This document shows, piece after piece, positions 1-64,000 of a DNA stretch of 64,000 nucleotides (the first letter of the stretch is position 1; each line of letters begins with the position of its first letter). The notes under the pieces were generated by a model. That model was given only the letters and a program-made list of their open reading frames with translations. It was not told the DNA's origin and ran no database searches. Origin of the DNA: Candidatus Pacearchaeota archaeon CG10_big_fil_rev_8_21_14_0_10_34_76 (GTDB taxonomy: Archaea > Nanobdellota > Nanobdellia > Pacearchaeales > GW2011-AR1); contig PFDB01000017.1 in assembly GCA_002763075.1 (NCBI GenBank), positions 19,745 through 83,744 of the forward strand. Reading direction: 5' to 3'. A program made the position numbers and the translations under genes.

Positions 1-356
1 AGTATTGATGATTTCTGGATGTTTTTTGCATCCATGAATTCTTTTACTACATCTGCTTGTGAAGAAATTCCGTAGTTTGAAACTGATTTTTCAGATTCTC
101 CAAAACCATACATATCTAATGAGTATATTTTATAATTTTTTATTTCAGGAGCTAGAAGGGTAAAATCATTTTTAGATCCTGGACCCCCATGTATTAAAAT
201 GAGGTTTTTATCTCCTGAACCGTATTCATTGTAAGAAATGAATCCTTGCGAAAGTAAAACTGATTGAGAATTAATTTCTGGAGAGTAGAATGTTATTTGC
301 AATGCTCCAAATATTAATGAAGTGATGATTAGGGTGTAAATAAATTTTTTTTGCAT
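1..356 (-). CDS. alpha/beta-hydrolase-fold protein, N-terminal part only (gene runs off the left window edge)
   Basis: Minus-strand frame open from the ATG at 356 to the window edge, absent from the ORF track because it is open-ended. It reads MQKKFIYTLIITSLIFGALQ (hydrophobic N-terminus), then LILIHGGPGS and YGFGES, motifs typical of alpha/beta hydrolases. Confidence 0.5.
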   Translation of the reverse strand, partial: MQKKFIYTLIITSLIFGALQITFYSPEINSQSVLLSQGFISYNEYGSGDKNLILIHGGPGSKNDFTLLAPEIKNYKIYSLDMYGFGESEKSVSNYGISSQADVVKEFMDAKNIQKSSI

Positions 357-430
357 ATATTTAGCTTTTTTGGAAATATATAAAACCTATCAGGCAAAAA
401 GTTTATTAAGGTGTATTTCAAAAAAGGATT

Positions 431-742
431 GTGACAATTAAAATTCTAACTGAGGATAACTTCGATGACTTCATTTCATCTGGTAATGCTATTATTGATT
501 TTTATGCGGATTGGTGTGGGCCTTGTAAGATAATGGCCCCTCATTTTGAAAAGGCTTCTAAAGAGATGAAGGAAGTCAAGTTTGGAAAAGTTGACGTTGA
601 TGCTGAATCAAATCTTGCTGGAAGATTCCAAGTCATGTCTATCCCTACAACAATTTTCTTTAAGGATAAGGAACAAGTTGAAAGACATACTGGGGCTTTG
701 AGTCTTGATATGATAAAGGGTACTGCCGAGGAATTTTTCTAG
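431..742 (+). CDS. trxA: thioredoxin
   Basis: 103 aa with the canonical WCGPC active site and a thioredoxin-fold pattern (FYADWCGPCKIMAP...MSIPTTIFF). GTG start. Confidence 0.9.
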   Translation: MTIKILTEDNFDDFISSGNAIIDFYADWCGPCKIMAPHFEKASKEMKEVKFGKVDVDAESNLAGRFQVMSIPTTIFFKDKEQVERHTGALSLDMIKGTAEEFF

Positions 743-820
743 GTATTGTTAGACAAAGGAATATTTCTTCAAATTTATGAAGGTATGGATTTAATGTTCA
801 ATGGATAAAGAAACCTGAAC

Positions 821-830
821 ATTTAAAAAT
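821..830 (+). promoter_or_regulatory. TATA-box-like element upstream of tRNA-Lys(UUU)
   Basis: ATTTAAAAAT is centred about 31 nt upstream of the mature tRNA 5-prime end. A near-identical element sits upstream of the second tRNA-Lys at 57361. Confidence 0.4.
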
Positions 831-855
831 AACTTATTTCTCTTTTTATTAGTAT

Positions 856-991
856 GGCTCCGTAGCTCAGCCTGGTTAGAGCACTGGCCTTTTACAACAG
901 AGCAAGCTCCGTTGTCCTTCAAAAAGACACGGACATTGAAGACTTTGTTGAAGTAAGCCAGGTGTCGAGGGTTCAAATCCCTTCGGGGCCA
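856..991 (+). tRNA. tRNA-Lys (anticodon UUU) with a 61-nt intron at the canonical 37/38 position
   Basis: Hand-folded cloverleaf: acceptor GGCTCCG/CGGGGCC, D arm GCTC-AGCCTGGTTA-GAGC, anticodon stem CTGGC/GCCAG. The loop is CTTTTA|intron|A with anticodon at 891-893. T arm GAGGG-TTCAAAT-CCCTT, discriminator A. Intron about 895-955 if the junction is canonical. Confidence 0.85.
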
Positions 992-1169
992 TTCATACTG
1001 GGATTTGAACATCCAGAGAATTGAAAATTCTCTGTCCCTTCATTTCTGACGAAACTTCAGGAATCCCTTCGGGGCCATTCATACTAGGATTTGAACACTG
1101 CACGAATCAAAGATTCGCTGGCCTTCGGTTCTAACAAACCTTCAGGAATCCCTTCGGGGCCATTCATAC
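976..1169. repeat. three direct copies of the 23-nt tRNA-Lys 3-prime end (AATCCCTTCGGGGCCATTCATAC) with 85-86 nt period
   Basis: Identical 23-mers at 976-998 (inside the tRNA and its trailer), 1062-1084 and 1147-1169. Copies 1 and 2 are each followed by (G/A)GGATTTGAAC and a short hairpin. Copies 2 and 3 are each preceded by CTTCAGG. Confidence 0.85.
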
Positions 1170-1301
1170 CAGAGGTTAGAGGGATATGCCCAATTTTTGA
1201 CAAGAAAGATATAAATTTGCAGATTAGTAGAAAGCTTTAAAAACCCACATTTGTAATCTTTTGTTATTCCCGGATTAAACAAATAGTTTAAACTTTTCCA
1301 A

Positions 1302-1508
1302 ATGCATAGTTTACAGCCAAAACACTCCAAATTGAAACCCGAAGAGGTCGAAGAACTAATTAAAGAGTTAAATATTTCTGTCGGACAATTACCTAAAATA
1401 AAAACAACAGACAGTTGCCTTCCAGAGAAATGTGCGAGGGGAGATGTTGTTAAGATTGAAAGAAAATTTGATGAAAAAACTAGATTCTATTACAGGGTTG
1501 TATCATGA
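1302..1508 (+). CDS. rpoH: DNA-directed RNA polymerase subunit H (Rpo5)
   Basis: 68 aa with LPKIKTTD and GDVVKIERK...YYRVV, matching the archaeal RpoH/Rpb5 C-terminal domain. Its stop overlaps the rpoB start (ATGA), and it sits at the head of the rpo operon. Confidence 0.85.
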   Translation: MHSLQPKHSKLKPEEVEELIKELNISVGQLPKIKTTDSCLPEKCARGDVVKIERKFDEKTRFYYRVVS

Positions 1509-4500
1509 AAAAACATATTTTAATTGAGAAGTATTTGAAACAGCATTCGTTAGTTGAGTCTAACGTTATTAGCTTTGATAATTTTATTAATAATAGGATA
1601 CAACAGATTGCTGACGAAATTAATGAAGTGGCTAGCAATGAAGATGTTGAGATAAAGCTTGGAAAAATAAAAGTTGGAAAGCCAGAAGTAATTGAAGCTG
1701 ATGGAAGTGTTAGTATCATCACTCCTATTGAAGCAAGATTAAGGCAACTCACATATTCTGCTCCAGTATTCATAGAGCTTTCTGTTAAGTATGGTGAGCA
1801 AAGTGATAGTGCCGATGTTGAGATTGGAAGAATACCTGTTATGGTAAAGAGTTCTGTTTGTAATACTAGAGGAATGAGCAAGGATGAACTAAGAGGAATT
1901 TATATGGACCCATTAGACCCAGGCGGATATTTTATAATCAATGGTAATGAAAGAATTATGGTCATGGCTGAAGATCTTGCATCGAATCAGCCATTTATAG
2001 AAAATGGAAGAAATGGGTTGATGCTTAGAGTTTTCTCGCAAAGGGGGACATACAAAATTCCAACAACACTTACAGAGACAAATGAAGGAATCCTTGAGTT
2101 CACATTCAGCAGATTAAAAAATATTCCTGCGGTCGTGCTCTTGAAGGCTCTAGGACTAACAAAGGAATCAGATATCGCTAAAAATATTGGCAAGGAAGAT
2201 GACTCAATCATTGTAAATCTTTATGAGTTTGCAAGCATTCAAAATCCAGAAGATGCGTTGATGTATATCGCTGAAAAGAAGGGTATTCAAGGTACCAAGA
2301 AGGAGATACTTGACAGAACAAAAAAGAGCATAGATGATTTTTTCTTACCACATATAGGATTGGATAAAAATTCAAGGCAGGAAAAGGCACTAACTGCATG
2401 TAAACTTATCAAGCAATTCCTTAATGCACAAATCAATCCTGGTCTTAGGACCGATAAAGACCATTATGCAAATAAGAGGATAAAGCTTGCTGGAGACCTT
2501 CTTTCTGACCTGTTCAGAGTAAATCTAAATATATTTGTAAGAGATCTTCAATATTCATTACAAAAAGTTGTTAAGAGAAAGAAATTTTATTCTATAAAGA
2601 CAATTGCAAAATCAACATTATTTTCACACAGGATTGAAAGTGCTATCGCTACAGGGAGCTGGATTGGAGAAAGAACAGGAGTCACCCAAAATATGGATAA
2701 GACTAATTATATGTCTGTGCTTTCACAATTACAAAGAGTTGCAAGTATCCTTCCTGGAGAACAGGAGAACTTCATGGCAAGAACTCTTCACCCTACGCAT
2801 TATGGAAGATTCTGTCCAATTGAGACACCTGAAGGAACTGAGATTGGGTTGAGAAAAAATCTGGCCTTGTTGAGTAGAATATCCACTGCAGTGACTGACT
2901 TTAATGAGGCTGCTGCATTAAAGAAGTTTGAATCATTTGGGCTGAATAGTGAAGAAGGAAAGGATGTTTTCTTCAATGGAAGGTTTATTGGCCAGGCAAA
3001 GGATGCAGAATCATTTGTAAAAAATATAAGAGAGTTGAGAAGAAGTGGTGAGCTTCCATTTTCAATGAGTGTCAGAGATAGTAACGAAACAGATTCTATA
3101 ATGATGTCAAATGAAATCGGCAGAGTTTTGAGACCTTTGATAATCGCAGATAATGGAGTTAGTAGAATGAAGGATGAACATCTCTTACTTCTAGAACAGG
3201 ATAAGATGAAATGGCAAGACCTTTTGAAGGAAGGAGTAATTGAGTATATTGATGCTGCAGAGGAGGAGGAAGGTCTTATTGCATTGACATCTGACGAACT
3301 CGGTCCAAAACATACTCACCTGGAAGTAGATAAGATAGATTTATTCGGCCTTGTTACATCATTGGTGCCTTTTGGAAATCATGATCAATCTCCAAGACTT
3401 ATAAGAGGTAGTAAAACATACAAGCAATCCCTTGGAATATATGCGGCAAACTATTTATGCAGATTAGATACTGATGTTTCTATCCTCCATTATCCTCAGC
3501 ATCCTATTGTAAGAAGTTTTGTATATAATACTCTGGAGACATATCCTGCAGGACAAAATGTGATAGTTGCAATAATGCCATTTGAAGGATATAATGTTGA
3601 AGATGCAATTATATTGAATAAGGCTAGTGTTGATAGGGGAATGGGGAGAAGCACATACTTTAGACCTTATAGATCAAGTGAATTACATTATACTGGGAGC
3701 TTAAGAGATGAAATTGTTATACCTGATAAAGATGTTTCAGGATATAGAACTGAAGAATCATATAGGTTCCTTGAAGATGACGGAATAGCATATCCTGAAG
3801 CTGCACTTCATTCTGGAGAAGTTGCGATTGGAAAAGTCACACCTCCTAAATTCCTTTCGGAAGCTAAAGATTTAAGCATACAAGCCAAGAAAGAAGCAAG
3901 TACTGTTATAAGGCAAGAGGAAAAGGGTACAGTCGATGCAGTTTTTATTACTGCAGATAGAGAAGGAAACAAAATTGCGCAAGTAAGAACAAGAGATCTT
4001 AGAATCCCAGAACCTGGAGACAAGTATTCAACTCCTCACGGACAGAAAGGAATTATTGGATTAATTGCAGACCCTAGAGATCTTCCTTTCACTGCCAGAG
4101 GAATAAAGCCAGATCTTATATTCAATCCTCATGGAATCCCTAGTAGAATGACTGCTGGATATTTGATAGAACTTTTAGCAGGAAAATCTGGATCTGTGAG
4201 TGGACAAATTATTGATGGAACTTCATTTTCGGGAGAGAAAATAGAAGATTTTGAGAATAGACTTCAAAGTTTTGGATTCAGGTATGATGGAAAAGAAACT
4301 ATGTATGATGGTGTGACTGGAAAGAAAATGCAGGCTAAGATTTACATTGGAAATATGTATTATCTTAAGCTTAAGTATATGGTTGGAAACAGAATACACG
4401 CAAGAGCATCTGGAAAGGTTGCGTTACTTACAAGACAGCCTACTGAAGGAAGAGCGAGAGGAGGAGCCTTGAGATTGGGAGAAATGGAGCAACAAGCATT

Positions 4501-4747
4501 AGTAGGACATGGAGCTTCATTATTGCTGAAGGAAAGATATGATTCAGATAAGACTGTCCTTTATATATGCAATAAGTGTGGTAATGTAGGAATCAAAGAC
4601 AAAATAAGAAATAAAATATATTGCCCTGTTGACGGAACCAATGATGTTGAGCCCGTCGAGGTTTCATATGCATTTAAACTGCTTGTTGATGAATTGCTAG
4701 CGTTGCATATAGTAGCATCATTTGAGCTAAAGAACAAATACGAATAA
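1505..4747 (+). CDS. rpoB: DNA-directed RNA polymerase subunit B (Rpo2), unsplit
   Basis: 1080 aa. Carries second-largest-subunit motifs: GYFIINGNERIMV, RFCPIETPEG, GYNVEDAI, GDKYSTPHGQKG, PSRMTAGYLIE, RGGALRLGEMEQQAL. The C-terminal zinc ribbon reads CNKCG...CPVDG. Confidence 0.95.
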   Translation: MKKHILIEKYLKQHSLVESNVISFDNFINNRIQQIADEINEVASNEDVEIKLGKIKVGKPEVIEADGSVSIITPIEARLRQLTYSAPVFIELSVKYGEQSDSADVEIGRIPVMVKSSVCNTRGMSKDELRGIYMDPLDPGGYFIINGNERIMVMAEDLASNQPFIENGRNGLMLRVFSQRGTYKIPTTLTETNEGILEFTFSRLKNIPAVVLLKALGLTKESDIAKNIGKEDDSIIVNLYEFASIQNPEDALMYIAEKKGIQGTKKEILDRTKKSIDDFFLPHIGLDKNSRQEKALTACKLIKQFLNAQINPGLRTDKDHYANKRIKLAGDLLSDLFRVNLNIFVRDLQYSLQKVVKRKKFYSIKTIAKSTLFSHRIESAIATGSWIGERTGVTQNMDKTNYMSVLSQLQRVASILPGEQENFMARTLHPTHYGRFCPIETPEGTEIGLRKNLALLSRISTAVTDFNEAAALKKFESFGLNSEEGKDVFFNGRFIGQAKDAESFVKNIRELRRSGELPFSMSVRDSNETDSIMMSNEIGRVLRPLIIADNGVSRMKDEHLLLLEQDKMKWQDLLKEGVIEYIDAAEEEEGLIALTSDELGPKHTHLEVDKIDLFGLVTSLVPFGNHDQSPRLIRGSKTYKQSLGIYAANYLCRLDTDVSILHYPQHPIVRSFVYNTLETYPAGQNVIVAIMPFEGYNVEDAIILNKASVDRGMGRSTYFRPYRSSELHYTGSLRDEIVIPDKDVSGYRTEESYRFLEDDGIAYPEAALHSGEVAIGKVTPPKFLSEAKDLSIQAKKEASTVIRQEEKGTVDAVFITADREGNKIAQVRTRDLRIPEPGDKYSTPHGQKGIIGLIADPRDLPFTARGIKPDLIFNPHGIPSRMTAGYLIELLAGKSGSVSGQIIDGTSFSGEKIEDFENRLQSFGFRYDGKETMYDGVTGKKMQAKIYIGNMYYLKLKYMVGNRIHARASGKVALLTRQPTEGRARGGALRLGEMEQQALVGHGASLLLKERYDSDKTVLYICNKCGNVGIKDKIRNKIYCPVDGTNDVEPVEVSYAFKLLVDELLALHIVASFELKNKYE

Positions 4748-4748
4748 A

Positions 4749-7700
4749 ATGGAAGATATAATAAGAAAAAAAGTAAAGGCATTAAGGTTTAACTTGATTA
4801 GCCCAGAAACAATCAAAAAAATAAGCGTAGCTAAGATTGTGACTCCAGAGTTATATGATGTTGATGGATTCCCAGTAGATGGAGGATTAATGGACTTAAG
4901 ACTTGGAGCTATAGACCCAGGAGTAAGATGTCGAACAGATGGTGCTACTATGAAAGACTGCCCAGGTTATCCTGGAACAATTGAGTTAGCAAGACCCATA
5001 TTACATATAAAATATGTTCCTTTGATTGAGCTCTTTTTGAGAAGCTTTTGCCAGAATTGTTCTAAGTTAACACTTGATGAACACAAACAGGCTGATTTGA
5101 CTCCAGTTGAAAGAGCTAAAAAAGCACGTGATAAGAAAAAGTGTCCTCATTGTGGAGAGCCTCAAGAGAAAGTTAAGCTTGAGAAGCCAATCACTTTTAT
5201 GATGGGGAAGAGGAGAATATTCCCTACTGAGATAAGAGAGATGCTTGTCAAAATCAAGGATGAGGAAATGAGAAGGATTGGTGTGAATTCCAAAACATGC
5301 AGACCTGAATGGGCAATTCTTTCACAATTAATAGTGCCTAGTGTAAATGTAAGACCGTCTATTACTCTTGAATCTGGAGAGAGAAGTGAAGACGACCTCA
5401 CTCATAAATTGTCTGATATAATCAGGGCAAATCAAAGATTGTGGGAGAACCTAAATGCTGGTGCTCCGGAAGTTATTATTGAAGATCTTTGGGATCTTTT
5501 GCAGTATCATGTGACTACATATTTTGATAATAATACAACGAGAATCCCACCTGCAAGACACAGGTCAGGTCAGCCTTTGAAAACAATAACTGAAAGAATA
5601 AAGGGAAAAGAAGGAAGAATAAGAAAAAATCTTGCTGGAAAGAGAGTCAATTTCTCTGGAAGAACTGTTGTTTCTCCTGATCCTTATTTAAAATTGAATG
5701 AAGTTGGAGTCCCATATGATGTTGCGACAATAATAACTGTTGCTGAAAATGTTACAACTGCTAATATTGAGAGAATGAAAAATTTGATAAGGCAAGGAAG
5801 CGAACATCCCGGCGCTAATTATGTGATGAGGCCAGATGGAAAGAAAAAGAAAATCACAAATGAACTTAAGGAAGAGTTATGTAATGAAATACAACCAGGA
5901 TATAAGATTGAGAGACACCTACAAGATGGAGATGTTGTTCTTTTCAATAGACATCCGTCATTGCATAAGCAAAGCCTGATGGCACATTATGTAAGGGTCC
6001 TTCCACATAGAACATTTAGGATACATCCTGCTTCTGCATTCCCTTACAATGCTGACTTTGATGGTGATGAGGTTAACATTCACTCCCCTCAAACAGAGGA
6101 AGCTAGGGCTGAAGCCATTAAGCTTCTTGATTTGAACCACAACATAATTTCTGGCAAGAATGGAATAAACCTTATAGGATGTATTGCAGATGCAGTTACA
6201 GGGCTTTATATGCTCGGTAGAGAAGATTTTTCTAAGGCTTATGCTCAACAATTATTATACAGCACGGGAATTGTAAGTAATCTCAAGAAGAAAACTGTAA
6301 GTGGGAAAGAAATATTTGAAGAAATACTTCCAAAAGATGCTAATATCAAAATTCCTAATGAATTAACTGGAGAAAAAACATTTGGAGTGGAAGAGGGAGT
6401 TATGGTTAAGGAGATAGATAAGGCATGTGGAAGACAAGAAGCAATAAATTCTATAACTAGAGCATTTACCCTAGGGACTACACATCTATCTAGGTCTGGA
6501 TATACATTGTCTATTCAGGATGTTAACGTATCTTCAAAGGTGAAAGAGATTACTAAAGAAATAATAGAAAAAGCTGAAAAGAAGACACAACAGATAATCG
6601 AGGATGCTAAGTCTGGAACCTTGGCTTTGATTCCTGGAAAGAGTGTTGATGAAAGCAAGGAATTGAAAATTTCTCAGGCACTTAATGAAGTTAGATCTGA
6701 AGTTGGTAAGGTTGTGAAAGCCAATTTCCCTGCAGAAGGAAATGTTAGCAAAATGATTACTTCTGGAGCTGCGGGAAGTCTTCTTAATATCACCCAGATA
6801 GGATGTTGTGTGGGACAACAAATTTTGTGGAATAAGCGTATTGGATTTGGATATTCTGGAAGGACATTATCATTCTTCCAAAAAGGAGATATTGGAGCCG
6901 ATGCAAGAGGATTTATCAAATCATCATATTCTGACGGACTTAATCCAAAAGAATTTTTCTTTGGCGCAATTACTGCAAGAGACGGATTAATGGATACTGC
7001 ATTGAGAACTCCTAAATCTGGATATTTGTATAGAAGACTTGTAAGCGCATTGCAAGATTTAAGAGCAGAATATGACGGAACAGTTAGAGATGCATCAGGG
7101 AATATTATCCAGTTCCTTTATGGTGGAGATGGTGAAGATGTTGCAGGACTTCATCTTAATAAGAAAGTATCTCCTGGTGAATCTGTTGGAGTTATTACTG
7201 CACAAAGTTTTGGTGAGGCTTCTACTCAAATGGTACTTAATGTATTCCACTCTGCTGGAGTTGCTGAAATGCAGGTTACACTTGGACTGCCAAGACTTAT
7301 AGAGATATTTGATGCTAGGAAGAAACCCTCTACACCCTTGATGGAATTATATCTTGATAAAGATTCCAATAATGAAAAGGATGCAAGAGTCATCGCAGAG
7401 AAAATCAAGGAAGTGAAATTAAAGGAAATTGCAAAAGAGATATCCATGGATTTCTCTGGAAAGAAACTTGAAATAGAAATTGATAGTAACGCATTGAAGG
7501 CTGTTCATGTTGGAATACAAAAAATAGCAGACAGACTTATTGAGAAAGGATTTGTTGTAAAGGTTAAGGATAACAATCTTCTTATAGTAAATCTTGGTGA
7601 GCTGAACTTTAGAGAGATGTATAAAATAAAAGAGAAAATGAAGGATACAATAATCTCTGGGCTTAAGAACATTTCTCAGGTTGTCGTAGCTAAAAGAGAT

Positions 7701-8165
7701 TCAGATTATGTTATCCTGACTGCAGGAAGTAATCTTTCAGAAGTAATGGAAATTAAAGGGATAGACAGAAACAGAGTCTCTTCAAATGATATTCATGAGA
7801 CTGCAGCTGTTCTTGGAATTGAGGCTGCCAGAGAAACAATCATGAACGAGATAAAAAAAGTTATTGAAAGTCAAGGTCTTGATATTAATATAAGGCATCT
7901 TGATCTTATTGCGGATGCAATGACATCTTTAGGAGTTGTTAAAGGAGTTACAAGAATGGGAATTGTTTCTGAGAAAACAAGTGTATTTGCAAGAGCTGCA
8001 TTCGAAACACCTGACAAAGAATTTGTGAATGCTACTATACAGGGAAAGAAAGATGATTTAGCGTCGGTAATTGAGAATATAATGCTTAACCAACCTGTTC
8101 CAATTGGTACAGGACTTCCAGGATTGTTGGTTAAAGTGACTGGCCCTCTTGTAAAAAAGAAATAA
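4749..8165 (+). CDS. rpoA: DNA-directed RNA polymerase largest subunit with A' and A'' (Rpo1N+Rpo1C) parts in one ORF
   Basis: 1138 aa continuous ORF. It holds the A' signatures (zinc-binding N-terminus, RVNFSGRTVVSPDP, active site NADFDGDE, bridge helix ARDGLMDTALRTPKSGYLYRRL). It then runs directly into the A'' trigger-loop signature GVITAQSFGEASTQMVLNVFHSAGV. Confidence 0.9.
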   Translation: MEDIIRKKVKALRFNLISPETIKKISVAKIVTPELYDVDGFPVDGGLMDLRLGAIDPGVRCRTDGATMKDCPGYPGTIELARPILHIKYVPLIELFLRSFCQNCSKLTLDEHKQADLTPVERAKKARDKKKCPHCGEPQEKVKLEKPITFMMGKRRIFPTEIREMLVKIKDEEMRRIGVNSKTCRPEWAILSQLIVPSVNVRPSITLESGERSEDDLTHKLSDIIRANQRLWENLNAGAPEVIIEDLWDLLQYHVTTYFDNNTTRIPPARHRSGQPLKTITERIKGKEGRIRKNLAGKRVNFSGRTVVSPDPYLKLNEVGVPYDVATIITVAENVTTANIERMKNLIRQGSEHPGANYVMRPDGKKKKITNELKEELCNEIQPGYKIERHLQDGDVVLFNRHPSLHKQSLMAHYVRVLPHRTFRIHPASAFPYNADFDGDEVNIHSPQTEEARAEAIKLLDLNHNIISGKNGINLIGCIADAVTGLYMLGREDFSKAYAQQLLYSTGIVSNLKKKTVSGKEIFEEILPKDANIKIPNELTGEKTFGVEEGVMVKEIDKACGRQEAINSITRAFTLGTTHLSRSGYTLSIQDVNVSSKVKEITKEIIEKAEKKTQQIIEDAKSGTLALIPGKSVDESKELKISQALNEVRSEVGKVVKANFPAEGNVSKMITSGAAGSLLNITQIGCCVGQQILWNKRIGFGYSGRTLSFFQKGDIGADARGFIKSSYSDGLNPKEFFFGAITARDGLMDTALRTPKSGYLYRRLVSALQDLRAEYDGTVRDASGNIIQFLYGGDGEDVAGLHLNKKVSPGESVGVITAQSFGEASTQMVLNVFHSAGVAEMQVTLGLPRLIEIFDARKKPSTPLMELYLDKDSNNEKDARVIAEKIKEVKLKEIAKEISMDFSGKKLEIEIDSNALKAVHVGIQKIADRLIEKGFVVKVKDNNLLIVNLGELNFREMYKIKEKMKDTIISGLKNISQVVVAKRDSDYVILTAGSNLSEVMEIKGIDRNRVSSNDIHETAAVLGIEAARETIMNEIKKVIESQGLDINIRHLDLIADAMTSLGVVKGVTRMGIVSEKTSVFARAAFETPDKEFVNATIQGKKDDLASVIENIMLNQPVPIGTGLPGLLVKVTGPLVKKK

Positions 8166-8235
8166 TATTCTCTAAGGTATATTGAGCCAGACATAAATTT
8201 ATAAACTGTCTAAGGATAAATGTTTTATACAAAAA

Positions 8236-8475
8236 ATGGTTGATGAGATTAAGAATTTTATTGAAGAGCACCAAATAATATTTGGTATAAAGGAATGTCT
8301 GAAAAAATCTGACTCTGTGAAAAAAGTGTTTATTGTGAATGATTGTAGAGAGGATGTAAGAAAATTGCTGAAAGCAAATAAAATTGAATTTGAGAATCTA
8401 GAGTTTTCTAAGGGAGATGTTTCAAGCAGGATGGGACTGCCCTTTCAATGTGAAGTTTTTGGTTTAAAAAAATAA
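8236..8475 (+). CDS. rpl30e: ribosomal protein L30e (eL30) family
   Basis: 79 aa L7Ae/L30e-like pattern (IIFGIKECLKK...VKKVFIVNDCREDV...). It occupies the conserved position between rpoA and nusA. Confidence 0.7.
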   Translation: MVDEIKNFIEEHQIIFGIKECLKKSDSVKKVFIVNDCREDVRKLLKANKIEFENLEFSKGDVSSRMGLPFQCEVFGLKK

Positions 8476-8476
8476 T

Positions 8477-8893
8477 ATGACAACCACAATAAACATGCAG
8501 ACTATGAGGTATATTAATCTCTTGAGGAGAGTTGCGAGAGTTAATACTACTGATTGTTTTGTCTATAATAACGTGATAATTTATGTTGTTTCTGCTGGTG
8601 AAATGAAGAGGGCTCTTGGTGAGCGTGGAAAGAATGTTAGAGAGTTGCAAGAGATTCTTGGTAAAAAAATAAAAATTGTCAGAGAAGCAAAGGATGTAAC
8701 AGATATGCAAAGATTTATCCAAGATATTGTTGATCCTGTCAGTTTCAAATCTGTTGAGATAAGGAATGAAAATATTGTACTTACTGCTGGCGCTATAGCC
8801 AAGGCTGCACTGATTGGAAGAAATAAAAGAAGATTGATTGAGTTGAACAAAATCCTCGAAGACTATTTTGGAAAAGAATTGAAGATAATTTAA
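8477..8893 (+). CDS. nusA: archaeal NusA-like transcription termination factor (KH domains)
   Basis: 138 aa with KH-type GxxG-like segments (LGERGKNVRELQEILGKKIKIV; LIGRNKRRLIELNKIL). Conserved synteny L30e-NusA-S12. Confidence 0.75.
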   Translation: MTTTINMQTMRYINLLRRVARVNTTDCFVYNNVIIYVVSAGEMKRALGERGKNVRELQEILGKKIKIVREAKDVTDMQRFIQDIVDPVSFKSVEIRNENIVLTAGAIAKAALIGRNKRRLIELNKILEDYFGKELKII

Positions 8894-8936
8894 ACTGCCT
8901 AAACTAAAAGTTTAAAAAGCAATTCTTCCACGAAGA

Positions 8937-8944
8937 TTTATAAA
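8937..8944 (+). promoter_or_regulatory. TATA-box-like element upstream of rps12
   Basis: TTTATAAA is centred about 27 nt upstream of the S12 ATG, which suggests a leaderless or very short-leader transcript. Confidence 0.35.
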
Positions 8945-8966
8945 CACATTTGGTTAGAAACTTTAC

Positions 8967-9389
8967 ATGGGATTAAATAATGCAAGAAAACTTCAGAAGA
9001 ATAGAAAGAAGTTTAGATGGAGCAATAAGCCTTACAAGGTGAGAATTCTTAAGCTTAGAGAGAAGTCTGATCCGTTCGGAAGATCTTGGCAGGCTAAAGG
9101 AATTGTTATAGAAAAATTTCAAAAAGAAGCAAAACAGCCAAACTCTGCTATGAGAAAATGTTGCAAGGTGCAGCTTATAAAAAATGGTATTCAAGTAGGA
9201 GCATTCATTCCAAGAAATCTTGCGCAGAAATTTGTTGATGAACATGATGAAGTCATTATTGAAAGAATTGGTGGAAAAATGGGACGTTCCAAGGGAGATA
9301 TTCCTGGAATTAGATACCAAGTAATAAAAGTTAATGACCAACCATTACATTTACTAGTTAAAGGAAAGATAGAGAAGGGAAGAAGATAA
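8967..9389 (+). CDS. rps12: 30S ribosomal protein S12 (uS12)
   Basis: 140 aa with [19 protein letters not shown]...GVAFIP-like core and the [11 protein letters not shown] motif. Confidence 0.9.
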
Positions 9390-9982
9390 TGAAACTAAAA
9401 ATATTTGGAATGTATGATGTTGAAGAGATTCAAGTGAGTGATGTTGCATTGAAGCCATATATCAATATTGATGACAGACTTCTTGTGAAATCTCATGGAA
9501 GAAATCTTGGAAAGTTTACAAGTGCAAGAGTCAATATCCTGGAGAGGCTTGCTAACCGAATCTCTGTTCCAGGACATGTAGGAAAGAAGCACAGGATAAT
9601 TACAAGCTGGGCTTCAGGAAAATACAATACTAATATGAAAACAGTTGTTGAAGTGCTTAAGATCATTGAGAACAAGAAAAAAGACAATCCATTGCAAATT
9701 CTTGTGAAAGCTATTGAATCCTGTTCTCCAAGAGATGAGATTACTACAATTGAATATGGTGGAGCAAGATACCCTCAGGCTGTGGACGTTTCCCCTTCAA
9801 GAAGAGTTAATCTTGCAATAAGATGGCTTGTGCAGGGAGCATACCAAAAATCGTTTGGTAAGAAAAGAAAGATGGCTGAAACTCTTGCTAATGAGATAAT
9901 ACTAGCCTCTGAAGGAAATATGGAGAGCTATGCTATGCAGAAAAAAAATGAATCTGAGAAGCAAGCAGATGCAGCAAGATAA
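9389..9982 (+). CDS. rps7: 30S ribosomal protein S7 (uS7)
   Basis: 197 aa ending in the typical archaeal S7 pattern (RRVNLAIRWLVQGA, ...KKNESEKQADAAR). Its start overlaps the S12 stop. Confidence 0.9.
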   Translation: MKLKIFGMYDVEEIQVSDVALKPYINIDDRLLVKSHGRNLGKFTSARVNILERLANRISVPGHVGKKHRIITSWASGKYNTNMKTVVEVLKIIENKKKDNPLQILVKAIESCSPRDEITTIEYGGARYPQAVDVSPSRRVNLAIRWLVQGAYQKSFGKKRKMAETLANEIILASEGNMESYAMQKKNESEKQADAAR

Positions 9983-10091
9983 TTCTCAAAAAAACAAATT
10001 TTCATTTCATAAACCATTTTTTTTAATTTCTTAGGCAAATCTTTTTAAACCTAAGTTGTTATCAGCTTTTACTTTCACAATTTAAGATAAA

Positions 10092-12266
10092 ATGGCAACA
10101 GACGACAAAACAGAAAAAGTAAAGAAACTTATGACTCAACCTGAAAAAATTAGGAATATAGCTATAGCTGCGCATATTGACCATGGGAAAACAACATTCT
10201 CAGACAATCTTCTTGCAGGAGCTGGAATGATGTCAGAGGAACTTGCAGGAAAAGCAAGAGTACTTGATTTCCATGCAGATGAAATGGCAAGAGGAATAAC
10301 AATTGATTCTGCAAGTGTTAGTATGGTTCATACTACTGACGGTGAAGATCACCTTATCAATCTTATTGATACTCCTGGGCATGTTGATTTCGGTGGAGAT
10401 GTCACGAGGGCGATGAGGGCTGTTGATGGATGCATTGTTTTGGTATGTGCTTCTGAAGGAATTATGCCCCAGACAGAAACTGTTTTAAGACAAGCTCTTA
10501 AGGAAAGAGTTAGACCTGTTTTGTTCATAAATAAAGTTGATAGATTAATCAAAGAAGTAAAGTTAACTCCTGAAGAGATGCAGAAAAGATTTATCAATGT
10601 CATCGGTAAAGTGAATGATCTTATTGAAAAAATAGCAGAACCTGAATTTAAGGAAAAATTTAAGGTTAATGTTCAGGATGGAAGTGTCGCATTTGGAAGC
10701 GCTTACCATAAGTGGGCATTGTCTGTCCCATATATGCAGAAAAAGGGGTTAACATTCAAGAATATAATTGATGCTTATAATGATGGAGAAGATTCTTATA
10801 AAGCACTTTCCAAAAAAGCTCCATTGCATGAAGTTGTCCTGAATATGGTTAACAGACATCATCCCAATCCTACAGATGCTCAGGCATATAGAATTCCAAA
10901 AATCTGGCATGGGGATTCTGAAAGCGAAGTTGGGAAAGATTTAACTTCTTGCAATCCAGATGGAGAACCTGCATTTGTATGCACTAAGATTGTGGTAGAT
11001 AAAAATGCTGGAGAAATAGCTACGGGAAGACTTTTTTCAGGAACATTGAGGCCTGGAGATGCAGTCTATATGAATCTTGCTAAAAGAAAGTTAAACCTAC
11101 AACAAGTGTCTATCTATAAAGGTGCTCAAAGAATACAAGTTGATAAGGTTGTAGCAGGCAATATTGTTGGTCTTGTTGGATTGAAAGGTGTTTTTGCTGG
11201 TGAGACAGTCAGCACTAAACAGATTGAACCTTTTGAGGCAATCAAACATATTTTTGAACCAGTTGTTACAAAGAGCATTGAAGCTACCAAAGCAGCTGAC
11301 CTTCCAAAACTTGTGGAGATATTGAGACAAGTGGGAAAGGAAGATCCTAGCATTCAGATTGAAATAAATGAGGAGACTGGAGAAAATCTTATTTCTGGAA
11401 TGGGAGAACTACATTTAGAAATAATTGAAAATAGAATCAAAACAGAAAAGGGCCTTAATGTAAAAACTGGTGCACCTATTGTTGTGTATAGAGAAACCGT
11501 TTCTAAAGAAAGCCCAATTATGGAAGCAAGAACTCCTAATGGACACAATGTATTTCAATTTAGTATTGAATCTTTGGAAGATGAAGTTCATAAGAAGATA
11601 ATTTCAGAAGAAATCCCAGAAGGAAGAATGAAGAAGAAATCTGAAGAAATCTGGAAGAAGCTTGAAGAAGGAGGAATGAGCTCTGATGAGGCAAGACAAG
11701 TAAGAGAAATATATAAAGGAAATATATTCGAGGATAGAACAAGAGGTATTGTGCTTCTTGGTGAAATTATAGATTCAATAATGGATGGATGGAAACTTGT
11801 TATTGATGGAGGTCCACTTGCAAAAGAACCTATGATGAAGACAAAGTTTATAATTCATGATGCAAAAATTCATACAGATCATATGCATAGGGGTCCTGCT
11901 CAGATATATCCTTCTGTAAGAAAAGGAATGTTTGAGACAATGCAAAAAGCGGGGGCTTCGTTGCTTGAACCTATACAAACACACCTTGTGGAAGCACCAG
12001 TAGACTTCATGGGGGCAATAACTGCACTAATATCTACAAAGAGAGGGGTTCTTGAAGATGTGCAACAGGATGAGGCTGGAATAAGCATAACTGCAAAGAT
12101 GCCTGTAAGTGAAATGATTGGATGGAGTAATGATCTGAGAAGCAGGACGGAAGGAAGAGGAGTTTCTAGCTTAATTGACCAGAATTATCAAAAACTTCCT
12201 GGAGAGCTACAAGAGAATGCAATCAGAAAAATCAGAGAAAGAAAGGGATTGAAAGAAAACCAGTAA
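10092..12266 (+). CDS. fusA: translation elongation factor 2 (aEF-2)
   Basis: 724 aa with GTPase motifs AHIDHGKTT, DTPGHVDF and NKVDR. EF-2 domain IV carries the HxDxxHRG diphthamide-site motif (HTDHMHRGPAQ). Confidence 0.95.
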   Translation: MATDDKTEKVKKLMTQPEKIRNIAIAAHIDHGKTTFSDNLLAGAGMMSEELAGKARVLDFHADEMARGITIDSASVSMVHTTDGEDHLINLIDTPGHVDFGGDVTRAMRAVDGCIVLVCASEGIMPQTETVLRQALKERVRPVLFINKVDRLIKEVKLTPEEMQKRFINVIGKVNDLIEKIAEPEFKEKFKVNVQDGSVAFGSAYHKWALSVPYMQKKGLTFKNIIDAYNDGEDSYKALSKKAPLHEVVLNMVNRHHPNPTDAQAYRIPKIWHGDSESEVGKDLTSCNPDGEPAFVCTKIVVDKNAGEIATGRLFSGTLRPGDAVYMNLAKRKLNLQQVSIYKGAQRIQVDKVVAGNIVGLVGLKGVFAGETVSTKQIEPFEAIKHIFEPVVTKSIEATKAADLPKLVEILRQVGKEDPSIQIEINEETGENLISGMGELHLEIIENRIKTEKGLNVKTGAPIVVYRETVSKESPIMEARTPNGHNVFQFSIESLEDEVHKKIISEEIPEGRMKKKSEEIWKKLEEGGMSSDEARQVREIYKGNIFEDRTRGIVLLGEIIDSIMDGWKLVIDGGPLAKEPMMKTKFIIHDAKIHTDHMHRGPAQIYPSVRKGMFETMQKAGASLLEPIQTHLVEAPVDFMGAITALISTKRGVLEDVQQDEAGISITAKMPVSEMIGWSNDLRSRTEGRGVSSLIDQNYQKLPGELQENAIRKIRERKGLKENQ

Positions 12267-12396
12267 GTTTATGATTCACAATGGATTATCAACATTGATG
12301 AAAAATGTACCTGTTTAATTTTTTGAGGATTCTTTGATGGCAAATAGAATCCTAGACTAAGAATCTTTTTAAACGGTTAAGTTTATCCTTGATAAA

Positions 12397-12741
12397 ATGG
12401 GAATAAAACCAAATAGAAGAACATATAGAGGGAAAACAGGTATTAAAGAACTGAGAAAAATTTCACCTTTGATTGGCAAAGCTACGGAATTTGTTTTGAA
12501 GGCAGAAGCATATAAGGGAATAGATTCTCGCAGATTTTTATCATGTATGGATGAGGCAATGCAGTTAAACTGGAGAATAGGACGAGAGGATTTGGCAGAT
12601 GCGAATGCTAAAGCAATATTAAAAGTAAACCCAGATTATTCTCCGAAACATAGACCTGGCATTCAATCTCATCAATACGACGAATTATTATCCTTTTTTT
12701 ATAGGATTGCTGAAAGAGAACTACAAATTAATCAATATTAA
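12397..12741 (+). CDS. hypothetical protein
   Basis: 114 aa ORF with a TATA-like CTTTTTAAAC box upstream. I recognise no family. Confidence 0.4.
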   Translation: MGIKPNRRTYRGKTGIKELRKISPLIGKATEFVLKAEAYKGIDSRRFLSCMDEAMQLNWRIGREDLADANAKAILKVNPDYSPKHRPGIQSHQYDELLSFFYRIAERELQINQY

Positions 12742-12831
12742 TTAAAATTAAATAAATGAATGGATACTTGATTTTTGAGAAAGATTTATTAATATTAAAT
12801 AACTTTAATTAATATTGAAAAGAGGTTGTAG

Positions 12832-13053
12832 ATGGGAATAAAAACATTTAGCATTGATAATGAGACTTATGAAAGATTTAGAGAGTTCTGCAAAAAAGAG
12901 GGATATAGCATGAGCAAGAAAGTTGAGAATTTTATGAAAGGTGAAATGGAGAAGTTGCGCTCTGCAAAATCAGGAAAAAATCTGCAAGGGTTAAAATCAT
13001 TTAGTAGCGAAAAGAAAGCAGCAACAGAACATAGTTTCAGCAGATATTGTTAA
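12832..13053 (+). CDS. small ribbon-helix-helix (CopG/Arc-like) DNA-binding protein, putative
   Basis: 73 aa. The N-terminal strand-helix-helix pattern KTFSIDNETYERFREFCKKEGYSMSKKVENFMK resembles RHH regulators and antitoxins. Confidence 0.45.
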   Translation: MGIKTFSIDNETYERFREFCKKEGYSMSKKVENFMKGEMEKLRSAKSGKNLQGLKSFSSEKKAATEHSFSRYC

Positions 13054-13298
13054 GTTTTCAAACTTGTGAGAGTTGAAAAATAATTATTTTGTCTGTTTGA
13101 TTTTTCTTCCTTGTAATCTATTTCCTGAAGAAAAAATCGAAATTCTGGGCTTCTCGTTATAATTGAAGAAGGTAAGGAAATTCTATACGTGTCGTCGTTT
13201 TTGTGTGTTTCCGTGTAAGAATTGTTGGCAAAATTGATTCCAGCTAAACCTATAAGAGTAAATGAAATGAAATTTTGTTGTCTCGAAGATCGTCGCAT
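13050..13298 (-). CDS. hypothetical small protein with a signal-peptide-like N-terminus
   Basis: 82 aa. MRRSSRQQNFISFTLIGLAGINFA looks like a basic n-region, a hydrophobic core and Ala. It lies 36 nt downstream of the five-gene operon on the same strand. Coding status is uncertain. Confidence 0.3.
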   Translation of the reverse strand: MRRSSRQQNFISFTLIGLAGINFANNSYTETHKNDDTYRISLPSSIITRSPEFRFFLQEIDYKEEKSNRQNNYFSTLTSLKT

Positions 13299-13334
13299 CT
13301 TAATGTGTTAGGAAAATGGTTTTTAAATATGTTA

Positions 13335-13739
13335 CTAAAACCTATTGTGTTTTTCATACAATTCTCTAACTATTGTTCTAACATTATGCCAAGAATCAGG
13401 TGCTAATTCAAAACAATAAACATCAAATCTGCGAGAAGGGATTTGGTTTAAAGACATTCTGTCATTTATACTCTTGCTTAAATCTGTAGAATCAATATCT
13501 CTAAAAAAATAATTGTCCACTAAATGTAGAACACGTACAGGCCACTCATCAAGCAAACAAACCTCCTTAGGCCGTACATAAAGTAATGGTTTTCCTGCAC
13601 CAACTTGATGCAGGGGAAGTAAGTCAATGCAAGTATAATGATCCCATCTAAATGCTGTCTTTATCTTCGGAGGAATTTCAGATCTTTCTGGCTGAATAAT
13701 TGGAGGTTCTAATACATTAGGTTTTATTTGTGTTGGCAT
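13335..13739 (-). CDS. hypothetical protein (operon gene 5)
   Basis: 134 aa with no recognisable motif. Its start abuts the stop of the upstream gene (13739/13740). Confidence 0.55.
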   Translation of the reverse strand: MPTQIKPNVLEPPIIQPERSEIPPKIKTAFRWDHYTCIDLLPLHQVGAGKPLLYVRPKEVCLLDEWPVRVLHLVDNYFFRDIDSTDLSKSINDRMSLNQIPSRRFDVYCFELAPDSWHNVRTIVRELYEKHNRF

Positions 13740-14348
13740 TTATGTAACACCTCTATAATGAGCATTCATGGCTTGATCCCATTCTGAAAGCTTTTGTTCA
13801 ATTTCTTTTATTCTTTTGTTGCATCTGGTTATATCTTTTGGCCTTTGCTGAATTTCGTATAGCATTTGTTTTCCATCTATACCTTCATCTGCGCGATTTT
13901 GATAATGGCTCCAATTTTTATAACTTTCCAACCTATCTCTCTCTTTCTGAAGACCTTTTTGTAAATCTTCATACCATGCTTGTTCTAATTTTTGAGCGCT
14001 AGAAGGATCAAATGCCCTTAAACAGTTATCATCAATACCTCCAAGACGATTATCCAAACATATAAGGCCATATTGTGGAGGCAAGCCAATATCAAAACTA
14101 GATAAAAATATTTCTGCAACACATCCTTGATAAAAAGGCGTAGTTGCTGTTAAAGCAAGAAAGGCAGTTAGTTGCTGCTCTAATACGCTTGGCTCTTTTC
14201 CTCTTTTTGTTTGCACACCTGAGACCATTATGTCAATAAACGTACTATATCCTTCTCTTACTATATTCCCTCTTCTTTCTTTCATTATTTCAATAAGGTT
14301 GTCCCGTTCTGTAATGATTCTGCCCTTTTGCTCCGGAGGTATTGTCAT
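13740..14348 (-). CDS. hypothetical protein with a coiled-coil-like C-terminal half (operon gene 4)
   Basis: 202 aa. The C-terminus is rich in heptad-like charged helices (QKLEQAWYEDLQKGLQKERDRLESYKN...KRIKEIEQKLSEWDQ). A 4-nt start/stop overlap links it to the upstream gene. Confidence 0.55.
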   Translation of the reverse strand: MTIPPEQKGRIITERDNLIEIMKERRGNIVREGYSTFIDIMVSGVQTKRGKEPSVLEQQLTAFLALTATTPFYQGCVAEIFLSSFDIGLPPQYGLICLDNRLGGIDDNCLRAFDPSSAQKLEQAWYEDLQKGLQKERDRLESYKNWSHYQNRADEGIDGKQMLYEIQQRPKDITRCNKRIKEIEQKLSEWDQAMNAHYRGVT

Positions 14349-14944
14349 TTTATTTCTCCCGGTTTTTCATTTACACCAAATTGACCTCTAACTAAATCGT
14401 AAGTCATCTTTTGGGGTGTTCCAAGAAGGGGGGCTACAAATGTTAGAAAAGCTGCAGCGTCTTTTAATTTGCCCCAATCGATTTGCCTGAAGGACTCAAT
14501 CGTAGGAGTAAGATCTAAATCTCTGACGCTTTCTATTGCCCCTTCTAACATGGACCCTCCCATCAAATATAAAGCATATAATGGAGTCTGTCCGGTTGCA
14601 AAAGCAGCCACATCTGCACAATATTTTCTAACCACCTTGCCTTTTTCTGTTGCCCCAACAAGATTTCTTACCCAATCATTATAGATTCCGTAGGGTCTGC
14701 CTGTGAGAGAGTTGCCAATAGCAGCTGCTCCTCTAGTAGCCCATGCTTCCGACCAATCTAGTCCAGCTGCATATCTCTCATTTAATATGTATATTAAGGA
14801 GAAAAGATTCATCGCTATTCCATCTACACCAAACTTGTAAACTGAATTATTCGTCAATACCCCTGTCGCTTTTTCTCCCATAACCCCCTCTAAACCATTT
14901 ATTATTCTGAATTTCCTTGGATATTTTTCTGATTCTTCTGTCAT
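14345..14944 (-). CDS. membrane protein resembling the L-alanine exporter AlaE family (tentative)
   Basis: 199 aa. GRPYGIYNDWVRN...CADVAAFATGQTPLYALYLMGG resembles, from memory, the E. coli AlaE core (WPYGMYRD...LADILAYVTFQSPVYVAILL). It has several hydrophobic segments. Not verified by any search. Confidence 0.4.
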   Translation of the reverse strand: MTEESEKYPRKFRIINGLEGVMGEKATGVLTNNSVYKFGVDGIAMNLFSLIYILNERYAAGLDWSEAWATRGAAAIGNSLTGRPYGIYNDWVRNLVGATEKGKVVRKYCADVAAFATGQTPLYALYLMGGSMLEGAIESVRDLDLTPTIESFRQIDWGKLKDAAAFLTFVAPLLGTPQKMTYDLVRGQFGVNEKPGEIK

Positions 14945-15142
14945 TTAACCTCCGCATCTCCTGTTACCAGATTTATAATCGCGTTCGATTCTCTTCGCTA
15001 CATATTCACTGCTTGCTCGTGGATTATTTTCTACTGCTCTTCTTATAGCTTCATCAGATACTCTTCGATGCCCCTTCCTGTCAAGTTCTTGCCCGACCAA
15101 GATTTCTCTTGTACGCTTCCAATGATCTACTCCTCCCCCCAT
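14945..15142 (-). CDS. small basic hypothetical protein ending in Cys-Gly-Gly (operon gene 2)
   Basis: 65 aa, Arg/Lys-rich and predicted helical by eye. It is abutted on both sides by neighbouring genes, with a 1-nt overlap at 15142. Confidence 0.4.
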   Translation of the reverse strand: MGGGVDHWKRTREILVGQELDRKGHRRVSDEAIRRAVENNPRASSEYVAKRIERDYKSGNRRCGG

Positions 15143-15528
15143 TATCTTGAAACCTCCTGGGAAATGACTAAGTTCTCCAATTCATTCAAGGCTGCCAAAC
15201 TTACAGACTTCGTTTTTTCAGATAACTTGCGTTCATAGGCTCCCGCGATCTTATTGTAGAATAGTTCTAATTGATTATGGGACATTTCATGCCATCCGAA
15301 TAGCCATTTGCTATCCTTAAACAATGCAATTCGGTAACTTGGCACACCGCTCCCGCGACAAGTATCATCTGCGATTAGATTATATCCTCCTCCAAAATCG
15401 ATTCTATAAGAATTATGTCTAATGGGATTATGAGTTTGACATTCCCATTTATCAATTGGAACTATCTCAGCAAGTTCATTAAGTCTTTGCAAAGTTATAT
15501 TATCTTCTGCCTTATTTTCTTCTTTCAT
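15142..15528 (-). CDS. hypothetical protein (operon gene 1)
   Basis: 128 aa with no recognisable family. It is the first gene of the minus-strand operon, divergent from the Lrp-type regulator. Confidence 0.55.
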   Translation of the reverse strand: MKEENKAEDNITLQRLNELAEIVPIDKWECQTHNPIRHNSYRIDFGGGYNLIADDTCRGSGVPSYRIALFKDSKWLFGWHEMSHNQLELFYNKIAGAYERKLSEKTKSVSLAALNELENLVISQEVSR

Positions 15529-15621
15529 ATTAGAGTACCGGTAATCAAATAAATAAAAATTATGCTGAGAAATTTTAATAAAAATGGTTAAATTTAAATA
15601 TTTATAGATAATAGTTAAAAT

Positions 15622-16590
15622 ATGACTGAGAAATTAGATCTTTATGATAAAAAACTTCTTTATGAGTTAGATAAAGATTCCTCGCAAAGTGTGACTGCCT
15701 TGGCAAAGAAATTGCGAAGATCAAAGCAATTTATTCTCTATAGGATGAAGAAATTGGAGGAATCTGGAATAATAACTGGATATCATGCTATAATTGATAT
15801 GTCAAAGCTTGGATATTTTACATTTAGAGTTTATTTTAAGTTCCAGCAGACAACACAATCAGAAGGCGAAGAATTTGTTCAACATGTGCGTGAGAGACTG
15901 AAGCAGGTCTGGACAATAACCTCCATGCATGGAAAATGGGATTATGCGTTATTTCTTGGAGTTAGAACAATCGAGGAATTCCATAAAATCTGGGATGATA
16001 TCATGCTTCAGCATAAAGAAAAGATAAAATCATATAATGTTGCAGTCTATGCGCCAGTATATAATTTCAATAGAAAATTTTTTCTTGATAGGGTTGCTAC
16101 TGGTGAAAGCATCGAAAGAATATACGGGTCTGGAGAGAAAGAAAATATTGATGAAAAAGAACTAAGATTGATCGAGGCTTACGCAAATAATGTGCGCTTA
16201 TCCTCATTAGAACTATCTAGTAAGGCCAAGATGTCTCCCGAAACAATAAGGAAGAAGATAAAAGAACTTCAGAAAAGGAAAGTTATTGTAGGATATAAAA
16301 TAGGGTTGAATCTTGAGAAGATAGGCTATGTTTCTTACAGGGTTGATTTGCATCTTATTTCTACAAAGAAAAACAAGGAATTATTTGAGTTCTGCAGACA
16401 TCATAAGAATATCTATCAGGTAAACAAAAGTATTGGCGGAGCAGATTTTGAAATAGAGGCGGTTGTGAAAGATTTTCTGCATTTGATAGAGCTAATAAAT
16501 GAGATAAAAAACAAATTCAAAGATGTTGTCAATGATATTGATTACTTTGGGTTCTCAACGTTCCATATATTGCAATTCATTCCGGATTAA
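15622..16590 (+). CDS. Lrp/AsnC-family transcriptional regulator with two tandem HTH plus effector-domain units
   Basis: 322 aa. Two internal copies of the Lrp/AsnC pattern occur: LDLYDKKLLYELDKDSSQSVTALAKKLRRSKQFILYRMKKLEESGIITGY and IDEKELRLIEAYANNVRLSSLELSSKAKMSPETIRKKIKELQKRKVIVGY. Each is followed by an RAM-like beta-alpha segment. Confidence 0.75.
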   Translation: MTEKLDLYDKKLLYELDKDSSQSVTALAKKLRRSKQFILYRMKKLEESGIITGYHAIIDMSKLGYFTFRVYFKFQQTTQSEGEEFVQHVRERLKQVWTITSMHGKWDYALFLGVRTIEEFHKIWDDIMLQHKEKIKSYNVAVYAPVYNFNRKFFLDRVATGESIERIYGSGEKENIDEKELRLIEAYANNVRLSSLELSSKAKMSPETIRKKIKELQKRKVIVGYKIGLNLEKIGYVSYRVDLHLISTKKNKELFEFCRHHKNIYQVNKSIGGADFEIEAVVKDFLHLIELINEIKNKFKDVVNDIDYFGFSTFHILQFIPD

Positions 16591-16775
16591 TCATCTATTT
16601 ATCGAGTAGCCTATAGGAAAATAATGCTATTTTGGCATGAAAAAAATATTGAAAATTAGAAAATATTGCATGTTATAAAAAAATAAATTAGACTGCAAGA
16701 AATTTTTTCGTCGATAAAAAACAAATTGAAATATGAAGAATATTTTTCGTCTGTATAAATTTTTTGAACGAAAAG

Positions 16776-16794
16776 TTTAAAAACCTTAAAAATT
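16776..16794 (+). promoter_or_regulatory. TATA-box-like A/T elements upstream of EF-1alpha
   Basis: GTTTAAAAACCTTAAAAATT lies 25-40 nt upstream of the ATG at 16818. Confidence 0.35.
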
Positions 16795-16817
16795 ACACAC
16801 ATTTACTAAACATAAAA

Positions 16818-18098
16818 ATGGCAAGAGAAAAACCAATAATCAATGTTGCTTTTGTAGGTCATGTTGACCATGGAAAATCCACAACTATAGGTAGGCTTAT
16901 GTTTGATTCTGGATCATTGCCTGCTCAAGCTTTAGAGAAACTTAAGATTTTAGCACAAGAGCATGGAAAGGTTGGATTTGAATTTGCATATGTTATGGAT
17001 AAATTTAAGGAAGAGAGAGAAAGAGGAGTTACAATTGATCTTTCATACCAGAAAGTTATTACACCTAAGAGAGAAGTTACTATCATTGATGCTCCTGGAC
17101 ACAAAGATTTTGTAAAAAACATGATTACTGGAGCTTCACAGGCAGATGCTGCTTTCTTAACAGTTGCTGCTAAGGAAGGTGTACAGCCACAGACAAAAGA
17201 GCATGCATGGCTTTTGAGGACGATGGGTGTTAAGAATATTTGTGTTTTGATAAATAAGATGGATACTGTTGATTATAAGGAAGATGCGTATAACAAGGTA
17301 AAGGAAGATGTTTCAGCAGTTATCAAGCAAGCAAGATATAATCCTGCTGAAGTCACATTCATAGCTGCATCTGGTTTTAAGGGAGATAATGTTTACAATA
17401 AATCAACCAATATGCCCTGGTATAAAGGACCAACTGTATTTGAACAGCTTGATTTGTTCCCAGAGCCAGAAAAGCCAAATAATCTCCCATTAAGAATGCC
17501 ATTGCAAGATGTTTATGATATCACAGGTATTGGAACTGTTCCTGTTGGAAAGATTGAGACTGGAGTAATGAAAATTGGACAGAAAGTTATTGTATTGCCT
17601 GGAAGATCTGGAACAGGTGTAAGTGGAGAAGTAAGAACTATTGAGATGCATCATGAACAGATGCAAAATGCTGAATCTGGAGACAATGTTGGAATTAATA
17701 TTCGTGGTGTTGGAAAGAAAGATGTTGCAAGAGGAGATGTAGTCTGTGATGCAGCAAGTCCAGCAACAATTGCTGAAGAATTTGTGGCACAAATTGCAGT
17801 TATCTCACACCCAACAGTTATTGCAAAAGGATATACCCCAGTATTCCATGTTCATACTGCGCAGGTGCCATGTCAATTTATTGAACTTATAGAGAAAACA
17901 GGACCTGATGGAGTGAAAGCTGACAAGCCAGATTTCTTGAAGAACGGAGATGTTGCTAAAGTAAGATTGAAACCTATAGGAAACTTGGTTTTGGAAACAC
18001 AAGCAGCTAATCCACATATGTCTGGGTTTGCAATCAGGGATGCTGGAGCGACAGTTGCTGCAGGTGTATGTATTGAGATAACTCCTAAGAAGCTTTAA
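16818..18098 (+). CDS. tuf: translation elongation factor 1-alpha (aEF-1alpha)
   Basis: GTPase motifs [17 protein letters not shown] and NKMD with the EF-1alpha domain II/III pattern. I place the start at the ATG ([15 protein letters not shown]), not the TTG at 16764 used in the ORF track. Confidence 0.95.
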
Positions 18099-18191
18099 TT
18101 TCTTCTATTGTCGTTTTCTAAAGATAAAGATATTTAAACTTAGATTATTGGGTTTTTCTAATGACTTATCAAACTGCTGAAAGAGTTATTG

Positions 18192-18641
18192 ATGTTTATA
18201 ATCTTGGAAGATTTACTAGTGAATTCAATGGTAGTGGTTCCTGAGGAAAGAGTTGAACTGAGAAATGTCACTTTGGAAGAAAATCCTGGCAGAAACTTCA
18301 AAACAAAGTACCTTATGATTCCAATGTCCGATGAAGGAGAACACGTAGGATATATATTTATCAGAAGAAACTATTTAGATGATTCTGATGAACCTTCTGG
18401 AAGGCACACCTTATGCCTAACTCTAAAAAGAAGAATTGAAACAGTTGATGGGAGGGTTGTTCCCTTGTCGAGGATTAAACTGTCTCAAGTTATGGGATAT
18501 TGGGATACTGAGTCTAAGATTGAGAGAAGAGACCATGTCAGACCTATCCAAACACAAATCAGACCATTCAATAGAATTGGATGGGTCAAGGCAGATTTAT
18601 CTGATTTAATACCTACTGAATGGTTTGTTGATCAATTCTAA
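18192..18641 (+). CDS. hypothetical protein
   Basis: About 149 aa ORF with no recognisable family. The start codon is uncertain (TTG 18189, ATG 18192 or ATG 18228). Confidence 0.45.
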   Translation: MFIILEDLLVNSMVVVPEERVELRNVTLEENPGRNFKTKYLMIPMSDEGEHVGYIFIRRNYLDDSDEPSGRHTLCLTLKRRIETVDGRVVPLSRIKLSQVMGYWDTESKIERRDHVRPIQTQIRPFNRIGWVKADLSDLIPTEWFVDQF

Positions 18642-18676
18642 CAATAGTTCACAATAAAGATTAAAAAGCTGAGTTC

Positions 18677-19267
18677 ATGAGAGAGAAGATGCATCGCGTG
18701 AATAAGCCAATAAAAGAGAGGTCACCTAGTGAAATTGAATCTGAACTGAAGGATAAGGGTGAATTTGTACAGATGAGTTACTTACAGAGGGCGTTAGATT
18801 CTGGACTTGATTTTGAGACAAAAAAATATGTTCTAATTAGGCTTTCTAAGATATATGAGAATAAGGGCATGTATTCTGAAGCTGCAAAGTGCATAAGAAA
18901 TGCTGCGGATATCAATACAACATTTAGGGGACAGATAACAGATTATATGAAAGCTGTTGAATTATATGTGAGGGCAGATATGCATCATGAAGCGGATAGA
19001 ATATTCTCGCAGGCGCTGGCTTTGGGAAATGGAAAAGAGAAAATGCAAATGAAAACAGCACTTAAGGATTATTATCTCACCAATGCGAGAAGATATATGA
19101 ATTCTGACAAGAGAAACTATGCTAAAAGGGTTTTTGAAAAAACTCTTACTCTTGATCTTGAACCTGGAGAAAGAAGGGAAGTGCAACAAACACTTCTTGA
19201 TTTATATCAAAAACTTGGAAACATAAAAGAATATTATCAACTTAAGCAGAAAATCTCCGGATCTTAA
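18677..19267 (+). CDS. TPR-like helical repeat protein
   Basis: 196 aa of repeated roughly 34-aa amphipathic helix pairs with small/aromatic spacing (IYENKGMYSEAAKCIRNA, AVELYVRADMHHEADRIFSQALAL, LLDLYQKLGNIKEYYQL). Confidence 0.5.
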   Translation: MREKMHRVNKPIKERSPSEIESELKDKGEFVQMSYLQRALDSGLDFETKKYVLIRLSKIYENKGMYSEAAKCIRNAADINTTFRGQITDYMKAVELYVRADMHHEADRIFSQALALGNGKEKMQMKTALKDYYLTNARRYMNSDKRNYAKRVFEKTLTLDLEPGERREVQQTLLDLYQKLGNIKEYYQLKQKISGS

Positions 19268-19930
19268 TTCTAAATTATGAATTTCTGTTTTTGCATAATT
19301 TTTGTTTTACAAAAAAAAATAAAGAAAAAATAAAGCTGAATATCTATTGCCTGGAATCAATCTGGCTCGAATCCGTCGAGATCCCCGCAAAGTTCTTCGA
19401 AATCCGCAGGCTCGAATGACTCGTCCGCAGGCTCAACTTCGTCGTGCATGTTGTCAGTCACCATCTTTTTTTACATGCGTATTGGTGTGTTATCTTTTAT
19501 AAATGTTTTGTCGTCTATTATTGTATAAATATTGAGCAGCAAAGATATTTAAAGAACAATTATCTTTTACATATGCTCTTTTTCTTTTTTGAGTTAAGAT
19601 ATAGCTTTCTGTCAAGTTCATTGACATAATAAAATATTTCTAACGAGGATATATTTGTGTTATTTGCACCCTCTGTCTATTATTGACTTTTTCTTCTTTT
19701 AAATTATATAGCGCAAAGAAAAATCTAAGTGCATGAGGAGATATGTTTCATTGTTACACACACAAAAATCTGGAAAGATTTAAATACCCCTCTTGTAAGT
19801 ATTAGGTTATCATATCACGAAGGAATTATATTCACTTCAAGTTCACACTCACTTGGACATTTGTTTGAGTCCGGTTGGAAAAGTAAGTAGACAGTAGTTG
19901 AGAATTCTTTCTAAGTGACAGTATATTAAA

Positions 19931-21088
19931 ATGGCAAAAGTAAGTCCAGTTTCGATAAAGTATATGATTTATGCTAGCTTTGCTGCTGAAGGTCCCCTTG
20001 AGAAGCCGGATGTTATTGGAGCGATATTTGGACAAACAGAAGGACTTCTTGGAAATGAACTTGAAATGAGGGAGCTCCAGAAAGAAGGAAAAATTGGTAG
20101 AATAGAGGTTGACTTGAATATTGTTGATGGAAGAACAGTTGGAGAGATAAGGGTTCCAAGTGCTCTCGATAAATCTGAGACGACAATCATTGCTGCAACC
20201 CTTGAAACAATTGATAGAATAGGGCCTACTGAAGCTAAGATTGAGATTATAAAAATTGACGATGTTAGAGGAAGCAAGAGAGATTATATAATTGATAGGG
20301 CTAGAAAGCTTCTTGAAGGACTTGATAATGGGGGGAATATGAGAATGTCCAAAACGTTACAAGAAGAATCAAGGGTAGCAAGAATACAGGAATATGGGGA
20401 AGAGAAACTGCCTGCAGGAGACATTTCTGGAGATGAAATAATAGTTGTTGAGGGTCGTGCAGATGTTGTTAACCTTCTAAAAAATAGAATCAATAATGTC
20501 ATTGGAATGAATGGGGCAAAACTCCCTAGAGAAATTGCTCAACTTGGGAAGGAAAAGGAAATAACTCTATTTGTTGATGGAGACAGGGGAGGAAAACTTA
20601 TTGCATCTAACGTGATAAACAATGCGAGGATTGTTTATGTTGCAACAGCTCCTGATGGAAAAGAAGTAGAAGAGTTAGCTGGAAAAGAAATTTTGATTAG
20701 CCTTCGAAAAAAAATTCCTGTAGATGAATATCAAAGAAAAGTAAGGAGATTTGGAGATAATACTCCAGTTCAAGAGATAAATGAAAGCGACAATACTCCT
20801 GAATTTGAAGGGGATGTAAAAAAAGAGCTTAGGATAAAATATCAAAGTGTGAAGGATGAAAGAAAGGCAATTTTCCTTGACAAAGGCCTTAATGAGATTA
20901 AGAAAATTCCATCATCAAGCGCTGCAGGGGCATTAACAAGAGCAAAGAAAAATGTATTTGCTGTACTGGTTGATGGACAGGCCACATCTTCATTGATTAA
21001 AACGTGTGATGAAAGGGAAGTATCTTACCTTGGAGCAAAAAACTTTGCTTATGTCCAAGGCGCAAAGGTTGAATTGATAAGCCTATAA
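19931..21088 (+). CDS. dnaG: archaeal DnaG-type primase / exosome-associated Toprim protein
   Basis: 385 aa. The N-terminus IKYMIYASFAAEGPLEKPDVIGAIFGQTEGLLG...LQKEGKIGRIEV is the conserved archaeal DnaG signature. Toprim motifs IIVVEGRADV and LFVDGDRGG follow. Confidence 0.85.
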   Translation: MAKVSPVSIKYMIYASFAAEGPLEKPDVIGAIFGQTEGLLGNELEMRELQKEGKIGRIEVDLNIVDGRTVGEIRVPSALDKSETTIIAATLETIDRIGPTEAKIEIIKIDDVRGSKRDYIIDRARKLLEGLDNGGNMRMSKTLQEESRVARIQEYGEEKLPAGDISGDEIIVVEGRADVVNLLKNRINNVIGMNGAKLPREIAQLGKEKEITLFVDGDRGGKLIASNVINNARIVYVATAPDGKEVEELAGKEILISLRKKIPVDEYQRKVRRFGDNTPVQEINESDNTPEFEGDVKKELRIKYQSVKDERKAIFLDKGLNEIKKIPSSSAAGALTRAKKNVFAVLVDGQATSSLIKTCDEREVSYLGAKNFAYVQGAKVELISL

Positions 21089-21134
21089 TTCTAAAAAGTT
21101 AGCTTTAAATAATAAATAATCCTAATAATAGTGC

Positions 21135-21578
21135 ATGAATAAGCAAAGAGGGTTGATAATAATCTCGTTGATAATCGTAGTAATTCTTGCACTTTTGCTC
21201 AATTCTTTTTTTGGACATGGCAAAAAATGTGCTGAACAAGAATGCTTTGATTCATTGATGTCTCAATGCAATTATGGAAGTTATATTAATGAGGAAGAAC
21301 AAGCATCGTGGAAATATGAAATACAGGGAAAAAATGGGGAAGAATGCGTTGTAAAAGTCACATTATTACAAGCCAAAGAGGGAGACCTTGAGTTGAGAGA
21401 TTTTGAGAGGCACTCAATGGACTGTTCGTTTGAATTTGGAAAAGTTGCTCAACCGGAGGAAGATCTTTCGGCTTGTCATGGCAGATTAAAAGAAGACTTA
21501 CAAGAATTATTAATCAAGAAACTTCATTCTTATATATTAGAGAACTTGGATCAGATTAGAGAAGAACTTCTAAACTGA
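21135..21578 (+). CDS. membrane-anchored Cys-containing hypothetical protein
   Basis: 147 aa with an N-terminal TM helix (LIIISLIIVVILALLLNSFF) followed by a soluble domain with six Cys. Confidence 0.5.
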   Translation: MNKQRGLIIISLIIVVILALLLNSFFGHGKKCAEQECFDSLMSQCNYGSYINEEEQASWKYEIQGKNGEECVVKVTLLQAKEGDLELRDFERHSMDCSFEFGKVAQPEEDLSACHGRLKEDLQELLIKKLHSYILENLDQIREELLN

Positions 21579-21623
21579 TTATTGAGCGTTTGTTTTATAA
21601 AGATTTAATCTCTGTTTAAAATT

Positions 21624-22400
21624 ATGAAAATGAAGATTGGGCCTGCAGGATTAGGGCCAGTTAAAGAGGCACTTGAAAGATTAGAAGATTATCATGCTTT
21701 GGGCTTTAGGGCTTGTGAAATAGCTTTTACTTATGGCGTGTATATAAAGAAAAAAGAAGATGCTGACCTAATAGGGAAAAAAGCTAGAGAACTTGAGATA
21801 GACTTGAGTATACATGCTCCTTACTGGTTAAACCTCAATTCTTCTGAAAAGGAAAAAATAGATTCATCTATAGAACGCATTCTAAATTGCTGTGAAGTTG
21901 GGGAGTGGCTTGGAGCTAAAACGGTAGTGTTTCATGCAGGGTATTATGGAAAGAACAAAGATGAGGCATATGGGGTAATAAGAGATGGAGTAATTAAAAT
22001 AATGGAAGAAATAAAAAAAAGAAATTGGAATATCAAAATTGCTCCTGAGACTATGGGCAAAGTCAATGTATTTGGAAGTGTAGAAGAGATATCAAATCTG
22101 GTAAACGATACAGGCTGTTCTTTCTGTATTGATTTTGCACATATATTGGCTAGGGAAAAAAATGTTGATTATGAAAAGATAAAAAAATTATTTCCAAATA
22201 AGAAATGGCATTGCCATTTTTCAGGTATTGTTTATGGTGAGAAAGGAGAGAAACATCATAAAACTACTGAAGGAAAAGAATGGAAAGAACTATTTTCTAA
22301 TTTGCCAAAAGATAGAGATATTATAATTGTCAATGAATCCCCAACCATGATAGATGATTGTGTAGAAGGCATAAAGATTGCTAAATCAATCAGGCTCTGA
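21624..22400 (+). CDS. AP endonuclease family 2 / endonuclease IV-like TIM-barrel protein
   Basis: 258 aa with IHAPYWLNLNS, VVFHAGYYG, APETMGK and CIDFAHILA, matching metal-ligand blocks of the Nfo/xylose-isomerase-like fold. Confidence 0.7.
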   Translation: MKMKIGPAGLGPVKEALERLEDYHALGFRACEIAFTYGVYIKKKEDADLIGKKARELEIDLSIHAPYWLNLNSSEKEKIDSSIERILNCCEVGEWLGAKTVVFHAGYYGKNKDEAYGVIRDGVIKIMEEIKKRNWNIKIAPETMGKVNVFGSVEEISNLVNDTGCSFCIDFAHILAREKNVDYEKIKKLFPNKKWHCHFSGIVYGEKGEKHHKTTEGKEWKELFSNLPKDRDIIIVNESPTMIDDCVEGIKIAKSIRL

Positions 22401-22598
22401 TGCTGATTTACTCATTGATTTGATCTTGTCTATTTTTCTGAGCCTTTCCCTAGCTTCTTCAGGATTTACCTTGCAAACATTCAAGATGTTTAAGATTTTT
22501 TGAAGCAATTCGTCATAACTTTCCCTCTTATGGGTCTTAAGTTTGTCTAATCTAGACTTTGTTTTTTTTGCCAATTTTATTGTGGTTATATCAGACAT
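22386..22598 (-). CDS. small RHH-like protein, putative
   Basis: 70 aa. TTIKLAKKTKSRLDKLKTHKRESYDELLQKILNIL has a strand-helix-helix pattern. It is convergent with the previous gene and overlaps its 3-prime end by 15 nt. Confidence 0.4.
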   Translation of the reverse strand: MSDITTIKLAKKTKSRLDKLKTHKRESYDELLQKILNILNVCKVNPEEARERLRKIDKIKSMSKSASEPD

Positions 22599-22712
22599 TG
22601 TGATAGTATAATCAAGTATACCTATTTAATTATTTCGTTACTATAGAATTACTCATTTTTGTCATTACCATAAAGTTTATAAAGGAGTTCGGAGTTTCAA
22701 TATTAATTAAAT

Positions 22713-23942
22713 ATGGACACGACAAAAATGAAAACAAAAAACTTTTTGGTTTTACTTGTTGCAGTTTTTGCACTAGCAATTCTTGCGGTTTCAAATGCAA
22801 GCGCAGCTAACTTTGATAGAATTGGTATCAATGAGCAATTAGAAACTGATGACAATAGAATTACTCAGGTATTTGCTGGGGAGACTATCAAAGTCAGTAC
22901 AGTTGTTACAATGGGTGCTGATGAGCAAATTTGGAACGCTAGAATCACTGCGAGACTTATAGGTCAGAGCGGAACTCTTGTTGAGTCAAAGGAATTTGTT
23001 GCCGTAAAAGGCAAAACATATTCTCAGACTTTATTCTTGAAAGTGCCTTTCGACCTCGATCCAAGCCAACAGAGATTTACATTGTTGGTTACAATTGAAG
23101 GTACTGACGCAGGAGAAGCAGGAAGAAAAGAAATAAGTCTAGTTGTACAGAGAGAATCTTATCAATTAGAAGTATTGGCTTTTGATGCTATGAATGAAGT
23201 CAAAGCAGGAGAAAATCTTGCATTGGATGTCGTCCTTCAGAATAGGGGATACCTAAAAGCAGAAAATGCCTATTTGAGAGCTACAATACCAGAGCTCGGA
23301 ATAAGCAAAACTGTATTTTATGGAGACCTTTATCCGACGGATAAATCTGGAGACAATGAGGAAGACGCTGTGGAAAGAAGAATGTTCTTGAGCATTCCTT
23401 CAAATGCCGCAGAAGGTCTTTACACATTGGAACTAGAAGCATTCAATGATGACTCTTCTACTCTAACGAGTAAGAAGATATTTGTGACTAGTGCAGCTGA
23501 AGACAGCAGAGTCGTATCCTCTAGCAGCAGCAAAACATTTGCCGTTGGTGAAGAGACAATCTACACAATGACACTTGTAAATGCTGGAAACAGCATTAAG
23601 ATCTATGATCTTGTTGTTGATTCTGATAGTGGATTAAATGTCGAATTGGATGAAAGCGTTGTAGCTGTTCCTGCAGGTTCAAGCCGAACTGTGCAGATGA
23701 GAGTTACTGCTTCTGAAAATGGAAGACAAGACTTTACAGTCAACATAAGATCTGATAATCAGATTGTTGATAGTGCTGAATTCACAGCAAACGTGGAAGG
23801 TACAAGGAATATCGCAGGTAATGCTGCTGTTTTATTGACAGTAGTACTTGCAGTAGTATTTCTAGTTCTTCTTATAGTGCTGATTGTGCTTTTAACAAGA
23901 AAACCTGAAAAAACCGAAAATTTCGGTGAAAGCTACTACTAG
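22713..23942 (+). CDS. secreted cell-surface (S-layer-like) protein with a C-terminal membrane anchor
   Basis: 409 aa. It has an N-terminal signal sequence (FLVLLVAVFALAILAVSNASA), beta-rich repeated modules and a C-terminal TM helix (AAVLLTVVLAVVFLVLLIVLIVLL) followed by a basic tail. Confidence 0.6.
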   Translation: MDTTKMKTKNFLVLLVAVFALAILAVSNASAANFDRIGINEQLETDDNRITQVFAGETIKVSTVVTMGADEQIWNARITARLIGQSGTLVESKEFVAVKGKTYSQTLFLKVPFDLDPSQQRFTLLVTIEGTDAGEAGRKEISLVVQRESYQLEVLAFDAMNEVKAGENLALDVVLQNRGYLKAENAYLRATIPELGISKTVFYGDLYPTDKSGDNEEDAVERRMFLSIPSNAAEGLYTLELEAFNDDSSTLTSKKIFVTSAAEDSRVVSSSSSKTFAVGEETIYTMTLVNAGNSIKIYDLVVDSDSGLNVELDESVVAVPAGSSRTVQMRVTASENGRQDFTVNIRSDNQIVDSAEFTANVEGTRNIAGNAAVLLTVVLAVVFLVLLIVLIVLLTRKPEKTENFGESYY

Positions 23943-23985
23943 ATTTATTTTTTATTTTTTATTTCTCTTTTTATTTTTTTTATAC
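23943..23985. terminator. bidirectional oligo-T terminator region between convergent genes
   Basis: ATTTATTTTTTATTTTTTATTTCTCTTTTTATTTTTTTT lies between the surface-protein gene (+) and smc (-). Archaeal termination typically uses oligo-T tracts. Confidence 0.4.
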
Positions 23986-23997
23986 TTAATTGAAAAT

Positions 23998-26862
23998 CTA
24001 TATCTTAAGACCTAAGATTTTTGATATTCCATCATGCATGCTTACCCCATAGAGGATATTTGAATCCATGATTAGAGCATCATTATGTGTGACTACAATA
24101 TATTGTCCGTTTGTCATGTATTTTCTCAAAAGGGCAGAAAGTCTTTCTGAGTTTCTTTTATCAAGTGCTGCATCTATTTCATCTAATACATAAAAATGAT
24201 ATGGTCTGTATTCTTGGATGGCAAATAGCAATGAGATGGCAATGAGGGTTTGTTCTCCACCTGAAAGAGAAGTGACATCAAAATATTTTGTTTTTGCAAG
24301 TTTTACAACGATGTTTACTCCACCATCAAATATGTTTTCCTTGTCTTCAAGCTCAAGGAATGCTTGGCCTTTTGTAGAAAGCTTGGAAAAATTAGTGCTA
24401 AACAATTCATTCAGTCCCTTGAAGGTCTTCATAAAGGTCTTTTTCTTCTTATTGTCTATTTCCTCTATTATCTTTAAGATTTGAGATTTCTCGCTTTCAA
24501 GCACCTGTACCTTTTCATATATTTTATCATATTCTTCCTTCACATTTTCATATACCTCTAGAGCCCTCATGTTTATTGGACCTATTGATCTGAATGCCTC
24601 TTGCGCTTTTTTGAGCCTATCCTCTAAGAATTCCATGTTACCTTTTATGATTTCAATTCCTGAAAATTCGCCTATCTCCATTTCTAGGGCTTCTTTTTCA
24701 GCAGAAAGTCGTGCATTTCCAATATTAAGGAAATTAATTTGATCTTCTATCTGGCGTATTTCATTCTGCAGGTTTGAGAGCTCGTAACTTTTATCTTGCA
24801 CAAATTCTTGTAATTTGTCTCTTTGAGCAAACATCTGCTTGAATTTTTCACTTAACTCTTTATCTTCAATCTCTTTTTTCTCAAGAATTTCTGCCTTGTT
24901 TTCAATTGTCTCATATATCTCCCTGATATCTTCATCTATTTCTGAAAGATCTCGCTTGCTGAGTTTTACCACCTCAGTTATCTTCTCAAGCTCTCTTTCC
25001 TTGAACATTAAAGTTCTATCTAGATCTTCTTCTGTGCGTGATGATATTTCTTCTATTTCCATTATTTTAGAAGAGTATTTTTCATCTATTCTTGATGTAT
25101 CTGATGTCTGTGCTTGTAAGGAATCCCGCCTTGATGTAATAACTTTTATATCTTGTTTTAACTGACCCTCTTGTTCTAGGAGTGCTTTTATTTGTGATTT
25201 TTTATCTGAAATAATATTGTGAGTTATCATCTCTGAATCAATCTTTGAGATTTTTGAATTTAATGAGGCCAGTTCTGATTGCAAGGCATTTCTTTTTTCT
25301 ATAGTATTTGTCAAGGCATTGGCGCAATCATCAAGAATTTTTTTTGCTTCTGAAATTTTTGTTTCTGAATCTGTATGCACATGAGATCTGTGTGATTCAG
25401 TCATTTTATTTTGGCAAAGAGGGCAGATATCTATTCCTTCTATTTGAAATTTCATCTTTTCTGCATGTAAAATTGTTGTTTCGGCAGAGGAAATCTGCTT
25501 GCTTAATGAAAGTTCTTTTTCTGAAAGGAGAGTTATTTCTGAAGTTATCTTTGAAATTTGGGACTTTAATTTTGAAAGCTCTTTTTTGCATAATTCTATA
25601 TTCTCAAAGTTAAGCTCTCCAGATATTTCTTCAATTCTTTTGATTATAGAATCTGATTGAGAAGCTATTCCAGCAAGATGATTTTCTTTGTCCTTTATTC
25701 TTTCTTTTATTGATGAAAGTTCTGTTTTCAAAGAGTATATTTTTTTCTTCTCTTCTTCTAATTCTTGTAACTCCTTCTTTTTCTTTTGAAGCTCGTTTTG
25801 CTTCTGGGCAACAAGAGGAGATTCTTTTCTTAGCTCTTCTATTTCCATTTTATTTTCTGGAATGGATTTTTCCATCTCTTGAATTCTTCTTTCTATTTCA
25901 TCTCTCCTGTTCTCGTAGCTTTCTTTTCTTACCCTGAGTCCCTCAGTTTCTGCCTTTAGATTTGATATTTGTGTTCTGAGGGATTCCTGCTCAACTCCGG
26001 TAGAACGTTGGACATGCTTTGTTATTCTAGTTATCTCTTCCTGATTCTTTTCTATCTCTTCCTGCATCTTTTCAGAAATAGATTTTTTCTTGTCTTTTTG
26101 CGCTATTTTTTCTTCTATTGATTTTTTTGTTGATTGGACTTCCTTATCTTTGTCTTGTATTTTTCTGCTTAAAATTGAGACCTTACATCTGGATATTGTT
26201 GTTTCGAACTCCTTATATCTAAGGGCTTGAGCCCTTTCTTTTTCGAGATTTCTCATAAAGGATGTGCGTTCTCTCAAGATTGTAGAGATTTCCTTAAGTC
26301 TTTGATCTGTTTTCTCTAGTTCCTTGAGGGATTTCTCTTTCCTCATTTCATAAATTGAAATCCCTGCGACCTCTTCTATTATCTTACGTCTTTCTTCTGG
26401 GTGTGTTTTTACTATAGATTGTATCTGTCCTTGCAGAACAAGATTATATCCATAAGGGTCTATCCCTGCATGAGCGAGAATCTCCATTATCTCTCCTCTT
26501 GTTCTTGTTTCGTCATTGAGTTTGTATATGCTTTGTCCGTTATGTCTAACAATTCTTTTTAATGATACTTCTGGGTGTTCCATGTTAAATGTATTATTTG
26601 CATTATCAAATACTATTTCCACGGAGGCTTCTTTTGCAGGTTTAGCATATTTGCTTCCCATAAAAAGTAGGTTTTTTGCTTTTGCGGCCCTCATGGATTT
26701 TATGGAAAGGCGACCGAGAACAAAACAAAGAGCATCTGAGATGTTGCTTTTGCCAGAACCGTTTGGTCCTACAATTACGTTAATTCCAGTATCGAAGTTT
26801 ATCTCAGTCTTAGGAGCGAATGATTTGAATCCTTGTATCACTAACTTCTTTATGTGAGTCAT
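23998..26862 (-). CDS. smc: SMC-family chromosome-organisation ATPase lacking a hinge domain, with a central CxxC motif
   Basis: 954 aa. SMC head motifs are FKSFA...GPNGSGKSNISDALCFVLG, Q-loop LVLQGQI, signature LSGGEQTLIAISLLFAIQ and Walker B FYVLDEIDAALD. Long coiled coils follow, and residues 480-483 at the exact midpoint read CPLC. Confidence 0.85.
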   Translation of the reverse strand: MTHIKKLVIQGFKSFAPKTEINFDTGINVIVGPNGSGKSNISDALCFVLGRLSIKSMRAAKAKNLLFMGSKYAKPAKEASVEIVFDNANNTFNMEHPEVSLKRIVRHNGQSIYKLNDETRTRGEIMEILAHAGIDPYGYNLVLQGQIQSIVKTHPEERRKIIEEVAGISIYEMRKEKSLKELEKTDQRLKEISTILRERTSFMRNLEKERAQALRYKEFETTISRCKVSILSRKIQDKDKEVQSTKKSIEEKIAQKDKKKSISEKMQEEIEKNQEEITRITKHVQRSTGVEQESLRTQISNLKAETEGLRVRKESYENRRDEIERRIQEMEKSIPENKMEIEELRKESPLVAQKQNELQKKKKELQELEEEKKKIYSLKTELSSIKERIKDKENHLAGIASQSDSIIKRIEEISGELNFENIELCKKELSKLKSQISKITSEITLLSEKELSLSKQISSAETTILHAEKMKFQIEGIDICPLCQNKMTESHRSHVHTDSETKISEAKKILDDCANALTNTIEKRNALQSELASLNSKISKIDSEMITHNIISDKKSQIKALLEQEGQLKQDIKVITSRRDSLQAQTSDTSRIDEKYSSKIMEIEEISSRTEEDLDRTLMFKERELEKITEVVKLSKRDLSEIDEDIREIYETIENKAEILEKKEIEDKELSEKFKQMFAQRDKLQEFVQDKSYELSNLQNEIRQIEDQINFLNIGNARLSAEKEALEMEIGEFSGIEIIKGNMEFLEDRLKKAQEAFRSIGPINMRALEVYENVKEEYDKIYEKVQVLESEKSQILKIIEEIDNKKKKTFMKTFKGLNELFSTNFSKLSTKGQAFLELEDKENIFDGGVNIVVKLAKTKYFDVTSLSGGEQTLIAISLLFAIQEYRPYHFYVLDEIDAALDKRNSERLSALLRKYMTNGQYIVVTHNDALIMDSNILYGVSMHDGISKILGLKI

Positions 26863-26903
26863 GAAAGATTATTGTCAAGGGGATATATAAAAGTATTTTT
26901 GAA

Positions 26904-27980
26904 CTATTTCTTCTTGCCTATTCCCTCAACATGTATGGTTTGAGTTGGGAAGGCGAACTCTATTTTTTCTTTTTCAAAAGCTTCCTTTATCTTGAAGTTG
27001 ATTTCCTGTTGGACATCCATATACTCAGCATAATCTGGAGAAGTAACATAATAAACGACTTCATAGTTAAGGCTGAAATCTCCATACTTGTGAAAATGTG
27101 ACCTGTCAAAACGAGCATTCTTTGTGCTGTTTACCGCTTTTTCTACAATCTGATTTATTTTTTTCATTTTTGCTAGAGGAGTATCATATGTAACTCCGAA
27201 GGTGAATGCAATCCTTCTTTCTTTCATGCGCTGATAATTATTGACTCTGGAATTTGTCAGCTCTGTGTTTGACATTATAAGCTCTTGGCCTTGTAATGTT
27301 TGAATTCTGGTGGTCTTTATTCCGATATTCTTTACAGTTCCCAGGTCATCTCCCACAATTATGAAATCTCCTTCCTTGAAAGGTTTATCAAAATAAATAG
27401 CGAATGCTGCGAATAAGTCGGAGAGAACAGATTGAAGAGCTATTGCTATAGCTATACCTCCAACCCCTAAGGATGCTACAAGAGGAGTTATCTCAATGCC
27501 TAAGTTAGCGAGAACCATAAGAAGGCCTACTGCATAAATGGCTATCTTGAATATTATCCCAAAGGTCTTCAGCATTGAGGTGTTTGCTACATTATCTGCT
27601 GCCTTCCTTTTCTCAACTTGCTTATTTGTGAAATGATCTACAATACGAGACAGACCTTGTGCTGCATAAAATGCTATGAAGATTATCAATAGGTAATACA
27701 AGAATTTATCAAGCAACTCTGGAAGTATAATAAAACGAGTTGCTATGTAAAATGAGATATATGCATAGAACTGCCAGTTTATCGCGCTGAAGAAATCAAA
27801 GACAACATCGTCCCAAGTGAATTTTGTTTTTCTAGCTGCTTTTTTGAAGATTACTATTATATATCTGTCGAAGATCTTTAATATTATGAATGATCCTATG
27901 AGTATTAGAATTGCTATGAAGTAAGTTTTTCCAGTATTGCTCCAAAGCACAAATGATTCTAGGTTTTCTAAAAACGGCAT
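26904..27980 (-). CDS. small-conductance mechanosensitive channel (MscS family)
   Basis: 358 aa with N-terminal TM helices and the MscS beta-domain pattern FKEGDFIIVGDDLGTVKNIGIKTTRIQTLQGQELIMSN. Confidence 0.85.
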   Translation of the reverse strand: MPFLENLESFVLWSNTGKTYFIAILILIGSFIILKIFDRYIIVIFKKAARKTKFTWDDVVFDFFSAINWQFYAYISFYIATRFIILPELLDKFLYYLLIIFIAFYAAQGLSRIVDHFTNKQVEKRKAADNVANTSMLKTFGIIFKIAIYAVGLLMVLANLGIEITPLVASLGVGGIAIAIALQSVLSDLFAAFAIYFDKPFKEGDFIIVGDDLGTVKNIGIKTTRIQTLQGQELIMSNTELTNSRVNNYQRMKERRIAFTFGVTYDTPLAKMKKINQIVEKAVNSTKNARFDRSHFHKYGDFSLNYEVVYYVTSPDYAEYMDVQQEINFKIKEAFEKEKIEFAFPTQTIHVEGIGKKK

Positions 27981-28029
27981 TTGATTTCCTCCTCTTAAAA
28001 AGAAAAAACCAGGTTATATATAGGTTTTG

Positions 28030-28692
28030 TTAAAATAAGGTTTTTTGCTTATTGTCTGGGAAGATATTTTTCCAGGTTGCCCAAGTTTTTCTGAATAAAC
28101 CAGAATTTTCAAGCTCATTGCCCCTTTCTCTGAGAAAAAGTTTAGTCAGTGGATCTGAGGGATATCCAGAGCCGAAATTTCCAAATTCTTTTTTCAATCT
28201 TGAGACTTCTTCCTCTCTCCTGACCTTAGCAAGAATAGATGCTGCTGAAACGGATGGGTGATTAGCATCTGCCTTGTGTTCGCAAGAAATTTTTAGGTTG
28301 TCTAAATAATCTATGAACCTTTCTAAGGTTCTTTGCCAGACTTGAGTGTTTACGGAAGGGCAATCAACTATGACTTTTATTTTATCTTTTTTATTGTTTA
28401 GAGAATTTATTATTTCTGCCGCTTTTTTTGCTTCTAATGTATTAAGATTTGTTCCAGAATTTATTGAGTTATCTATTTCCTCTGGAGAGGATTGAACAAC
28501 TTTTGAAGATATAGAATTTTTTAGAATTTCTTTAGAAATTGCAACTCTTGATGAATGTGCTAATAACTTAGAATCTTTTGCTCCTAATGTTTTTAGTCTT
28601 TTTTCTTGTTCTGTTGTAACAAGAACTCCTGCAAGAATCATTGGTCCAATTAAAGGTCCCCTACCTGCATCATCAATTCCTAAAATATACAT
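28030..28692 (-). CDS. rnhB: ribonuclease HII
   Basis: 220 aa starting ILGIDDAGRGPLIGPMILAGV, with later DSKLL and SAASILAK motifs. Confidence 0.9.
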   Translation of the reverse strand: MYILGIDDAGRGPLIGPMILAGVLVTTEQEKRLKTLGAKDSKLLAHSSRVAISKEILKNSISSKVVQSSPEEIDNSINSGTNLNTLEAKKAAEIINSLNNKKDKIKVIVDCPSVNTQVWQRTLERFIDYLDNLKISCEHKADANHPSVSAASILAKVRREEEVSRLKKEFGNFGSGYPSDPLTKLFLRERGNELENSGLFRKTWATWKNIFPDNKQKTLF

Positions 28693-28814
28693 TTATGATA
28701 AAAAATTGTTATATATAAAAGGTTATTGGAATAGATTCTTTATTAATTGAATTCAGTATTCTCCTTCCACGTTACGGAAATTGCACATTTTTAAAATAAC
28801 CCAAAAAATTATAG

Positions 28815-29447
28815 TTATGCTGATTTGAGCATTTCTCCATTTCTGATTTTTATTTCTTTTACCTTCAAGTTTTTATCTATATGAAATGCTGAGAAAGTTA
28901 TGTCGTATCCTTGATGGGGGAAATCTCTAATTTTGATTTTCATTTTTTTACTGCTATATGTTAAAGTTTTTGAAGGCCTTTTGATTGTTGAATAGGTTTT
29001 TCTTTCAATTCTTACCAAGATTTCTATCCATTCGTTTAGGCCTGCTATGTTCATTTCGTCTTTTATGAAATTGAGATCATCCTTAGAAAGACTATTTTGC
29101 TCTTTTCTTAAGAGATCTCTGTTGGAGCGACCAATAACGTGAGTATGGAATCCTCCCACTAGTTTGCTCTTAAGGTATTTGTTCCTCCTTATTACCTCAT
29201 CAAGTCTTCTGAGGCGTTTTATTGCTTCGTCGTTACCATAAGAAACTGATGTTGGGAGCCTTTTTGCAGTCACAAACTCATATACATTAGTTATCCTTAA
29301 TGTATCAGAATGACGTTTTCCGTATATTTCCCCCATCACTTCACGAGGCCAAGATTCTATTGCTGCTCTTATAAGTGAATAATAGTGAGATTCTCCTAGT
29401 TTGATTAATGATATTATGGCCATGCGAAGAGGGTTGTTTAAAATCAT
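28815..29447 (-). CDS. hypothetical protein, weakly JAB/MPN-like
   Basis: 210 aa. E...GGFHTHV...S..D loosely resembles the JAMM motif, but the spacing is non-canonical. The assignment is weak. Confidence 0.3.
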   Translation of the reverse strand: MILNNPLRMAIISLIKLGESHYYSLIRAAIESWPREVMGEIYGKRHSDTLRITNVYEFVTAKRLPTSVSYGNDEAIKRLRRLDEVIRRNKYLKSKLVGGFHTHVIGRSNRDLLRKEQNSLSKDDLNFIKDEMNIAGLNEWIEILVRIERKTYSTIKRPSKTLTYSSKKMKIKIRDFPHQGYDITFSAFHIDKNLKVKEIKIRNGEMLKSA

Positions 29448-29545
29448 TTAAAAGGTTATGCTGTAATCGTGGCAGAATGAAAAGAGATTTTGACAAGATT
29501 TTTTAGGCACTATTTTAGGCACTACTTTCAGTAAAAAATTCTTGA

Positions 29546-29938
29546 TTAGTCTTTTTTCTTAATTTCTTCTCCTGAAACTTCACTTAATCTAGGAATTACC
29601 ATGCTTTCTAATCCTAATCTCAATCCCGAAGGAATTGTTTTCTCTCCAGAAGCATTGCGAATTGAAGGAATTATCCTCATAAATATTTTAGCATTTCTTG
29701 CAGAGTGAATATTGTCTATAATTTCAGAGATTGTTCCAGATACATATATCTGATAAACATGTTCTCCTTTTGTATTTTTTATAGGATTAACACCTAACCC
29801 ATAAATAGTTGGGGAGTCACCATTGAATTTTCTTTGAACATGATAAACATCTCCAGTTTGTCTATCTTCATACTCCCAGATTCCTGGAAAGGAAGTTTTT
29901 TTCCAGCTTTCACGTTTTCTCATGATAAAATTTACCAT
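29546..29938 (-). CDS. hypothetical protein
   Basis: 130 aa ORF with no recognisable family. Confidence 0.45.
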   Translation of the reverse strand: MVNFIMRKRESWKKTSFPGIWEYEDRQTGDVYHVQRKFNGDSPTIYGLGVNPIKNTKGEHVYQIYVSGTISEIIDNIHSARNAKIFMRIIPSIRNASGEKTIPSGLRLGLESMVIPRLSEVSGEEIKKKD

Positions 29939-29951
29939 TATAAGATTTGAG

Positions 29952-30027
29952 TAGCGGGGGCGGGATTTGAACCACGCGACCTCCGGGTTATGGGCCCGAC
30001 GAGCACTCCAGACTGCTCCACCCCGCT
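29952..30027 (-). tRNA. initiator tRNA-Met (anticodon CAU)
   Basis: The reverse complement folds as AGCGGGG-TG-GAGC-AGTCTGGAGT-GCTC-G-TCGGG-CCCATAA-CCCGG-AGGTC-GCG(T)GG-TTCAAAT-CCCGC-CCCCGCT-A. The A1:U72 pair and three G:C pairs closing the anticodon stem are archaeal/eukaryal initiator hallmarks. C at position 33 and a bulged T in the T stem are unusual. Confidence 0.8.
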
Positions 30028-30079
30028 ATATAATTAAGACAATGAGAGGACTTTTAAATGTTATCTTACTCGTGGAATT

Positions 30080-30547
30080 ATGATTAGGGGTGCTAAAATT
30101 GAGGACTTTGATGAGATTTATAGATTACATGAAATGCTTGTAAAAAAATTAAGTACTCTTGAGCCTGATAGATTTTTATTGAAAGATAATGAGAAAGTTA
30201 GTTTTACAGAAAGATTCAACAAATATCTAAAAGAGAGTAATAGAAAGATGATCGTTTATGAATTAGATGGAGAAATTATAGGGTTTGGGGCATGCAAGAT
30301 TTTGAAAAGTGTTAATTTCTCAAGATTTGAAGAACATGGAGAGATAACTGAAATTTCTGTTAAGGAAGAGATGCAAAACAGGGGTATTGGAAGGGAAATA
30401 ATGAAAGAGTTAGAATCATTCTTGAAGGATAATGGTATTAGTGAAATAGTATTTCTTGTAGAATCTAGCAACCACCAGAGCCTTGCTACATGGGAAAAGA
30501 TGAATTATAAAAAGGAAACTTTCGTATTTAAGAAGATGCTAAAATGA
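30080..30547 (+). CDS. GNAT-family N-acetyltransferase
   Basis: 155 aa. EISVKEEMQNRGIGREIMKELESF is the acetyl-CoA-binding motif A (Q/RxxGxG/A). Confidence 0.8.
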   Translation: MIRGAKIEDFDEIYRLHEMLVKKLSTLEPDRFLLKDNEKVSFTERFNKYLKESNRKMIVYELDGEIIGFGACKILKSVNFSRFEEHGEITEISVKEEMQNRGIGREIMKELESFLKDNGISEIVFLVESSNHQSLATWEKMNYKKETFVFKKMLK

Positions 30548-30834
30548 GTGGACCAGGAGAAGGAAAGATACATTTGGGAAAGGCTGATGTTTACATTCAT
30601 GTTAAGGGAAAATCTGGAGCAAGTGTTACACATATAGACATTGAACTTGACAAATTAAATGATATAATTAACCCTGGGGAAAATACATATGTTGGAGGAA
30701 AGAAGGGCGGAGTATTTTTAGGATTGAAAAGGGATATGATACAAAGAATTGAAAATTCTTTGTCCAGTAAACTTACAAAAACTGGAAAAAAGTTTCCTGT
30801 TGAAAGAGCTGAGAAGGAGACTAAAATAAAATGA
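30544..30834 (+). CDS. hypothetical protein
   Basis: 96 aa with 4-nt overlaps to both neighbours (the GNAT gene and the next ORF), which suggests co-translation. No family recognised. Confidence 0.45.
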   Translation: MSGPGEGKIHLGKADVYIHVKGKSGASVTHIDIELDKLNDIINPGENTYVGGKKGGVFLGLKRDMIQRIENSLSSKLTKTGKKFPVERAEKETKIK

Positions 30835-31130
30835 GAGATGGATATGAAATAATAGAACAAGAGAGAAAATCAAATCGTAGAACTTACATTTCTACTCAAG
30901 CTATTGTTGGAGGATTTTTAATATCTGTTGGAGGAGTCTTTGGATCTGGAACTTATGTGCCAACTGGCGAAGGATACTCCCCTATGCAAATATTGGCCGC
31001 ACAAAGATTAGAAGATAATATCCACCTTGTTGCAGATATTGCAGATGATTTAGGTCTGACTTTAATGGGTCTTGGCTATTCTTTTGGAATTGGGAAACCT
31101 AAAAGAAAGAAAGAATTGGAAGATTTTTAA
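30831..31130 (+). CDS. hypothetical membrane protein
   Basis: 99 aa with one or two hydrophobic Gly-rich segments (AIVGGFLISVGGVFGSG; LGLTLMGLGYSFGIG). Confidence 0.45.
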   Translation: MRDGYEIIEQERKSNRRTYISTQAIVGGFLISVGGVFGSGTYVPTGEGYSPMQILAAQRLEDNIHLVADIADDLGLTLMGLGYSFGIGKPKRKKELEDF

Positions 31131-31167
31131 CAAAAGATTTTTAAATGGGGATTGATTAGAGAAAATA

Positions 31168-31551
31168 ATGAAAAGAGATTCTATGAAAGGATGGGCGTTA
31201 CTTGCTCTTAGATTATGGATTGGATTTATATTTGTATACCATGGATATCCTAAGTTGACTGGAGGATTTGGTCCTTTTGGAATGCCTGGATGGGTTGGAA
31301 TTATAGTTGGAATAGTTGAAGTTGTGTTCGGATTGGCATTGATTATTGGATGGGGCTTCCCTTGGATTACTTATCCATTAATGATTGTTATAGCTGTTGC
31401 CTGGTTGTTCATGCAAGTGCCTGGAATTACTTTGACTCCATTTAAGATTGGTGCTGGAGTTGAGAGAGACTTATTGATATTTATCGGCTTGTGGATTTCT
31501 GCTTTGTTTGGTCCTGGAATGTTTGCTTTGAGCAGAAAGAGAAGAAGATAA
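31168..31551 (+). CDS. DoxX-family membrane protein
   Basis: 127 aa, four TM segments and the DoxX-like N-terminal pattern LLALRLWIGFIFVYHGYPKL. Confidence 0.65.
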   Translation: MKRDSMKGWALLALRLWIGFIFVYHGYPKLTGGFGPFGMPGWVGIIVGIVEVVFGLALIIGWGFPWITYPLMIVIAVAWLFMQVPGITLTPFKIGAGVERDLLIFIGLWISALFGPGMFALSRKRRR

Positions 31552-31658
31552 TCTATCTAAATGTCATTGTGTAATATTGTTTCGGACTTTTTTCACTCAA
31601 GGTTCTGGAACCTTAACATAACAAACCTTAAAAGCAATATATTTCTATTTAGTTTCAT

Positions 31659-31743
31659 GCCCGGATGGCACAGTGGTTACTGCGCGGGATTGCTAATCCC
31701 GTTACGCGTAAGCGTTTCCCAGGTTCAAATCCTGGTCCGGGCG
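31659..31743 (+). tRNA. tRNA-Ser (anticodon GCU), class II with a long variable arm
   Basis: Acceptor GCCCGGA/TCCGGGC and anticodon arm CGGGA-TTGCTAA-TCCCG. Variable arm ACGC-GTAA-GCGT, T arm CCAGG-TTCAAAT-CCTGG, discriminator G. No intron. Confidence 0.9.
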
Positions 31744-31819
31744 TATTACACTTTTGCATTTTTCATGATGTACAAGAAAGACACGAAAATCTTATATATT
31801 CTCAATATTCCCTATATTA

Positions 31820-32062
31820 ATGGAAAAGAAAGTAATGGACTTTAATGTTGTTATAGAACAGGATGAAGACGGGGTTTATGTAGCTAGCGTTCCTGAAATT
31901 GAAGGATGTCATACCCAAGGAAAGAATGTTCCAGAAGTTCTAGAAAGAATTAAGGAAGCGATAGAGCTTTGCTTAGAAGCTGACGAAGAGCCAATAGAAC
32001 CAATGAAATTTATAGGTATACAAAAGATACAGGTTTCTAGGAAAGTTCTTCCAATCAAGTAA
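31820..32062 (+). CDS. hicB: HicB-family antitoxin (UPF0150)
   Basis: 80 aa. VVIEQDEDGVYVASVPEIEGCHTQGKNVPEVLERIKEAIELCLE is the typical HicB N-terminal domain. It lies directly upstream of hicA. Confidence 0.75.
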   Translation: MEKKVMDFNVVIEQDEDGVYVASVPEIEGCHTQGKNVPEVLERIKEAIELCLEADEEPIEPMKFIGIQKIQVSRKVLPIK

Positions 32063-32063
32063 G

Positions 32064-32297
32064 ATGGTTAAACTTGTAACTATTTCTGGAAAAAAGATGT
32101 GTAAGATTCTTGAGAAACTTGGGTTTGAGAAAATTCAAGCCAAAGGCAGTCATGTCAGATTCAAGCATTTAGATGGAAGAAGGACAGTTGTTCCAGTTCA
32201 TGGCAATGAAGATTTGGGGAAAGGTCTTCTAAGAACTATATTAAATCAGATTAAACTTACTAAAGAAGATTATGACAAATTAAGACAAGAAATTTGA
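32064..32297 (+). CDS. hicA: HicA-family mRNA interferase toxin
   Basis: 77 aa. KILEKLGFEKIQAKGSHVRFKHLDGRRTVVPVHGNEDLGKGLLRTILNQ matches the HicA (YcfA) dsRBD-like toxin with the catalytic GSH. Confidence 0.8.
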   Translation: MVKLVTISGKKMCKILEKLGFEKIQAKGSHVRFKHLDGRRTVVPVHGNEDLGKGLLRTILNQIKLTKEDYDKLRQEI

Positions 32298-32459
32298 AAA
32301 ATTCGTTCTCGACAAATTTTAAAAAGTCGGATAGTCTTGAGAAATAATCTAATCAAAGAGTCTCAGTGATTATGCAGAAGTAAGTGGTGTTTGGTCTTGG
32401 CGTTCTACCATTTTGTGATAAATAGAAGATTTTTTAAGCAGTTCTTGAATTGGTTCTTT

Positions 32460-32858
32460 ATGAGAATTAATCAAATGCTTATGGAAAAATATAGGGAAAA
32501 CCCTAGAAAGGTTAGAGAAATCTTTGAAACCGTTAGGAATACGGACACGGACAGAGCAGAGGCCAGAGAGTACATTAAATATTTGGGAAAGGATATAGTG
32601 AGATTCACAGATAGGGAAAAGAATCTTAGTCTTGCAAGTATAGGTCTCGTGGTAGCAGGAGCTGGATTAGTAATGGGTGGTGTTAAATATTATGGTGACA
32701 TTTTAATTTGTTCTGGATTAGTTACTTCTTTTATAACTTTTTTTTATCTCATCGATCCACAAACAGTTAATCAAATTTCAGAAAATGGTGTGGGTGACAG
32801 GGAGAAAAATTATAATTCTGTTAGAAATTTAGAAACTAAAGCACAAAAAATACAATAA
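32460..32858 (+). CDS. hypothetical membrane protein
   Basis: I place the start at the ATG 32460 (MRINQMLMEK...), with a TATA-like TTTTTAAG about 25 nt upstream. Two hydrophobic segments are present. No family recognised. Confidence 0.4.
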   Translation: MRINQMLMEKYRENPRKVREIFETVRNTDTDRAEAREYIKYLGKDIVRFTDREKNLSLASIGLVVAGAGLVMGGVKYYGDILICSGLVTSFITFFYLIDPQTVNQISENGVGDREKNYNSVRNLETKAQKIQ

Positions 32859-32953
32859 TTATCAAAAAGTAAAAGATATACTCCTCTCCGATAATCTTTA
32901 AAAATCCTAGAGCTCAAAAGAAGATAACCTAATCAAATACTAGAGATTAATTA

Positions 32954-33199
32954 TCAGTCATAAACTTCACCACGATGTTCAAATCGCAGGAAGTAAATTG
33001 TGTTATTAGAGAAAGAATATATTATTCTAAATGGTTTGACATAAACTGTTCTCTCGCCTTTTAGATCATATCTTAACGGCTTTCCTGTTTCTGGATCTTC
33101 AAGTATCTTCTTTATTTGCTTTCGTGCTTTTTCTTTAATAGAATTATCTGCCTTTCTAAATTCCTTCTCAAATTTTTCTGTAAAGATATATTCTACCAT
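32954..33199 (-). CDS. RelE/ParE-family toxin
   Basis: 81 aa. F.KEFRK......K..KQIKKILEDP..GKPLRYDLKGERTVYVKPFRIIYSF...TIYFLRFEHRGEVY is the type II toxin pattern. It abuts the antitoxin gene. Confidence 0.75.
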   Translation of the reverse strand: MVEYIFTEKFEKEFRKADNSIKEKARKQIKKILEDPETGKPLRYDLKGERTVYVKPFRIIYSFSNNTIYFLRFEHRGEVYD

Positions 33200-33466
33200 T
33201 TACCAGGTCTCAATTTCTTTGAGAAAATCTTCTTTGTTCATTTTTCTATATTTTCCTTGGGCAATCTCTTTCCAAGCTTCTTTTATTTCCTTAAGAGTAC
33301 GCAAATCATCTTCTTCCATGGGGTTCTTTACCTTTTTTAATACAATTAAATCATCCTCAGTAGAAACTGCAAGTGTCTCTCCATCCTTAAGGGCAAGTTT
33401 TCTTCTCACATTTAAAGGTATGACTACTTGTCCCTTGCTACTTATTTTTGTTAGCTCTATTTCCAT
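33200..33466 (-). CDS. AbrB/SpoVT-type antitoxin
   Basis: 88 aa. The N-terminal swapped-hairpin motif reads ISSKGQVVIPLNVRRKLALKDGETLAV. It lies immediately upstream of the RelE-like gene. Confidence 0.75.
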   Translation of the reverse strand: MEIELTKISSKGQVVIPLNVRRKLALKDGETLAVSTEDDLIVLKKVKNPMEEDDLRTLKEIKEAWKEIAQGKYRKMNKEDFLKEIETW

Positions 33467-33537
33467 ACTGGTAAGAATCTCTTACTTATATATAAATCTT
33501 TCGATGTGGGTCCTGTTTGGTTTGGGCGGAATGCAAT

Positions 33538-34701
33538 TTATCTAACTGACAGATATCCTGTTGGGACTCCCTTTTTGGAGAGAACTATTTGCCAGAGTTG
33601 AATTTTTCTAGCTCTAAATCCACCTGCACAAGAGAGAAGATAATATTTCCAAGTCCTGTAAAATCTTTTGTCATAATTCTTTTTTAGTTCACTCCAACCC
33701 TTCTCAAAATTATTAAACCATGCCATTAGAGTAAGATCGTAATATGCTCCAAAATTATGCCAATCTTCCATAACAAATAAACCATTGGTAGCTTCAGAAA
33801 TGTTTCTCATATTTGGGATATGCCCGTTTGGAAAAATGTGTTTCTCAATCCAAGGATCAGCTATATCATTTATTTCTGAAAATCCGAGGGTGTGTAATAA
33901 AAATAAGCCCTCATCTTTTAGACAACGATTAACTAATTCAATGTATTTTCTGTGGTTTTTAGGACCTACGTGCTCAAACATTCCTAGGGAAACAATGTGA
34001 TCAAATTTTTCATTTATCTCACGATAGTCCTGAAGCCTAAACTCAACAGGCAGACCCTTGCATAACTTTTTTCCTAATTTGACTTGTTCTTTTGAGACTG
34101 TAACCCCAACACATCTTACTTTATATTTTTCTGCGGCAAATTTCATAAAACTGCCCCAACCGCAACCAATGTCAAGAATTTTTTGTCCTGGTTTTAATTT
34201 TAGTTTCTTACATACCAAATCTAATTTTGCTTCCTGAGCTTGATCAAGGTTCCTTGCATCTCCCCAATAACCACAAGTATATGTTAGTCTCTTGTCAAGC
34301 ATTTTTATGAAAAGGTCATTTCCAAGATCATAATGTTTTTCTCCAACTTGGTATGCTCTGTTAATTGATTGTAAATTGAACAATTTTGATTTGATAAACT
34401 GAAGTATAGTTTTGGCATTTATTTTAAATTTACTATCCAACTCAGCACATAGAATACGATAAAATAATTCATCAATGTTCTTACAATCCCACCATCCATC
34501 AACATAAGATTCTCCCAACCCCATTGATCCCTTGGCTATTATTCTGTTATATAATCTTTTATCATGAACTTGGATATCCCATGGACGAGAGCCATTAATT
34601 TTTATGTCTGCTAATGAAAGAAGCCGTTTAATTTCTTTTTCAGCACCGGAAACCATTTCTTCTTGTGTAAACAAAAGTTTATAAAATTGTGCTTTTCGCA
34701 C
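33538..34701 (-). CDS. cfa: cyclopropane-fatty-acyl-phospholipid synthase-like SAM methyltransferase
   Basis: 387 aa with CFA-synthase blocks HYDLGNDLF, CGYW, LKPGQKILDIGCGWGSF, GMFEHVG and LLHT. Confidence 0.8.
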   Translation of the reverse strand: MRKAQFYKLLFTQEEMVSGAEKEIKRLLSLADIKINGSRPWDIQVHDKRLYNRIIAKGSMGLGESYVDGWWDCKNIDELFYRILCAELDSKFKINAKTILQFIKSKLFNLQSINRAYQVGEKHYDLGNDLFIKMLDKRLTYTCGYWGDARNLDQAQEAKLDLVCKKLKLKPGQKILDIGCGWGSFMKFAAEKYKVRCVGVTVSKEQVKLGKKLCKGLPVEFRLQDYREINEKFDHIVSLGMFEHVGPKNHRKYIELVNRCLKDEGLFLLHTLGFSEINDIADPWIEKHIFPNGHIPNMRNISEATNGLFVMEDWHNFGAYYDLTLMAWFNNFEKGWSELKKNYDKRFYRTWKYYLLSCAGGFRARKIQLWQIVLSKKGVPTGYLSVR

Positions 34702-34783
34702 ATAAGATGGTGTGATTTTGTTCGGATGTAATACTATTTTACCTAAGATAAAAATTCACTTTTTGACTTGTTTCCAGAGAAAT

Positions 34784-35488
34784 CTAAGTTCTTAGTTTAT
34801 CTGGGTTAATGCTCTTCATTGCTTCAATCAATGCTCTTCCACTTACAATAGAATTAGAATTTTCTAATGGAGCCTTAAGAATTCCAAGAACTGCATATTC
34901 TTGTCTTGTTAATCCATAAAGCATAGCTTGGTCTTGAAACGCTCTGAGTTCTGGAGTAACACCCTTAAGGACTGCAGTATCATCTTTCAACTCATCATAA
35001 ATTCTCTTACCTTTAGTCAATATTTGCTCGGCAATCGTAATGTCTTTTCCAGAAAATTTTGGAAGTTCGGTATAGGGGGCAATTGTAATTCTATTGATAT
35101 TATTACCAAGACTTTCTCTAACTAATGAATGAGTCCATAATTCTGGGTCGTATGCTACGAAAATAAGGTTAGGGTGTGCATTATCTGTTGTGGACAATCT
35201 CATTAGTATGTGTTGATCTGCAGCCGAATTAAGAACTTGCTCTAGGGCTGCGAGTGCAACTCTCTCTCTTCCCAATGTCTTTTGCTCTTCAAGATGATTA
35301 GTGTGAGTAATCATGTCTCTTGTTTGGTAAACACCTATAAACTTTGGCACAATCAGGCCTTTTTCTTTTTTAATCAAAACATTTAATAAGTTATCCAGAG
35401 ATGTTTCTACGTCAAAAGGATTTATCTCCCCAGTCCTAATTTCTCTTCCCGTTCCAACCGCGTAACTGAAACCTGTTTGCCAATCCAT
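34784..35488 (-). CDS. hypothetical protein
   Basis: 234 aa ORF with no recognisable family. Confidence 0.5.
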   Translation of the reverse strand: MDWQTGFSYAVGTGREIRTGEINPFDVETSLDNLLNVLIKKEKGLIVPKFIGVYQTRDMITHTNHLEEQKTLGRERVALAALEQVLNSAADQHILMRLSTTDNAHPNLIFVAYDPELWTHSLVRESLGNNINRITIAPYTELPKFSGKDITIAEQILTKGKRIYDELKDDTAVLKGVTPELRAFQDQAMLYGLTRQEYAVLGILKAPLENSNSIVSGRALIEAMKSINPDKLRT

Positions 35489-35667
35489 ATTTTTTTTGAT
35501 TTTTTTAAGTATTTAAATTTATTGTCTCTTTATAGTAACTATAAAATAGGAGGATTTAAAAGTTGAAGTTTTGTTGGGAAAAGCCCCATATAATCTTCCC
35601 CAGAAATATTGGGGGATAGAGAATAGCAAAGATCTTTTATTCTGTCAGAAAGATTTTATTTCCCATC

Positions 35668-36573
35668 TTATTTTTTAGTGACGGCATGACCGCCAAACTC
35701 TCTTCTTATTGCTGCTATAGTCTTTTTCCCCAAAAGAAAATTTTTGTCTTCTTTCTTAGTTGAGCTTTTTCTTATCTTTGTTGCAACATCAAAAGCTGGA
35801 GTGTAGCCCCTTACAGATTTTTTCGTATCATTTAATTCTTTGATTGTAACACTTGATATATTTGGGCTTATATCTTCGAAGTCCTTTTTCTTTAAAGCAA
35901 CTTCAGCCAAATCCACAAGCCAAGATTTTATAACGCTTGCGGGCCCCCAAACTTCTAAGGCTTTTTTTATGTCAATCTTCTTTTTATCAAGAAGTTCAAC
36001 GCCCTCTGCAATTCCCTGAAGATAGACATATTCTATAATGTTATGGGTGCTTTTTACAAAATGCCCATTTCCAGCTGCTCCGAAATAACCATATCCTTTT
36101 TTAGGAGCAAGACTTTTACAGAATGGTTCAATTTTACTAAAAACATTTTCTTCGCCACCAATCATCAAAGTATATCCATTTTCCAGCCCATGAGTTCCGC
36201 CGCTTACTCCAATATCAAAAAAGTGAACTCCTTTTTTCCTGCATAATTTATCATGTTTTTCAGCGTTTTTATAGAAATCATTTGCTCCATCAATCAAAAT
36301 ATCTCCTTTTTTCAGTTTCTTCAAGAGAATTTTTATCATGTCGTTTGTTGTGCTTCCTGCAGGGAGCATAAGCCAAACTATTTTCTGTCCATCTAGTTTA
36401 GACAGAAATTCATCCAAATCATATGAGGGGGTAGCTCCTTTTTTGGCAATTTCTTTTGTTTTATTAGGAGAACGATTCCAGACAATAACTTCGTGTCCAT
36501 GTTTCAAGAGCCTCTCAACCATTCCAGAGCCCATTCTGCCTAAACCTATAAATCCTATTTTCATGAACGCCAT
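35668..36573 (-). CDS. gnd: 6-phosphogluconate dehydrogenase, short (about 300 aa) decarboxylating type
   Basis: Rossmann N-terminus MKIGFIGLGRMGSGMVERLLKHGHEV and the 6PGDH-like GGNGHFVK / IEYVYLQGIAEG blocks. It overlaps or abuts the zwf stop. The start may be M4 at 36564. Confidence 0.75.
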   Translation of the reverse strand: MAFMKIGFIGLGRMGSGMVERLLKHGHEVIVWNRSPNKTKEIAKKGATPSYDLDEFLSKLDGQKIVWLMLPAGSTTNDMIKILLKKLKKGDILIDGANDFYKNAEKHDKLCRKKGVHFFDIGVSGGTHGLENGYTLMIGGEENVFSKIEPFCKSLAPKKGYGYFGAAGNGHFVKSTHNIIEYVYLQGIAEGVELLDKKKIDIKKALEVWGPASVIKSWLVDLAEVALKKKDFEDISPNISSVTIKELNDTKKSVRGYTPAFDVATKIRKSSTKKEDKNFLLGKKTIAAIRREFGGHAVTKK

Positions 36574-37943
36574 CTCACCTTATTTTTATCATTCCATTTA
36601 CTTAATTCCTTCGGTCCATTGCTGTCTTTTTTGTATTTGTAAACAGGTTGTTCCATTTTCATCCAAGGCTCAAGAACCTTCCAGCAGTATTCTATGGAAT
36701 CATTTCTGACAAAAGAATATTGATTTTCCGCAATAATCTCTTCAATTAATGATTCATATGCTTCAGGAGTATTCGGCCCATATTTATTTTTTATTCTGAA
36801 ATCAAGTTTCACAGGCTCAACCTCATTCTTTCCAGGAATTTTAGTGTTTACTTCCAATGCAATTCCCTCATTTGTCTTTAAATTTATAATCAAATAGTCT
36901 GTATCTGAAGGACGAGTTTTGGACAATGAACAATTAACTTCTTTGAATTTAACATAAATAACTGCCTTAGTCTCACCTAACGCCTTGCCAGTTTTTAGGA
37001 AAAATGGAACACCTTTCCAACGTGGTGTGTTGACTACTGCCTTTAGAACTGCAAATGTTGGAGTTGTTGAGTTCTGAGCCACGCCTTTCTCTAATTTATA
37101 TGAATCGTACTGTCCGAGTAAAACATCCTCAATTTTGAGACTCTTAAAAACTTCTAATTTTTTATCCCTCACAGATTCTCCTTCAAATTTTTCTGGAGAT
37201 TCCATTGCAATCAAAGACAATAATTGAAACATGTGACTTTGTACCATATCTCTAAGAACTCCATATTTATCATAAAATTCCCCCCTCGAACCGACAGTTA
37301 AATCCTCATTTAATATTATCTGAATATTTTCTATGTGATCTCTACACCACAATGGTTCAAATACTCTGTTAGTAAATCTAAGCAATGAAATATTTGCAAC
37401 TAACTCTTTTCCTAAATAGTGGTCTATACGATAAATCTGTTTTTCCTTAAACAGAGAAAGAATTGTTTCATTTAGATCTCGTGCTGAAGATAGGTCGTGC
37501 CCAAACGGCTTTTCAAAAACTAGTTTTGGCCAGTTGCCTTTAGCAGAACTCATCTTAAGATTTTTTAAATTTTTTACAATTGATGGAAAATGTTCAGGCA
37601 ATGTTGCTAGATAGAAAATTCTTTTTCCAGATAATTTAAATTTTTCTTCAATTTCTAAACAGTTTTTTCCAAATACCTTGTAGCCTTCAGAGTCATCAAA
37701 ATCAATTTGAATATATTTAGACCTTCTTTCAATTTCATCCCAGATTTCCTGATCCGATTCTTTCACGAATTTTTTTGCATCTCCAATAACAGACTTCATC
37801 GAGTTCTCAGAGCGGGAGACTCCTACAACTGCAAAATTTTCAATTTTTTTCCTCAAGACTAAGTTATAAATTGCAGGCAAGAGCTTTCTCTTTGCCAAAT
37901 CTCCAGTTATCCCCATTACTATGAATGTCACCCTTTCTTCCAT
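36561..37943 (-). CDS. zwf: glucose-6-phosphate 1-dehydrogenase
   Basis: FIVMGITGDLAKRKLLPAIY (NADP-binding), the active-site nonapeptide RIDHYLGKE, and QSHMFQLLSLIAME. I place the start at the ATG 37943 (MEERVTF) rather than the TTG at 37961. Confidence 0.9.
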   Translation of the reverse strand: MEERVTFIVMGITGDLAKRKLLPAIYNLVLRKKIENFAVVGVSRSENSMKSVIGDAKKFVKESDQEIWDEIERRSKYIQIDFDDSEGYKVFGKNCLEIEEKFKLSGKRIFYLATLPEHFPSIVKNLKNLKMSSAKGNWPKLVFEKPFGHDLSSARDLNETILSLFKEKQIYRIDHYLGKELVANISLLRFTNRVFEPLWCRDHIENIQIILNEDLTVGSRGEFYDKYGVLRDMVQSHMFQLLSLIAMESPEKFEGESVRDKKLEVFKSLKIEDVLLGQYDSYKLEKGVAQNSTTPTFAVLKAVVNTPRWKGVPFFLKTGKALGETKAVIYVKFKEVNCSLSKTRPSDTDYLIINLKTNEGIALEVNTKIPGKNEVEPVKLDFRIKNKYGPNTPEAYESLIEEIIAENQYSFVRNDSIEYCWKVLEPWMKMEQPVYKYKKDSNGPKELSKWNDKNKVRWRS

Positions 37944-38076
37944 ATAATAATATAATAACAATCCATTATAAAGTTTAACGTAAATTGAGTTTGTGGAACG
38001 TTAACGACATAAATCCCATTTAGTTCTATATAATTTACAATTATGACTCGAATATATCTTCAATCGATAACAATAA

Positions 38077-38445
38077 CTAGTTAGGATTATAGAGAAACAT
38101 CTCTTTTACTATTTTCCCATCTTTCCATTCTTGAACAGAAACTTGAGATGACTTCCTTCTCTTTCCATCCTTGAACGTCACATCCATATTCCAATGGTTC
38201 ATAGCAACATTCCCATCATCCGAGAAAGCAACTTTGTTCAATTTCATTTCGTGAAATTCCTGAACATTTGACATGAATTGCATTTCGAACTCCCTGTTTG
38301 TGTCCTTTCCAACTCTTGGTTCTTCAGAATTCTCCTGCATGACTACATCATCAGCATAAAATTTCTCAAACGCATCCATAATTTTTCCCTGAAGAATCAA
38401 GTTATTCATTTCTTCAACATCCTCTTTTATTCCCATATTTAGCAA
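38077..38445 (-). CDS. SnoaL/NTF2-like fold protein
   Basis: 122 aa, cone-shaped alpha+beta pattern (AFEKFYADDVVMQEN...VSVQEWKDGKIVKEMFLY). The assignment is tentative. Confidence 0.45.
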   Translation of the reverse strand: MLNMGIKEDVEEMNNLILQGKIMDAFEKFYADDVVMQENSEEPRVGKDTNREFEMQFMSNVQEFHEMKLNKVAFSDDGNVAMNHWNMDVTFKDGKRRKSSQVSVQEWKDGKIVKEMFLYNPN

Positions 38446-38634
38446 TAAACATCAATGTATTTAAGTCTTTTTCAAAAAAATGCTTAGAGAGAAAGCAATG
38501 AATATAATTATATTTTCCTTAAATTAACTACAAATTGAATAACTATTAATTAATAAAAAACTAATGGGGAAGATAATCTGCTAAGTGAAACATAAATCCA
38601 AAGACGAATAAAATTAGAAAAAAATTTTGGCCAA

Positions 38635-39579
38635 TCATTCAACAATAGGTTTAATCTCTTGTTTGAATATTTTCGACACGTTATTGGTATAACTCAAAAT
38701 ATTTTTCTTAAAATAGGGTGTGTGTGATTTTTGTATTTTGCCAATTATATAATAACTTACTGCCATCATTGTCCCATAATCTGAATTCTTCGGTAGAGGA
38801 ATGTGCAGACGATTTTTCTTTTCCCCCCAAGTTTTATTCTCTTCTCCGAATGAAATAAAAAGCTCATTGGAAGGGACTATTGTTGTAGCGTGTTTGACAT
38901 ATTCAGATGTTTCAACATCTCTCGCAACCCTCCTTCCAAATAACTCAATAAATTTTATATTTAGCATCCTTACTATCCCAGAAAATTGTGGAGGAACAAT
39001 TAGATAATATTTATCATATCTGCTGAAATTTGGGAGTTTTATTTTATCTATCTTTGATATTATAAAGTCATGAATCTCATTGGGATTCTCGCGTGTTTTA
39101 CCTAAAATCATTCCCATATATGTTGAAGTATTATAAGTATACGGCTCTCGCTGATTGGGGAAGATAAAAAGATCGTATTTATGTTTATCATCCAGATATT
39201 TTTCAGCTTGAGAATTAATATTTGCAGTTATTAAAGTTACATGTTTCTTATATTTTTTAGAACATCTTGCGATTATGGGAGCATGTTTTCCTCCCGATGC
39301 TGAGATTAGAACAACGCCATCAATTGAACTAATCTTTTTAAGTTTCTCTTCAAAATTACTTTCAGATGCGAAAACTGCATCTCTATCTTCAAACATAATT
39401 CTTCCAGTTGCTTCTGCATTGCCAGAGCCAACGACAAGTGGTTTTTTGTATGGAATTTCAATTTTTGGAATATTTGTATCTGAAAATAATTCCAATGCTC
39501 CAAGAACGCACACATCTAAATCAGGTATATTCTTCAAACTGAAATTCTGCATTGTCTCAAGGTTTGTTTTTGATTTCAT
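38635..39579 (-). CDS. SIS-domain-like sugar-phosphate-binding protein
   Basis: 314 aa. VVGSGNAEATGRIM ... DGVVLISASGGKHAPII resembles the SIS (sugar isomerase) nucleotide-fold motif. Its start overlaps the transaldolase stop by 4 nt. Confidence 0.45.
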   Translation of the reverse strand: MKSKTNLETMQNFSLKNIPDLDVCVLGALELFSDTNIPKIEIPYKKPLVVGSGNAEATGRIMFEDRDAVFASESNFEEKLKKISSIDGVVLISASGGKHAPIIARCSKKYKKHVTLITANINSQAEKYLDDKHKYDLFIFPNQREPYTYNTSTYMGMILGKTRENPNEIHDFIISKIDKIKLPNFSRYDKYYLIVPPQFSGIVRMLNIKFIELFGRRVARDVETSEYVKHATTIVPSNELFISFGEENKTWGEKKNRLHIPLPKNSDYGTMMAVSYYIIGKIQKSHTPYFKKNILSYTNNVSKIFKQEIKPIVE

Positions 39580-40412
39580 TTTTCTATTTTTGTTCCCAGC
39601 ATCCTTGCATATTCAGGCACAATGTCTTTAGTGAATTTTTTCATACCTTCTGCTGTTTTCAAATGACTTGCAATTTTATCAAATACGTTAAAAGGTATTG
39701 TTGCAATATCTGCTCCGGCTAATGCAACTTCTCTTATTTGGCGCGTGTTTCTAATGCTTGCAGCAAGAATTTCTGACTGAACTTTTTGTTTCTTGAAAAT
39801 TTCAGATATTTCCTTAATTAACATAACCCCAGAGACTATACCGTTATCTTCAAGAGTTTTCTTTCCATTTTTCCAGCCTTCTTCTGGAAAATAGTCTCTT
39901 TTTTCAAATTTCATGTGTGCTGTTTCTCTTAGATAATCATCAATCCTTCCAACAAATGGGCTTACAAACCTTGCCCCAGCTTTAGCAGCCAGCAATGCTT
40001 GCTCTGGAGTAAAAATCAAAGTGCAGTTGACTGGAATTTTTTTATCAGAGAGTTTTTTTATTACCTTGATTCCATCCATATTGCTTGAACATTTCAAGTC
40101 CAAACATGGATTAACAGGAACTTTTACAAAAACGTTTTTTGCAATTTTATTAAATTTTTTATAAAGAGTTTCTCCCTCGCGCACCATGTTTTTATAATCT
40201 CTGCTGATAACCTCTAAGCTGACAGGTTTGCCCTTGCATAACTTAAGAATATCTCCAATGTATGAGTCGAAATTGATATTTTTTCCCTTGGACTTTTCTT
40301 TTTCAAAAGCTTCCCTTATTAGACTTGGGTTTGTAGTTACTCCATCTAAAACTCCATAATCTAAAGTCTTTTTTATTTCATTTATATCTGCACTATCTAA
40401 AAAAAATTTCAT
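39576..40412 (-). CDS. tal: transaldolase / fructose-6-phosphate aldolase family protein
   Basis: MKFFLDSADINEIKK...GVTTNPSLI, VKVPV and CTLIFTPEQALLAAKAGARFVSPFVGRIDD, which includes the Schiff-base Lys region. Confidence 0.8.
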   Translation of the reverse strand: MKFFLDSADINEIKKTLDYGVLDGVTTNPSLIREAFEKEKSKGKNINFDSYIGDILKLCKGKPVSLEVISRDYKNMVREGETLYKKFNKIAKNVFVKVPVNPCLDLKCSSNMDGIKVIKKLSDKKIPVNCTLIFTPEQALLAAKAGARFVSPFVGRIDDYLRETAHMKFEKRDYFPEEGWKNGKKTLEDNGIVSGVMLIKEISEIFKKQKVQSEILAASIRNTRQIREVALAGADIATIPFNVFDKIASHLKTAEGMKKFTKDIVPEYARMLGTKIEK

Positions 40413-40782
40413 ACTCTCTTTTCGCTATCATAATTATCTGTTGAGATATATAAAAGTTTAGTTAAATTGATTAATGGAAACATTTTAAGCAAACGAAATT
40501 ATTTCGCTTTCAGGGAGTTTCAAGAACCCTTAGAAAGATTAATTAATGATTTCAACCTTAATATGTTATGTCATTTAGTGGAGTGATTCGGGAATAATAT
40601 TTTGTATAGCAGGAATTTTTTCTCTGGCTTCTATAAGTATGTATGGTACTCAGTGGTTGGTTTCTATCCCTATGGCAATTATTTTGTTGGGTACAGGACT
40701 ATACATGATATTCAATACTCGCAAAGAAGATAAAATTGAAGGTGTGGGAAAGAAATAAAAACAAGCAATGTTTAGTTAAAAT

Positions 40783-41106
40783 ATGAAAGAAATTATTGTG
40801 ACAACCTCTGAATTTATCCCAGGTAAGAAAATAACAAAGATTGTGGGGGTTGTGCGTGGAAATACAGTTAGATCTAGAAATATAGGAAGAGATATAGGTG
40901 CTGCTTTTAAAAACATGGTAGGCGGAGAGATAAAAACTTATACTGAACTCATTTCTTTATCTCGTGATGAAGCGTATAATAGAATGATTAATAATGCTAT
41001 AAAAATGGGAGCTAATGCAATAATAAACGTGAGATTCACAACTTCAACAGTAATGGCAGGAGCATCCGAAATGCTGGTCTATGGAACTGCGGTTAAGCTA
41101 AACTGA
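40783..41106 (+). CDS. YbjQ-family (UPF0145) protein
   Basis: 107 aa. The IVTTSEFIPGKKI...VRGNTVRSRNIGRDIGAAFKNMVGGEIKTYTEL pattern is typical of YbjQ. Confidence 0.75.
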   Translation: MKEIIVTTSEFIPGKKITKIVGVVRGNTVRSRNIGRDIGAAFKNMVGGEIKTYTELISLSRDEAYNRMINNAIKMGANAIINVRFTTSTVMAGASEMLVYGTAVKLN

Positions 41107-41122
41107 GATTCTTACACATAAT

Positions 41123-41473
41123 ATGAAAAATACCACACGCAGGTCATTAATAATCAAAAAAGAAATATCTTCTGGCGTTGTGCATACTTTACCTGAGGAT
41201 TTACGAAATGCACTCACTTCCAACAAGGAGGTGTTAGGCAAATGGGAGAACCTTACGCCTCTCTCTCGTAATGAATGGATATGTTGGGTTATCTCTGTTA
41301 AGAAAGATGATACAAGAAAAGAGCATATTGATAGGCTTATAAATGAACTTAAAGAAGGAAAGCGAAGGCCTTGTTGCTGGTTAGGATGCATTCACCGCAA
41401 GGATAAGTCTCTAAGTCCTTCTGTTAGGGGAATACTTCATAGACGATCCAAAAAGTTTAAGAAAAAAATTTAA
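41123..41473 (+). CDS. YdeI/OmdA-family protein
   Basis: 116 aa. LPEDLRNAL...WENLTPLSRNEWICWVISVKKDDTRKEHIDRLINELKEGKRRP matches the YdeI/OmpD-associated domain pattern. Confidence 0.6.
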   Translation: MKNTTRRSLIIKKEISSGVVHTLPEDLRNALTSNKEVLGKWENLTPLSRNEWICWVISVKKDDTRKEHIDRLINELKEGKRRPCCWLGCIHRKDKSLSPSVRGILHRRSKKFKKKI

Positions 41474-41538
41474 GCAAGCAATTTTACAATTAACTTTTTA
41501 CTGCGATTATTTAAAAAGATTTAATTCTAATCCATGAG

Positions 41539-41949
41539 ATGGTAGAAATAAATGTCGAAATAATTATTGATGCTTCTATTGAGAAAGTGTGGAAGTTTTA
41601 TACAAATGCAGAGCATATTAAGCAGTGGAATAACGCTTCTGATGATTGGCATACCCCTCGCGCTGAAAATGATTTGAGGGTTGGAGGAAAATTTGTATAT
41701 AGAATGGAGGCAAAAGATAGCAGTGTGGGATTTGACCTTGAAGGTGAGTATACTGAAATTGAAGAAAATGAGATTATCAATTACACTATGAATGATGGAA
41801 GAAAAGTAAGGATTACATTTAGTAATGAGGAAGGTAAGACATTAGTGAGTATAATATTTGATGCTGAAACAGAAAACTCTATTGAAATGCAGAAAGAAGG
41901 ATGGCAGGCTATTTTGAATAATTTCAAGAGGTACATTGAATCTAATTAA
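41539..41949 (+). CDS. SRPBCC / AHSA1-domain protein
   Basis: 136 aa. IDASIEKVWKFYTNAEHIKQWN...GGKFVYRMEAKDSSVGFDLEGEYTEIEENE is typical of the Aha1/START-like superfamily. Confidence 0.7.
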   Translation: MVEINVEIIIDASIEKVWKFYTNAEHIKQWNNASDDWHTPRAENDLRVGGKFVYRMEAKDSSVGFDLEGEYTEIEENEIINYTMNDGRKVRITFSNEEGKTLVSIIFDAETENSIEMQKEGWQAILNNFKRYIESN

Positions 41950-41988
41950 CATGGCAAAATATATAAAATAAGATTTGTTGGGCGTGGT

Positions 41989-42210
41989 ATGAAAAAAAGA
42001 ACAAATAAAAACAAAGAATGTTCATGCAAAAGCAAATCATGTAATGCAACGGGGTGCGGTGGAGCTTTTTATGGCTTAGGTTTTATAGGCGCTGCAATAT
42101 ATTACATCTCCACTGCAACAGGATTTTGGGTTGGAGTTCTTGGGATTATTAAGGCATTAGTTTGGCCTGCTTTTTTGGTTTATGAGATTCTTAAGTTTTT
42201 AGGAGCATAA
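41989..42210 (+). CDS. small membrane protein with a Cys-rich basic N-terminus
   Basis: 73 aa. KECSCKSKSCNATGCGG is followed by two hydrophobic helices. Confidence 0.45.
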   Translation: MKKRTNKNKECSCKSKSCNATGCGGAFYGLGFIGAAIYYISTATGFWVGVLGIIKALVWPAFLVYEILKFLGA

Positions 42211-42236
42211 TTGTCTTAGAAATCATAAAGCAAAGG

Positions 42237-42243
42237 TTTATAT
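42237..42243 (+). promoter_or_regulatory. TATA-box-like element upstream of csp
   Basis: TTTATAT is centred about 29 nt upstream of the csp ATG at 42269. The ATG at 42242 that opens the longer ORF lies inside this box. Confidence 0.35.
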
Positions 42244-42268
42244 GCGGTTTTTTCCAGTAGATTATACA

Positions 42269-42460
42269 ATGAAAGGCAAAGTAAAATTTTTCAATGAGAC
42301 AAAGGGATTTGGATTTATAATCGGCGACGATGGAAAGCAATATTTCGTTCATAGTACCGGATTAAAACCTGGTGTTTCTCTACGTGAAGGGGATTCAGTC
42401 ACGTTTGAGGTCGAAGAAGGAGATAAAGGTCCTAAAGCTTCGAAAGTCTCTAAAGAATAA
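42269..42460 (+). CDS. csp: cold-shock domain protein (CspA family)
   Basis: MKGKVKFFNETKGFGFI (RNP1) and QYFVHS (RNP2-like). 63 aa from the internal ATG. Confidence 0.85.
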   Translation: MKGKVKFFNETKGFGFIIGDDGKQYFVHSTGLKPGVSLREGDSVTFEVEEGDKGPKASKVSKE

Positions 42461-42485
42461 GTACGTAACTCTTTCTTGTTCATAA

Positions 42486-43739
42486 ATGGAAAAATTCAAA
42501 CAGTTAGGATTAAGCGAAGGCATTTTAAATGCGATAGATAAGGCTGGATTCAGTGAACCTAGTGAGATACAGGAAAAAACAATCCCTCTAGTAATCTCCG
42601 GAAGGGACGTTATAGGCAGTTCTGCCACTGGCTCTGGGAAAACTCTCGCATTTGGAGCAGGAATAATAGACAAAGTACAAAGAGCAGGAGGAATCCAGGC
42701 ATTGGTTTTGACTCCTACAAGAGAGTTAGCAGAGCAAGTTGCTGTGAATTTGAGAAAATTTTCTTTCCATAAGGGATTGAATGTAAGAGAAATATATGGG
42801 GGAGTCTCTATGGAACCTCAAATAAGAGGATTGAGAAGAGCAGAGATAGTTGTGGGAACTCCTGGTAGAATACTTGATCATCTAAAGAGAAGAACACTGA
42901 ATCTTTCGAAGGTTAGATATTTAGTCTTAGATGAAGCAGATCGTATGCTGGATATGGGATTCATAAGAGATGTTGAGTCAATAATTAGGTCATGCCCTGA
43001 TAACCGACAGACAATGTTGTTTTCAGCCACAATCTCACAAGAAATAAAAGAAATATCTGACAGATATATGAAAAATCCAAGTTATGTTGCTGTGAATAAT
43101 CAAGTTGATCCTTCTAAACTCTATCAGGTGTATTATGATGTTGATCCCGATATGAAATTTACATTATTGGCTCATTTGCTGAAAATGGAAAAAGAAGGAG
43201 TGGTTATGGTTTTCTGCAATACTAGAAGAAATGTTGATAGACTAACTAAGGCATTGCATGATCAAGGAATACATGCAAGGGCCATCCATGGGGGGCTATC
43301 ACAAAATAAGAGGAGTAGCACATTGCAATCATTCCATGAAAGAGAGACACTTATTTTAGTGTGCACTGATGTAGCTGCGAGGGGGCTAGACATAAAGGAT
43401 ATTTCACATGTCTATAATTTTGACATACCCGTTACAGATACGGATTATATTCATAGGATAGGTAGAACAGCAAGAGCAGGAAAAAATGGAATAGCAATAA
43501 GCTTTGTTTCTACAGGAGATCATACAGAATTTAGACAGATATCCAAGTCATTGAATATAGAGAGAATTAATACCCCAAAATTAAATAAGACTGTTTCAAT
43601 AATTTTTAGCTCAAATTCTGATAGAAAGGCAAATCGGCAAAGAGGAAGATCTCCTCCTGGAAGAGGTAAAGGTTCGGAAAGAGGAAGGCCTGGGAAGAGG
43701 AAAGAAGGAAGGCCAAGGTCTAATTTTAGAAGAAGATAG
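42486..43739 (+). CDS. DEAD-box ATP-dependent RNA helicase with an Arg/Gly/Lys-rich tail
   Basis: Q motif (FSEPSEIQ), ATGSGKTLAF, PTRELA, DEAD, SAT and HRIGRTARAG. The C-terminal basic tail reads RQRGRSPPGRGKGSERGRPGKRKEGRPR. Confidence 0.9.
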   Translation: MEKFKQLGLSEGILNAIDKAGFSEPSEIQEKTIPLVISGRDVIGSSATGSGKTLAFGAGIIDKVQRAGGIQALVLTPTRELAEQVAVNLRKFSFHKGLNVREIYGGVSMEPQIRGLRRAEIVVGTPGRILDHLKRRTLNLSKVRYLVLDEADRMLDMGFIRDVESIIRSCPDNRQTMLFSATISQEIKEISDRYMKNPSYVAVNNQVDPSKLYQVYYDVDPDMKFTLLAHLLKMEKEGVVMVFCNTRRNVDRLTKALHDQGIHARAIHGGLSQNKRSSTLQSFHERETLILVCTDVAARGLDIKDISHVYNFDIPVTDTDYIHRIGRTARAGKNGIAISFVSTGDHTEFRQISKSLNIERINTPKLNKTVSIIFSSNSDRKANRQRGRSPPGRGKGSERGRPGKRKEGRPRSNFRRR

Positions 43740-43773
43740 CAGAGTTTATAACCTGGCTGAGATATTATTTAAT

Positions 43774-43938
43774 ATGGCTGCAACACCTCCAGGATCAAAA
43801 AAAAGAAAATTAGATTTTATGATTGATCAGGTTGCTTTTGATAATTTTATGAAGATGTGTAGCTTGAAGGGATTCGCTCCCCAGGTGGAAATTGAGATTC
43901 TGATGAAAAAATATGTTGCAAGTAATGGTAAGATTTAA
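43774..43938 (+). CDS. small RHH-like protein (54 aa, below the ORF-track cutoff), putative
   Basis: Translates to MAATPPGSKKRKLDFMIDQVAFDNFMKMCSLKGFAPQVEIEILMKKYVASNGKI. It shows the same strand-helix-helix layout as the 12832 ORF (IDNETYERFREFCKKEGYS...). Confidence 0.35.
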   Translation: MAATPPGSKKRKLDFMIDQVAFDNFMKMCSLKGFAPQVEIEILMKKYVASNGKI

Positions 43939-44029
43939 CCTTATTTTTTAGGGAGGCGACATATGTCTCCTTGTTACACAACTATTTTTGAATACCAAGC
44001 TTTATATACTCATTTCTGGATGATTATGC

Positions 44030-44494
44030 ATGGGAAGATTTGATTCAAGTAATAGAAGCGGAGGATTTGGAGGCCGATCTGGAGGTCGCGGAGATAGTCG
44101 TGGCGGAAGGTCTGGAGGAAGGTCTGGAGATAGTCGTGGTGGAAGAAGCTTTGGCGGAGATAGAGGGGGCCGAGGAGGATTTGGAGGAAGAGATTCTAGA
44201 AGCGGACCAGTTACAATGCATGATGTTATGTGCAGTAAATGTGGAAAGAATTGTCAGGTTCCATTTAAACCAACAGGAGATAAACCAGTATACTGTAGCG
44301 ATTGCTTTAGGCAGAATGATGATAGAGGTTCTAAGGATCAAGGTAGAGGAAGTTCAGGAGTATCTTCATCCCAGATTAATGAAATTAATGCAAAACTTGA
44401 TAAAATAATAGCAATATTAGAGCAATTAGAAATTTCTGAAGAGTATGATGATTCTGAGGATGAAGACTTTGAAGATGATTCTGATAAAGAATAG
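44030..44494 (+). CDS. RGG-repeat protein with a CxxC-x17-CxxC zinc ribbon and an acidic tail
   Basis: 154 aa. The N-terminus has GGRSGG/GDSRGGRS repeats, then CSKCGKNCQVPFKPTGDKPVYCSDCF (exactly 17 residues between the CxxC pairs). The C-terminus is acidic (EEYDDSEDEDFEDDSD). Confidence 0.7.
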   Translation: MGRFDSSNRSGGFGGRSGGRGDSRGGRSGGRSGDSRGGRSFGGDRGGRGGFGGRDSRSGPVTMHDVMCSKCGKNCQVPFKPTGDKPVYCSDCFRQNDDRGSKDQGRGSSGVSSSQINEINAKLDKIIAILEQLEISEEYDDSEDEDFEDDSDKE

Positions 44495-44587
44495 GATTTG
44501 ATAGTTACTTAAAACTTTAATGGGTTTGTCTGGGAATGGATTATATGAATGAAAATGTAATTCAGAAAAAATTTTGGATATTAGAAC

Positions 44588-45349
44588 TTAGACTTCTACT
44601 CTATTAAATAAATATATTCCAAGAAGAGTAACAAAGATTATGCAGACTAATGTGACTGCAAAATCAATTACAAGACCAAAGTGCGATACCCCCGTGAATA
44701 TTTCCCTCAGTGCATCTATTTGATATGAAAGAGGATCAAACATTGCGATAATTTTTATTCCTTGGGGGGCACTTTCTAAAGGAAATATGGCTCCTGAAAG
44801 AAAGAAGACTGGCATTATTATAAAATTCATTATCATTGGAAATGCCTGCATGTCTTGTACCTTGCTTGCGAGCGCTGTTCCTAAAGCTGTGAAAACAAAT
44901 GCAAGAAGAAACATAAATAGCAATGCTAAAGGTAGAAGCGCCAAATTTAATGGTTTGAATCCAAATAATAAAGTTATCAAAAGAAGAATTATCCCTTGGA
45001 TTAAAGCAACTGTTGCTCCACCTAGAGTTCTTCCAAGAAAGATGCTAAATCTTGAAGATGGAGAAACTAAAGTCTCTTTTAAGAAGCCTAGTTGTCTGTC
45101 CCAAATAACTTCCATTCCAGAGAACATTGCCGTGAATAAGATGCTCATGCCTATAATTCCTGGAGCTAGGAACTGAATATAATCTCCACTACCTGCTTGG
45201 GCATAGATTGGTCCGAGTCCAAATCCTAGGGCCACTAAGAATAAAACTGGTTGAGCTAACGAACCTATTATTCTAGATCTGGTTCTCCAATATCTTATGA
45301 GTTGCCTAAGCCACATCACATAAATTGCGTTAGTCATCTGTTCCCCCAA
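44588..45349 (-). CDS. ABC-2-type transporter permease
   Basis: 253 aa with six hydrophobic segments. It overlaps the upstream ATPase gene by 16 nt. Confidence 0.75.
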   Translation of the reverse strand: MGEQMTNAIYVMWLRQLIRYWRTRSRIIGSLAQPVLFLVALGFGLGPIYAQAGSGDYIQFLAPGIIGMSILFTAMFSGMEVIWDRQLGFLKETLVSPSSRFSIFLGRTLGGATVALIQGIILLLITLLFGFKPLNLALLPLALLFMFLLAFVFTALGTALASKVQDMQAFPMIMNFIIMPVFFLSGAIFPLESAPQGIKIIAMFDPLSYQIDALREIFTGVSHFGLVIDFAVTLVCIIFVTLLGIYLFNRVEV

Positions 45350-46155
45350 GTTTTAGCAGAAGCCCGAATTTTATCTATTGCTCCTCCTGATTCATCCCTT
45401 ATTTCATGACCTGTAAGGTTTAAGAATGCCTCTTCAAGGGATTTAGATTTAGTTTGTTTTTTTAGTTTAGTAGAAGTTCCCATAGAGATTATTTTTCCAT
45501 GGTCTATTATTGCTATCCTATCTGCGTATGCCTCTGCTTCATGCATGTAATGGGTTGTGAAAAAGACAGTCATGCCCTCATTTTTGTTTAAGTTTATTAT
45601 ATAGTCCCACATTTTATTTCTTGTTTGAGGGTCAAGACCGAGAGTTGGCTCATCAAGAAATAAAATTTTTGGGTGGTGAATCAATCCACGAGCGATTTCA
45701 AGGCGCCTTTTCATTCCCCCTGAGAATGTTTTGATAAAATTATTTCTTTTATCCCATAAATCAACAAGCTTTAATAGGAATTCTATCCTTTCTTCAGATA
45801 ATCTCTTGGGGACCCCATATAGTGCTGAATGAAATTTTAAGTTTTCTAATGCAGTCAGTTCATTATCTAAGCTAAAATCTTGAAAGACTATTCCAAAAGA
45901 AGATCTTGCTTGATGTTGTTGTTTGATGGGATCAAACCCATTGAGAGATACATTTCCAGATGTTGGTTTTAGCATTGTTGTTAGCATTCTAATTGTTGTG
46001 GTCTTCCCTGCTCCATTTGGACCAAGAAATGCAAACACTTCTCCCTTGTCAACCGAAAAGGAAATATTATCTACTGCTGTGAAACTTTTAAATTTTTTAA
46101 CCAAATTCCTTACTGAGATTATCTTTTCTTTATCATCCATTTTAGGTATGGGCAT
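45334..46155 (-). CDS. ABC transporter ATP-binding protein (DrrA/CcmA-like)
   Basis: Walker A GPNGAGKTT, Q-loop, signature FSGGMKRRLEIA, Walker B ILFLDEPTLGLD and H-loop TTHYMHEAE. Confidence 0.9.
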   Translation of the reverse strand: MPIPKMDDKEKIISVRNLVKKFKSFTAVDNISFSVDKGEVFAFLGPNGAGKTTTIRMLTTMLKPTSGNVSLNGFDPIKQQHQARSSFGIVFQDFSLDNELTALENLKFHSALYGVPKRLSEERIEFLLKLVDLWDKRNNFIKTFSGGMKRRLEIARGLIHHPKILFLDEPTLGLDPQTRNKMWDYIINLNKNEGMTVFFTTHYMHEAEAYADRIAIIDHGKIISMGTSTKLKKQTKSKSLEEAFLNLTGHEIRDESGGAIDKIRASAKTWGNR

Positions 46156-46309
46156 ATGGGCTTTAAAAGATTTTTGTGAGCAAAAAAATTAGGTAAATGG
46201 AAAACCTGAAGGTTATATAAAAATTAATTGAATTGGGGGTGTGATTTTGAGATTTATGATTTTGGATTAAAAACGTTTAATAATACTGGATTATTATCTG
46301 TAAAAGAGA

Positions 46310-47008
46310 ATGATGATAGAAAATATTTATGGGAACGTGTTCTATTTTTTGCAATTGACATTCAAGCCAGAAGTATTATGGAATGTTGTTCCCCTTGCAA
46401 TCGCTACTATCCTAATCGTTATATATTTTCAGAGATATAAGGGTGAAAATCCTGGATGGAATAGTTATCTCACGAATTCTTTAGTGCTTTTGTTTGTATC
46501 TCTTGCTTTGCTCAGGCATATTTACAGTATAGATAGTGAGGGGGCGCTGAACTTCATTACTTATCAGGCCAAAAGCATTGCCTCTGTGTTTTTATTACTT
46601 ATTGGAACAATTATTTTAAGGTTTAATTTTGAACATCTTCTCCCCGAGAAAATTGCAAAATACTTAAGTTCTCCATTGTTAGTCAATTTAGGAGCTTACG
46701 CAGTGATATTATTTGTTTACTCCGAAAAAAATATCTATGGGGAGGAAGCAATTGCGTTGATAGTAATAGTATTATTGCTTGCATTAATAGTAAATATATC
46801 TAAAATTCCCCTTAGTAGATTATTTGTGTATGTAGAAAAAGAAAAAGAAAAAGAAGTGGTAAAAAATATTAAAGAAAGCAAATACCAAATAAAAGAACTC
46901 AAGAATAAGGCAAAAGAAATAGAGAAAGACCTTAAATATAATAAGCTCAAGGAACTTGATAAACAGAAGAAAAAAGCAATAAAATTAAAAAAAATAATTA
47001 AAAAATGA
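46310..47008 (+). CDS. hypothetical polytopic membrane protein with a Lys-rich C-terminal tail
   Basis: 232 aa with five or six hydrophobic segments, then a charged tail (EKEKEVVKNIKESKYQIKELKNKAKEIEKDLK...KKKAIKLKKIIKK). Confidence 0.5.
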   Translation: MMIENIYGNVFYFLQLTFKPEVLWNVVPLAIATILIVIYFQRYKGENPGWNSYLTNSLVLLFVSLALLRHIYSIDSEGALNFITYQAKSIASVFLLLIGTIILRFNFEHLLPEKIAKYLSSPLLVNLGAYAVILFVYSEKNIYGEEAIALIVIVLLLALIVNISKIPLSRLFVYVEKEKEKEVVKNIKESKYQIKELKNKAKEIEKDLKYNKLKELDKQKKKAIKLKKIIKK

Positions 47009-47283
47009 ACATTCAGGAAATAGCTGAGAGAATGGAAAAACTTGACAATTGGAGCCTTGAGGGTAATTCAATAACCAAGACATTTGAATTTGAGAATTTT
47101 AAACTTTCATTGGAATTTGTGAATAAAGTGGGAGAGATAGCTGAAGAAATGAATCATCACCCAGATATTTTAATCAATTATAACAGAGTTAAGCTTGTCC
47201 TGATTACCCATCATGCTAAAGAAATTACTGAAAAAGATTTTGATGTTGCCGGAAAGATAGATTTGATAGAAAAGAAGGTTTAA
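47005..47283 (+). CDS. pterin-4-alpha-carbinolamine dehydratase (PCD/DCoH family)
   Basis: 92 aa. W.LEGNSITKTFEF.NF..SLEFVNKVGEIAEEMNHHPDILINYNRVKLVLITH carries the HHPD motif. Confidence 0.8.
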   Translation: MNIQEIAERMEKLDNWSLEGNSITKTFEFENFKLSLEFVNKVGEIAEEMNHHPDILINYNRVKLVLITHHAKEITEKDFDVAGKIDLIEKKV

Positions 47284-47308
47284 AATATATCTTTCTTAGG
47301 ATTTTAAT

Positions 47309-48067
47309 ATGATAAAAAGCGGGTTAAAAGTTACAGTTGGGATATTTTTAGGAGTTCTCCTTATCATAACAAGTGTTGGATTTATAATTTTGGGATCTGT
47401 AGGGATAGTGATAGATACAGATAATGTAAACAATGCTATAATAGAAATATTAAATGATTCTATAGATGAGGGGGTTGAAAATAATTTAGATAGTAAGACA
47501 TTGACTGAGTTGTATCAGAAGAGTCTGGAAAGATGTGGTTTTCTTAATGGAACTCTTAATGAACTTGATGGATTGGAAATTAATTGTAGTATGATTACAT
47601 CCGGAAATATCGAAGGATTTAAAGAATCTTATAAAAATGAGCTCAAAGTTGCAGTGGCTAAAAAGATAGATATTGCAGAAATAGAAAATAAAATATCCCT
47701 CATAAGAACAGGTTCGATAATAATGGGGATTGCATCAATTCTTTTCGTCATATCTATTTTATTTATTCTTGGGACTATGGGGATTGTGATAATAGGTGTG
47801 GCTAATGTAATTGGAGGGATGTTGCTTTTTGGAGTTGGGATAATAAAGGCGAGGGCGGCTTTCATTATACAAGGCACATTCTCTAATTCTCTTGGGCTAG
47901 TGAAAATTCCGAATGCCTTAGAAATTTTAATAGAAAGATTTGCTGAAGTAATTTATTCAGGACTTCTTATCCAACTTGTGTTGGGAGTAATACTGGTCAT
48001 AGTTGGAATCATTTCTGTAATATTAATCACATATCGCAAGATTAAGAATAAAAGAAAGCTTAAATAG
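47309..48067 (+). CDS. hypothetical membrane protein
   Basis: 252 aa with an N-terminal TM helix, a soluble loop and four C-terminal TM segments. No family recognised. Confidence 0.5.
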   Translation: MIKSGLKVTVGIFLGVLLIITSVGFIILGSVGIVIDTDNVNNAIIEILNDSIDEGVENNLDSKTLTELYQKSLERCGFLNGTLNELDGLEINCSMITSGNIEGFKESYKNELKVAVAKKIDIAEIENKISLIRTGSIIMGIASILFVISILFILGTMGIVIIGVANVIGGMLLFGVGIIKARAAFIIQGTFSNSLGLVKIPNALEILIERFAEVIYSGLLIQLVLGVILVIVGIISVILITYRKIKNKRKLK

Positions 48068-48087
48068 AGATTTTGTATATTTAATAT

Positions 48088-48465
48088 ATGAATGTCAGCA
48101 AAATCATGAGAGTTGCTATTGCAACAGATAAAAATATCTTGATAGGTGAAGCGGCAAAACTGATGATTAAAAAGAGAATTAGTAGTCTTATCTTTATCAA
48201 AGAGAATAAACTTGAGGGGATTATAACTAGGGAAGATGTAGTTAGGAATTTTGGGAAAGAAAAAACAATTTCTTCTGTAATGGGTAAGAACATTATCTCA
48301 ATATCTCCTGAAGAAAGTCTTGAAAAAGCCAGCAAGATTATGAAAAAGAATAGAATATCTCATCTTCCAGTTGTTAAGGATGGCGAGTTAGAAGGAATAA
48401 TTAGCTCGAGGGACATTGCACTTGCGTTGTGCAAGAGTGAGGGGGGCGAATTTGTCTTTGAATAA
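48088..48465 (+). CDS. CBS-domain pair protein
   Basis: 125 aa with two CBS repeats (ISSLIFIKENKLEGIITREDV; ISHLPVVKDGELEGIISSRDI). Confidence 0.75.
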   Translation: MNVSKIMRVAIATDKNILIGEAAKLMIKKRISSLIFIKENKLEGIITREDVVRNFGKEKTISSVMGKNIISISPEESLEKASKIMKKNRISHLPVVKDGELEGIISSRDIALALCKSEGGEFVFE

Positions 48466-48727
48466 TCCTATAATTTGGCTTAATGCATTAGTATTGATAT
48501 TGGCAATTCCTATAGGCCTTGTAATTGCATGGGCTTCAAGAGATGAGCTAATTCAGGGAAGAAAATGGTTCAGAATTCTCATTATCTTTTCAATCGCAGG
48601 TGTCTTGTGGTTTTGGCTAATTGGATATAAATATGCAAGTCTTTCTGCAGCATTTATTTTGATTGTAGCTATAATAAGCCTTATCAAGAGTAAAGATCCT
48701 GAATGGGCAAAAAAAAGGAGAATCTAA
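48416..48727 (+). CDS. hypothetical membrane protein (start uncertain)
   Basis: Three hydrophobic segments. The first 50 nt overlap the CBS gene, so a downstream non-ATG start (for example TTG at about 48458) is plausible. Confidence 0.4.
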   Translation: MHLRCARVRGANLSLNNPIIWLNALVLILAIPIGLVIAWASRDELIQGRKWFRILIIFSIAGVLWFWLIGYKYASLSAAFILIVAIISLIKSKDPEWAKKRRI

Positions 48728-48771
48728 TTTTGAGTAGTTAGATTTTTAAGGGATGGAGGCAAATTAAAATA

Positions 48772-51570
48772 ATGGAACCTGGAAGACCAGAAGAAGAGAT
48801 TCTAGAATTTTGGAAGAAGAAAAGAATATATGAAAAACTAAAGAAGAAAAACTCTTCTGGGAAAAAATTTTATTTTATGGATGGACCTCCCTATGCCTCG
48901 GGGCATATACATATGGGGACTGCGTTAAACAAAATCCTTAAGGATATTGCTATTAGATCAAAGAGGGCTCAGGGATATGATGTATTTGACAGGCCGGGGT
49001 ATGATACTCATGGATTGCCTATAGAATTTCAAGTTGAGAAAGAAATAGGAAGCAAATCAAAGAAAGATATTGAAAAATATGGCATAGCAAATTTTGTTGC
49101 CAAATGTAAGGATTATGCAACAAGATATATTGATGTTATGAATGAAGAATTCATAAATTTAGGTGTCTGGATGGATTGGGATAATCCTTATTTGACATTG
49201 AATGATGAGTATATTGAAGCTATATGGGATGTTATGAAGAGTGCAGATAACAAGAAACTTCTGTATCTTGGGAGTTACCCTGTGCATATATGTCCTAGAT
49301 GCGAGACTGCAGTAGCATTTAATGAAATAGAATATAACAAACAAGAAGATAATGCAGTATTTGTAAAATTTCCATTGAAGGACAATAAGAACACTTTTTT
49401 GATAATCTGGACAACTACTCCATGGACACTTCCTGCTAATACTGGTATTATGGTACATCCGGACTTGACATACCAGGAGGTAGAAGTTTCAAATGGTGAA
49501 AGATGGATAATAGCGAAGGATCGTGTCCAAGAATTGATGAGCAAGACTGAAAGAGGGTTCACCTTGAAAGATGAGTATCTTGGAAAGAAGATGGAGGGAT
49601 GGGAATATACTAATCCTCTGTCGCATAATCTTGATATGAAAATCAAAAATGGATATAGGATTGTTTTGTCAGCAAGATACGTTAGCGTTGAAGATGGATC
49701 TGGTCTTGTGCATTGTGCCCCAGGACATGGAAAGGAAGACTATGAAGTTGGAAAGGAGAATAATCTTGATTCTCCCTGCCCTGTTGCTATTGATGGCTCT
49801 CTTACAAATGAAACTGGGAAATATGCTGGAAAAAAAGCTAGGATTGTTGATAAGGAAATAATTGAAGATCTTGAAAGAGATGGATTTTTAGTTCATATGC
49901 ATAAGTATACTCATGATTACCCAAATTGCTGGAGATGTAAGACTGCATTGTTGATGGTTTCACAGCCTCAATGGTTTCTGAAAATATCTGGAATCCATGA
50001 CAAGTTGATAAGCGAAAACCAGAAAACAAACTGGGTTCCTGAATGGGCAAAACTTAGGATGAAAGCGTGGCTTGAAGGAATTTCTGACTGGCCAATTTCT
50101 AGGGAAAGGTATTGGGGAACTCCATTACCTATTTGGATATGTGGGGGCTGTGATAATAAAAAAGTTATTGGGAGCTTGGACGAATTAAAAAAGTTATCTG
50201 GAAAGAAAATAATTGATATTCATAGACCTGAAATAGATAAGATTGAGATTGGATGCACTTGTGGGGGAAAAATGAAGAGAATATTGAGCGTTTTAGATGT
50301 TTGGTTTGACGCAGGAGTATCTAGTTGGGCAGCCTTGGGATATCCTTCTAAGAAAGAAGCTTTTAAAAAATTCTGGCCTGCTGATCTTAATATTGAAGGA
50401 CCAGATCAGTTTAGAGGTTGGTGGAATTCACAGATTATTTTGTCTGTGATTGGATTTGATAAAAAACCATTTGAGAACATCTCTGTCCATGGAATGGTAT
50501 TAGATGTAGAGAAAAAGAAAATGTCAAAATCTGTTGGAAATATAACTGCTCCAAAAGAGATTGTTGCCAAATATGGAAGGGATTATTTAAGATATTACTT
50601 TGCAAAATCCTCTAAGGGGGAAAATATTTCATTTAATGAAAATGAATTTAAAGACATTCAGGGATTTTTTAGGGTTCTTTTAAATGTAAACACTTTTGTT
50701 AACCAGCTAGATAATAAAAAATCTAAATTTAAAGCTGAAGACAAATGGATATTGTCAAAATACAATTCAACATTGCGAGATGTCTCGGAGAGTTTTAATA
50801 AATATAAATTTTTTGAGGGAGTTAATAGAATGGAAGACTTTCTTGTAAAGGATTTGAGCAGAACATATATTCAAATGATACGTGAAAGGTCTGATGAGAC
50901 ATTTGGTATACTAAATGATATAAGAATTGGAGTAATTAAGATGCTTGCTCCAGTGATTCCATTTACAACAGAAAAGATTTGGCAGGAATTGAGATCACTG
51001 AAACTAGTCCCAGAAGAAAGTATACATCTTAGTAACCTTCCAACTGCTGATAAAAAAATGATTGATGAAAAACTTCAAGAAGAATTTGATGTAGCTCTTC
51101 AGATTATTGAAAAAGGCCTGGCTGAAAGAGATAAGGAAAAAATTGGATTGAGGTGGCCATTGGCAAGCGCAACATATGAGACAGAGAAGATAATATCTAA
51201 AGATATCGAGGAGATAATCGCTATGCAATTGAATGTCAAGAAGATAAAAAGGAAGAGTATAAAAAATAATGTCAGCCTAAATGTTGTTCTCGACGTCAAA
51301 ATGACCCCTGAACTTGAAGCTGAGGGTTTTGCAAGAGAGATATCAAGAAGAGTTCAGGTTGAAAGAAAGAAAAATGGACTTAAAAAAGAAGATATGATAG
51401 ATTTAAAGATAGGCTCAAATGCTGAAAATCTTAAAATTTTAAGATCTCAAGAGAAATTCCTGAAAGAAAGAACAAATTCAAAATCTATTGAATTTATCGT
51501 CGATAAAATAATAAAAAATGGAGTTGTTTTCCAGGTGAAGGAAAAAGAATTTTCCCTCTTATTTTCGTAA
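48772..51570 (+). CDS. ileS: isoleucyl-tRNA synthetase
   Basis: 932 aa. Class I HIGH-type motif PPYASGHIHMGT, the editing-domain region, DWPISRERYWGTPLPIW and KMSKS. Confidence 0.88.
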   Translation: MEPGRPEEEILEFWKKKRIYEKLKKKNSSGKKFYFMDGPPYASGHIHMGTALNKILKDIAIRSKRAQGYDVFDRPGYDTHGLPIEFQVEKEIGSKSKKDIEKYGIANFVAKCKDYATRYIDVMNEEFINLGVWMDWDNPYLTLNDEYIEAIWDVMKSADNKKLLYLGSYPVHICPRCETAVAFNEIEYNKQEDNAVFVKFPLKDNKNTFLIIWTTTPWTLPANTGIMVHPDLTYQEVEVSNGERWIIAKDRVQELMSKTERGFTLKDEYLGKKMEGWEYTNPLSHNLDMKIKNGYRIVLSARYVSVEDGSGLVHCAPGHGKEDYEVGKENNLDSPCPVAIDGSLTNETGKYAGKKARIVDKEIIEDLERDGFLVHMHKYTHDYPNCWRCKTALLMVSQPQWFLKISGIHDKLISENQKTNWVPEWAKLRMKAWLEGISDWPISRERYWGTPLPIWICGGCDNKKVIGSLDELKKLSGKKIIDIHRPEIDKIEIGCTCGGKMKRILSVLDVWFDAGVSSWAALGYPSKKEAFKKFWPADLNIEGPDQFRGWWNSQIILSVIGFDKKPFENISVHGMVLDVEKKKMSKSVGNITAPKEIVAKYGRDYLRYYFAKSSKGENISFNENEFKDIQGFFRVLLNVNTFVNQLDNKKSKFKAEDKWILSKYNSTLRDVSESFNKYKFFEGVNRMEDFLVKDLSRTYIQMIRERSDETFGILNDIRIGVIKMLAPVIPFTTEKIWQELRSLKLVPEESIHLSNLPTADKKMIDEKLQEEFDVALQIIEKGLAERDKEKIGLRWPLASATYETEKIISKDIEEIIAMQLNVKKIKRKSIKNNVSLNVVLDVKMTPELEAEGFAREISRRVQVERKKNGLKKEDMIDLKIGSNAENLKILRSQEKFLKERTNSKSIEFIVDKIIKNGVVFQVKEKEFSLLFS

Positions 51571-51642
51571 TTATAGAGAAACAAACTGGAAAACATTTAA
51601 ATACTCTCTGACCTTATATTTTTTAACTTAGGGTAGACAATA

Positions 51643-52464
51643 ATGATAGTTAATGATGAGTTTTTAAGCAGACTGAGGAAAATATTTGATCTTAATTTGT
51701 ATGAAGTGAAGGTTTGGACATCACTTTTGTCTAGGGGGGTATCCACAGCAGGAGAGTTAAGCAATATTTCTGATGTTCCAAGAAGTAGAACTTATGATAT
51801 TTTGGAGTCTCTTGAAAAGAAAGGATTTATTGTCATGAAATTAGGAAAACCAATTAAGTTTATTGCTCTTAAACCTGATGAAGTTATTGAGAGAGTAAAG
51901 AAAAACCTGGTTGTTGATGCTCAGGAAAAATCAAAGAGGCTTGAAAGATTAAAGGGTGATGAGGTCCTTGGAGAACTTAATGGACTTTTCACCAACGGAA
52001 TCAAATTTATTGAACCTTCTGACCTTTCTGGAAGCATTAAGGGTAGGCAAAATATGTACAATCATCTTGATATGATGATTAAGAATGCTGAAAAGAATGC
52101 ATTGATTGTTACAAGTGCTGATGGTCTTAGTAGGAAGATGGAAGCACTTATGTCTGCTTTTGAAAATGCTAAAAAAAGAGGAGTTAATATTAAGATTGCG
52201 GCACCTATAACTCCTGCTAATTATAAAGTTGCTAAGGAACTTTCAAGATTTGCTGATGTGAGGTCTACTAATAATCATCATGGAAGATTTGTTGTAATTG
52301 ATGATAATCAATTGATGTTCATGCTTCTTGATGACAAACAAATTCATCCAAATTATGATGTTGCTGTCTGGCTCTCTAGCGATTATTTTGCTAATACTAT
52401 AACGAAGATGTTTGACGCACATTGGAGAGATTTCACTCCATTGAGTAAGGTTAAAGTTAAGTGA
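51643..52464 (+). CDS. TrmB-family transcriptional regulator
   Basis: 273 aa. The N-terminal wHTH reads LYEVKVWTSLLSRGVSTAGELSNISDVPRSRTYDILESLEKKGFIV, followed by a TrmB-like C-terminal domain. Confidence 0.8.
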   Translation: MIVNDEFLSRLRKIFDLNLYEVKVWTSLLSRGVSTAGELSNISDVPRSRTYDILESLEKKGFIVMKLGKPIKFIALKPDEVIERVKKNLVVDAQEKSKRLERLKGDEVLGELNGLFTNGIKFIEPSDLSGSIKGRQNMYNHLDMMIKNAEKNALIVTSADGLSRKMEALMSAFENAKKRGVNIKIAAPITPANYKVAKELSRFADVRSTNNHHGRFVVIDDNQLMFMLLDDKQIHPNYDVAVWLSSDYFANTITKMFDAHWRDFTPLSKVKVK

Positions 52465-52881
52465 TCATTCACCGATTATTTTTATAAGAATTCTTTTATT
52501 CCTCTGTCCATCAAATTCTCCGTAAAATATCTGTTCCCATGGGCCGAAGTCTAATTTTCCATTTGTTACTGCAATAACAACTTCTCTGCCCATTATTGTT
52601 CTTTTTAAATGAGCATGTGCATTATCTTCTCCTGTGAGATTGTGGCTATATTTTTCTACATCAAAAGGAGCAAGATATTCAAGCCAATCCAAAAAATCTT
52701 TCTTCAACCCTAACTCTTCATCGTTTATGAAAACTGAAGAAGTTATGTGCATTGAGTTCACAAGACATAAACCTTCTTTTATTCTAGATTCATCGAGAGC
52801 TTCCTCTACTTCTGATGTGATATTAACTATCTCTTTTTTCTCTTTTGTTCTCAATGATAGGTATTTTGTATGAGATTTCAT
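52465..52881 (-). CDS. YjbQ-family (UPF0047) protein
   Basis: 138 aa. [13 protein letters not shown]...[13 protein letters not shown]...[21 protein letters not shown] is the YjbQ pattern. Confidence 0.8.
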
Positions 52882-53366
52882 TTTTTGTTCATTAGTTTTT
52901 CTTCTAATCTTTCAATCAATTCAACCTGAGCAGGATTTATCTTTTTCTTTGCTATATCCGCGGGGAAAAAATCTGCCTTGTCAACTTCTGGGATTTTTAT
53001 GAACTTTCCAGAGAGGTATGGATATTCTATATTAACAAATGAGGAGCACATCAATAATCCTGACCAGTTCCCTGGAAATGCCCATGCATGGACTATCTTA
53101 TTGTTTTTTTGTTTTATAGAATCTAAGTAAATGTAATCCTCTGAATTTTCTGGAGGAGATATGCCTGTTTCTTCCTTAAATTCTCGTCTTGCGTTTTTTA
53201 GTAGGCTTTGTATGTCAAATTTATTATCATCCACTTCTCCTTTGGGAATGCTCCATGCTCCTTCGTCTTTATTCTTCCAAAATGGACCACCTGGATGAAC
53301 AATAAAAACAAAAAGATTGTTATCTTTTAATTTATACATTACAAGTCCAGTTGATATTCTTGGCAT
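52878..53366 (-). CDS. NUDIX hydrolase
   Basis: 162 aa with a Nudix-box-like GEVDDN......[12 protein letters not shown]. Confidence 0.8.
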
Positions 53367-53508
53367 TTTAAATTAAGAACAAGTTTGCTTTTATAATTAA
53401 TTGTAAATTTAATCCCTGAAGAGGAGACCCGACATTATAGTAAAGCCAAGGTGTCCTCTTCCAGGAAAAAGAGGTGATGTGTCACTTAAGGTGACTATGA
53501 TTCCTAAA

Positions 53509-55785
53509 TCAGCCAGTATATATTGGACCTGATGGAGCAAGGCCTGCCTTGGCTGTCTTTAGGTAATATTCTTCTATCTTTTTGTAACGTTTTGCAGTTT
53601 CTTCTGAGACTGATGGCTTGACTTTAACTAATGCTTCTTCGAAATCTTCCATTGTGACTTTGTCTGCTTTGATATTTTTTCTAAGTGCATGAATTGCAGC
53701 TTCTCTTGCAAAACTTTCAATATCTGCACCTACAAATCCCTCTGTTTTTCTTATCAATACATCCATCTTTACAGATTTATCGAGAGGCATGTTCTTTGTG
53801 TGTATCTCAAATATTTTTTTCCTGCTTTCTAAGTCAGGGACATCTACTAAAACAATCCTGTCGAACCTTCCTGGCCTGAGTAATGCAGAATCTAACATGT
53901 CTGGGCGATTTGTGGCTGCTATCACTGTAACGTCCTTCAAACCCTCTAACCCATCCATTTCTGCTAATAGTTGATTTAGAACTCTTTCTGTAACTTTTGT
54001 TCCTACCTCTAATCCTCTCTTGCCTGCAAGTGCATCTATCTCATCAAAGAATACTATACATGGGGCAACTTGTCTTGCTCTTTCAAAAACCTTTCTTACT
54101 CCTTCTTCTGATTTTCCTACCCACATAGATAATAATGATGGGCCCTTTACCTGAATGAAGTTTGCTTCAGCCTCTGTCGCTACTGCTTTTGCTAACATTG
54201 TTTTTCCTGTTCCTGGAGGGCCATATAAGAGAACTCCTCTTGGAGGCTTTATACCCATTCTTTCAAAGCTATCTCTATGCTTTAGAGGCCATTCTACAGC
54301 TTCTTTCAACATCTGTTTCGTGACTTCAAGTCCTCCGACCTCTTCCCATTTTATGTTAGGAGATTCTACAAGTACTTCTCTCATGGCTGAAGGCCTTACA
54401 ACCTTTAGAGCTTCTTCAAAGTCATTCATAGAGATTATCATTTTATCTAACATCTCTTGAGGTATCTCTTTGTCATCTTCTAACTTCATTTCTGGAAGCA
54501 ACTTTCTTAAAATATTCATTGCAGCTTCCTTTGCTAAAGATGCAAGATCTGCTCCTACAAACCCGTGAGTTTTGCCTGCCAATACTTCTAGTTTGACAGT
54601 TTTATCGAGAGGCATATTTCTTGTATGGATTTTTAATATATTTAATCTTCCTGCTTTATCAGGAACAGATATTTCTATTTCTCTGTCAAATCTTCCTGGG
54701 CGTCTTAGTGCTGGATCAAGAGAATTAGGCCTGTTGGTTGCACCTATAACTATTACTCTTCCACGAGATTGAAGACCATCCATCATTGTAAGAAGTTGCG
54801 AAACAACTCTCCTTTCCACTTCTCCCTGGACTTCTTCTCTCTTTGGAGCTATTGCATCTATCTCATCTATGAATATTATTGTTGGAGCATTTTTTTCTGC
54901 ATCTTCGAAGAGGTCACGAATTTTCTTTTCAGATTCTCCATAGAATTTGCTCATTATTTCTGGACCATTTAACAACACAAAATTTGCTTCTGACTCATTC
55001 GCTACTGCTTTTGCTAGAAGTGTTTTTCCTGTTCCTGGAGGACCGTGTAAAAGAACTCCTTTTGGAGGTTCAATGCCTAAACGATCAAACACTTCTGGAT
55101 GTTTCAAAGGAAGTTCTGCCATTTCTCTAACTTTCTTTATTTCTTCTTTGAGGCCTCCTATATCCTCATAGGTGACATCTGGAAAAGATTCTTCTGCCAT
55201 GTCTACAGCCTTTGCATTCATTACTATCTCTGTTTCTTCAGTGATTATAACTGGTTGACTTGGACTTGCAGAAGTTACAACAAATCTTACTCTTTGAAAT
55301 CCTGAAAATCCAAAACCTGATCCAAAAAGCTCCTCTATGTCTCCAAAAATATCTGACATGTCATGCATTAAGTCTTTTCTTCTTTGGGCGCCTCCCAATG
55401 AGATAATATCTCCCTTTACTATTGCTCTTCCTAGTAATCCGTTTCTAAAAAATTCAGGATCTCCCTGTACAACAATCCCTTGCTGTGCCGGAGCTAAAGA
55501 AATCTTTTTTGCATTTTTTACAGATGACTTTTTTATTGTCACTAATTCACCAATTCCTGTTTTTGCATTTCTTCTAATTAGGCCGTCTATTCTGATTATA
55601 CCTTCTCCGACATCTGCCGGATATGAACGATCAACAATTGCAACAGTCTCTCTGTCTCCTTTTATAGAAATGATGTCTCCTCTTTTTAGATCAAGAGATT
55701 TCATTACCTCTGTATCTATTCGGGCTACGCCCTTATATGCGTCATCCTGTAACGCTTCTAATACTTTTAATTTAACTTCTGTCAT
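53509..55785 (-). CDS. cdc48: Cdc48/VCP-like AAA+ ATPase (two AAA domains)
   Basis: 758 aa. It has an N-terminal double-psi-barrel-like domain and two Walker A sites ([34 protein letters not shown]). Two Walker B sites ([18 protein letters not shown]) and SRH regions are also present. Confidence 0.95.
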
Positions 55786-56126
55786 TTTTCATCTCCAAAC
55801 ATTAAACTTATTTTTCTCATGTCCTCGAAGCATAACCTAACCATGTCGTCCATCATCCTTTCTTGCTTGTGTATGAAATCTACCATCTCCTTTGGGATGC
55901 TTATGGCGTGGCTGTTTCCAACAACCCGAAGTTTTACATTATAAGTCTTTCCCCTTATGTTATTAAACCCTTCAAAGTTTGCTAAATCAGTCGGATGAAT
56001 GATTTGATCGTTGCATGAGGGACATTTAACTGCTCTTAATTTATATCCTTGTTTTTCTACTGCCACCTGATTCATACGTATATTGCATTTTGTGCAGAGT
56101 ATCTTGGTATCAAATATATCTGTCAT
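55782..56126 (-). CDS. zinc-ribbon plus SpoVT/AbrB-like domain protein
   Basis: From the internal ATG (MTDIFDTKILCTKCN...CPSCND) there are two CxxC pairs, then VVGNSHAISIPKEMVDFI (AbrB-type looped hinge). A TTTAAATA box lies about 45 nt upstream. Its stop overlaps the cdc48 start (ATGA). Confidence 0.5.
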   Translation of the reverse strand: MTDIFDTKILCTKCNIRMNQVAVEKQGYKLRAVKCPSCNDQIIHPTDLANFEGFNNIRGKTYNVKLRVVGNSHAISIPKEMVDFIHKQERMMDDMVRLCFEDMRKISLMFGDEK

Positions 56127-56421
56127 GTTAGTGGTCTTCGTGTATACTATTAGGGATATACTGGAACTATTTAAACATTTCGGTGATTTAGGAAAGATTT
56201 GATTGCTTATGATAATGGGATCTTGAGAGTTTGTTGAGGCCTGTACTAAATTTGGAGTCAAGATTATTTGTATAGCTATTTGAGTTTTTTAAGTAACTAT
56301 AACAAGAGTATCAGGTTGGAGATTAATGAGAACCATTTATGGGAAATCAAAAAAATACCTTCCAAGGTATAGAAATAAACTTAGTCAAACAATTTAAAAA
56401 GTATTTTTTCTATTCGATGTA

Positions 56422-56991
56422 ATGAATATTCTTAATCATGTAAAAAGATTTTGGAAGTATCTAAAAAAAGATAGCTGGGATTCATGGATTGTGTCATTAA
56501 TATTGACATTTCTTATAATCAAATTCATATTTTTCCCTGCAATATCTATTGTTACTGGAAGCCCCTTGCCACTTGTTGTTGTTGAATCCTGTTCCATGTA
56601 TCAGAATAGTGATTTTGATAATTGGTGGGAAAGAAACGGAGTATGGTATGAAAAAAGAGGAATTTTCAAGGAAGATTTTAAGGAGTTTCCATTTGACTCG
56701 GGACTTAACAAAGGAGATGTGATAATTGTCTGGGGAAGAAGTAATTATGGCCTTGGAGATATAATAATCTTTGATGCAGATTATAGATTTCCATTAATAC
56801 ATAGAATAATCCAAGAAAAGCCTTTTGGGACTAAGGGAGATAATAATTTTGGTCAGTTAAATGAAGAAACCAAAATTTCTGAAGACCAAATAATTGGAAA
56901 GGCAGTTGCAAGTATTCCAGGTATTGGATGGTTGAAACTAATTTTCTTTGAGGGAAGCAAAGATGAAAGTCAAAGAGGATTCTGCAAGTAA
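56422..56991 (+). CDS. signal peptidase I, archaeal/eukaryal Sec11 type (S26B)
   Basis: 189 aa with an N-terminal TM helix, the catalytic Ser box VVVESCSMYQ, the His box GDIIIFDADYRFPLIHRII and the conserved TKGDNN. Confidence 0.75.
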   Translation: MNILNHVKRFWKYLKKDSWDSWIVSLILTFLIIKFIFFPAISIVTGSPLPLVVVESCSMYQNSDFDNWWERNGVWYEKRGIFKEDFKEFPFDSGLNKGDVIIVWGRSNYGLGDIIIFDADYRFPLIHRIIQEKPFGTKGDNNFGQLNEETKISEDQIIGKAVASIPGIGWLKLIFFEGSKDESQRGFCK

Positions 56992-57029
56992 CCAAAAGCT
57001 TAAAATACTCCCAGTTCTTATTGACCGAC

Positions 57030-57338
57030 ATGGAATTCTGTCCTAAATGTGGGAGTGTTATTCTAATGAATGATAAGAAAGCGAGTTGTGCTAGATGTAG
57101 TTATAAGCCGAAGGGAACCATAAAGATACAGAGTACTGAAAGCATAGCAAAGGGGTCTGGAATTGTGATAATTGATGAGAGAAAAGCAAACACAAATCCT
57201 GTTGTTCAAATCAAGTGTCCTAAGTGTAAGAACAATGAAGCCTATTTCTGGACATTGCAAACAAGGTCCGGAGATGAATCTGAGACGAAGTTCTATAAGT
57301 GCAAGAAGTGCGATTATACTTGGAGAAAGTATAGATAA
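57030..57338 (+). CDS. tfs: transcription factor S (TFS) / RNA polymerase subunit M-like
   Basis: N-terminal zinc ribbon MEFCPKCGS...CARC and C-terminal ribbon CPKCKNNEAYFWTLQTRSGDESETKFYKCKKCDYTW, with the acidic loop (SGDE in place of SADE). I place the start at the ATG 57030. Confidence 0.85.
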   Translation: MEFCPKCGSVILMNDKKASCARCSYKPKGTIKIQSTESIAKGSGIVIIDERKANTNPVVQIKCPKCKNNEAYFWTLQTRSGDESETKFYKCKKCDYTWRKYR

Positions 57339-57360
57339 TCATTAACACTCTTTAGGTAAA

Positions 57361-57368
57361 TTTAAAAA
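57361..57368 (+). promoter_or_regulatory. TATA-box-like element upstream of tRNA-Lys(CUU)
   Basis: TTTAAAAA is centred about 28 nt upstream of the tRNA 5-prime end. The whole upstream block ATTTAAAAA..TTATTTCTCTTTT..AGTAT is shared with the tRNA-Lys(UUU) locus. Confidence 0.4.
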
Positions 57369-57391
57369 CATTTTATTTCTCTTTTCAGTAT

Positions 57392-57540
57392 GGCCTCGTA
57401 GCTCAGCCTGGTTAGAGCACTGGACTCTTACTACAACTTTTCTTAGAAAGAAAGGTTCTAGGAGTCAAAAGAACTATGATAGTTCCAAGACTTGGATAGG
57501 AGAGATCCAGGTGTCGGGGGTTCAAATCCCCTCGAGGCCA
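57392..57540 (+). tRNA. tRNA-Lys (anticodon CUU) with a 74-nt intron at the canonical 37/38 position
   Basis: Acceptor GGCCTCG/CGAGGCC and a D arm identical to the UUU isoacceptor. Anticodon stem CTGGA/TCCAG, loop CTCTTA|intron|A with anticodon at 57427-57429. T arm GGGGG-TTCAAAT-CCCCT, discriminator A. Intron about 57431-57504. Confidence 0.85.
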
Positions 57541-57670
57541 TTTCGTAACTGGGATTTGAATGCAGTTCAGAGAATTGAAAATTCTGTTCCGAATTCTCCA
57601 ATATGTTCTAATGTTCATGTAAAATCAACAGGTGAGACATGCTTAAATATCGTCATTTTCTCATTAGACC

Positions 57671-58042
57671 ATGAAATTCAACCCAAAACTGAAACAAGAT
57701 ATTGCAAAATATTACGATTATGTTCTGATAGTAGAAGGAGAAAAAGATGTAGAAGCTATGCAAAACATAGGGTTTGATGAAGTATATCCAATCCATAAGA
57801 CATCTGTTCCATTGAGAGAAAGAGTTGCTGCGCTCTCGGAAATAATTGGAAAGAAAAAAAGAGTGTGCATTTTGACTGATTTTGATAAAAAAGGGAAGAA
57901 ACTTTATATGACCTTAAAGCCAATGTTCCAAGAACAAGGAATGAAACTTGACTCATCATTGAGAGGGCTCTTCATAAAGGCAGGAATTTCACACATTGAA
58001 GGTATTGATACTTTTTTGACAAGAGTCAGAGATATTAACTGA
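57671..58042 (+). CDS. small Toprim-domain protein (RNase M5-like)
   Basis: 123 aa. YVLIVEGEKDVEAM and VCILTDFDKKGKKL correspond to the Toprim E and DxD motifs. Confidence 0.7.
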   Translation: MKFNPKLKQDIAKYYDYVLIVEGEKDVEAMQNIGFDEVYPIHKTSVPLRERVAALSEIIGKKKRVCILTDFDKKGKKLYMTLKPMFQEQGMKLDSSLRGLFIKAGISHIEGIDTFLTRVRDIN

Positions 58043-58241
58043 ATATTTTTAGAAGTAATCCTATAGTTATTAGAAATATTCCGAAAATTGTCCAAAATTG
58101 CTCTTTTCTAATATCTTCAAGAACGTATCTGTCTATTTTCTTATCCTTTCGCATCTTCATATGGACCCTTAAAACTGCCACACCTATGAATAATGTGCCT
58201 AAATAGTCAAAAATCCCAGGTATCGCCTCTTTTAAAATCAT
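58035..58241 (-). CDS. small two-TM membrane protein
   Basis: 68 aa with two hydrophobic helices. It starts 1 nt after the stop of the upstream wHTH gene, so it is probably co-transcribed. Confidence 0.4.
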   Translation of the reverse strand: MILKEAIPGIFDYLGTLFIGVAVLRVHMKMRKDKKIDRYVLEDIRKEQFWTIFGIFLITIGLLLKIFS

Positions 58242-58242
58242 A

Positions 58243-58509
58243 TTATCCTATAAGTTTTTTTATATTCTCTATGTTATTAGCAACTTCTGTTCCTTTCTTT
58301 GTTAGCTTAATAAGTTTCATTCTTCCTTTCTTCTCAAACACAACAAGGCCAAGCCTTTCTAACGCTTGGAGAATCTTCACAGCATGACTGTATGTACAAT
58401 CCACTTCTTTTGCAAGCAGACTTCCATATCTTGCTCTGGACAATTTTTTTAGAGCTACCAGCATCAAGGCCGGTTTCCTTCTGAAGAACACGTCAAAGTT
58501 ATCTTTCAT
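58243..58509 (-). CDS. winged-helix transcriptional regulator (MarR/ArsR-like)
   Basis: 88 aa. RYGSLLAKEVDCTYSHAVKILQALERLGLVVFEKKGRMKLIKLTKKG follows an HTH-plus-wing pattern. Confidence 0.7.
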   Translation of the reverse strand: MKDNFDVFFRRKPALMLVALKKLSRARYGSLLAKEVDCTYSHAVKILQALERLGLVVFEKKGRMKLIKLTKKGTEVANNIENIKKLIG

Positions 58510-58563
58510 TCTACAACCTCTCCGGGTTCTAGGAGTCCAGGGAATATTTTATCTTTCATCTTG

Positions 58564-58587
58564 ATATATAGGTTAAATCCTATATAT
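58564..58587. promoter_or_regulatory. perfect 9-bp inverted repeat (candidate operator) in the divergent wHTH / sigma-like intergenic region
   Basis: ATATATAGG-TTAAAT-CCTATATAT lies about 55 nt upstream of the wHTH gene start and about 165 nt upstream of the sigma-like gene. Confidence 0.4.
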
Positions 58588-58750
58588 TCCAACCATTATA
58601 TAGCTTTTAAAGTTTTCTGCCAGAGTGTTATCTAAGAGAGTAGTTAATTCATTTAACTGGATTTTAGTGTTTTGAGTGAATGTTTTAAAAAGAATGTTTT
58701 ATTCTAGTTTATATGGGACAGATGTCCTAATGAGTTTGCCTTAGAAAAAT

Positions 58751-59596
58751 ATGACATATAAACAAGATACCGGATATTACGATAAAACAATTGATGAAAA
58801 TCCATTATTGACTAAACTTGAAGAACGTGATTTAACAATAACTAGGATGGAAGGAGATTGTGAAGGAAGCAAGGCAGCTAGGGATAGATTGATAAATTCT
58901 AATCTTAGATTGGTCAAAAGTATAGCCTCAGATTATACCGATAGGGGGATCTCTTTTGAAGATTTAGTTGAGATGGGAATTATTGGATTAATAAAAGCAA
59001 TTGATGGATTTAAACCTGGAAAGGGATATAAGTTATCTACTTATGCAGACGATAGCATACGGAGAAACATTGAAAGGGAGTTGAATTATGAAAATCCTTG
59101 TCTAATAAGAGTACCTCTTGAAACATTGAAAACCTGTGGAAAGCTTGATAAAAAAATAAGAGAGTTATACCCTGGAGAAAGGGTTGTAGATGAGCAGGAA
59201 ATATTAATGGTATTGAAGAGACATTTTCCTAATAAGAATGCCAATAGCACAATGAGGGCTTATGAAATATATAAGGGAAGGGTAACTAAGCTAGAATTTG
59301 ATATAGATGGTCAAGAAAGAACTGATTTTGAGAATTTAGATGAGGGCTTGGTAGTTAAAATATTGGAAGATGCTCAAAGGCATGGAGAAATAGATGAAAT
59401 AGAGTTACAGATTATAGAGATGAGATTTGGATTAAATGGGCAGACTGATGTTGGACCTATGTGTTATACAGATATAAGTAGGAAAACCAAAATTGATAGA
59501 ACGAGAATAAGACAGATAATGGATAGAGCACTTTTAAAGCTTAGAGAAAATGATCTCTTTTGTCAAATTGATTGTGGATTAAGGGAACCATTATAA
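58751..59596 (+). CDS. sigma-70-family RNA polymerase sigma factor homologue (regions 1.2, 2, 3.0 and 4)
   Basis: 281 aa. It aligns from memory to E. coli RpoD / B. subtilis SigA. Matching blocks: NPLLTKLEERDL (1.2), ARDRLINSNLRLVKSIASDYTDRGISFEDLVEMGIIGLIKAIDGF (2.1-2.2), KGYKLSTYADDSIRRNIEREL (2.3-2.4), IRVPLETLKTCGKL (3.0). Region 4 reads LQIIEMRFGL...YTDISRKTKIDRTRIRQIMDRALLKLRE. Confidence 0.8.
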   Translation: MTYKQDTGYYDKTIDENPLLTKLEERDLTITRMEGDCEGSKAARDRLINSNLRLVKSIASDYTDRGISFEDLVEMGIIGLIKAIDGFKPGKGYKLSTYADDSIRRNIERELNYENPCLIRVPLETLKTCGKLDKKIRELYPGERVVDEQEILMVLKRHFPNKNANSTMRAYEIYKGRVTKLEFDIDGQERTDFENLDEGLVVKILEDAQRHGEIDEIELQIIEMRFGLNGQTDVGPMCYTDISRKTKIDRTRIRQIMDRALLKLRENDLFCQIDCGLREPL

Positions 59597-59618
59597 ATCT
59601 AGGCTTCTAAAAGAATTT

Positions 59619-60227
59619 ATGAGAAAAAAATTGAAAATACTTGCTGCGTCAGATTTGCATGGAGATTCAAGGGCTACAAGAAGACTTGCAACAAAAGCTG
59701 AGAAAGAGAATGTCGATGTTGTTGTACTATGTGGGGATTTGACTGGTTTTGTTCAAACAAAGGACATAATAAAACCATTCAAGGATAAAAATCAAAAGGT
59801 AATTATTTTGCCCGGAAATTGGGATAGCTTTGCAACAACTGATTTTTTAGCAAGTTTTTATGGTGTGAGAAACATACATGGATATTCTGCGATATATGAT
59901 AAAATAGGTTTTTTTGGAGCTGGGGGTGCAGATGTAGGCCCGTTCACTAGAATAAGCGAAAGAGAGCTTATGAATACATTATCAAAAGCACACACTGGTT
60001 TGAAGGGAATCGAAAAAAAAGTTATGTTGACACATATGCATCCTGCAGGGAGTAAATCAGAATTTTCGGGAATAGATGGGAGTGAAGCAATAAGAAAGGC
60101 AATTAAAAAATTCAAGCCAGATATTTTATTACATGGGCATATTCATGAAGCTGCTGGAATTGAGGAATTGATTGGGAATACTAGAGTAATTAATGTTGGC
60201 AAGGAAGGAGTTATCCTTGAGCTCTAA
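59619..60227 (+). CDS. calcineurin-like metallophosphoesterase
   Basis: 202 aa with motifs ASDLHGD, LCGDLTG, GNWD, THMHP and GHIHE. Confidence 0.8.
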   Translation: MRKKLKILAASDLHGDSRATRRLATKAEKENVDVVVLCGDLTGFVQTKDIIKPFKDKNQKVIILPGNWDSFATTDFLASFYGVRNIHGYSAIYDKIGFFGAGGADVGPFTRISERELMNTLSKAHTGLKGIEKKVMLTHMHPAGSKSEFSGIDGSEAIRKAIKKFKPDILLHGHIHEAAGIEELIGNTRVINVGKEGVILEL

Positions 60228-60270
60228 AAAATTTCAATAGGTTTATATAATATTATTCTAGGGATAATGG

Positions 60271-60738
60271 ATGGAGCAGAAAGAACTTCTTGATTTTTTT
60301 GAAAAAGAATTCTTAAAAATTAAAGCAGATCTTGGGTTTAAGGCTGGGCTTGATGAGATTGATAAGATTTTTTTTGTGAAAGACATGATATTAAAAGAGG
60401 GATTTGTAAGTGAAATGCTTTCGAGACAGATATGCACTAGAATTACAGAGACTCTGATGCAATGGAATTCATATGTCTATAATTTGATATTTCCAAATCC
60501 GGGAGATATGATACTGGGATCAGAAAGCAAGGCGATAAGTCAGGAAGACAAGAATGAACTCTGGAAACTAATGAGGAAGTCAATGGAGCTTGTTAGTAGG
60601 AATAGTATTATAGGATTGAGCAAGGATAAAAAAATAGAAGCAAAATTTATTGATGATTCATTAGATTTTTGGAATATGAAATTTAATCCTAAGGTAATTG
60701 AAATTGTTAAGAAAATTAATTCTGAATGGGGCAAGTAA
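60271..60738 (+). CDS. hypothetical protein
   Basis: 155 aa, predicted helical, with no recognisable family. Confidence 0.5.
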   Translation: MEQKELLDFFEKEFLKIKADLGFKAGLDEIDKIFFVKDMILKEGFVSEMLSRQICTRITETLMQWNSYVYNLIFPNPGDMILGSESKAISQEDKNELWKLMRKSMELVSRNSIIGLSKDKKIEAKFIDDSLDFWNMKFNPKVIEIVKKINSEWGK

Positions 60739-60861
60739 AACATCTATAATTTTAATGGTTAAAGGAATAACCTTGCTGTAATTTCATAAGAAACAATTAG
60801 GCCCAGATTATTTTATAGAAGAGATATAAATGCTTAAATATAATTATTTCAGTATAAATAG

Positions 60862-63800
60862 ATGATTAAAAAAGAGCGTCTTGTTTATTATTTATTAATG
60901 TCAATAATTATTGTCTTTTCTGCTTTGATTATGCTGTTTGTTTCGTGGATTGAAACAGGACAAAATACAATTGATGGAGAAACGAGAAGTTCTTCACAAT
61001 CTTTGGAGGAGTTCTGTAATCAAGCTGGGTTGAATGCATTGTCTTGTTCTTATAATGATGAAGAGGTTAAAGTTACTGTTGAAGGGAATCTGGAAGAGAT
61101 AGATTCCATAAATTTTGTTTTTGGAGATCCCGTAGAAGAGATCGGAGGCACATTAAATCAGAAGATCTATTTTTCCCCTCTTATTAATTTTGTAGAGAAG
61201 AGTATAGATGCGCTTTCATTTTTACCATTTACTAAGAAAGTGGATTTTTCAACGGAAAGTTCAGAGTTTAAATTTCCAAGAGATGAAGTTTCAGAGGTAG
61301 ATTATGTTCAAGTGTCTGCTGTTTCTAGTGTATTAGGGGATTGTTCTCCTAATGTTGCTCCTAAAATTTGTCAAAGAAGTGAAGATAAGGATGATGGAAC
61401 TCCTGGAGGTGGAAAAAGCGGTGGTGGAGGAGGTGGAGGAGGCGGTGGAGGAAATGGAAATCCTCCTGCTTGTTCTAATGGCGTTGATGATGATGGAGAT
61501 GGTTTGATTGATTTCCCTGTTGATCCTGGATGTCAAAGCACAGATGATGGAGATGAAACTGACGAGGTTAATGGTGGAGAATGCGGAGATATCGGGGACT
61601 CTGATGGAGACAACATATGCGATAATGCTGATTCTTGTCCTAATGATTATTATAATGACATTGATGGAGATGGAGTTTGTGGAGATATAGATAACTGCCC
61701 ATTGGACAGCAACTCTAATCAGGTTGACTCTGATGGAGATGGTATTGGTGACGCATGTGATGTTGCCGATTTCTGTCTAAATCTTGTACAAGATATTGAA
61801 GAGGAGGGCATTGATTGCGGTCCTATATGTGGAAACAATTGCCCGAAAGTCATATTTGAAGATTATTTCAATGATGGAGATTATACAGATGTTGAAGGGG
61901 AGAAAGGTCTTAGTTGGACACTAATTGAAGGAGATGCCTTAATAACTGACTCCGATAAAAAATTGGGACTTAGAAGAATTGGAAATTCTACAGTCATCTC
62001 AAACCAAATAATGCCTGGCGAGTATACTCTGGAATTTGACATCTATGTCACTTATAGTTATGCAAGAGAAATTATCCTGTTCTACCAAGACTCAGAAAAT
62101 TATTATGGCTTTGACTTGAAAACTATTTACAGAATAATGGATGGAGAGAAAACCACTATAAGCGATCCAGATTTCAGCAATTTTATGAATTTACCTCATG
62201 CGAGTGGAGCTTATGGGAAATACAAGATATATGTAAAGAACGATGGGACTTCAATAAACTTCAAAGTGGATAAAGGTGCTTGGAGCAATGGGGTAGACTT
62301 TTTGATTGACACTAAAGACACAAATCCTCAAGCAGTAGCTAAATTCAATGATGGAAGCATTGGTTTTAGAAGCATAGGAGAATCTATGGAACAGACTCCT
62401 TGGGTGAAGATTGACAACATCACAGTCTATGATGCTCTGAAGAAAGATGAAAGGCCATGGCCAATAACTGATTTTTATGTTGATGTAAACATTGGAGATG
62501 ATAACAATGAAGGTACTCAAGGAAATCCTTTCAAGAGTGTGCAGAAGGCAGCATATAAAATGCTTGCAGGAGACAGCGCCTATATAATGCCTGGATTATA
62601 CAGAGAAGGAGACATAATAATCAATAGCTCTGGGAAAAATGGTTATCCTATAAGTATAATTGGAGCAAACCCTTCGCAGAGAGCAGTAATAGACGGAGCA
62701 ATAAAACTTGATGCAAGTGCGTGGACCTTGCATTCAGAAAATATTTATAGAACTACGATTGATTGGGAACCTACTTCATTGTACTGGGGGATAACTCCGA
62801 TGTTCATAGCTCAAGATCCAAACCAAGAAGACCCTGAAGACCAGCTCATGCTTGAGTATTTCATGCCGGTTCCCTTTGATGAAAATAATGACCCTGCAGT
62901 TAACATCAGTGAGGAACTTAAAGATAGTTCCTATTTCACTCAGTCTGATCCTGATTATTGGGATGGAGCTAGTGTTTTGATATATGGAGGATATGGAAAT
63001 TCAATTGGAGAATATCAAGTTTTAGATTTTATACCGAGTGAAAATAAGATTGTTCATGAATTTGACCGATGGAGGGTGCTCCATCAAAATGATAAATATG
63101 CAATGATAAACCACCTATCTATACTTGACAAACCTGGAGAGTGGGTAATAAATGATAATGGTGATGGAACTTATGAAGTCTACGTCTGGCCGTATGGTGG
63201 ACAAAATTTAGGAGATATAGAAATTGAGAGAAAAACCACTTTCTTAAGATTTGATTCACGATTTGTTAATGATTATCTTAATATAGAAAATTTAGAAATA
63301 AGAAAGTTTGTTGGTTCTGGAATAGACTTTTCTGCTCAATATGGAAGTGTGAAGCATTCTAAACTAAATAATCTTGAAGTGCACCACAACAAAGGTAGTG
63401 GAATAGTGTCTAGTTATAACAGTGACGATACGACTATAACTAACAATTACATTTATGCAAACTATTGGAACGGAATAAGTTTAGGAGGAAGAAATAACTG
63501 GGGATATCTGATAGAAAACAATACTATAACAAAAAACTTGGACAATGGAGTTTGGATGGGTGGAGGGTTTAACGGATATGTAAATGGAGATGTGTTATTC
63601 AAAAATAATAATGTCTCGTTCCAAGGGTCAAGAAGAAGGCACCCAGACAACATACAGATACATCAAGTGAAGAATGTAACATTCATAGGGAATTATTTTG
63701 AACAGGAAGGGCATCAAAATGGATGGTTCCAATACAGCGATGAGATATATCTAATAAACAATGTTTTCAAGAATGGAAATCTTGGAGTAAACAGCGCAAT

Positions 63801-64000
63801 TCACAGCTATCTGTACAATAATGTATTTGACCGTGCAGGCATAAGATATGACGCACACATACAGAACTATCCTTCTGACGATCCTGATTTCTATGCCCCT
63901 CAGTTTGCAGATATAAAGAACAATATTATAATCCAATCGAGTATTTCAATGCCTCCAGAACAATATTGGGATGCGTTCCATGTAGGATATAATCTTTACA
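60862..64000 (+). CDS. very large secreted/surface protein, 5-prime part (runs off the right window edge)
   Basis: I translated frame 1 from the ATG 60862 to 64000 by hand and found no stop (over 1046 codons), so it is absent from the ORF track because it is open-ended. An N-terminal TM/signal anchor and a poly-Gly linker come first. Three thrombospondin-type-3-like Ca-binding repeats follow (DSDGDNICDNADSCPN, DIDGDGVCGDIDNCP, DSDGDGIGDACD), then a jelly-roll-like module. The rest is right-handed beta-helix repeats (NN.I..N, GI.L). Confidence 0.75.
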   Translation, partial: MIKKERLVYYLLMSIIIVFSALIMLFVSWIETGQNTIDGETRSSSQSLEEFCNQAGLNALSCSYNDEEVKVTVEGNLEEIDSINFVFGDPVEEIGGTLNQKIYFSPLINFVEKSIDALSFLPFTKKVDFSTESSEFKFPRDEVSEVDYVQVSAVSSVLGDCSPNVAPKICQRSEDKDDGTPGGGKSGGGGGGGGGGGNGNPPACSNGVDDDGDGLIDFPVDPGCQSTDDGDETDEVNGGECGDIGDSDGDNICDNADSCPNDYYNDIDGDGVCGDIDNCPLDSNSNQVDSDGDGIGDACDVADFCLNLVQDIEEEGIDCGPICGNNCPKVIFEDYFNDGDYTDVEGEKGLSWTLIEGDALITDSDKKLGLRRIGNSTVISNQIMPGEYTLEFDIYVTYSYAREIILFYQDSENYYGFDLKTIYRIMDGEKTTISDPDFSNFMNLPHASGAYGKYKIYVKNDGTSINFKVDKGAWSNGVDFLIDTKDTNPQAVAKFNDGSIGFRSIGESMEQTPWVKIDNITVYDALKKDERPWPITDFYVDVNIGDDNNEGTQGNPFKSVQKAAYKMLAGDSAYIMPGLYREGDIIINSSGKNGYPISIIGANPSQRAVIDGAIKLDASAWTLHSENIYRTTIDWEPTSLYWGITPMFIAQDPNQEDPEDQLMLEYFMPVPFDENNDPAVNISEELKDSSYFTQSDPDYWDGASVLIYGGYGNSIGEYQVLDFIPSENKIVHEFDRWRVLHQNDKYAMINHLSILDKPGEWVINDNGDGTYEVYVWPYGGQNLGDIEIERKTTFLRFDSRFVNDYLNIENLEIRKFVGSGIDFSAQYGSVKHSKLNNLEVHHNKGSGIVSSYNSDDTTITNNYIYANYWNGISLGGRNNWGYLIENNTITKNLDNGVWMGGGFNGYVNGDVLFKNNNVSFQGSRRRHPDNIQIHQVKNVTFIGNYFEQEGHQNGWFQYSDEIYLINNVFKNGNLGVNSAIHSYLYNNVFDRAGIRYDAHIQNYPSDDPDFYAPQFADIKNNIIIQSSISMPPEQYWDAFHVGYNLY

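Follow-up and report, generated by a model that had tools for sequence, protein, structure and literature searches.

A fused largest-subunit gene (rpoA, A'+A'') in the RNA polymerase operon of a Pacearchaeota genome and its probable origin by in-frame deletion

The rpoA gene in the analysed stretch of Pacearchaeota DNA (64,000 nucleotides, referred to below as the window) occupies positions 4749 to 8165 of the plus strand and runs uninterrupted from ATG to TAA, encoding a protein of 1138 amino acids in which the A' and A'' parts of the largest RNA polymerase subunit are joined. We put at roughly 90% the probability that it serves an archaeal RNA polymerase of the usual multi-subunit kind as its functional largest subunit (Rpo1/A), the A' and A'' parts having been secondarily fused by an in-frame deletion. 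The fusion is real, yet it has already been published for this lineage (Da Cunha et al. 2017, PMC5484517); what is added here is its presence throughout an order (nine families), a seam that appears to derive from a deletion of about 56 codons of tail and head, and the fusion of rpoB as well. The gene should be annotated as full-length fused rpoA (A'+A''), most database labels reading subunit A', and its neighbour rpoB as fused B''+B'.

Rpb1 domains 1, 2, 3, 4 and 5 all lie in order on the protein (Pfam, E-values 4.8e-78 to 1.4e-10), and the NCBIfam equivalogs match residues 5 to about 800 (A') and 802–1123 (A'', TIGR02389), bearing out the initial annotation's statement that A' and A'' share one uninterrupted 1138-amino-acid frame. 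With 1001.5 bits the A' model NF006336 clears its cut-off of 819. The A'' model reaches 383 bits and falls short of its full-length cut-off, 420.65, the reason being that its profile positions 1–35 are missing from the protein. The catalytic metal-binding motif NADFDGD (6048–6068, plus strand; residues 434–440) is invariant across an alignment of 47 homologues, and the bridge helix ARDGLMDTALRTPKSGYLYRRL... (6975–7061, plus strand; residues 743–771) and the trigger loop (residues 822–854) are invariant or nearly so in the same 47 sequences. The A''-type part, which includes the trigger-loop region, starts with SPGESVG...LGLPRLIEIF (7170–7310, plus strand; residues 808–854), the block SPGESVG...FHSAGV within it covering residues 808–838 (nucleotides 7170–7262).

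The surrounding operon has the gene order rpoH-rpoB-rpoA-(79-aa ORF)-nusA-S12-S7-EF2. Its first gene, rpoH (Rpo5/H; 1302–1508, plus strand; Pfam RNA_pol_Rpb5_C, E = 9.2e-17), overlaps at its end the start of rpoB (1505–4747, plus strand). The latter encodes 1080 amino acids with Pfam Rpb2 domains 1–7 and in a single frame matches the B'' model at residues 2–469 and the B' model at 488–1078; the B''/B' junction region, FNEAAALKKFESFGLNSEEGKDVFF (2900–2974, plus strand; residues 466–490), is in frame and contains no stop. The 79-amino-acid ORF between rpoA and nusA (8236–8475, plus strand) has no Pfam match at E ≤ 0.01 and occupies the usual rpl30e position, its identity being by position only. 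It is followed by genes for a NusA-like KH-domain protein (8477–8893, plus strand), S12 (8967–9389), S7 (9389–9982) and EF-2 (10092–12266), all recognised by Pfam. Base composition is uniform over the region, and rpoK is located elsewhere in the genome, on contig C11. In its domains, its catalytic elements and its operon context alike, the gene is an archaeal Rpo1/A.

At the DNA level there are no stop codons, no methionine codons and no spacer between nucleotides 6980 and 7340, and residues 788–827 show neither the stop that follows the A' tail nor the separate A'' start of a canonical split; the initial annotation had claimed the same for positions 7100–7230, and this held on inspection of the DNA. 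The last conserved A'-type segment, QFLYGGDGEDVAGL (7110–7151, plus strand; residues 788–801), contains a "DV(S/A)" with which, in split relatives, the A' tail begins ("IDVSKSE..."). It is followed by the seam or linker HLNKKV (7152–7169, plus strand; residues 802–807), which stands in for about 56 residues, namely the remaining A' tail, the stop, the spacer, the A'' methionine and the N-terminal head of A''. The histidine at position 802 in this linker is invariant in the 47 close homologues. Linker length is 6 residues by motif and 10 between alignment blocks, and the figure of about 8 given initially is a fair one; so is that of about 130 amino acids for the overall shortening, which is 115 relative to a split relative (879+374 aa) and 134–159 relative to the listed Sulfolobus and Thermococcus chain lengths. 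Fifty-six of the 115 missing residues fall exactly at the seam. We take the lost A' tail and A'' head to be what archaea have kept of the Rpb1 "foot" region. An AlphaFold2 monomer model built on the 47-sequence alignment (mean pLDDT 50.7, pTM 0.31, with pLDDT below 50 across most of residues 659–848) is too poor for linker geometry.

The fusion is not peculiar to this genome but extends through its order, which would be Pacearchaeales to judge by the source labels of homologues. Nearly all of the best 120 database homologues are about 1140 amino acids long, with five domains each, and the frame is continuous across query residue 800 in about 66 informative genomes of the order. The survey of related MAGs that the initial annotation had proposed found the fusion throughout the order: all 46 loci checked on DNA, from nine families (f1, f2 and f97–f103), are fused, with 10–13 residues between blocks and a common compact seam, YG.DG.DVS.LH...PGEA.G. 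Outside the order but in the same class, all 40 classifiable loci are split by TAA or TGA, again as checked on DNA. Their A' tails are 20–26 amino acids long (outliers 13 and 44) and homologous to one another ("IDVSKSE.GK.NV.RII"), as are their A'' heads of roughly 45 amino acids ("M..EYK..LP.KI.EE...K.KKI.E.V..EY"), and both tail and head are missing from the window RpoA. The fused or split state was scored by inspection of the DNA, and open-frame length was discarded as evidence; candidate extra fusions outside the order, with open frames of 1200–1330 amino acids, were ruled out by real stops on the DNA, as in L031, where a TAA stands directly before an in-frame ATG, and in G018, G040 and G105. 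Among the split loci is also a genome that carries A' and A'' 70 kb apart.

The state of rpoB is less uniform. It is split in relatives outside the order, and within the order it is polymorphic, with at least four changes and both states found inside single families; the B''/B' junction consists of a stop and restart in f98, f101, part of f2 and part of f99.

The initial annotation had offered two alternatives, a secondary fusion in a reduced genome and a lineage that never split the gene, and had proposed an Rpo1 phylogeny. Trees were made from RpoA itself (quick LG+G4 search, SH-aLRT support) and do not include the split A'/A'' of other phyla. In them the fused sequences form one clade of 46 that includes the window RpoA (SH-aLRT 100) as well as L005, L008 and L011, labelled Candidatus Pacearchaeota, and one state change is enough to account for them. 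This clade has a single split clade as its partner (support 97) within the class (support 98); seven further split lineages lie outside. Such nesting of the fused order among split lineages is our best estimate and is not proven: when all split lineages of the class are constrained to one clade with the fused order outside, the AU test gives a delta lnL of 43 and p-AU = 0.109, and the alternative is not rejected. Since the split relatives keep the tail and head and the fused clade nests among split lineages, the history these comparisons support is one secondary fusion event, in which about 56 codons were deleted.

We regard it as very unlikely that the single ORF is instead an ancestral unsplit state whose inter-block segment was lost later. 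Unsplit A is known from other archaea, the AU result just given leaves room for such a history, and the inter-block segment can be lost from unsplit proteins, as the compact P0201 and P0222 show. The best tree and the junction anatomy nevertheless favour the first of the two alternatives, and in the split relatives the break falls where it does in Thermococcus and Sulfolobus; a never-split lineage would need either an independent, identical split or a position for this DPANN order outside all split archaea. In the tree, moreover, the class excludes the representatives of Korarchaeota and Bathyarchaeota; the 150 best representatives contained named members of those two groups and no named Thaumarchaeota. 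Da Cunha et al. 2017 (PMC5484517) likewise concluded that the fusion is "secondary".

It is extremely improbable that a native A'/A'' pair was displaced by an rpoA already unsplit when it arrived from a mobile element or a different lineage. Nothing specific speaks for it beyond the existence of compact single-chain forms in unrelated lineages (P0123, P0124 and P0157), and against it the fused clade has the split sequences of its own class as its sister, not other compact or unsplit forms, the gene sits in its native operon with no shift in base composition, and the "DVS" remnant of the A' tail is kept at the seam.

A stop or frameshift missed at the junction, or a chimeric contig, has nothing positive in its favour, and we give it a negligible chance. 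Logan contigs from four sequencing runs (X1, X2, X3 and X6) span positions 7100–7230 with no gaps, no indels and no joints, and word depth in X2 is about 106 over the junction; the runs were examined as contigs, from which rare variants are dropped, and the result, which answers the initial annotation's concern about a masked stop, frameshift or indel at 7100–7230, holds for the consensus sequence. The X6 strain, from another study and year (2024), differs by ten listed substitutions, nine synonymous and one V>I, at residues 696–741 and 834–899, on either side of the seam. An artefact is refuted at the level of the consensus sequence by these runs, by the mostly synonymous strain differences flanking the seam, by the same seam in 46 independent loci and more than 100 database proteins (NCBI, JGI, ENA and Logan), and by the invariant linker histidine.

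The secondary fusion most probably came about as follows. A single in-frame deletion would have joined neighbouring rpoA' and rpoA'' genes in an ancestor of the order; measured against the nearest split relatives it amounts to about 56 codons. Lost with it would have been most of the C-terminal tail of A' and its stop codon, the spacer, and the start codon of A'' together with an N-terminal head of roughly 45 residues. A linker of 6–10 residues now tethers the bridge-helix module to that of the trigger loop, all catalytic elements are kept, and the product would be one co-translated polypeptide, with 1:1 stoichiometry and no A'/A'' assembly step; that such a protein is produced and acts as one chain is what we infer from the gene. 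The fused state has since stayed fixed under purifying selection, and the same lineage would afterwards have fused B'' and B' repeatedly by simple stop loss. Streamlining of the genome or of its proteins may have been the driving force.

Arguments on where Archaea are rooted and how eukaryotes arose have drawn on the A'/A'' split as a rare genomic character (Da Cunha et al. 2017, PMC5484517), and the weight of that character is limited by the reversibility of the split and by the route of its reversal. It is possible, at somewhat short of even odds, that in archaea with small genomes the architecture of both large-subunit genes is evolutionarily labile and not a rare, nearly irreversible character. 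If so, the order would have fused A' and A'' once, with loss of the foot remnant, and changed the B''+B' state at least four times, and compact single-chain A would have arisen on separate occasions in reduced eukaryotic Pol III and in at least three further archaeal lineages. Whether RpoA and RpoB are split or fused would then be of little use as a "rare genomic change" in rooting the archaeal tree, and an archaeal RNA polymerase would be able to work without the tail/head (foot-remnant) module. The footless fused enzyme is, besides, a natural experiment, one that suggests an RNA polymerase can do without the A' tail and the A'' head.

Among known systems the closest is "a secondary fusion in Pacearchaeota", so named in the text of Da Cunha et al. 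(2017, PLoS Genet 13:e1006810; PMC5484517) and covered by their S29 Fig, with the taxa Pacearchaea AR1 and AR19. Lineage type, gene and event are the same, with one ORF over the canonical split site, a reading of the fusion as secondary and a setting in fast-evolving small-genome archaea, and there is no essential difference from the window rpoA, whose close homologues also carry Pacearchaeota labels. In a literature search for a DPANN-wide description of the rpoA fusion this was the only report found. The fusion is order-wide and already in print, and so is not new; a fusion both common and documented is what the initial annotation itself had named as refuting its case.

Its premise that described archaea all encode A as two genes is also wrong for Thaumarchaeota, Korarchaeota and Bathyarchaeota: unsplit A has long been known from the first two, and fused Bathyarchaea sequences have been mentioned. 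These proteins resemble the window RpoA in being one polypeptide with A' and A'' parts. Our direct comparison covers Korarchaeota and Bathyarchaeota, with no Thaumarchaeota sequence, and uses named full-length RpoA proteins recovered by the homologue search, which are 1268–1339 amino acids long with 82–88 residues between blocks, whereas the window RpoA has 10; their representatives P0125, P0129 and P0134 branch outside the class, whereas the window RpoA joins the class's split sequences. The 82–83 inter-block residues of unsplit Korarchaeota and Bathyarchaeota about equal the tail plus head of Thermococcus kodakarensis (27+56).

Alignment to archaeal Rpo1N/Rpo1C and to Rpb1, another check that had been proposed, mapped the junction against enzymes of both kinds; canonical split enzymes include T. 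kodakarensis 4QIW (chains A and C), Sulfolobus shibatae 2WAQ (chains A and C) and Pyrococcus furiosus 8CRO. The N-terminal block of the window protein, with the bridge helix, aligns to A' residues 802–879 of T. kodakarensis and 780–854 of Sulfolobus, and the C-terminal block to A'' from residues 57 and 63, respectively; these enzymes have two chains, and roughly 26 C-terminal residues of their A' and 56–62 N-terminal residues of their A'' lack a counterpart here. In yeast Rpb1, also a single chain, the blocks align to 798–880 and 1053–1136. The roughly 170 residues between them, presumably the foot region, and the CTD are both absent from the window RpoA.

Reduction of the same stretch is seen elsewhere. 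Microsporidian RPC1 proteins (Spraguea, Amphiamblys) have 82–83 residues between blocks; P0235 and P0198, with about 83, are microsporidian RPC1 by name and not Thaumarchaeota. P0201 and P0222, beside them, have only 7, a parallel reduction. P0124 (from a MAG labelled Nanohaloarchaeota, RLG14493.1), P0123 and P0157 are, like the window RpoA, compact single chains, of 1145–1168 amino acids with 6–18 residues between blocks, but they are only 36–45% identical to it and lie outside the Pacearchaeota clade, and their low identity and separate grouping therefore point to independent events.

The RNA polymerase operon of the window has the classic order, rpoH, rpoB, rpoA, a 79-aa ORF, a nusA-like KH gene and the genes for S12, S7 and EF-2. 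The first of these, rpoH (1302–1508), is recognized by Pfam Rpb5_C, and the 79-aa ORF (8236–8475), for which no Pfam match was found at E ≤ 0.01, occupies the usual rpl30e slot between rpoA and nusA; Rpo5/H adjoins in the operon, and the gene for Rpo6/K lies at another site in the genome (0.91 Mb, 88% complete). At 791–1300 several overlapping short ORFs give tRNA-like strings (EWPRRDLNPRH; GPEGIP repeated), and ARAGORN calls no tRNA there. Directly after rpoB lies rpoA, a single ATG-to-TAA frame of 1138 codons on the + strand (4749–8165), whose protein contains Rpb1 domains 1, 2, 3, 4 and 5 in order (Pfam) and matches both the archaeal A' equivalog (residues 5 to ~800) and the A'' equivalog TIGR02389 (residues 802–1123, profile positions 36–361 of 367; NCBIfam). 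The catalytic NADFDGD is at residues 434–440 and the bridge helix at 743–771; the last A'-type segment, QFLYGGDGEDVAGL (residues 788–801, nt 7110–7151), is followed by a linker, HLNKKV (residues 802–807, nt 7152–7169), and by the A''-type trigger-loop block, which begins at residue 808 (nt 7170). No stop, start codon or spacer is present in the DNA from 6980 to 7340, and the initial annotation, which described one A'+A'' frame without stop, restart or spacer, had read the sequence accurately.

The A'+A'' fusion is confirmed and is not an artefact. Logan contigs from four public groundwater/aquifer sequencing runs cover the seam without gaps, indels or joints, with a word depth of ~106 in run X2. 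Run X6 belongs to another study, made seven years afterwards, and holds the rpoA of a variant strain. Of the ten substitutions listed, nine are synonymous at third positions and the tenth is V>I; they flank the seam on both sides (residues 696–741 and 834–899), which is direct evidence that a single continuous frame is under purifying selection. In a search of 5.8 billion proteins, almost all of the best 120 matches have ~1140 aa and all five domains; they come from NCBI, JGI, ENA and Logan assemblies, including some contigs of 0.66–0.89 Mb. In a 47-sequence alignment His802 of the linker is invariant. The window rpoA is a complete largest subunit gene with all catalytic elements, in its native operon and under purifying selection.

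The close homologues carry the source labels Pacearchaeota, Nanoarchaeota or Woesearchaeota, which make GTDB Pacearchaeales the probable order. Across 70 sampled genomes of this order, the fused Pacearchaeota-type clade that holds the window, the frame is continuous across query residue 800 in every informative genome. The fused or split state was read from the DNA, since open-frame lengths from the genome search can cross a stop and so overstate fusions; the split relative L031, for example, has a TAA and then an ATG in the same frame, despite an apparently open frame. The survey for the same fusion gave a clear division: all 46 loci read in the order, from nine families (f1, f2 and f97–f103), are fused, and all 40 classifiable loci of the class outside the order are split, each at a true TAA or TGA stop codon. 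In the fused loci 10–13 residues separate the conserved blocks, with the common seam YG.DG.DVS.LH....PGEA.G. In the split loci A' typically runs on for 20–26 residues ("IDVSKSE.GK.NV.RII..."; two outliers have 13 and 44), and A'' begins with a separate Met and carries a ~45-residue head ("M..EYK..LP.KI.EE...K.KKI.E.V..EY").

Several other features of these loci were seen. The fused RpoA proteins of f2, f98, f102 and f103 (loci L049–L060, L067 and L068) are 35–55 aa longer than those of f1, and in some families a divergent insert near query residue 530, which is not at the split site, cuts the HMMER matches in two. Genomes G044, G139 and G108 (among loci L085–L088) have kilobase-sized interruptions within A', at query residues 428/432 and so a little upstream of NADFDGD, and G139 and G098 have another within A'' near residue 835, in the trigger loop; these interruptions look like inteins at catalytic sites. 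In G059, a single contig of 490,885 bp, A' and A'' are 70 kb apart (C1:447231–449780 and C1:376454–377413), and B' and B'' pieces of rpoB lie ~13 kb apart on opposite strands (C1:143115–144923, −, and C1:158329–159750, +), so its split subunit genes are fully unlinked.

The window RpoA is 115 residues shorter than that of L031, whose A' has 879 aa and A'' 374 aa; 56 of these residues are missing exactly at the seam, where they make up the rest of the A' tail and the A'' head, and the others are accounted for by an N-terminal extension of 25 aa and by three short indels. Alignment to solved structures maps the junction: the N block corresponds to residues 798–880 of yeast Rpb1, 802–879 of 906 in T. 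kodakarensis A' and 780–854 of 880 in Sulfolobus A', and the C block to Rpb1 1053–1136 and to the A'' of T. kodakarensis and Sulfolobus from residues 57 and 63, respectively, so the missing piece is the archaeal counterpart of Rpb1 880–1053, the "foot" region. The "DVS" that opens the A' tail survives at the Pacearchaeota-type seam. Unlike the window RpoA, unsplit RpoA from Korarchaeota and Bathyarchaeota retains 82–88 residues between the blocks, about the length of the Thermococcus tail plus head (27+56). The Pacearchaeota-type gene thus differs from split and from ancestrally unsplit forms alike by one deletion across the gene boundary.

In trees built from the conserved blocks only, with the seam left out, a branch with SH-aLRT 100 holds all fused sequences on one side, so that a single change of state suffices. 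With Rpb1-like sequences as the root, the fused clade pairs with a Woesearchaeota-type split clade (support 97) within the class (support 98); seven more split lineages, including the G059 type, branch outside this pair, and the Korarchaeota and Bathyarchaeota representatives fall outside the class. Nesting of the fused clade among split lineages is thus our best estimate, not proven, and the topology favours secondary fusion. The initial annotation had left the choice between such a fusion and a lineage that never split the gene. An ancestral unsplit rpoA is disfavoured: placing all split lineages in one clade costs 43 lnL and is not rejected by the AU test (p = 0.109), but the best tree has them otherwise, and even in that arrangement a never-split ancestry would require the same split site to have arisen independently of Euryarchaeota and Crenarchaeota. 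Secondary fusion agrees with both the nested tree and the deletion anatomy.

The rpoB gene (1505–4747, + strand, junction at 2900–2974) is also one ORF that matches both B'' and B' models, so in the window organism each of the two large subunits is encoded as one chain. Among 25 genomes checked outside Pacearchaeota, no rpoB gives one stop-free match; 22 have two matches that break at ~query residue 481–487, and in three the only match contains internal stop(s). The order itself is polymorphic when read on DNA (loci L089–L108): rpoB is fused in f1 (including the window), f97, f102, f103 and parts of f2 (G314, G333) and f99 (G315), and split in f98, f101 and the rest of f2 (G267, G309) and f99 (G303). 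The G309 junction, ...KTFK*KMVDVFY, is a TAA followed by AAA ATG in the same frame, so fusion is only one stop-codon change away. Fitch parsimony on the RpoA tree, several of whose backbone nodes are weakly supported, requires four or more changes and puts "split" at the root; the within-family contrasts in f2 and f99 are robust. The B''+B' fusion is recurrent and recent, whereas the A fusion, of the deletion type, is single and fixed.

The fused subunit would be translated as one chain of ~128 kDa, in which a 6–10-residue linker would tether the bridge-helix module to the trigger-loop module, ensuring 1:1 stoichiometry and saving one assembly step, with the tail/head module presumably dispensable. 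The cause is most likely the streamlining of genes and proteins that characterizes such 0.5–0.9-Mb genomes. The AlphaFold model (mean pLDDT 50.7) is too poor for linker geometry.

It had been supposed that all described archaea split this gene, but in Thaumarchaeota and Korarchaeota an unsplit A is textbook knowledge, and fused sequences have also been mentioned for Bathyarchaea (PMC5484517). Nor is the fusion unique to the window: it is order-wide, and Da Cunha et al. 2017 stated that "a secondary fusion" occurred "in Pacearchaeota" (PMC5484517), with Pacearchaea AR1 and AR19 appearing in the S29 alignment of that paper. The fusion was therefore already known, and the window adds a further genome to that clade. 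What we contribute is modest: a survey across the order, the anatomy of the deletion and an rpoB fusion that is polymorphic.

An exhaustive search of representatives, in which full-length proteins were ranked by block-to-block distance, found compact archaeal-type forms beyond the Pacearchaeota clade in P0124 (from a MAG labelled Nanohaloarchaeota; 18 residues), P0123 (6) and P0157 (11), none of which falls with that clade in the tree. Two further full-length proteins, P0201 and P0222, group with the microsporidian Pol III RPC1 of Spraguea lophii (P0235) and Amphiamblys (P0198). Named microsporidian RPC1 proteins have 82–83 residues between the bridge-helix and trigger-loop blocks, whereas P0201 and P0222 have 7, so reduced eukaryotes may have lost the foot in parallel. 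Shortening at this site has therefore arisen repeatedly.

Follow-up and report, generated by a model that had tools for sequence, protein, structure and literature searches.

The question raised by this locus is whether a row of closely packed minus-strand genes, found in a 64,000-nt stretch of DNA (hereafter the window) from a DPANN archaeon, a Candidatus Pacearchaeota from Crystal Geyser, encodes an undescribed multi-protein system, as the original prediction held, or a gene set of another kind. The row consists of the open reading frames O1 (positions 15142-15528, 128 aa), O2 (14945-15142, 65 aa), O3 (14345-14944, 199 aa), O4 (13740-14348, 202 aa), O5 (13335-13739, 134 aa) and O6 (13050-13298, 82 aa), all on the minus strand, with O1 as the first and O5 as the last certain cistron. 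A base-by-base reading found all sizes and junctions exactly as first described: the O1/O2 junction is TAATG with a 1-nt overlap, the O3/O4 junction is ATGA with a 4-nt overlap, O2/O3 and O4/O5 abut (TAA followed directly by ATG), and a spacer of 36 nt separates O5 from O6.

The start codons of O2-O5 are preceded at 3-9 nt by GGAGGT, GGGAG or GAGGTG (GGAGGT 9 nt upstream of O2, GAGGTG 8 nt upstream of O5). O1 has no ribosome-binding motif and a TATA-like TTTTTATTTATTT lies ~25-37 nt upstream of its ATG, features which fit a putative leaderless first cistron. The four consecutive tight junctions support the proposal of one tightly coupled minus-strand operon. The accompanying claim that such packing implies stoichiometric function was not sustained, as the gap is ≤0 in 16 of 61 same-strand neighbour pairs in this genome, which has a coding density of 0.88. 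Given that tight packing is common in the genome, four successive tight junctions are the signature of an operon and not special evidence of stoichiometry.

Chance-ORF probabilities were calculated using a stop-codon frequency of 0.076 per codon, at which the probability of an open frame is ~4e-5 for 128 codons and ~1e-7 for 202 codons; the lengths of the ORFs are therefore far beyond chance. The in-frame codon-usage scores of O1-O5 are 0.17-0.28 bits per codon (O1 0.167, O2 0.217 and O5 0.181), as compared with -0.08 to -1.4 in the other five frames and with a 95th percentile of -0.27 to -0.43 for out-of-frame windows of bona fide genes. As judged by these codon statistics, O1-O5 are genuine coding genes. 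O6 scores -0.076, between the in-frame and out-of-frame distributions, has no ribosome-binding (Shine-Dalgarno) motif, and has an atypical GC1 of 0.30. It was not called by the gene callers behind the public contigs, is annotated by NCBI as PIN89281.1, and has remained intact in a second strain, in which 7 of its 82 residues differ; its coding status is doubtful, and its reading as a secreted peptide is uncertain. A reading of the spacer between O5 and the next gene, RHH73, which includes the O6 region, as a structured RNA was dropped, as the folding z-score was -0.11 and no credible Rfam match was obtained. The GC content and codon usage of the block are host-like, all orphans being included for codon usage.

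Four of the five certain proteins (O1, O2, O4 and O5) belong to no recognisable family according to profile and homologue searches, as expected from the original prediction. The fifth, O3, had been described as tentatively AlaE-like, and its kinship with AlaE proved firmer than stated, with a match of 47.9 bits to Pfam PF06610 (AlaE; curated cut-off 25) across profile positions 5-113 of 141. All 22 O3 homologues identified belong to PF06610, and the named ones are from Pacearchaeota, Nanoarchaeia and Woesearchaeota. The reference used for comparison was Escherichia coli AlaE (YgaW; TC 2.A.104; Pfam PF06610), a 149-aa protein to which O3 is 23% identical. R45 of E. coli AlaE corresponds to O3 R71, which is invariant in the alignment, and D84 corresponds to O3 D111, a position occupied by D or E throughout the aligned sequences. 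Efflux by the E. coli protein is reported to depend on both R45 and D84 (PMC7176098, citing Kim et al. 2017). O3 is under strong purifying selection (dN/dS, omega, 0.12), and its AF2 model (pLDDT 81) has long helices at residues 34-58, 64-81, 104-142 and 157-188, in the four TMS-equivalent positions. A search of the PDB with the O3 structure yielded no significant neighbour.

The hydrophobicity of O3 is weak. The Kyte-Doolittle means of the four TMS-equivalent segments are 0.64, -0.12, 0.44 and 0.43 in O3 and 1.64, 1.18, 1.62 and 1.07 in the E. coli protein, and the maximum KD19 is 1.25 in O3 versus 2.03 in E. coli, the usual transmembrane threshold being 1.6. This property is shared across the clade of DPANN AlaE-like proteins (maximum KD19 1.05-1.38), and hence membrane insertion and transport by O3 are not assured. 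At 199 aa, O3 is also outside the family size of about 149 ± 22 aa (PMC7176098), its N-terminus being extended by ~25 aa and ~24 aa being inserted between TMS3 and TMS4; the insertion belongs to the O3 subclade of the DPANN proteins. Invariant polar residues in the DPANN clade include N46, N55, R71, N78, T81, Q119 and Q178. In another locus, L012, a 208-aa gene was considered as a relative of O4 but rejected, as it sits between two AlaE paralogues and is itself the third AlaE-like paralogue of that locus, more hydrophobic than the others and with a PF06610 score (23.5 bits) slightly under the cut-off. In L012, the DPANN clade is paired with an AlaE-like paralogue of greater hydrophobicity (maximum KD19 1.78).

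The operon was predicted to face a divergent dedicated regulator, and this was identified as LRP322 (15622-16590, plus strand), a 322-aa tandem protein of the Lrp/AsnC family. LRP322 matches the Pfam models HTH_24 (55.7 bits), HTH_AsnC-type (44.7 bits) and AsnC_trans_reg (30.0 bits), each in two stretches, and is, as read from its sequence, a tandem duplication of an AsnC-type winged HTH plus RAM (AsnC_trans_reg) domain. Scores against the NCBIfam Lrp and AsnC models (52-67 bits) are below the equivalog cut-offs, and LRP322 is therefore regarded as a family member and not as an orthologue of a named regulator. Assignment as the siroheme decarboxylase AhbA/AhbB, an Lrp-like enzyme, was rejected, as scores of 24.6 and 22.6 bits were obtained against cut-offs of 140 and 125. 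LRP322 and O1 are separated by a 93-nt divergent control region (15529-15621) that would include promoters and a probable operator. The divergent spacer has the same length of 93 nt in locus L051, and the two spacers share a core of ~35 nt (TTATTTAAATTTAwCsmTTTTTrTTAAAAwTTCT); a palindromic TAAATTTAAATA is present at 15579-15606 within the control region. A bacterial promoter/terminator scan detected fewer sites than in shuffled sequence, the bacterial models being uninformative for an archaeon.

Orthologues of the regulator (27-77% identity) stand divergently beside an AlaE-like gene in L011, L021, L027 and L025, all of them archaeal loci, and regulator and AlaE are therefore considered to be the conserved core. 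The genes that accompany this core vary. In L021, the cargo is a tRNA_edit/YbaK-type (YbaK/ProX) gene (92.9 bits) overlapping the AlaE start, in L027 it is a radical-SAM-like gene with a 4-nt overlap, and in L011 and L025 the pair is present without added cargo. L051, from a related genome, carries the regulator, genes for proteins of 201, 251 and 56 aa, and an O4-like gene, with no AlaE gene, and these partners are unlike those in the window. Recurrent pairing is thus confined to regulator with AlaE, in these four loci, and regulator with O4, in L051 alone.

In line with the prediction of a coiled-coil protein in the operon, the AF2 model of O4 (pLDDT 75) is helical and coiled-coil-like, all-alpha with a C-terminal helical hairpin. 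The O4 family comprises four sequence clusters, with relatives P0005, P0006 and P0029 at 28-33% identity, and is under purifying selection (omega 0.31). Structure searches with O4 found no neighbour in the PDB (best E 0.37) or in BFVD (best E 0.57), sequence-profile searches of the PDB gave no match, and O4 profile scans of genome, viral and metagenome contigs located no locus; the gene contexts of O4 relatives come from exact look-ups only. The O4-like protein of L051 is 31% identical to O4 and its regulator 77% identical to LRP322, and O4 thus diverges much faster than its neighbours (31% versus 77-82% identity between the window and L051). O4 can be described as a genuine helical protein, rare and quick to diverge, that accompanies this regulator.

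O1, O2 and O5 each matched only themselves among 1.84 billion (1.84e9) representative proteins, and O1 had no match in Pfam, PHROG, NCBIfam or PADLOC. O1 is intact in the strain variant L020 with 4 amino-acid changes (dN/dS ~0.5, from 6 substitutions). O2 is the small basic protein noted previously (pI 10.25), and 6 of its 65 residues differ between strains, five of them within residues 18-30 (dN/dS ~0.5); O5 is intact in the second strain with 9 of 134 residues changed. In a lenient pairwise search of O1, O2, O5, O6 and the nearby protein P114 against the unassigned proteins of L051, L008 and L009, the best E value was 0.01 in an eight-sequence database. On the evidence of these comparisons, O1, O2 and O5 are species-restricted orphan genes.

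Across loci, the components of the operon do not stay together. No O4 relative lies beside any of the AlaE-like homologues in 17 further loci, which represent ~12 distinct genomic places, and no AlaE-like gene lies beside the O4 relatives at three further places (L008, L009/L010 and L051). The original prediction held that homologues never co-occurring elsewhere would speak against a conserved undescribed multi-protein system, and this is largely what was found; with O1, O2 and O5 also lacking homologues, that part of the prediction is not supported. Nor was the suggestion of a conflict system borne out by known systems, as no known defence-system profile in PADLOC-DB v2 was matched by O1-O6, the only hit being a 13.6-bit coiled-coil match of O4 to MkoC (E = 0.003, single-protein search).

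The block had also been placed in an island, and this was corroborated by its surroundings. It lies between the plus-strand genes for EF-2 (10092-12266), the left anchor, identified by the Pfam families recorded for the public contig and by gene maps, and EF-1alpha (16818-18098), the right anchor, which starts at 16818 (MAREKP), where its homologues start, and encodes a product 76-82% identical to the EF-1alpha of L017 and L051. The content of this interval is hypervariable, differing in at least 10 lineages, and includes VapBC-like toxin-antitoxin pairs in the relatives L028 and L051. In the window, the island content includes P114 (12397-12741, plus strand), a 114-aa unannotated protein between EF-2 and RHH73 with a codon score of 0.253, no family match in Pfam, PHROG, NCBIfam or PADLOC, and no relative in any fetched locus. 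RHH73 (12832-13053, plus strand), a ribbon-helix-helix protein gene convergent with the operon, matches a PHROG Arc-like repressor (4e-6) and, weakly, plasmid RepB-regulator and mobilisation N-terminal profiles. Related genes were found in 22 metagenome loci, in 8 of which the gene adjoins EF-2 and/or EF-1alpha on the same strand; RHH73 does not belong to the operon and is an ancestral occupant of the interval. A functional pairing of O4 with RHH73, whose relatives are adjacent in L009/L010, was rejected, as the other neighbours of the 22 RHH73 relatives vary and include nothing that resembles O4. No flanking repeats or integrase were detected at the block and no tRNA at its borders, and O4, RHH73 and the AlaE-like family had no relative in 2.9 million viral contigs.

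The locus is probably, by a modest measure, a lineage-specific composite operon in a hypervariable interval, the core of which is a tandem Lrp/AsnC-type regulator and the divergent AlaE-family protein O3. It is read as a lineage-specific composite and not as a conserved multi-protein system because the partner genes change by lineage and O1, O2 and O5 match only themselves. As expected for its family, the two ligand-binding (RAM) domains of the regulator would sense a small amino acid, and the regulator would act on the 93-nt divergent control region, the conservation of which was observed directly. Sequence features predict a single polycistronic mRNA on which the leaderless O1 is followed by Shine-Dalgarno-led, translationally coupled cistrons. 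By homology to E. coli AlaE, O3 would act as a 'safety valve' through which surplus alanine, or another small amino acid like it, is exported. O1, O2 and O5 would fill cargo slots that are held by unrelated genes in other lineages, and would not need to form a complex with O3. As tiny symbionts, DPANN archaea take amino acids and peptides from their hosts or environment, and a regulated safety valve of this kind would therefore make physiological sense. Set against the composite reading, a genuine multi-subunit assembly would likewise account for four successive spacers of zero or negative length with ribosome-binding motifs, and in L017, which encodes the closest AlaE relative of O3 (59% identity), the 179 nt available upstream contain no divergent regulator. 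In addition, the primary target of the regulator may not be AlaE, since O4 recurs under the same regulator without AlaE in L051.

Other explanations were weighed against the same evidence. It is unlikely that the five proteins are an undescribed, lineage-restricted envelope, export or conflict module, in which the AlaE-like protein would be a co-opted membrane component and O4 a conserved structural or adaptor subunit. The coupled junctions with their ribosome-binding motifs would suit such a module, as would the purifying selection on O4 and its recurrence under the orthologous regulator in L051. The fast divergence of O4 and the cluster of variation in O2 are patterns common in conflict or interaction genes, and the toxin-antitoxin pairs in the same interval and the host-like codon usage of all orphans point the same way. 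However, AlaE occurs without O4 in 17 other loci and O4 without AlaE at three other places, O1, O2 and O5 have no homologues, no PADLOC profile or structural neighbour was matched, and tight packing is common genome-wide. A variant in which the cargo-swapping operon at a hypervariable site beside the translation-factor genes carries, in the O4 family and O1, O2 and O5, a rapidly evolving host-interaction or conflict module of obligate symbionts, driven by the strongly conserved tandem regulator with its orthologous promoter in response to a host amino-acid signal and perhaps including a repurposed polar AlaE-like protein, is distinctly unlikely.

It is equally improbable that the DPANN AlaE-like clade, O3 included, consists of soluble or peripheral helical proteins with another role that are still under an amino-acid-type regulator. 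The weak hydrophobicity of all four TMS-equivalent segments, the many invariant polar residues, the N-terminal extension and the insertion in the O3 subclade would be in keeping with this, and the partner genes elsewhere encode enzymes of the cytoplasm (a YbaK-type deacylase, a protein with a PEP-utilizers domain and one that is radical-SAM-like). O3 nevertheless matches the AlaE profile above threshold along almost its full length, retains the two essential charged residues and has helices in matching positions; small helices rich in polar residues can still lie within the membrane in oligomers, and the pairing with a more hydrophobic paralogue in L012 suggests hetero-oligomers. Very improbable is a remnant of an integrated virus or plasmid with O1, O2, O4, O5, P114 and RHH73 as cargo. 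Although the block is in a variable interval, orphans and a ribbon-helix-helix protein resemble the usual content of mobile elements, and RHH73 weakly matches plasmid-related profiles, there is no integrase, transposase, replication gene, flanking direct repeat or adjacent tRNA, GC content and codon usage match those of the host, the 2.9 million viral contigs hold no relatives of O4, RHH73 or the AlaE-like family, and RHH73 is ancestral beside EF-1alpha in many lineages.

If the composite-operon reading is correct, the AlaE family, which is listed as 'Bacteria' only (PMC7176098) or as gamma- and alpha-proteobacterial (PMC4554458), would extend to archaea with a dedicated regulator. The comparison also shows how such genomes innovate: a conserved regulator and promoter persist, the genes under their control are swapped from one lineage to another, and this takes place between two of the most conserved genes of the cell. 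The weak clade-wide hydrophobicity raises the question of whether DPANN AlaE-like proteins still transport, and specific candidates for lineage-specific biology are provided by the three orphans and the O4 family.

Nothing at present indicates a new class of system, and parts of the locus resemble several known ones. Like 'defence-island-like' hot spots, it occupies a fixed site between anchors (EF-2, RHH73 and EF-1alpha), the content of which differs in nearly every lineage and includes, across lineages, toxin-antitoxin pairs and orphan genes. Unlike those, the copy in the window has no known defence gene (PADLOC) or mobility genes, and islands do not usually contain a conserved tandem Lrp regulator whose promoter region is orthologous. 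Like E. coli AlaE, O3 passes the family profile, keeps the R45/D84 pair and equivalent helix positions, and is associated with an Lrp-family regulator; in E. coli, Lrp acts as a positive regulator of alaE, responding to L-alanine (PMC6801825). It differs from the E. coli protein in being archaeal (DPANN), longer, far less hydrophobic and only distantly identical, in lying in a predicted operon with other genes, and in having a dedicated, adjacent, tandem-repeat Lrp/AsnC regulator in place of the global Lrp. In Corynebacterium glutamicum, the Lrp-BrnFE and LysG-LysE systems each consist of a dedicated regulator divergent from a small amino-acid efflux gene with a shared control region, and their operons carry exporter subunits only. 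The window has the same divergent layout of dedicated regulator and putative exporter over a shared control region, whereas the exporter families differ and its operon adds variable, mostly orphan cargo. The regulator and AlaE together form an arrangement of a known type, a putative Lrp-controlled amino-acid exporter.

Six open reading frames (ORFs) lie on the minus strand exactly where the original prediction had placed them and at the sizes given there: O1 (15142-15528, 128 aa), O2 (14945-15142, 65 aa), O3 (14345-14944, 199 aa), O4 (13740-14348, 202 aa), O5 (13335-13739, 134 aa) and O6 (13050-13298, 82 aa). The junctions from O1/O2 to O4/O5 read, in order, TAATG, TAA followed directly by ATG, ATGA, and again TAA followed directly by ATG, and O6 follows O5 after 36 nt. 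GGAGGT, GGGAG or GAGGTG motifs were found upstream of O2-O5; O1 has no motif of this type and carries a TATA-like element ~25-37 nt upstream, and the features of O1-O5 can be read as the usual arrangement in archaea, in which the first cistron is leaderless and the internal ones are led by Shine-Dalgarno motifs. The packing marks an operon, as proposed. A stoichiometric complex is not implied by packing alone, because tight spacing is common in the window, where 16 of 61 same-strand neighbour pairs have a gap of ≤0 and the coding density is 0.88. O2/O3 (14944/14945) and O4/O5 (13739/13740) each abut in one frame, TAA then ATG, and O2-O3 and O4-O5 fusion proteins would result if the stop codon were read through.

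In the AT-rich DNA of the window, the probability of a frame remaining open by chance is ~4e-5 for 128 codons and ~1e-7 for 202. Codon usage was scored as a log-likelihood, with 22 long genes of the window as the training set; O1-O5 scored 0.17-0.28 bits/codon in frame and -0.08 to -1.4 in the remaining five frames. In bona fide genes, by comparison, out-of-frame windows have their 95th percentile at -0.27 to -0.43, and in-frame windows fall to 0.14-0.20 in their lowest 5%. As judged by these scores and by the improbable frame lengths, O1-O5 are coding, the weakest signals being those of O1 and O5. O6 is a doubtful case, with a codon score of -0.08, no ribosome-binding motif and an atypical GC1 of 0.30; it was passed over by most gene callers, is annotated by NCBI, and is still open in a second strain with 7 of 82 residues altered. 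The O6 region gave no sign of a structured RNA either by folding (z = -0.11) or by a credible match in an Rfam search.

O3 scores 47.9 bits against PF06610 (cut-off 25) and, as judged by its sequence, is a bona fide AlaE-family protein. The same domain was found in all 22 of its homologues, the named ones being from Pacearchaeota, Nanoarchaeia and Woesearchaeota. Comparison with E. coli AlaE (taken from NC_000913), than which O3 is 50 residues longer, aligned R45 with O3 R71 and D84 with O3 D111; both residues are kept and are reported to be essential for efflux by AlaE (PMC7176098). Between two strains, O3 differs by 5 synonymous and 2 non-synonymous changes (dN/dS 0.12). Its AlphaFold2 model (18 sequences, pLDDT 81) has long helices at the four positions equivalent to transmembrane segments (TMS), and PDB structure and sequence-profile searches found no likeness to solved structures.

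The 322-aa protein encoded divergently from O1-O5 (15622-16590, plus strand) includes two copies each of the HTH and RAM domains, and on this domain content is a tandem Lrp/AsnC regulator. Its assignment as a siroheme decarboxylase was rejected by comparison of NCBIfam models. Orthologues of the regulator (phmmer E 4e-39 to 6e-134, 27%-63% identity) are divergent from an adjoining AlaE-like gene in four further loci (L011, L021, L027 and L025). The regulator and AlaE are thus a conserved unit, and the operon companions of AlaE vary by lineage. In L011 and L025 there are none. In L021 (5481-6561), a YbaK/ProX-type aminoacyl-tRNA editing protein (PF04073, 92.9 bits) overlaps the start of AlaE; ProX-type enzymes deacylate Ala-tRNA(Pro). 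The companion in L027 (4571-6573) is a 472-aa radical-SAM-like protein with a CxxxCxxC motif, which joins by a 4-nt overlap and scores 19 bits against PF04055, below the cut-off. In the window, O3 is preceded by O1 and O2 and followed by O4 and O5. In loci without the regulator, AlaE-like genes occur as three tandem paralogues (L012, 4848-6561), in a tight six-gene operon including a PEP-utilizers-domain protein (L019, 2-4493), adjoining urocanase (L013-L016), or, in the case of the closest O3 homologue (59%, L017), directly upstream of and on the same strand as EF-1alpha.

No noteworthy match for O1, O2, O4 or O5 was found in Pfam, PHROG, NCBIfam or PADLOC, and when 1.84 billion cluster representatives were searched exhaustively with phmmer, O1, O2 and O5 matched only themselves. 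For O4, the phmmer search recovered two distant relatives, and a profile search a third. The O4 model (pLDDT 75) is all-alpha, its C-terminal part forming a helical hairpin; neither the PDB nor a set of viral models yielded a structural neighbour, and a PDB sequence-profile search gave no match. Two members of the O4 family differ by 50 synonymous and 73 non-synonymous changes (dN/dS 0.31); the protein is real and moderately constrained. Between strains, dN/dS is ~0.5 for O1 and O2, from only 6 and 11 substitutions, respectively. Nucleotide divergence is highest in the operon in O2 (5.6%, compared with 1.3% in O3), and five of the six amino-acid differences in this 65-aa basic protein fall within residues 18-30.

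The upstream partners of O4 relatives are unrelated, being 232 aa in L008 and 121 aa in L009/L010. The source of a further locus, L051, is a fairly close relative, with EF-1alpha 82%, the regulator 77% and O4 only 31% identical. The L051 layout is as in the window: the regulator is separated by 93 nt from an operon in which genes of 201, 251 and 56 aa precede an O4-like gene. None of these three genes belongs to a Pfam family or resembles O1, O2 or O5. The two 93-nt control regions have in common a conserved core of ~35 nt containing TTATTTAAATTTA.

The block was found in identical form in several independent assemblies (Crystal Geyser aquifer samples with the contig include ERZ27293414, SRR6240789 and JGI 3300025142) and is entered at NCBI as hypothetical proteins COU60_03935-03975 of a Candidatus Pacearchaeota archaeon (DPANN). 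It is flanked by the genes for EF-2 (10092-12266) and EF-1alpha (~16818-18098), both part of the archaeal RNA polymerase/S12/S7/EF cluster. The mechanical EF-1alpha ORF (16764-18098) opens at a TTG at 16764; the true start is probably the ATG at 16818, because homologues begin MAREKP. The interval between the two genes (12267-16763) is a hypervariable hot spot that holds, depending on the lineage (L028, L036, L038, L040 and L051 among them), from nothing to ~12 extra genes. VapBC/MazE-PIN pairs and many orphans are among them, as are an HPr-like protein and an AhpC/thioredoxin-like protein. The ribbon-helix-helix (RHH) gene (73 aa, 12832-13053, plus strand), which is convergent with the operon, was rejected as a partner of O4, as it is an ancestral resident of this interval in many DPANN contigs. 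Its family lies between EF-2 and EF-1alpha and on their strand in L028, L029, L031, L036, L038, L040, L043 and L044, and often stands immediately upstream of EF-1alpha, the operon of which it might regulate. The core of these proteins, SMSKKVE, hardly varies (a few have SMSRKVE or SMSKKIE), and their C-terminal end, [FM]x[KR][YF]C, is conserved. The first 20 nt of the RHH gene (12832-12851, ATGGGAATAAAAaCAtTTAG) and of a 114-aa gene (12397-12416, ATGGGAATAAAAcCAaATAG) are nearly alike, and both proteins begin MGIK. Elsewhere in the window, Rfam identified two unusually long plus-strand tRNA genes, presumably intron-containing, at 856-991 (136 nt) and 57392-57540 (149 nt), which are absent from the ARAGORN output.

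The best-supported reading is a composite one, with a conserved regulator and promoter, an AlaE-family efflux protein and lineage-specific cargo in a hypervariable islet. An amino-acid-type regulator would, from its own promoter and in response to a putative ligand, drive a single transcript for a predicted AlaE-family efflux protein plus this cargo, in which the orphans may have some role. The original prediction was of one undescribed multi-protein system, for which co-occurrence of the homologues elsewhere had been set as a test beforehand; the components do not co-occur in other genomes, as the companions of AlaE and O4 differ and O1, O2 and O5 have no homologues, and it is doubtful that O1-O5 form such a system in the present lineage. 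That the block is the remnant of a mobile element is very unlikely; its GC content and codon usage are like those of the remainder of the window, and searches around it revealed neither flanking repeats nor an integrase, and no tRNA at its borders.

Loss of transporter function by the DPANN AlaE-like clade (O3 and homologues P0008-P0028) would be in keeping with its unusual polarity. Its maximum 19-residue Kyte-Doolittle (KD) hydrophobicity is 1.05-1.38, as compared with 2.03 for E. coli AlaE, and the KD means of the TMS-equivalent positions are 0.64, -0.12, 0.44 and 0.43 in O3 against 1.64, 1.18, 1.62 and 1.07 in the E. coli protein. However, this much less hydrophobic clade, which may or may not still be integral to the membrane, retains R45 and D84, and we consider such a loss improbable.

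AlaE has been entered as a bacterial family (PMC7176098), of gamma- and alpha-proteobacteria (PMC4554458); a literature search found no paper connecting it with DPANN, and some archaeal homologues are already labelled AlaE by the NCBI pipeline. New here are a tandem regulator dedicated to the gene, a cargo that is swapped between lineages and a low hydrophobicity; they do not amount to a new category, and nothing indicates a new type of mechanism in the orphan genes. In E. coli, alaE is induced by Lrp in response to L-alanine, and AlaE serves as a safety valve (PMC6801825, PMC4554458). The regulator-exporter logic of the window, with export predicted, matches that of E. coli Lrp and alaE.
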